Origin: Macrostomum lignano
Lineage: Eukaryota
Length of the DNA stretch: 64,000 bases
Direction of reading: 5' to 3'
Assembly (NCBI GenBank): GCA_002269645.1
Contig: NIVC01003223.1
Location: forward strand, 21,555-85,554
Shown: piece after piece, positions 1 through 64,000 of the stretch
Position numbering within the stretch: position 1 is the stretch's first letter
Layout of the letters: the number at the start of each line of letters is the position of its first letter
Made by a program: the position numbers and the translations under genes
Notes under the pieces: model-generated
Databases searched by the model: none
Told to the model about the DNA's origin: nothing
What the model saw: the letters and a program-made list of their open reading frames with translations, nothing else

Positions 1-1226
1 CAGGCTCAACATAATAATTAAGCTTTCACCCTAAATATGTAAATAGAATCAACAATCAACGAGTCTTTCAATTAAAAGCATAACTTTTTCTTAAGAAAAT
101 AACGTATGGCTCGAATTTTCAAGTGAGAAACGCATGAAATGAAATCAATATAAATATTATTTATTAAAAGCTTAAAACAGAAAAAGGTGCCGACTAAAAC
201 TGTTAGTTATTAAGCTTACCCTAGTTCGATTTAAAAAGCAAAATTTATGTTGTTCGTTATGTAAAGAAAGTAGTCAATGCTGTTAGTATTGGCGCTGTCG
301 CATGCAAAAAAATCGAATTTAATACCAAAGTCGAAAAATTAGGTAACCAATGTTGCTATAATAGTGCATAAGTAAATATTATGTTTAATTTTTATTTAAT
401 AAAATTTTGCTTATTTTTTTGTAACTATATTACTGTAGTATATGATTTTTGTGTCTTTGACAAAGGTTTTCTTATAATGCAAATCTATGAACTCTAAAAA
501 TAGGCGGTAAATCAAGCTTCTTTGATCTCAAGAATATTTTTATTGCACCAGCACCACGCAATACAAATCGAACTTATCCCAGCCTTCTTTCAATGTTTTA
601 GCTTTGCAAGAAATACAACAAATAGTTCGAATGCTCTGTTATATAAAATGTGTCTATCATTCTTTAATGCAACAATTTTATTAGAAATTTAGTTAAATTT
701 GCAACCTTAGCCTTAACATCTTAAAGATGTTACTTTACTTTAAGATGTTAACATCTTAACCATTTGTGGCAATGTACCCATTATTATAAAGATAAATGTT
801 TTTTTATTATATAGGATTATTATTAGCCATTAATGGTCCAAACCCTGAATACTTTTCTGTGTTTTAATCTGTGCTACATACTACATTAGATACTTTAGCA
901 TAAAGGATTATACCAATAAACTCCTAATAGTATTAGTATGATAACATCCAATGATAAATTACTTTTCTCAAGGAAAATATATCAATGATAATTAAATATT
1001 ATCATATTTAAAAAAATTCTCTTTGAATGTCTTAATTTTTAGGCAGAGCAAAATGTAGAGTTAAGATTTTTAAAATTTAAGTGCATTATAATTTACATTA
1101 TAATAAATACAGTATTTTGTATCACAATTATTCCTGATCAAGTCATCACCTAAATCTACTTTAACAACACTTGCATTTAGACTATTAAGTGTCGCATCGA
1201 GTCAAGTTTCACTACTAAAAGTAGTC

Positions 1227-1775
1227 ATGACCAAGCGCAAGGCGGCAGCAACCGCAGCAGCAGCTGGGTTATCGCAGCCAACCCGAGCTAAAAGTGCTCG
1301 CACTGCGGCAGCTAACAAAGCATCGACTTCATCAAAATTGCCGCCGAATTTCGAATGGACTCAAGCTGGCGGATTAGCCAAGCCCGGCGTACCGCACATG
1401 TTCGTGCTGTCGTCTTCAACCGCCGCGGCGGCGAAAAAGTGCGCCGTATTCGACATTGACTGGTGCCTCATCAAGCCCAAGTCTGGTGGAAAATGGCCAA
1501 AGAATGCCACCGATTGGTGCTGGCTGTTTGACTCTGTGCCGGATAAGCTGAAGCAGTTGCACTCAGACGGCTATCGGCTGCTGTTCATCTCCAATCAGTC
1601 GGGCTTTGAGAAGGGCACCACCAGTCCCAAAGAGATTATGCAGAAATGCGAATTGGTTATTAGCGAGCTGGGCGTGCCTGCTGATGTCATTCTGATTGGC
1701 TCAGTCAGTCATTTTCGTAAGCCCGACATTGGCGCCTGGGAGTTCTTCGTGAGGGACTGCAACGGCGGCGTTGAG
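1227..1775 (+). CDS. PNKP: PNKP exon 1 (HAD phosphatase N-part)
   Basis: ATG at 1227; donor GAG|GTGAGC; FDIDWCLIKPKSG. Confidence 0.88.
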
Positions 1776-3862
1776 GTGAGCGAATGCTGACAGAGTGGGA
1801 CACTCTGTGGGACAGGGACTGTGGGACAGGGAGAGTGGGATAGGGAGAGTGTGGGACAGGGAGAAGTGTGGGACAGGGAGAGTGTGGGACAGGGGTGGTG
1901 TAAGACAGGGAGAGTGTGGGACAGGGAGAGTGTGGGATAGGGAGAGTGTGGGACAGGCAGAGTGTGGGACAGGGAGAGTGTGGGACAGGCAGAGTGTGGG
2001 ACAGGGAGAGTGTGGGACAGGGAGAGTGTGGGACAGGCAGTGTGTGGGACAGGGAGAGTGTGGGACAGGCAGTGTGTGGGACAGGAAATATGGGACAATT
2101 AATTTTCGAGCAATCCCCTCTTTAAACTCGAACCCAACTCCCCCAGTTCGACCAGTCGTCCAGTTTCTTTGTCGGCGACGCGGCCGGCCGCCCAGCCAGC
2201 GGGTCGCGCAAGAAGGATTTCTCCTGCTCCGACCGGATGTTCGCCGCCAACATCGGCCTGCCGTTCAGCACGCCGGAAGAATTCTTTCTAGACGAGCCGA
2301 AGTCCGAGTTCGATTGGGGCGCACCGAGTCCGCAGAGCTTGCTGAACGCGGCGGCGAGCTGCAGCCTACCGGGGGTGAGTCTGTTAATCCGGATTATCTC
2401 AACATTAATAATGTCCCCACCTGGAGTAACTCTAAATTAGAAATATCCCAACCTGGATTATCCCTATATTAGAAATATCCCCACCTGGATTATCTACCTA
2501 AAGTAGAAATATACCCACCTAGACTATCCCTCCCTAAATTAAAAATATTCCCACTTGGATTATCCCTCCCTAGATTAGAAATATACCCACTTGGATTATC
2601 CCTCCCTAAATTAGAAATATCCCCACTTGGATTATCCCTAAATTAAAAATATCCCACCTAGACTATCCCTCCCTAAATTAAAAATATTCCAACTTGGATT
2701 ATCCCTCCCTAAATTAGAAATATTCCCACTTGGATTATCCCTCCTTAAATTAGAAATATCCCCACCTGTATTATCCCTCCCTAAATTAGAAATATCCCCA
2801 CCTGGATTATCCCTAAATTAGAAACATCCCCACCTGGATTATCCGTACTTTAAAAATATATCCACCTGGATTATCTCTAAATTACAAATATCCCCACTTG
2901 GATTATCTCTCCCTAGAATGGAAATATCCCCACTTGGACTATCCCTCCTTAAATTAGAAATATCCCCACCTGGATTATCCCTAAATTAGAAATATCCCCA
3001 CCTGGATTATCCCGACATAAATAATCGCCAATCTCCCCTACTCAATCAAGAACCTGTTGTCAAGGAGGCAACCGGAGCTGCTGCTGACCGTAGGCGCCCC
3101 AGCCTGCGGCAAGTCCAGCCTGGCTGAGCGCGTGTTCGTGGGCGAGCAGGGCTACTCCAGGGCCAACAGGGACCTGTTGAAAACGCCGGCCGCATGCCTG
3201 AGAGTGGCCGAGGAGGCGATTAAGAGCGGCAAGTCGGTCATTGTGGACAACACTAATCCGTCTAGGCAGGATCGGGCCCAGTACCTGGAGCTGGCTAAGA
3301 GGCTTAAGGTGTGCGCACTGCTAATTACGAGCTATCTTGATGATCCTAACAAATTTTCCTAATTTTCCACGACGATTAGATCCCAAATAATCCCAATTTT
3401 CTCCCAAGGGTTAGACCCTAAATTATGCTAATTTCTTCCAAATATTAGATTCCAAATCATTCACATTTTTCCCAAATATTAGACCCAAAATCATCCAAAT
3501 TTCTTCCAAATATTGGATCCTAAATCATCCCACGACCAGATCCAGAATGACAATGATAACTGATCAGGGATTCCTTCATCACGATAGTAACTGATTTATC
3601 CCAGGTGCCAGCCCGCTGCTTGCTAATGACAACAGACAAGGCCCTGGCCGAGCACCTGAACATGTTTCGCCAAAGCCAAACGGCCAGCAAAGTGCGCCGG
3701 GTGCCCCTGGTTGCCTACCGGATGTACTACAGCAAGTACTCAGAGCCCACTGTTGCCGAGGGCTTCTCAGAGATTGTCCGAGTTCCATTCGTCTACAAGC
3801 CCGAGCTGCTTAGCCAGAGAGACAGGAAGCTCATTTTGAATTGGACAACGGCTGGCCATTGA
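1227..3862 (+). CDS. PNKP: Bifunctional polynucleotide kinase 3'-phosphatase, 4 exons (1227-1775, 2147-2374, 3051-3308, 3605-3862), 430 aa
   Basis: HAD motif FDIDWCLI, ISNQSG, FRKPDIGAW, FVGDAAGRP..KKDFSCSDRMFAANIGLPFSTPEEFF; kinase P-loop GAPACGKSS; VIVDNTNPS. All three introns are GT-AG and phase 0. Confidence 0.93.
1795..2095. repeat. 16-bp minisatellite (GGGAGAGTGTGGGACA) in PNKP intron 1
   Basis: Tandem copies read directly. Confidence 0.9.
2147..2374 (+). CDS. PNKP: PNKP exon 2 (phosphatase C-part)
   Basis: ccccag|TTC ... GGG|gtgagt; FFVGDAAGRP. Confidence 0.9.
2415..3012. repeat. 32/36-bp minisatellite (CTGGATTATCCC[TCCC]TAAATTAGAAATATCCCCAC) in PNKP intron 2
   Basis: Tandem copies read directly. 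Confidence 0.9.
3051..3308 (+). CDS. PNKP: PNKP exon 3 (kinase P-loop)
   Basis: caag|AAC ... AAG|gtgtgc; VGAPACGKSS. Confidence 0.88.
3345..3530. repeat. Degenerate ~34-bp repeat in PNKP intron 3
   Basis: ttagaYcc recurs about every 34 nt. Confidence 0.7.
3605..3862 (+). CDS. PNKP: PNKP exon 4 (kinase C-terminus)
   Basis: cccag|GTG ... TGA; YYSKYSEPTVAEGFSEIVRVPF. Confidence 0.88.
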   Translation: MPARCLLMTTDKALAEHLNMFRQSQTASKVRRVPLVAYRMYYSKYSEPTVAEGFSEIVRVPFVYKPELLSQRDRKLILNWTTAGH

Positions 3863-4479
3863 GACAGACGCATAAAAGTACACGTTATGTACTTTTTGCT
3901 GAATGAAATAACCTTGTTTCCCATAACCTTTAACGGAATTTTTACAATTATCCTTATATAACATGTCATGGAATTATTTTTCATGATGTTTACTTAACTG
4001 GAGCTTCACTTCACGTGACTTGGCCAGCAATAGATTCCCTTCTGTGATTGCAACTCTGTGTAGGTCACTTGACTTTACTAATGCACAGTAGGCACTCACT
4101 GCGGCTGCAACTCTGGGTCACGTGACTGCTAATGCACAGTAAGGGGCACTCTGGGTCACGTGACTTTGCAACTGTAGCTCAGTAATTCAGTTAAACCATT
4201 TAATCAACATTGAATTTCTATTTTTCCTCACGCAAAGCACAAAAATCCACTATCACTCCACTATACTATAATAAAACGTTTCATTCGATAATAATTTTTA
4301 GTCATAAATTTTCTCGTTGTCGCGAATTTTATGGTCTTACACCGTACGTAGACAGAGTTTTTCTGAAACTATTTTTTTAAACTAGTTAACAAACTACTAA
4401 TGAAAATATATAATTTATCTAGATAAGCAGTTAACTTTTTCTGCAAAAAGTTTTACATATTTTCATTGATTTTCTTGGA

Positions 4480-5115
4480 TCTAGTCAGAACTAACCCACT
4501 CGGAATCAACCTCATACACCTACATGTTTGATCTGTGACCCAATCTCTTAAATAGACACCCCGACACTGACCCACTCGGACTCCCATCACGATGCTTTTG
4601 ACCCATTTGGCGCGCTAGGATCCTATTTTATCGACCAACTTGAACTCCATCCTCTCGAACTTCTTAGAACCACTCTGACCCACTCGGACCCACCCGCTTG
4701 ACCCACTCTGACCCCTCAATCTTGACCCACTCTGACCCCACCCTATTGACCCACTGTGACCCCACAATCTTGACCAACTCTGACCCCACCCTCTTGACTC
4801 ACTCTTACCCACTCTGACCCCACCCTTTTGACCCACTCTTATACCCACCCTATTGACCCACTCTTACCCACCCTATTGACCCACTCTTACCCACCCTATT
4901 GACCCACTCTTACCCACCCTATTGACCCACTCTTACCCACCCTATTGACCCACTCTTACCCACCCTATTGACCCACTCTTACCCACCCTCTTGACCCACT
5001 CTGACCTCACCCTCTTAACCCACTCTGATCTCACCCTTTCGATCCACTCTTACCCACCCTCTTGACCCACTCTGACCTCACCCTCTTGACCCACCCTCTT
5101 GACGCACTTAGACTC
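4480..5115. repeat. 23-bp minisatellite (TTGACCCACTCTTACCCACCCTA), PNKP 3' flank
   Basis: Tandem copies with degenerate edges. Confidence 0.9.
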
Positions 5116-6004
5116 ATTCTCTTGAGCAACCTAGACCCTAGCCTACTGTTCCAATCCTACCCTATCCGCAGCAGGTAAATGTGAAGTTACCTGCTCCCTG
5201 TTACAAAGGTCTGAATGTGAGGAAAAAAACAACAGCAAATATATAAATTTCTTTTTCTGTGCAGTTATTAATTATTAATTATGTACACTGGGGATTACAC
5301 CTGATGTATTATTATACATTGTATATATTAATTAGGCAACAGTTGTCGTTAAACAACAATTTTAATATTGCTTACAGTAGCAAGAAGTCTCCAAACGGAC
5401 AAATGCGAAAAATCAGCATTTGTATCATACTACTATGGATAGCACCGAGAAAATAATTTTGTAATAAATTTAAAAACAAAATTGAAAATTTGAAAGTTTT
5501 AAATTGAAAGCAAGTGACCATTGCGGCGTAAGTGAATACGAGGTAAGAAAGAGCAAAATTTGTTATAATTTTTGTGCGCGCAAATTCAAATTCAAACTAA
5601 AAGTACGTGACAGCAGATAAACAAATTGAATTTGAATTAACAAACTAAATCAACAGTACATAGAATGCCTAAAAATAGTAAATTGAAATGCGCATACTAC
5701 TACTGACAAGTAAAATGCTAACCTTAGTTTATTAAAAATAAACAATTTGCACGAGATTTCGAGTTGAATTCAAAGTATACGATTGACAAAGTTAATAGAA
5801 CAAAACCGCTAATTAATTAACTAACGAATAAACAAAGACAAACCGACACAGTGCTTAAAGCTTTTTATCCGTTATCATACGACTAGGAAATAATGAGTTC
5901 ATGAAAAAGACAAACAAATATATATATATATAATATATGGCTGTAACAAACCAAATTTTACAAGAATGACAAAAAATAAATAAATTATAAAAAATACACC
6001 AGAA

Positions 6005-6725
6005 AGTCAGTTACAAAGTGGGTCAGGTAGTCAATAAGTGAGTCAGCAAGTGAGCCAAGAAGTGAGTAAATTAGTGGGTCAGGTTATCAGTGAATAAGTG
6101 GGTCAAGTAGTCAATAAGTGGGCCAGGTAGTGAGTCAATAAATGGGCCAGGCAGTAAGTCAATAAGTAGGTCAGGTAGTGAGTCAATAAGTGGGCCAGGT
6201 AGTGAGTCAATAAGTGGGTCAGGTAGTGAATCAATAAGTGGGTCAGGTAGTGAGTCAATAAGTGGGTCAGGTAGTGAGTCAATAAGTGGGCCAGGTAGTG
6301 AATCAATAAGTGGGTCAGGTAGTGAGTCAATAAGTGGGTCAGGTAGTGAGTCAATAAGTGGGCCAGGTAGTGAGTCAATAAGTGGGCCAGGTAGTGAGTC
6401 AATAAGTGGGTCAGGTAGTGAGTCAATAAGTGGGTCAAGTAGTGAGTCAATAAGTGGGCCAGGTAGTGAGTCAATAAGTTGGTCAGGTAGTGAGTCAATA
6501 AGTGGGTCAGGTAGTGAGTCAATAAGTGGGTCAGGTAGTGAGTCAATAAGTGGGTCAGGTAGTGAGTCAATAAGTGGGTCAGGTAGTGAGTCAATAAGTA
6601 GGTCAGGTAGTGAGTCAATAAGTGGGCCAGGTAGTGAGTCAATAAGTAGGCCAGGTAGTGAGTCAATAAGTAGGTCAGGTAGTGTCAGAAGGTGGGTCAA
6701 TGTTAGGTTAGTAAGTAGGTCAGAC
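6005..6725. repeat. 24-bp minisatellite (GTAGTGAGTCAATAAGTGGGTCAG), SLBP 3' flank
   Basis: Tandem copies read directly. Confidence 0.92.
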
Positions 6726-6774
6726 AATGAATCCGTAACTAAATTTGGTTGTGCTTAATTGGGAAGTCTAAGGA

Positions 6775-6990
6775 GCAGCACATTCAACTCAGTATTTGAG
6801 CATCACCCAGCAGCACACAACTCAGTATTTGAGCATCACTCAGCAGCACACAACTCAGTATTTGAGCATCACTCAGCAGCACAAATACACAACTCAGTAT
6901 TTGAGCATCACTCAGCAGCACACAACTCAGTATTTGAGCAGCACATTCAACTCAGTATTTGAGCAACACATTCAACTCAGTGCTTGAGCT
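6775..6990. repeat. 25/33-bp repeat overlapping the SLBP stop codon
   Basis: AACTCAGTATTTGAGC recurs; the last copy is the stop-codon context. Confidence 0.85.
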
Positions 6991-7654
6991 TCTTGGAGGG
7001 CGAGTCGGTGAGGGCGGAGGACCTCTTGCGGGTGAGTCTGGGACAGGCGGCTCCCACAGCGAGTCCCTGAACATCGCTGGTCAAGCCGCTGTGCAGAGCG
7101 TCGGGCTGGACGCTGGAGGTGGCGGCAGGTACAGCGGTGAGGGTCCGAGAGTCGCCGTCTTCATCGTCAGCCGGAAGCTTCGCAGGCGGTGGCGGCGGCG
7201 TGGACGATGGCGAGGACCGCGGCGAGATGCCAGCGCTGCTGCTGGCTGCGTCATCCCAGCGATGAAGCTGCAGCTTCCACTGCTTGACGCAGCCGTCCCA
7301 GGCTCTGCGGGACATTCGCACGAACTTGTTCGGAGTTCGCGGGTCGCCCTTCTCCCGCAGAGGCTTCGGCACCGACTTCACGTAGTTCGCGTACGCCGTC
7401 AGGTTCTTCGACTTGTCGATGTCGCGCTGCCGACGCAGCAGAACCGCCTCATCGTCCTCCATCTCGAAGCAGCTGCCGTCTGAGGCGTTTGAGTTCAGCG
7501 ATGAGTTCAAGTTGCCTCCCACGCTGCTGTTGAGGCTCTGCGACAGCCGCTTCTGCGCCTGCTTGGCCTCGTAGCGCTGCCTGTCGAGTCGCGTCGTCTC
7601 GAACAGCTCGTCCTGCTTGGCCCAGTCCGTGTACATGGGGATGCGCTCCTTCAC
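6977..7654 (-). CDS. SLBP: SLBP exon 2 (RNA-binding domain)
   Basis: ccccag|GTG AAG; TPNK..SRRAWD..VKQWKLQLHRWD; ends TGA. Confidence 0.92.
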   Translation of the reverse strand: MKERIPMYTDWAKQDELFETTRLDRQRYEAKQAQKRLSQSLNSSVGGNLNSSLNSNASDGSCFEMEDDEAVLLRRQRDIDKSKNLTAYANYVKSVPKPLREKGDPRTPNKFVRMSRRAWDGCVKQWKLQLHRWDDAASSSAGISPRSSPSSTPPPPPAKLPADDEDGDSRTLTAVPAATSSVQPDALHSGLTSDVQGLAVGAACPRLTRKRSSALTDSPSKKLKH

Positions 7655-8399
7655 CTGGGGATGGGGTGCGGCTGCTCAGTACCTGAGATACCTGGGATGG
7701 GGTGCGGCTGCTCAGTACCTGGGATACCTGGGATGGGGTGCGGCTGCTCAGTACCTGGGATACCTGGGATGGGGTGCGGCTGCTGAGTACCTGAGATACC
7801 TGGGATGGGGTGCGGCTGTTCAGTACCTGGGAAACCTGAGATGGGGTGCGGCTGCTCAGTACCTGGGATACATGGGATGGGGTGCGGCTGCTCACTACCT
7901 GGGATACCTGGGATGGGGTGCGGCTGCTCAGTACCTGGGATACCTGGGATGGGGTGCGGCTGCTCATGCTCAGTACCTGGGATACCTGGGATGGGGTGCG
8001 GCTGCTCATGCTCAGTACCTGGGATACCTGGGATGGGGTGCGGCTGCTCAGTACCTGGGATACCTGGGATGGGGTGCGGCTGCTCATGCTCAGTACCTGG
8101 GATACCTGGGATGGGGTGTGGCTGCTCAGTACCTGGGATACCTGGGATGCTCCCAATACCCCAGCAAGCGCACGCACCTGCCGCAGCTCAATGCTTGGAT
8201 CATATCGCAGGTGTCTCGGCACCCCGCCAGCCAGGCTGTTCCGCCCGCCAGCAAAGCCGTGGCGCCGACCGCCCCTGCCAGCCAGTGAGGAGCCGGCGGC
8301 AGCAGAGGCTGGCAGCGATGGCCGCGAGATTCGACTCCGGGACCTGCTGGTGTCCCTGCGGCGCTGCGGCGAGGCTGCCTTCCTGTGACGGGTCTCCAT
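6977..8399 (-). CDS. SLBP: Histone RNA stem-loop binding protein, 2 exons (8142-8399, 6977-7654)
   Basis: RNA-binding domain EDDEAVLLRRQRDIDKSKNLTAYANYVKSVPKPLREKGDPRTPNKFVRMSRRAWDGCVKQWKLQLHRWD matches the SLBP family pattern. Phase-0 GT-AG intron 7655-8141. Confidence 0.9.
7655..8150. repeat. 36/42-bp array forming the whole SLBP intron
   Basis: Sense unit GTATCCCAGGTACTGAGCAGCCGCACCCCATCCCAG. Confidence 0.93.
8142..8399 (-). CDS. SLBP: SLBP exon 1 (basic low-complexity N-terminus)
   Basis: ATG GAG ACC at 8399; GC-rich; donor CAG|GTATCC in phase with exon 2 (a second donor 9 nt downstream is also possible). Confidence 0.7.
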
Positions 8400-9867
8400 A
8401 ACTATACACAAAGCTTTGATTTCGTCTAGTATATAAAACAAGCCTTTAAGTTGTCTCTCTGTAGTGTGTACATAAGGTAGAATGATTAGTATATTTTCAT
8501 TATTGCACAGGCAAAATAACATAGAGCCACAGATATGTGTCTTATTTATTACAAAAATGAATTTATCAGTGTTGGGCACTGCTAATGAAAATTTTTACTT
8601 CTGTTAATTGCAAAAGTAAAAAAATATTTAATAAAAACTACTTGTATATAAAATACTACTAAGAGTATGTATAAAGTAAAATAAGTAACTTTCATAATTG
8701 AAACTTAAAATAATTGACAATTTTAACTCATTAATTGCATGATCATCATAAACAGAGATTAATTAGACACCCAGGTAAGTTAGAATGTTTTAACTTCTTA
8801 TCAGACTTTAATTTATATACTAGTGGAGTAATTGACTATTTAGGAATGAACTGGTGCTTAAAACTATTATTAAATAAGCTAAAATGTATCTTAAAATACA
8901 GTTAACATTGTTGATCATTAATAAAATAATAAGTATAAATATATACATAAACATCCCCTACTGTAAACAAGGGTCAAATTGTGCCAGACATCCCTTGGTA
9001 GCAAATTGGTATACATCTATAATATAATACTAAAACACTCATAGCATTTTATTTTAGCATATAATTTAAAATCTACTTGAAGAATAAATTTAAATATTAT
9101 AGTTTATCCTCTATGTTCCTAATCCTATTTCATTAGGAATAACTAAGCCAATGATAATAGTTGTGTTTAAATTAAAATATAGGCCTATAATATGAAAAAT
9201 TGTAGTCATGCATGGTTTCATGCATGGTCTAGTTCCCATAGTTTGGAATACCCTGTATGTATGCCAGACTAAAATCTCCCATTTACTTTTATTTCATAAT
9301 TTTATTCTACAACTGCAAGAACATGTTTGCTACTTTATTATTATCCATTTTTATACACTAGAAAGTATGCTTACAAAAAAAAATTGGTATGCCAAGTGTT
9401 TGCCAAAGTTGTGAGTGTACGCCAGATTAATCTAGCATACCACCCCTCTTCTAGACTATGGAGTATCGTCTAGTTCTAATCATGCCACACTCAGGAAGGT
9501 GTACATTATGGCAGAAAATTCCGGCACATATCAACAAAAAATGTGCACAAAGTGGCACACACGGCGCACAACAAAGGCTTAGCAGAAGTTTTTAGTGCAC
9601 AGTGGTGCACAGCAAAACCTGATCAGAAAAATGTAGCTTACAATGAGTCACCTAAATGTATAATCTGCATATGCAGTGCATAAAATATGCTGTAAGATTA
9701 CGTATTTTCCAAGCACATCAATAAAAAAATTGTTTCTTGGTAAGTGAAACGAAAAATAAATTTCAAAATGGGATTTTACTGCGAAGTTAAAGCTATTTCT
9801 TTTGACAATTTTCTATGTAAGCTAAAATAAAGCAAAAGTTTTGAGTTGAAAAAAAACCTACATAAGG

Positions 9868-10606
9868 GAATACAATCCACTTCAGTAACAACCATTTAGG
9901 TAACAGCCACTTGGGTAACAAAAAATGACCACTTTGATAACAGCCATTTTGGTAACAGCTCACCAACAGCAGCTACTTTGGTAACACAAATTTACGACTG
10001 TCAACACTTTATTTTTATAATAACTTGGTTTGCTATAGTTAGTTTAACAATTAACATCTCAAATATCTTATTGTCACATACTATCGTTAAACTTTCTAGT
10101 TAAACTGTGTTATACTTCGTTTAAACTTGCACGTTAACTTTGTGAAAAATTTAAAGGCAACGAAAATTAAGCAAACCACGCGCGAGCTGGCCTGCCTGGC
10201 CGGCCATATGTTAAAAATGAAAAAAAATATTTTAAATAACTAATAAAGAAAGTATTAATAAGTATTAATAAAGAAAGTAGATTCTGTAGTACCAAGTCGC
10301 TATTTGCTAACTAGATCAAAGATTCTAATGTACATGGTACACAATATTTGGTCAATTACAGGATGTCTTGGGTGCATACATGTTTTTGACTTATCCGGAA
10401 ATTAAATAGATTGGTTAAAACATTTTTAAACAACTTAAATAAATGCATACCTGCGTTGTTGTTGTCGTTCTTTCTTCAAAGTTTGTTCACGCATTCTTTT
10501 GGACCATGGACCTATCAATTAATACATTTTATATATTATTCTCACTTGTTACCGAAGTGGCTGTTACCGAAATGGCTATTACCGAAGTGGACTGTTGTCT
10601 GTTACC
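9868..10606. mobile_element. MITE-like element with ~50-bp inverted ends built of GGTAACAGCCACTT subrepeats
   Basis: Left ggtaacagccacttgggtaac (9899) vs reverse complement of right ggtaacagccacttcggtaac (10548-10568); acataagg flanks both sides; no ORF. Confidence 0.55.
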
Positions 10607-11866
10607 ACATAAGGTACAAAAATTTATCCATTTTTATAGTTTTGTTTTAATTGGACTTTTTGCACAAATTCATATTTTAGCTTTGCGCACAGTGCATACT
10701 CCAAAAATACACTGAAATATATTCCCGTGCACATGTGACACCTTCCTAAGTGTGGTAATCATACACAAGATCATAGTTGGTTGATCCCTAAAATAGAATA
10801 ACACTATAACAAAATGTAGAATCTATTGCTATTGACAGGAATCTATAGCTATCTATATAAATTGCAGAATGACTGCAGATTCTAATAACTTTAAGTAAAA
10901 TTCAAATGCAAGATAGCTAAATGCCTAAGGCTAAAATGCAGTATGAACTATTATAATTATAGGGCCTATTACAACAATAAAGCCTTCAAAATTTGACCAA
11001 ACTGCTAAAGAGAAAATTATGATAATATTTTCAACACCCATCAATAGCCATATTTTTCATGAAAGAACCTAGGCACCTATACTTTTATTTTTTGTATAGG
11101 CCTACATATTTAGTCCAAAGTTGTGAAGACAAAACAACAATAGCCTAATATTGAAATGACAGTTGACAATGCCCTATAATACAACTTGTACAAGACTGCA
11201 AGTGCAAAACAGCAATGCTAGCATAGTACATTGTCAATACTACTTACAATACAATAATGGTAGGGGCCTAGGGCCTACACCACCTAGCCACTAGTTTTTG
11301 TTGATTAAATTGACTCAATCTAGGCCCTATCTAAATCTAGTGAATCCAATAATATTAATTAACTTTAAATGGCTAGCACGTGCAGAATTCACACGTGAAT
11401 TAAGACTGTATAAATGGCAATGCAAAACGCACAAGTGCCTTGCAGTTTCAATTCAATGTCGTCGGATGTCGTATGTATACAAATGCGAATTTATAGCGGC
11501 AACAAGGTTCGAAGGCAATTGATATTAATTAACACCAAGACACTTAAAAAATAATATCAGATTGGGCAAATATTTTTATCAAAGTTATAAAACATGTTTT
11601 ATAGTGTACTACACAAGTTAGAAAGCTAAATATTAGTTTAAAAAAATAAAAACAAGTAGCTGAATCTTAATGAAACATAGCGACTTGATCTGGAGTTTGT
11701 TATTATAAAGCGATGTGTACTTGACCTAATCCAATAGAATTTGCTATTTATTGATGATACCAGTAATTTAAAAGTTCTTTCAGGCCAAAAAGTATGGCCC
11801 AAATTTTTTTGCCCACGCGGCTGAGAGGGGCATGCATGCCCCCCTTGCAACTAGGATCCAACACTG

Positions 11867-12051
11867 ATCGGAATCCAGCCAGGCCTTCCTACGGGAAATC
11901 TGGTCGGAATCCAACGACGTACATGTATATACAGACCAAAATAATTTAATCCCGTCAAATTCCAACGTCCAACAAAGTTGGATGTCCAACATACATCCAA
12001 AGTCGGATTCCGACCAAATTTTCCGGAGCACAAGTCTGACTGGATTCCGAT
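11867..12051. mobile_element. Small nested inverted-repeat (MITE-like) element
   Basis: atcggaatccagccag / ctgactggattccgat outer pair and tggtcggaatcc / ggattccgacca inner pair. Confidence 0.45.
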
Positions 12052-12094
12052 GAAGAATTCAGATGGCTAGCTGAATGTTTTTTCATGCAATGGT

Positions 12095-12270
12095 TCTCAT
12101 TTGGCGCGAATTCGGCAAAACAAGTTTGTGTAAAGTGACTTGATATTCGTTTGCTGAAAATAAAAGAAATTTTCAAAAGTTGAGATTCTCGCGAGAATTA
12201 GTCAGCTTTATATGTACACCAGCAAAAGACTCAACTCTTACAGAGATAGCAAGCTACATGGCGTCCAATT
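12095..12270. promoter_or_regulatory. Candidate SLBP promoter (E2F-like, CGCG box, YY1-like motifs)
   Basis: TTTGGCGC 12100-12107; palindrome ATTCTCGCGAGAAT 12185-12198; ATGGCG near 12258. Motif-based inference only. Confidence 0.3.
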
Positions 12271-12777
12271 CGGTTAATTAATTTCGTATTAAGTGCAGTA
12301 CATGTATCACGTACAAGTTTAATTTCACTTACAGTACATTTTTAACGCGTACGACCGAATCTGTAAGACTTCTGATCCTTAGGTCAAAAATATCATTAGA
12401 ATTCTTAAAATGTGTACACCTTCATCAAATTAAAGCACATAATTCGATCTCAGCAAAGCTTGCAAATACGCTTACACACCTACTTAATTTTGTGGCAAGT
12501 TTGTAAAATGTATATGCTTTTGCATGTGTATGACGCTATTATATGTATGATTTTCCAGACAATAGGACAAATATAGTATATACCAAAAACTATTTGCAAA
12601 AAGCACTTCTAAAAAGTGCGCGAAAGTGAAAGTCCGCAACAGTTAAATCAATTCAAAAACATTTCGAAAAGCAGGTGCTCATTCTACAGTAGTCTGAATA
12701 TTTACTGTGAAAGATATCTCCTGACTGTTAAAAACTGAATTGCAAACAATGAATTATAGTTTTCCACACGATTACTG

Positions 12778-50310
<37,533 letters not shown>

Positions 50311-52819
50311 CTCTTCTAGCTAAGACTTAGATGAAGTCGCAAGGAGGACTGTTATTTGGCCTTTGCAACCGCCCCAAACACCCAGTCGATCGACCGAGGT
50401 GTTTTGGGGTTTTTTCTGACTCGAAACACCGCGTGATGTTTTAATAGGATTTTTTAAAGAACCGATCCACCACAATCGGATTATAAGAATTCTTTGACTG
50501 CGAGGTTATTACTTATTACTTATGTAGGTTACAACTCAGCGAGTCAGCGATACCGATCGAAAAAGCTTGTGGCGAAACGCGCGTTCGTTGAGCCGTCTCT
50601 TACTGGCTTTGGCTAGAGCCTATCTTATCTTTTTATGGGCCTCTCGACCCCTTCTCGCCACAGGGGCCCGCCGCCGGCCGGTCTTTCCGATCTTATTCCA
50701 CCACGTGCGCCCATCCACCCTCCTTTCCACGCGTCGACTTACACAACCCTGAAGAGAAAACTTCCATTCCACTCCCTCCTGCCCCCGTCCGTTACTTTCA
50801 CCCTTTCCCCAGAATTGTACATTGCTAGCATGTACATCCAGAGCTGGCGTGCGCCGCCCACCCCACAGATCTAGCCCAGTAATGTACATATGCTTAGACA
50901 AGGTCGATTAGTCAATATGTACACGATTAGTAAAAGGCCCGAAGAGAAAAAATTCGCGTGACTATCGCTACTATACGCCCTACGTTAGCAAATAAAAAAC
51001 TGCCCTACTTTTCTAATCTATGAGTAGCCTAATGTCATAGTAGCGTTTTACGATACACCGTATTAAGTTACGAGGTTAAAATTACTAAGATTATTATTAT
51101 TACACTCGTCCGTACTGGAGAACCGCAAAGATTTCTTAACTTTAATCCCTTGACAAAAACCTAAAATTTAATACTAAATTTATGTAGCTAGCTCGAGCTA
51201 ATGATGCTATTTTCAGTCTTCTAATGTCGAATGATAAAAAAAAGAAAAAATAGACTTTTCATCAAGCAATTGAAGCGAACCCGAATATACTACAGATTAA
51301 CCATAGAACAGTGTAACGCAACAATAACATATTTATGTTGTATATTGGTATATTTAAAAAATAAACCAATATAACTGTGTCCTTATTTTTATCATGTGAT
51401 CATCAGACCAAACTCGTAATAAGATTCGTACTTTAAACAGTACACACACAACCTTTCTAGACATGTACTCATGCGTGTAAAAACTGAATCGCTAAAACAT
51501 GTTGACACCTTGACCTTATTTGTGTATGAAAAATTGTTGCACCAAGGCCTAATTTACTATGCAAATAAAAACATGTATACTAAGCTAATAAAATACTATC
51601 ATTGAAATAACAATAATCGATGTAAACTTGTTCTGACCAAACTTGTCTTGATTAAAACACCGACGCCTAATAGTTAGAAAAAAGTGTGCAAAATATAAAA
51701 ACAGTCAATAATACCAACTTATTAAAAGCAACAGGCGAAACGGCACATTTTGTGACCCCTATAGTAAACTTTTAAGAAAAAACTAGACTGCTTTAGCGGG
51801 ATGTAACAAGTAAAAATCAAGAATAAAATTTACACAATTCCTAAATAAAATATTTCAATATCAACATTAGCAATAGAAGATAATTAACAGGTAAAAAATC
51901 TCCAACCATCTTCATTGCGGTAGATTTACATGTACACTTCAATTTGGTGCCAAAATTAAAGGATAAATTCATATTTTATAATTCAAAATTAATAAACTGG
52001 ACATTGGAATTTAAACAACGGGTTGAGCCAGAGATTTTGGAAAACAACTTTTTTTCCGCACCAATTTAAATCATTAATACGATAAAACAAATAAACCACT
52101 GTTTGTTAACTTGAAATCGTTGCAGAAAATTAACAACCCTCACAGTTAAACAAACAAAAATAATTTGAAAACCAAATCAAAGAAAGTTTGTCAACAAAAA
52201 GCAACACGAAAAATCTGGATTGGCACAAAGAATTTAAACGGATTTTGATTAGGTTGGAATCAATAAAAATACACAGGAAGCAAATCAACAATCGTCACTA
52301 TTGTAGTTAAACAAAACCGATAGATTTCTAAGAAATGTTTCAAAAGTTCGTTAAAACAAATACCAACATTGATTTGATCAACAATCATTTGATTGAATTT
52401 GACAACCAGATCGAGGCGCGCACAATTCAGAAGAGAGAATTTATTGCATATTGAAAGGCACGAAGACGGATCGGTAAGGCATTAAATTAATGATTCATAA
52501 TTGGTAATGATGATAAACATCGATAATATTACTGTAATATTGGCATATTGCACAGCCGACTATGATGAGTGAAATCTGTAGCTAGAAATCGCGCTAAATA
52601 AGGCAAATAGGTGTATGATAGAAAAATGTATTTTTTGTCAATAAAAGTGGAAGCTTAAGAACAGACAATAGAAAATTATTAATATCTAACTAACTACAGA
52701 CACAACCAATTGTCCAAAATTAAAGAAAATTAAAAAAGTACAAACTTCCAGGCAAATAAAAATACAAAAAAATACCTAAGCCTGATCGCCGAATAACAAG
52801 AGAATTTTCATATTTTAAA

Positions 52820-53085
52820 GATTCGAGACTCTGGGCTACGGAATGGCAGATTTCTAGATCTGGGATTACACATTTGGGATTTGGGACTCTCTCAGATTCA
52901 GTATTTCGAAATTTGGGATTTCGGACTCCTAGACAAGGGATTCTCAAAGTTGGGATTTGAAATTTGAGACTCCCAGCTACGGGATACCTAAATTTGGGGA
53001 TTTGGTATCCGGGACTCCCTCCGAGCTGCGGAATTTTGGATTCTTGAAATTTGGGATTTGAGTCTCTCCCAGCTTTGGGATGAAA
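52820..53085. repeat. Degenerate TTTGGGATTT-core repeat in the GALNT 3' flank
   Basis: Motif recurs about every 40 nt. Confidence 0.6.
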
Positions 53086-53126
53086 AACTTTTTTGCGTCG
53101 ACTTTGAGACAGATGATTTTATTAAA

Positions 53127-53648
53127 TCACAGCCTTTTGCTGTCGCTAGCAGCAGCTGGCACTTGCCGTTTCCATTTCCATTGCTGCCTCTTGTTGCCAG
53201 GCTTACAACTGGCCAGAGTGAGTTTATTACCTGGCGAAGCTTCCATACAGAGGCCTCTTAAAGCGTGATAAATGCTGCCATCGGATCGATAGCGCCACTC
53301 CTGATTGCCGCGGCCGCCGTGACAATTGTAGATGATGACATTGTCACCGCCTGGAAAGTCTACGCAGCCTTCGTCCCGCCGAATTTCGCCGTTCTTAGAC
53401 AGCATCCAGAACTGATTGCCGCCCTGGCCGTGACAGGGCCAGAGCTTCACGATGGTCCTGCCGGACTCGTGATGACTCACTGGCGAGTCAATGCAGTACG
53501 GCACCGCGGCGTTCTCGATGGGACCTCGGGCCAGAGCGTGTCTGGGCAGGAACAGTTCGGGGTAGACGGTGTCCAAATACCACTGGAAACTGCGGCAGCC
53601 AAGTCGCTGGCGGAGTGCTTTGCGTTCAGACACGTCGCCGTAATTTCC
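53127..53648 (-). CDS. GALNT: GALNT last exon (ricin-type lectin domain)
   Basis: gccag|GGA; [22 protein letters not shown]; QxW repeats; TGA. Confidence 0.92.
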
Positions 53649-56600
53649 CTGGCGTAAATGGGATTTTGGAGATTCTTTTTAATTTAAACTAATTGCAGTT
53701 AAGACAAACAAGATAAGCCAGGGGTAGATGATAATGATTGGATCTGAGTAGGGATCGATGGGATCAAAGTAGGAATCGATGGGATCAGAGTAGGGATCCA
53801 TGGGATCAGAGTAGGGATCCATGGGATCAGAGTAGGGATCCATGGGATCAGAGTAGGGATCCATGGGATCAGAGTAGGGATCAATGGGATCAGAGTAGGG
53901 ATCAATGGGATCAGAGTAGGGATCAATGGGATCAGAGTAGGGATCCATGGGAACAGAGTATGGATTAATCGGATCAGAGTATGGATTGATAGGATCAGAG
54001 TATGGATCAATCGGATCAGAGTATGGATTGATAGGATCAGAGTATGGATCAATCGGATCAGAGTATGGATTGATAGGATCAGAGATGAGGATTCAAGTAA
54101 AGATGTATTTCGCAAATATAAATCTGTTGAAAATCCTTTTGGCCTTGATAATTTGATGTTAAGCTAAAAATGATAAAATTATTAAAGCCAGACATAAACA
54201 AACGAAACAAACCGGTTTTGACTAGTTAAAGAATTCGAGAAAGCTTAGCAAATAAAATAAAAGATCAAAAAAACACATGATAATACGCCTAACTTGAATC
54301 TCAAGCCGGTTATAATAGAATTTAGCAGCCGAAACAGCGTGCATTAATAGCATTAATGGCTATGACATGTCTCAACGTGCGCAAGTGGCGGTGTTACAAC
54401 AAATAAGCTCTTTCGCGCGCATCTACTAGCTATGGAAATGTTATTATTTATCTGAGACAAATATAGATCCAGGCATTTGCTAAAATTTGCACTGATTTTA
54501 AATCGACAACATTTAGTAAATTGAATGAAAAATTTCTATACTAAACCAGCTACAGAGAGGGCGCCAGCTACAGAGAGGGCGCCAGCTACAGAGAGGAGGC
54601 GCCAGCTACAGAGGGGAGGCGCCAGCTACAGAGGGTAGGCGCCAGTTACAGAGGGGAGGCGCCAGCTACAGAGGGGGCGCCAGCTACAGAGGGGCGCCAG
54701 CTACAGAGGCGGCGCCAGCTACAGAGGGGAGGCGCCAGCTACAGAGGGGGCGCCAGCTACAGAGGGGCGCCAGCTACAGAGGCGGCGCCAGCTACAGAGG
54801 GGAGGCGCCAGCTACAGAGAGGAGGCGCCAACTACAGAGGGGGCGCCAGCTACAGAGGGGGCGCCAGCTACAGAGGGGAGGCGCCAGCTACAGAGAGGAG
54901 GCGCCAGCTACAGAGGGGGCGCCAGCTACAGAGGGGGCGCCAGCTACAGAGGGGGTGCCAGCTACAGAGAGGCGCCAGCTACAGAGGGGGCGCCAGCTAC
55001 AGAGAGGCGCTAGCTACAGAGGGGGCGCCAGCTACAGAGGGAACGCCAGTGAGGGGGCGGCAGCTACAAAGGGGGCGCCAGCTACAGAGAGGCGCCAGCT
55101 ACAGGGGCGCCAGCTACAGAGAGGCGCCAGCTACAGAGGGGGCGCCAGCTACAGAGGGAACGCCAGCTTCAGAGGGGGCGGCAGCTACAGAGGCGGCGCC
55201 AGCTACAGAGGGGAGGCGCCAGCTACAGAGGGGAGGCGCCAGCTACAGAGGGGGCGGCAGCTACAGAGGCGGCGCCAGCTACAGAGGGGAGGCGCCAGCT
55301 ACAGAGGGGAGGCGCCAGCTACAGAGGGAACGCCAGCTTCAGAGGGGGCGGCAGCTACAAAGGGGGCGCCAGCTACAGAGAGGCGCCAGCTACAGAGGGG
55401 GCGCCAGCTACAGAGAGGCGCCAGCTAAAGAGGGGGCGCCAGCTACAGAGGGAACGCCAGCTTCAGAGGGGCGGCAGCTACAAAGGGGGCGCCAGCTACA
55501 GAGGGGCGCCAGCTACAGAGGGCCTTGCTGAATATAAAGACAAAACTGAAGCTGAAATTTGCAGTCAAAGCATTATGCTCAGGCAATGAGATAATTTGCC
55601 TACCTTTCCCCCTACTCTCTCGTAGTAGATAGTCGCGTACTCGTCCATCCACACGTCAGCCAGTCGCACAGAATTCTTTTTCAACACGCTGCCGGTGCCC
55701 CAACTGTAGGGCGAGCGCTTCCGAAAGATGTGACCAACAATGGAGCAGGGCACAATCTCCAGGGTGCCGCCGCACATCCAAATTTTGAAGCTAATCTCTA
55801 AATTCTCTCCGCCCCAGATGTCGAATCCGGGATCGTAGCTGCCCAGATGGGCAAAGTATTTCCTGGAAATGGAGAACAGTCCGCCAGCCATGGTGGGGCT
55901 GCGAACCGGATCGATCCTACTTAGCCGGCGCTTCCTGTCGCGCTCGGGCACAACGTGCCAATTGAATTGTAAATTCCAGTCGAATCCGCCAACACTCATC
56001 GAGTCTAAATTAGTTGCCGTGGACATTGCCAAGGTGCTATCGCTGATCACTTCGATAGTTGGCGTCACAACGTTTGTCCAGTTGAGCGCGATCCGATGCA
56101 GCAGCGGCTCGAGCCAGCCTGTGGGGCATTCGCAATGCGAATCCAGGAATGTCAGCACAGTGCCTTCGGCTTTGCGGGCTCCCATTAACCTGGCGCGGAT
56201 TAGGCCTTCGCGCTTGGCTGCCCGAAGGATTCGAACCTGAGTGATGCAAATTAGGCTACTTTTAGTAGTGTGAGAAGAATTATATTCAACTTTACATTGT
56301 ATAACTTTACAACTACTTAACTTGAAGGTCAGGGGTTCGATTCTTGATCCCACTAGAACAATTTGTGTCCTTGAGCAACACACTGAACTCTGCATTGCTT
56401 CAGTTCACCCAGCTGTAAAATGGATGCCAGCATTAGCTGAGGTAATTAAAGGTGTGCGTGGCGACCCCCCACAGTCCTTGGACTGAACAGCCGCACGCAG
56501 CCTTCAGATCAGGTGACAATCACACGCTAATCTAATCAGTGATCAGGTGACAATCACACTAATCTAATTAGTGATCAGGTGAAAATCACACTAATCTAAT

Positions 56601-59600
56601 TAGTGATCAGGTGACAATCACACTAATCTAATTAGTGATCAGGTGACAATCACACTAATCTAATCAGTGATCAGGTGACAATCACACTTATCTAATCAGT
56701 GATCAGGTGACAATCACACACTAATCTAATCAGTAATCAGGTGACAATCACACACTAATCTAATTAGTGATCAGGTGAAAATCACACTAATCTAATTAGT
56801 GATCAGGTTACAATCACACACTAATCTAATCAGTGATCAGGTGACAATCACACACTAATCTAATCGGTGATCAGGTGACAATAACACACTAATCTAATTA
56901 GTGATCAGGTGACAATCACACTAATCTAATTAGTGATCAGGTGACAATCACACACTAATCTAATCAGTGATCAGGTGACCATCACACACTAATCTAATCG
57001 GTGATCAGGTGACAATCACACACTAATCTAATTAGTGATCAGGTGACAATCACACTAATCTAATTAGTGATCAGGTGACAATCACACACTAATCTAATCA
57101 GTGATCAGGTGACAATAACACACTAATCTAATTAGTGATCAGGTGACAATCACACTAATCTAATTAGTGATCAGGTGACAATCAAACACTAATCTAATCA
57201 GTGATCGGGTGACAATCACACACTAATCTAATCAGTGATAAGATGACAATCACACAATAATCTGATCAATGATATAAAAATAATTTCAATAAGTAAAACC
57301 TTACTTTAGGCGAATAATAACGCATATATTCGGTGAGCGGCCGTTTCAGATGCTCATATTCGGATGCATCGTCAACTAGAATAATTTCTTTAATAAGACT
57401 AGGCGGAGACCGATTGATAACCGAGTGCACAGTGCGCAGGAGCACTGACCAGGCCTCGTTGTGGAAGCAGATAATTACAGATGTGTCCGGCAGAGGACCC
57501 GGGTATCTGCAGTTTTAGGGGAAAGAGCGCCTGTTTTTATAAGGCAATTTTGTAAGCAGTTCGTGTAAATGAAAAAGGGGTGTTTATTAGTGACTATTGC
57601 AGGTAGCTTACGTGTGAATAAAAGGGGTGTTTATTAGTGACTATTGCAGGTAGCTTACGTGTGAATAAAAGGGGTGTTTATTAGTGACTATTGCAGGTAG
57701 CTTATGTGTGAATAAAAGGGGTGTTTATTAGTGACTATTGCAGGTAGTTTACGTGTGAATAAAAGGGGTGTTTATTAGTGACTATTGCAGGTAGCTTATG
57801 TGTGAATAAAAGGGGTGTTTATTAGTGACTATTGCAGGTAGCTTATGTGTGAATAAAAGGGGTGTTTATTAGTGACTATTGCAGGTAGCTTATGTGTGAA
57901 TAAAAGGGGTGTTTATTAGTGACTATTGCAGGTAGCTTACGTGTGAATAAAAGGGGTGTTTATTAGTGACTATTGCAGGTAGCTTACGTGTGAATAAAAG
58001 GGGTGTTTATTAGTGACTATTGCAGGTAGCTTACGTGTGAATAAAAGGGGTGTTTATTAGTGACTTTTGCAGGTAGTTTACGTGTGAATAAAAGGGGTGT
58101 TTATTAGTGACTATTGCAGGTAGCTTACGTGTGAATAAAAGGGGTGTTTATTAGTGACTATTGCAGGTAGCTTACGTGTGAATAAAAGGGGTGTTTATTA
58201 GTGACTTTTGCAGGTAGTTTACGTGTGAATAAAAGGGGTGTTTATTAGTGACTATTGCAGGTAGCTTATGTGTGAATAAAAGGGGTGTTTATTAGTGACT
58301 ATTGCAGGTAGCTTATGTATGAATAAAAGGGGTGTTTATTAGTGACTTTTGCAGGTAGTTTACGTGTGAATAAAAGGGGTGTTTATTAGTGACTATTGCA
58401 GGTAGCTTATGTGTGAATAAAAGGGGTGTTTATTAGTGACTATTGCAGGTAGCTTATGTGTGAATAAAAGGGGTGTTTATTAGTGACTATTGCAGGTAGT
58501 TTACGTGTGAATAAAAGGGGTGTTTATTAGTGACTATTGCAGGTAGCTTATGTGTGAATAAAAGGGGTGTTTATTAGTGACTATTGCAGGTAGCTTACGT
58601 GTGAATAAAAGGGGTGTTTATTAGTGACTATTGCAGGTAGCTTACGTGTGAATAAAAGGGGTGTTTATTAGTGACTATTGCAGGTAGCTTATGTGTGAAT
58701 AAAAGGGGTGTTTATTAGTGACTATTGCAGGTAGTTTACGTGTGAATAAAAGGGGTGTTTATTAGTGACTATTGCAGGTAGCTTATGTGTGAATAAAAGG
58801 GGTGTTTATTAGTGACTATTGCAGGTAGCTTATGTGTGAATAAAAGGGGTGTTTATTAGTGACTATTGCAGGTAGCTTATGTGTGAATAAAAGGGGTGTT
58901 TATTAGTGACTATTGCAGGTAGCTTACGTGTGAATAAAAGGGGTGTTTATTAGTGACTATTGCAGGTAGCTTACGTGTGAATAAAAGGGGTGTTTATTAG
59001 TGACTATTGCAGGTAGCTTACGTGTGAATAAAAGGGGTGTTTATTAGTGACTTTTGCAGGTAGTTTACGTGTGAATAAAAGGGGTGTTTATTAGTGACTA
59101 TTGCAGGTAGCTTACGTGTGAATAAAAGGGGTGTTTATTAGTGACTATTGCAGGTAGCTTACGTGTGAATAAAAGGGGTGTTTATTAGTGACTTTTGCAG
59201 GTAGTTTACGTGTGAATAAAAGGGGTGTTTATTAGTGACTATTGCAGGTAGCTTATGTGTGAATAAAAGGGGTGTTTATTAGTGACTATTGCAGGTAGCT
59301 TATGTGTGAATAAAAGGGGTGTTTATTAGTGACTTTTGCAGGTAGTTTACGTGTGAATAAAAGGGGTGTTTATTAGTGACTATTGCAGGTAGTTTACCTG
59401 TGAATTAAAGGGGTGTTTATTAGTGACTATTGCAGGTAGCTTATGTGTGAATAAAAGGGGTGTTTATTAGTGACTATTGCAGGTAGTTTACGTGTGAATA
59501 AAAGGGGTGTTTATTAGTGACTATTGCAGGTAGCTTATGTGTGAATAAAAGGGGTGTTTATTAGTGACTATTGCAGGTAGCTTACGTGTGAATAAAAGGG

Positions 59601-61544
59601 GTGTTTATTAGTGACTATTGCAGGTAGCTTACGTGTGAATAAAAGGGGTGTTTATTAGTGACTTTTGCAGGTAGTTTACGTGTGAATAAAAGGGGTGTTT
59701 ATTAGTGACTATTGCAGGTAGCTTACGTGTGAATAAAAGGGGTGTTTATTAGTGACTTTTGCAGGTAGTTTACGTGTGAATAAAAGGGGTGTTTATTAGT
59801 GACTATTGCAGGTAGCTTATGTGTGAATAAAAGGGGTGTTTATTAGTGACTATTGCAGGTAGCTTACGTGTGAATAAAAGGGTGTTTATTAGTGACTATT
59901 GCAGGTAGCTTACGTGTGAATAAAAGGGGTGTTTATTAGTGACTTTTGCAGGTAGTTTACGTGTGAATAAAAGGGGTGTTTATTAGTGACTATTGCAGGT
60001 AGCTTACGTGTGAATAAAAGGGGTGTTTATTAGTGACTTTTGCAGGTAGTTTACGTGTGAATAAAAGGGGTGTTTATTAGTGACTATTGCAGGTAGTTTA
60101 CGTGTGAATAAAAGGGGTGTTTATTAGTGACTATTGCAGGTAGCTTATGTGTGAATAAAAGGGGTGTTTATTAGTGACTATTGCAGGTAGCTTATGTGTG
60201 AATAAAAGGGGTGTTTATTAGTGACTTTTGCAGGTAGTTTACGTGTGAATAAAAGGGGTGTTTATTAGTGACTATTGCAGGTAGTTTACCTGTGAATAAA
60301 AGGGGTGTTTATTAGTGACTATTGCAGGTAGCTTACGTGTGAATAAAAGGGTGTTTATTAGTGACTATTGCAGGTAGCTTATGTGTGAATAAAAGGGGTG
60401 TTTATTAGTGACTATTGCAGGTAGTTTACGTGTGAATAAAAGGGGTGTTTATTAGTGACTATTGCAGGTAGCTTATGTGTGAATAAAAGGGGTGTTTATT
60501 AGTGACTATTGCAGGTAGCTTATGTGTGAATAAAAGGGGTGTTTATTAGTGACTATTGCAGGTAGTTATTGTGTGAATAAAAGGGGTGTTTATTAGTGAC
60601 TATTGCAGGTAGCTTATGTGTGAATAAAAGGGGTGTTTATTAGTGACTATTGCAGGTAGCTTATGTGTGAATAAAAGGGGTGTTTATTAGGACTATTGCA
60701 GGTAGCTTATGTGTGAATAAAAGGGTGTTTATTAGGGACTATTGCAGGTAGCTTATGTGTGAATAAAAGGGTGTTTATTAGGACTATTGCAGGTAGCTTA
60801 TGTGTGAATAAAAGGGGTGTTTATTAGTGACTATTGCAGGTAGCTTATGTGTGAATAAAAGGGGTGTTTATTAGTGACTATTGCAGGTAGCTTATGTGTG
60901 AATAAAAGGGGTGTTTATTAGGGACTATTGCAGGTAGCTTATGTGTGAATAAAAGGGGTGTTTATTAGGGACTATTGCAGGTAGCTTATGTGTGAATAAA
61001 AGGGGTGTTTATTAGGGACTATTGCAGGTAGCTTATGTGTGAATAAAAGGGGTGTTTATTAGTGACTATTGCAGGTAGTTTATGCATCAATAATAACAGG
61101 GGTGTTTATTAGGAATCATTGCAGGTAGCTATATAAAAATGATAGCAAACTCCATTCATACTACTTACTTAGCGGCTTTGCACTGAGCGTCGCGATTATC
61201 GCCCAACTCTCTATCCAGCGAGATCATATCGCTGGCGTATTGATTAAATGCGTTTCTCTGCCAGCCTTCGTCGTATTTTCTTCGTTCAGTGGAGGACAGC
61301 TTGTTCTTGTCAATGTTGACAGGGCGGCCGCCTTCGCCGTGCTCGTGTCCCGGGTTGGGATAGGCGGCCCACAGCTCTCGAATATGGGCCGGCGGTGCTC
61401 GGCGAACCCGTCTGGTGACAATGTGCTGGCCGAGTTTGAGTCATCTGGATGGAGCTGCGGCTTCTGCTGCTGTGCTTGTTGATGACGATGAGCCTGGAGC
61501 ATGTCCCGGTGGTGCACCCGGTTGAATATGATCTCGTCGCGTAC
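53127..61544 (-). CDS. GALNT: Polypeptide N-acetylgalactosaminyltransferase (GT27 plus ricin lectin), 5' end not found. Exons 61169-~61544, 57305-57506, 55604-56236, 53127-53648
   Basis: [13 protein letters not shown]; [22 protein letters not shown]; EIILVDDAS; FLDSHCEC (DxH); PTMAGGLF; [10 protein letters not shown]; ricin [10 protein letters not shown]. Junction phases are consistent. Confidence 0.9.
53735..54085. repeat. 21-bp minisatellite (GGGATCAGAGTAGGGATC[C/A]AT) in the last GALNT intron
   Basis: Tandem copies. Confidence 0.9.
54545..55525. repeat. 18-21-bp minisatellite (GGCGCCAGCTACAGAGGG) in the last GALNT intron
   Basis: Tandem copies. Confidence 0.92.
55604..56236 (-). CDS. GALNT: GALNT catalytic exon
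   Basis: ctcag|GTT; [21 protein letters not shown]; AAG|GTAGGC. Confidence 0.93.
56315..56500 (+). mobile_element. 5'-truncated tRNA-derived SINE with CORE-like domain
   Basis: B-box GGTTCGATTC 56334-56343, followed by TGTGTCCTTGAGCAACACACTGAACTCTGCATTGCTTCAGTTCACCCAGCTGTAAAATGG, which resembles the MIR/CORE consensus as recalled (not database-checked). Confidence 0.7.
56505..57265. repeat. 32/34-bp minisatellite (GTGATCAGGTGACAATCACACTAATCTAATTA) in a GALNT intron
   Basis: Tandem copies starting at the SINE 3' end. Confidence 0.92.
57305..57506 (-). CDS. GALNT: GALNT GT1 exon (missing from the ORF track)
   Basis: ctgcag|A TAC; [30 protein letters not shown]; AAA|GTAAGG. Confidence 0.9.
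57565..61135. repeat. 47-bp satellite, about 76 copies, in a GALNT intron
   Basis: GTGTGAATAAAAGGGGTGTTTATTAGTGACTATTGCAGGTAGCTTA[C/T]; period 47 (57601 to 57648). Confidence 0.96.
61169..61544 (-). CDS. GALNT: GALNT stem-region exon (5' boundary/frame uncertain)
   Basis: [29 protein letters not shown]; AA|GTAAGT; an in-frame TGA at 61441-61443 lies upstream of the conserved part. Confidence 0.65.
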
Positions 61545-61624
61545 CTGGCAGGGGATACCAAGTGATTAATTATATATGTATACATTATAATCCTGATAGT
61601 ACTTAGTCAAAGTAGTTCAAAGCG

Positions 61625-62470
61625 AAATTTAAAGCGATTTTAAGGCGATTTTGAGCCAACTCAAAGCAATTGTCCAGGCAAAATACAGGTAGTTTTCAAA
61701 GCGATTCTCAAGAAGAACTTTAAGCAATCTTCACGGCGCAATTCGGGCGAATCGATCGAATCGAATCGATTCGGGATTTTCAAGGCAAAATTAAGGCGAT
61801 TCTCAGAGCGAAATTAAGGCGATTCTCAGAGCGAAATTAAGGCGATTCTCAAGGCGAAGTTAGGGCGATCCTCAAGGTGAAATTAAGGTAATTTTCAAGG
61901 CGTAATAAAGAAATCTTAAGAACAAAATTACGAGATTCTCAAGGCGAAGTTAGGGCGATCCTCAAGGTGAAATGAAGGTAATTTTCAAGGCGTAATAAAG
62001 AAATCTTAAGAACAAAATTAGGAGATTCTCAAGGCGAAGTTAGGGCGATCCTCAAGGTGAAATTAAGGTAATTTTCAAGGCGTAATAAAGAAATCTTAAG
62101 AACAAAATTAGGAGATTCTCAAGGCAAAGTTAGGGCGATTCTAAAGGTGAAGTTAAGGCGATTCTAAAGATTAATTTAAAGCGATACTCTGGGTGAATCT
62201 TAGGCGATTCGAAAGGTGAAGTTAAGGCGATTCTAAAAATTAATTTAAAGCGATTCTCTGGTGAATCTTGGGCGATTCTCTGGGTGAATCTTGGGCGATT
62301 CTCTGGGTGAATCTTGGGCGATTCTCTGGGTGAATCTTGGGCGATTCTCTGGGTGAATCTTAGGCGGTTCTCAAGGTGAAGTTAAGGCGATTCTAAAGAT
62401 TAATTTAAAGCGATACTCTGGGTGAATCTTAGGCGATTCTCAAGGTGAAGTTAAGGTGATTCTCAGGATG
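61625..62470. repeat. Composite GGCGATTCT-core array (23-bp units and 90-bp higher-order units)
   Basis: gagattctc at 61932, 62022, 62112; TTGGGCGATTCTCTGGGTGAATC tandem copies. Confidence 0.85.
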
Positions 62471-62639
62471 TAATTAAAGCAATTCCCAAGTAATGTGTTA
62501 AGGATGATGTTCTTCTGGAGGTGTACATACTCCCGGCTACGCATGAGGCGTACATCTGTGTATTCGATTCTCATGGCAATCAAAAAATTCTAGATTTAAA
62601 CATTTTTCGATCAAATAGAGAACGATTTAAGCGCACACG

Positions 62640-63830
62640 ATTTTCAGCTAGTTAGGTCGAAGTGCAGTCCGGAAAAATTGCCAACGAGGAGCGAAGCGAG
62701 CGAAGCGAGCGTAGCTCCTCGTTGGCAATTTTTTCGGACAAACGAGACCGAGATAAGATGTCCCGGAGACTCCCCCAACGTAAAATCAACGTTTTAGAAA
62801 ATAAAATTGATGCAGAGTTAAAACCACTTGAGATGAAACCATGTGTGACCCCTCTATGGACGTAAAACATTTAGGGCTACAAGATGTGTGACGTGAAAGT
62901 TCCATAGCAACGCGTCTTGGTTGCCATGGCAACAAAAAAGTGACTTTTTTTAGACCCGTCCAAATCTTGAATCTCAAAAAATAAGGATTCACAATATGGA
63001 GTCAAAAATTGATTGAACCCAACTTTTGGCGAATTTTCAGACCTTCAAGACACTGATTGGTTATTTTCCGCTAAATGCTTACCTTGATAGGTAATTCTGT
63101 AAAAGTGTGTTTTTTAAGTGTCAAAAAATGCGCATTTTATCAACTTTCAACTGACGCAGCTCAAAGGTCGCGCGTCAGCGCGACCTTTGAGCTCGTCATT
63201 CTAACAATGGCACCTGGGACTCTTACATGACGCACGACTTTAACCAAGATACTCACTTTAACTGTACATTCGCACCTGTTAATTACATTCGAATATTCGA
63301 CGGGTAGGTATTCGAACCGAAATAAAGGAAATTCAACCTTGTTGCGAGACTCTAAAAAGTACATGAATGCGGTCATTTAGGTAAGATCTACATGTTTATA
63401 ATACATTTTGAGCCGTTTCGTTGCACTGACTCTGAGCCATACACTGCTAAAGTCGATAAACGTGATTTAGGCTATTTTTATGTATTTTTCATGATACAAA
63501 TGTACAAAAATAAGAAACGACGACATGCTAGGAAAATCAGACTTTTTAGGCAAGGTGCACAACTAAATTGCGCACAATATGTATATTTTGAATTTCGTCT
63601 TAGTTTATTGAAGTCGCTGCCGTACAGAAATGTACTTTAACGACGGTACGGGGGCTTGCATATCGAACATACTTTTTAGCCTGTAACTTTTGAGCGGATT
63701 ACCGGAGCGCGACGCGCTTGGTGTCATTGAACTACATTTTAGATGTACTTTAATTTGAATGTATGTTCGCTGTCATTGCACGATGCGTTGTACACCTCAG
63801 GTCAGGTCACGTGACTTGCTGGAAATGAAA
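62640..63830. mobile_element. Probable non-autonomous DNA element with long hairpins and X-box palindrome
   Basis: 25-bp stem 62668-62738; 16-bp stem 63158-63193; GTTGCCATGGCAAC 62920-62933; no coding capacity; boundaries uncertain. Confidence 0.35.
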
Positions 63831-64000
63831 TAATGACTTTGTACCTATACTAAGGATAGGTGAAGCGTAAGAATGAACCAAAATTTGTACTTATTAGAAA
63901 CACCTAGATGACTACTGTCAGAAAAAAATGATATTCAGTCTGTCAGTTGCAAAATTTTGTTATAATTGACTTTTAAAAATCGAAAAACGTGATTTTGTGC

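Follow-up and report, generated by a model that had tools for sequence, protein, structure and literature searches.

The DNA analysed here, hereafter called the window, corresponds by its coordinates to the last 64 kb of contig NIVC01003223.1 from the flatworm Macrostomum lignano, and carries on its minus strand a two-exon gene for the histone stem-loop-binding protein (SLBP) that runs from 8399 to 6977. The best protein match of this locus is the M. lignano protein PAA52529.1 (BOX15_Mlig027305g1), and the DNA is identical here to that of NIVC01003223.1 (L001). The coding part of exon 1 (8178..8399, minus strand) has 74 codons, M...IELRQ, and its translation equals PAA52529.1 except for the translated 5' UTR of the latter, the annotated transcript start lying at about 8465. 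The coding part of exon 2 (6977..7654, minus strand) comprises 225 codons plus the stop, starts with GTGAAGGAGCGCATCCCCATG and encodes the SLBP domain that binds RNA (Pfam PF15247, E = 7.5e-24) as well as the region of the DW motif, in a sequence that is conserved with other flatworms. Between them lies the sole intron of the gene (7655..8177, minus strand), a GT-AG intron of 523 nt in phase 0 that interrupts the protein at the junction IELRQ|VKERIP; the gene span of 1489 nt is the sum of 288, 523 and 678 nt. A separate minisatellite of 33 and 25-nt units, detected with Tandem Repeats Finder (TRF) and distinct from the array in the intron, begins at the stop codon and occupies the 3' UTR at 6774..6989 (minus strand); it is followed, within the region 6029-6989, by a further 3' UTR array at 6037-6684 that has about 27 copies of a 24-nt unit.

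Repeats accompany other genes in the window as well. On the minus strand, a gene for a polypeptide GalNAc-transferase extends over 53130-61227, with exons at about 61227-61168, 57535-57299, 56395-55604 and 53651-53130. Its intron of 3.6 kb (57536-61167) consists for 98% of a single array with about 76 copies of a 47-nt unit, so that only some 37 to 40 nt next to each splice site are unique, and the remaining two introns of the gene are mostly arrays too. Also on the minus strand lie the exons of an LRRK-type gene (27073-27573, 34480-35400 and 39201-39914; Pfam COR-A, LRR and ANK_LRRK2), which are separated by minisatellite arrays, for example that at 27691-28097 between two exon-like ORFs. On the plus strand, an ORF with a polynucleotide kinase 3'-phosphatase domain (1227-1790; PF08645, E = 1.5e-26) is directly followed by a 16-nt array at 1806-2085. 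Microsatellites are present as well, among them (CTAA)n at 17836-20861 and (ACTA)n at 41400-42242.

Altogether, 39 minisatellite arrays with a period of 8 nt or more account for 41% of the 64-kb window, a proportion that rises to 48% when microsatellites are included; for the M. lignano genome, simple and tandem repeats together have been reported to amount to 15% (PMC5730564). Since minisatellites make up 41% of the window, the presence of an array inside an intron is to be expected here. Repeat-filled introns are common in the genome of M. lignano, and the SLBP case is not very unusual in this respect.

According to the initial annotation, the SLBP intron would be array from end to end over 487 nt, with the first repeat unit supplying the donor (CAG|GTATCC) and the last unit the acceptor. 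The array of 487 nt is real and the acceptor does lie at its end (7655|7654), but the intron is longer: its donor, CAG|GTGCGT at 8178|8177, is situated in non-repeat sequence 36 nt upstream of CAG|GTATCC. The 5' segment so added to the intron (8142..8177, minus strand; GTGCGTGCGCTTGCTGGGGTATTGGGAGCATCCCAG) is mostly not array, for only its final 8 nt (CATCCCAG) match the repeat unit while the rest falls outside the TRF call; with a length of 36 or 37 nt, it is kept in 7/7 genomic copies of the gene. We place the donor at 8178|8177 because protein models, a contig from a relative and the gap-free alignment of a flatworm motif all fix the exon junction. The GenBank model PAA52529.1 joins ...YDPSIELRQ to VKERIPMYTDW, and a further 14 SLBP models of M. 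lignano show this join too; the annotation that the assembly has in GenBank was obtained from RNA-seq and transcriptome assembly rather than ab initio (PMC5730564). The contig, L002 (Logan SRR28338164; 1-1091), which may be cDNA or genomic, belongs to a Macrostomum-like relative with 85% amino-acid identity, is colinear with M. lignano SLBP over the junction and reads GAGCTGCGGCAG|GTGAAGCAGCGC unbroken across it. Its exon 1 part has additional Ala, Ser and Gly-rich codons with respect to M. lignano. In turn, the sequence YDPSIELRQ|VKERIPMY aligns gap-free to YDPFIEIRRAKERLERY of other flatworms, and the wider motif YDPxIE[IL]R[RQ][AV]KER[IL] lines up without a gap when M. lignano is compared with further flatworm SLBPs; a 12-aa insert is therefore not expected at this point.

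The splice sites themselves are in agreement with this assignment. Compared with the consensus CAG|GTAAGT, the donor at 8178|8177 has 7 of 9 matches, with G at +5 and T at +6, whereas the array donors GTATCC and GTACTG have 6 of 9 matches and neither of these two residues. The intron has the features of a U2-type GT-AG intron, running from the consensus-like donor CAG|GTGCGT to CCCCAG|GTG; it is absent from the transcriptome-based models and its removal restores the conserved frame, as judged from the models, contig L002 and flatworm conservation. There is a lesson for annotation here, in that the boundary of an array is not the boundary of an intron.

Within the intron, TRF reports a 36-nt array at 7653-8149 with 13.3 head-to-tail copies and 91% matches, which is the profile of a minisatellite. 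When cut at AG|GT, the array resolves into 13 units of 36, 42 or 37 nt that sum to 487 nt (7655-8141, minus strand), with the consensus GTATCCCAGGTACTGAGCAGCCGCACCCCATCCCAG as derived from TRF, unit dissection and pattern search. Three of the units carry a 6-nt insertion, the 42-nt units of the window copy being explained by a 6-nt internal duplication. The terminal unit of 37 nt (7655..7691, minus strand), which ends with CATCCCCAG, supplies the acceptor at 7655|7654, so that the array adjoins the acceptor without any spacer; it finishes with CCCCAG instead of CCCAG, a type that recurs in 7/7 copies of the gene. Each unit contains two AG|GT sites, a C-rich tract and a branch-point-like TACTGAG, assigned by eye, about 20 nt before its final AG. 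The window intron has 25 AGGT sites in its 523 nt, each preceded by CCCCATCCC or GTATCCC, and the array therefore presents the configuration of dual-specific sites, namely AGGT after a pyrimidine tract. The 36-nt consensus unit has 10 matches in the window as against 0 in shuffles, all confined to the SLBP intron, and a pattern search did not find it elsewhere in the window or in the flanks of the locus. A dispersed or transposon-borne repeat can be rejected for the sampled sequence, given this confinement of the unit. Searches with Rfam returned no match to a known RNA family anywhere in the window.

The assembly contains at least nine annotated SLBP copies, which belong to two 5'-UTR families, and the comparisons that follow were made with seven distinct loci retrieved from seven different contigs. 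On contigs L003 (NIVC01000732.1) and L007 (NIVC01003176.1), paralogues of SLBP and of the GalNAc-transferase occur together, an arrangement that the window shares and that is indicative of duplicated segments. The introns of the seven copies measure 253, 367, 400, 523, 620, 672 and 1072 nt, with arrays of approximately 217 to 1036 nt that span a nearly five-fold range in length and about 6 to 29 units. All seven have the common start of 36 or 37 nt and the common terminal unit ...CACCCCATCCCCAG, and the paralogous copies include units of 24, 35 and 37 nt too. The array is a hypervariable minisatellite, because the introns of the seven copies range from 253 to 1072 nt; its copy number varies in the manner of a VNTR, here as seen between gene copies. 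It resembles known intronic VNTRs in having head-to-tail units of 24 to 42 nt that are non-coding, variable in number among copies and of local origin. It differs from them in abutting the acceptor, in holding duplicated exon sequence and in having units that are each shaped like a splice site. One could suspect that the array, or its length, was produced by long-read misassembly in a repeat-rich polyploid genome, the assembly having been described as difficult and redundant (PMC5730564); yet seven different contigs all have this architecture while differing in the order of their units and in point variants, and we regard such an artefact as very improbable.

The same copies bear on the alternative that the array is translated, either as an exitron or as a coding repeat of SLBP, the apparent frameshift being then a homopolymer error. 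The initial annotation had correctly described the array as stop-free in the frame of exon 1, where it translates as VSQVLSSRTPSQ repeats, and as having a length of 487 = 3x162+1 which, with the extra C in the last unit, leaves exon 2 out of frame. The array of L003 is similarly stop-free, and the units except the last are multiples of 3. This evidence requires some qualification: two of the three frames of the 36-nt unit are open, and in a GC-rich unit with a length divisible by 3 there is nothing remarkable in a frame that lacks stops. The extra C is not a sequencing error, since it is found in 7/7 copies and also in internal junction-type units; indeed, the terminal CCCCAG unit is identical in all seven independently assembled copies. 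The intron lengths of the seven copies, modulo 3, are 1,1,1,1,1,2,0 (the 523 nt of the window copy giving 1), and stops interrupt the read-through frame of exon 1 in five of them, only the window copy and L003 being stop-free. Because the lengths are mixed modulo 3 and five copies have in-frame stops, the array is without coding constraint. Moreover, the repeat occurs in 0/16 protein sequences, and its translation would split the motif conserved in flatworms. The exitron or coding repeat is thus refuted by the absence of the repeat from protein models, by lengths that do not preserve the frame and by the stops; we give this reading, combined with the homopolymer error, practically no credence.

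How would an intron so crowded with potential splice sites be processed? The productive splice joins the unique-sequence donor at 8178|8177, which alone among the donors has G at +5, to the AG that closes the array at 7655|7654. In the mechanism that we propose, each unit would amount to one more copy of a module for the 3' splice site, with TACTGAG, C-rich tract and AG, and with a GT also at its start; the many decoy sites would be either passed over, the strongest donor and the final acceptor being preferred, or cleaned up by re-splicing. In particular, splicing to an internal AG|GT would regenerate a donor that could be spliced again, which would account for the tolerance of decoys. Use of an internal acceptor without further processing would cause a frameshift, the remaining length being 1 modulo 3, while an internal donor joined to the last acceptor would add in-frame blocks of 12 or 14 aa, in this copy only. 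The initial annotation had anticipated both of these outcomes; preservation of the frame is lost in other copies, which have 24-, 35- and 37-nt units.

From here it is a short step to regard the units as functional in themselves, with the 25 dual-specific AG|GT sites serving for recursive removal of the intron or as alternative 5' sites that add 12-aa blocks to the N-terminal region of SLBP. Every unit has indeed GT at its start, AG at its end and the branch-point-like TACTGAG about 20 nt before the AG; in the window copy, each internal donor combined with the last acceptor keeps the frame. Dual-specific AGGT sites have also been reported as used and as enriched in tandem-repeat genes (PMC10809524), and the SLBP array shares with those of polyubiquitin UBC and with recursive splice sites the property that each unit boundary is an AG|GT, potentially a 5' or a 3' site. 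However, the units of UBC are coding and its isoforms vary in the number of monomers, whereas the SLBP units are non-coding and their internal sites putative. The frame is not maintained among the other copies, no annotated isoform has an insert, and the internal donors lack the G at +5 and score below the real donor (6 against 7 of 9 consensus matches). A functional role of the units is consequently improbable in our judgement, even if internal donors or acceptors may be used, or the donor at 8142|8141 for a minor in-frame isoform.

The origin of the array can be traced in the paralogous introns. Five of the seven contain internal 24-nt units, GTGAAGGAGCGCA-CCCCAT(C/T)CCAG, each placed after CCCCAG, which correspond to the acceptor followed by the 20 nt that open exon 2, with an identity of 19/20, a score that is reached by 0 of 5000 shuffles. 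The exon must be the source and the array units the copies, because the conserved VKERIPMY is encoded where exon 2 begins. In L004, one unit of 36 nt, one junction unit of 37 nt and one exon copy of 24 nt make up a higher-order block of 97 nt that is repeated several times. These blocks, together with the exon-2 copies inside the introns, point to an array that grows when sequence spanning the 3' splice junction is duplicated in tandem or exchanged unequally; we infer that the array began, and keeps growing, via replication slippage or unequal exchange over this junction. The junction-type units are recognisable by CCCCAG, in agreement with the four Cs of ATCCCCAT in exon 2. Paralogues also contain 27-nt units that are without the sub-repeat GTATCCCAG; together with the 42-nt units of the window copy, these suggest a series of units from 24 to 27, 36 and 42 nt.

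The duplication was probably primed by a short direct repeat, GGAGC(GC)ATCCC, that flanks the acceptor. The initial annotation had located this repeat in both flanking exons. Its two motifs are present, GGGAGCATCCCAG at 8154-8142 and GGAGCGCATCCCC at 7649-7637, the upstream one being in fact intronic since the donor lies at 8178|8177; hence GGAGCATCCC stands in the intron, close to its border, while exon 2 has GGAGCGCATCCCC. In the window copy there are no verbatim exon-2 units, these having been either lost or never present, and the resemblance of its 27-nt core to the start of exon 2 is weak (p about 0.03). The putative derivation of the 36-nt unit itself from the splice junction rests on the paralogues. 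The SLBP array is in any case set apart from other local arrays, as it has no spacer before the acceptor and is made from the splice junction itself.

Duplication at AG|GT, as proposed in the initial annotation, therefore builds the array, given the acceptor and 20 nt of exon 2 found inside five of the seven introns; that it also gave birth to the intron is unproven, the 5' end being unlike exon 2. In a gain of the Rogers type, an intronless ancestor ...CGGCAG GTGAAGGAGCGC... would have undergone tandem duplication of an exon segment with AG|GT, the upstream AG|GT becoming the donor and the downstream one the acceptor, with the array as the amplified remnant. Several observations are in line with such an event. 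Exons 1 and 2 meet at CAG|GTG, which is a proto-splice site, GTG stands at the start of the intron as well as of exon 2, and exon-2-derived units lie within the intron in five of the seven copies, though not in the window copy; furthermore, the high copy number of SLBP would buffer non-functional intermediates. There are precedents for the duplication mechanism in vertebrate ATP2A1 (PMC3265369), potato RdRp (PMC4974935) and Drosophila (PMC2891723), with which the SLBP case shares the creation of splice sites by AG|GT duplication, the presence of duplicated exon sequence within the intron and a position that is not common to distant relatives. The SLBP gene differs from these cases in that its donor lies in sequence unrelated to the exon, in that the duplication spans an existing acceptor and has been iterated many times, and in that the birth of its intron is unproven.

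It is at the ends of the intron that the model meets with difficulty, since it predicts a 5' end that repeats the beginning of exon 2 and a 3' end that repeats the close of exon 1. The 5' end of the intron has only GTG in common with the 5' end of the downstream exon, and beyond this GTG the first 18 nt of the intron show no similarity to exon 2 (p = 0.66); its first 28 nt have no source in the gene region on either strand, the best local alignment scoring below the shuffle mean. Likewise, CAG is all that the intron has in common, at its 3' end, with the end of exon 1 (...GCTGCGGCAG vs ...CCATCCCCAG). The units derived from the exon have kept 95% identity to it, and a donor end of equal age should therefore remain recognisable.

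Distant relatives provide the second line of evidence. The comparison of intron positions was kept within flatworms, as the region is not reliably alignable beyond them. The intron at ELRQ|VK is absent in Clonorchis sinensis, Mesocestoides corti and GCA_045687925.1, all distant flatworms, which have no intron at the homologous site YDPxIEIRR|AKERL; these three share instead a phase-0 intron 19 codons upstream that is missing in M. lignano (L009 about 896-930, L010 about 696-733, L011 about 804-1044), which in Clonorchis is a microintron of 35 nt and in GCA_045687925.1 measures about 240 nt. On the basis of these three genes without an intron here and with one 19 codons upstream, the position of the M. 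lignano intron appears to be lineage-specific. Sliding from the upstream flatworm intron finds no trace in linking sequence, the two sites being 57 nt apart. Orthologues without the intron, to which the initial annotation had looked as a check on recent birth, do exist in these three flatworms, but they are very distant, may form a single clade and have parasitic-flatworm-like sequences, so that loss in their lineage is equally parsimonious; contig L002, for its part, may simply be cDNA. An exhaustive representative search yielded 1652 SLBP relatives, in which close Macrostomum sequences all collapse onto P0002 and the next-best relatives covering the junction look parasitic-flatworm-like. A trimmed SLBP query free of low complexity retrieved three distant matches and no further Macrostomum sequences, and the neighbouring multi-exon GalNAc-transferase, used as a query, found no orthologue from a Macrostomum relative.

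Taking these results together, we consider that the locus probably contains an ordinary spliceosomal GT-AG intron, in one gene of the multi-copy SLBP set, and that the body of this intron owes its size to a minisatellite that arose locally and varies in copy number. Later inflation of a pre-existing intron is accordingly the history that we favour, with reasonable though far from full confidence, over birth by duplication, which seems to us unlikely. The intron may nevertheless be young, because its position is absent from the three other flatworms. A small ancestral intron is compatible with the 36-nt segment that runs from GT to AG, the size of flatworm microintrons (about 36 nt; PMC6530080), but this segment is not evidence for one: the 36-nt units have the same GT-to-AG limits, there is no sign of separate splicing of the 36-nt pieces of SLBP, and the match in size may be a coincidence. 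Somewhat more doubtful even than birth by duplication is a broader scenario of gain in the Macrostomum lineage, in which the whole body of the intron would derive from serial duplication of the acceptor and exon 2 start, its approximately 25 AG|GT sites being processed stepwise or yielding in-frame N-terminal variants. Were this gain to be true, the seven paralogues would be snapshots of the duplication-driven origin and growth of an intron.

Inflation of a pre-existing intron, the history preferred here, is an example of phenomena that are already known, namely intronic repeats with a varying number of copies and splice junctions that become duplicated. Clear cases of intron origin and growth are scarce, and the SLBP locus gives a direct view of duplication across a splice junction, with seven copies that represent different stages. 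If close relatives were found to be without the intron, M. lignano SLBP would become a well-documented case of duplication-driven gain in an animal. If they have it, as is more likely, then a minisatellite has multiplied a 3' splice site dozens of times while leaving an essential gene intact, and the SLBP copies of M. lignano would offer a natural substrate for the choice of the spliceosome among identical acceptors.
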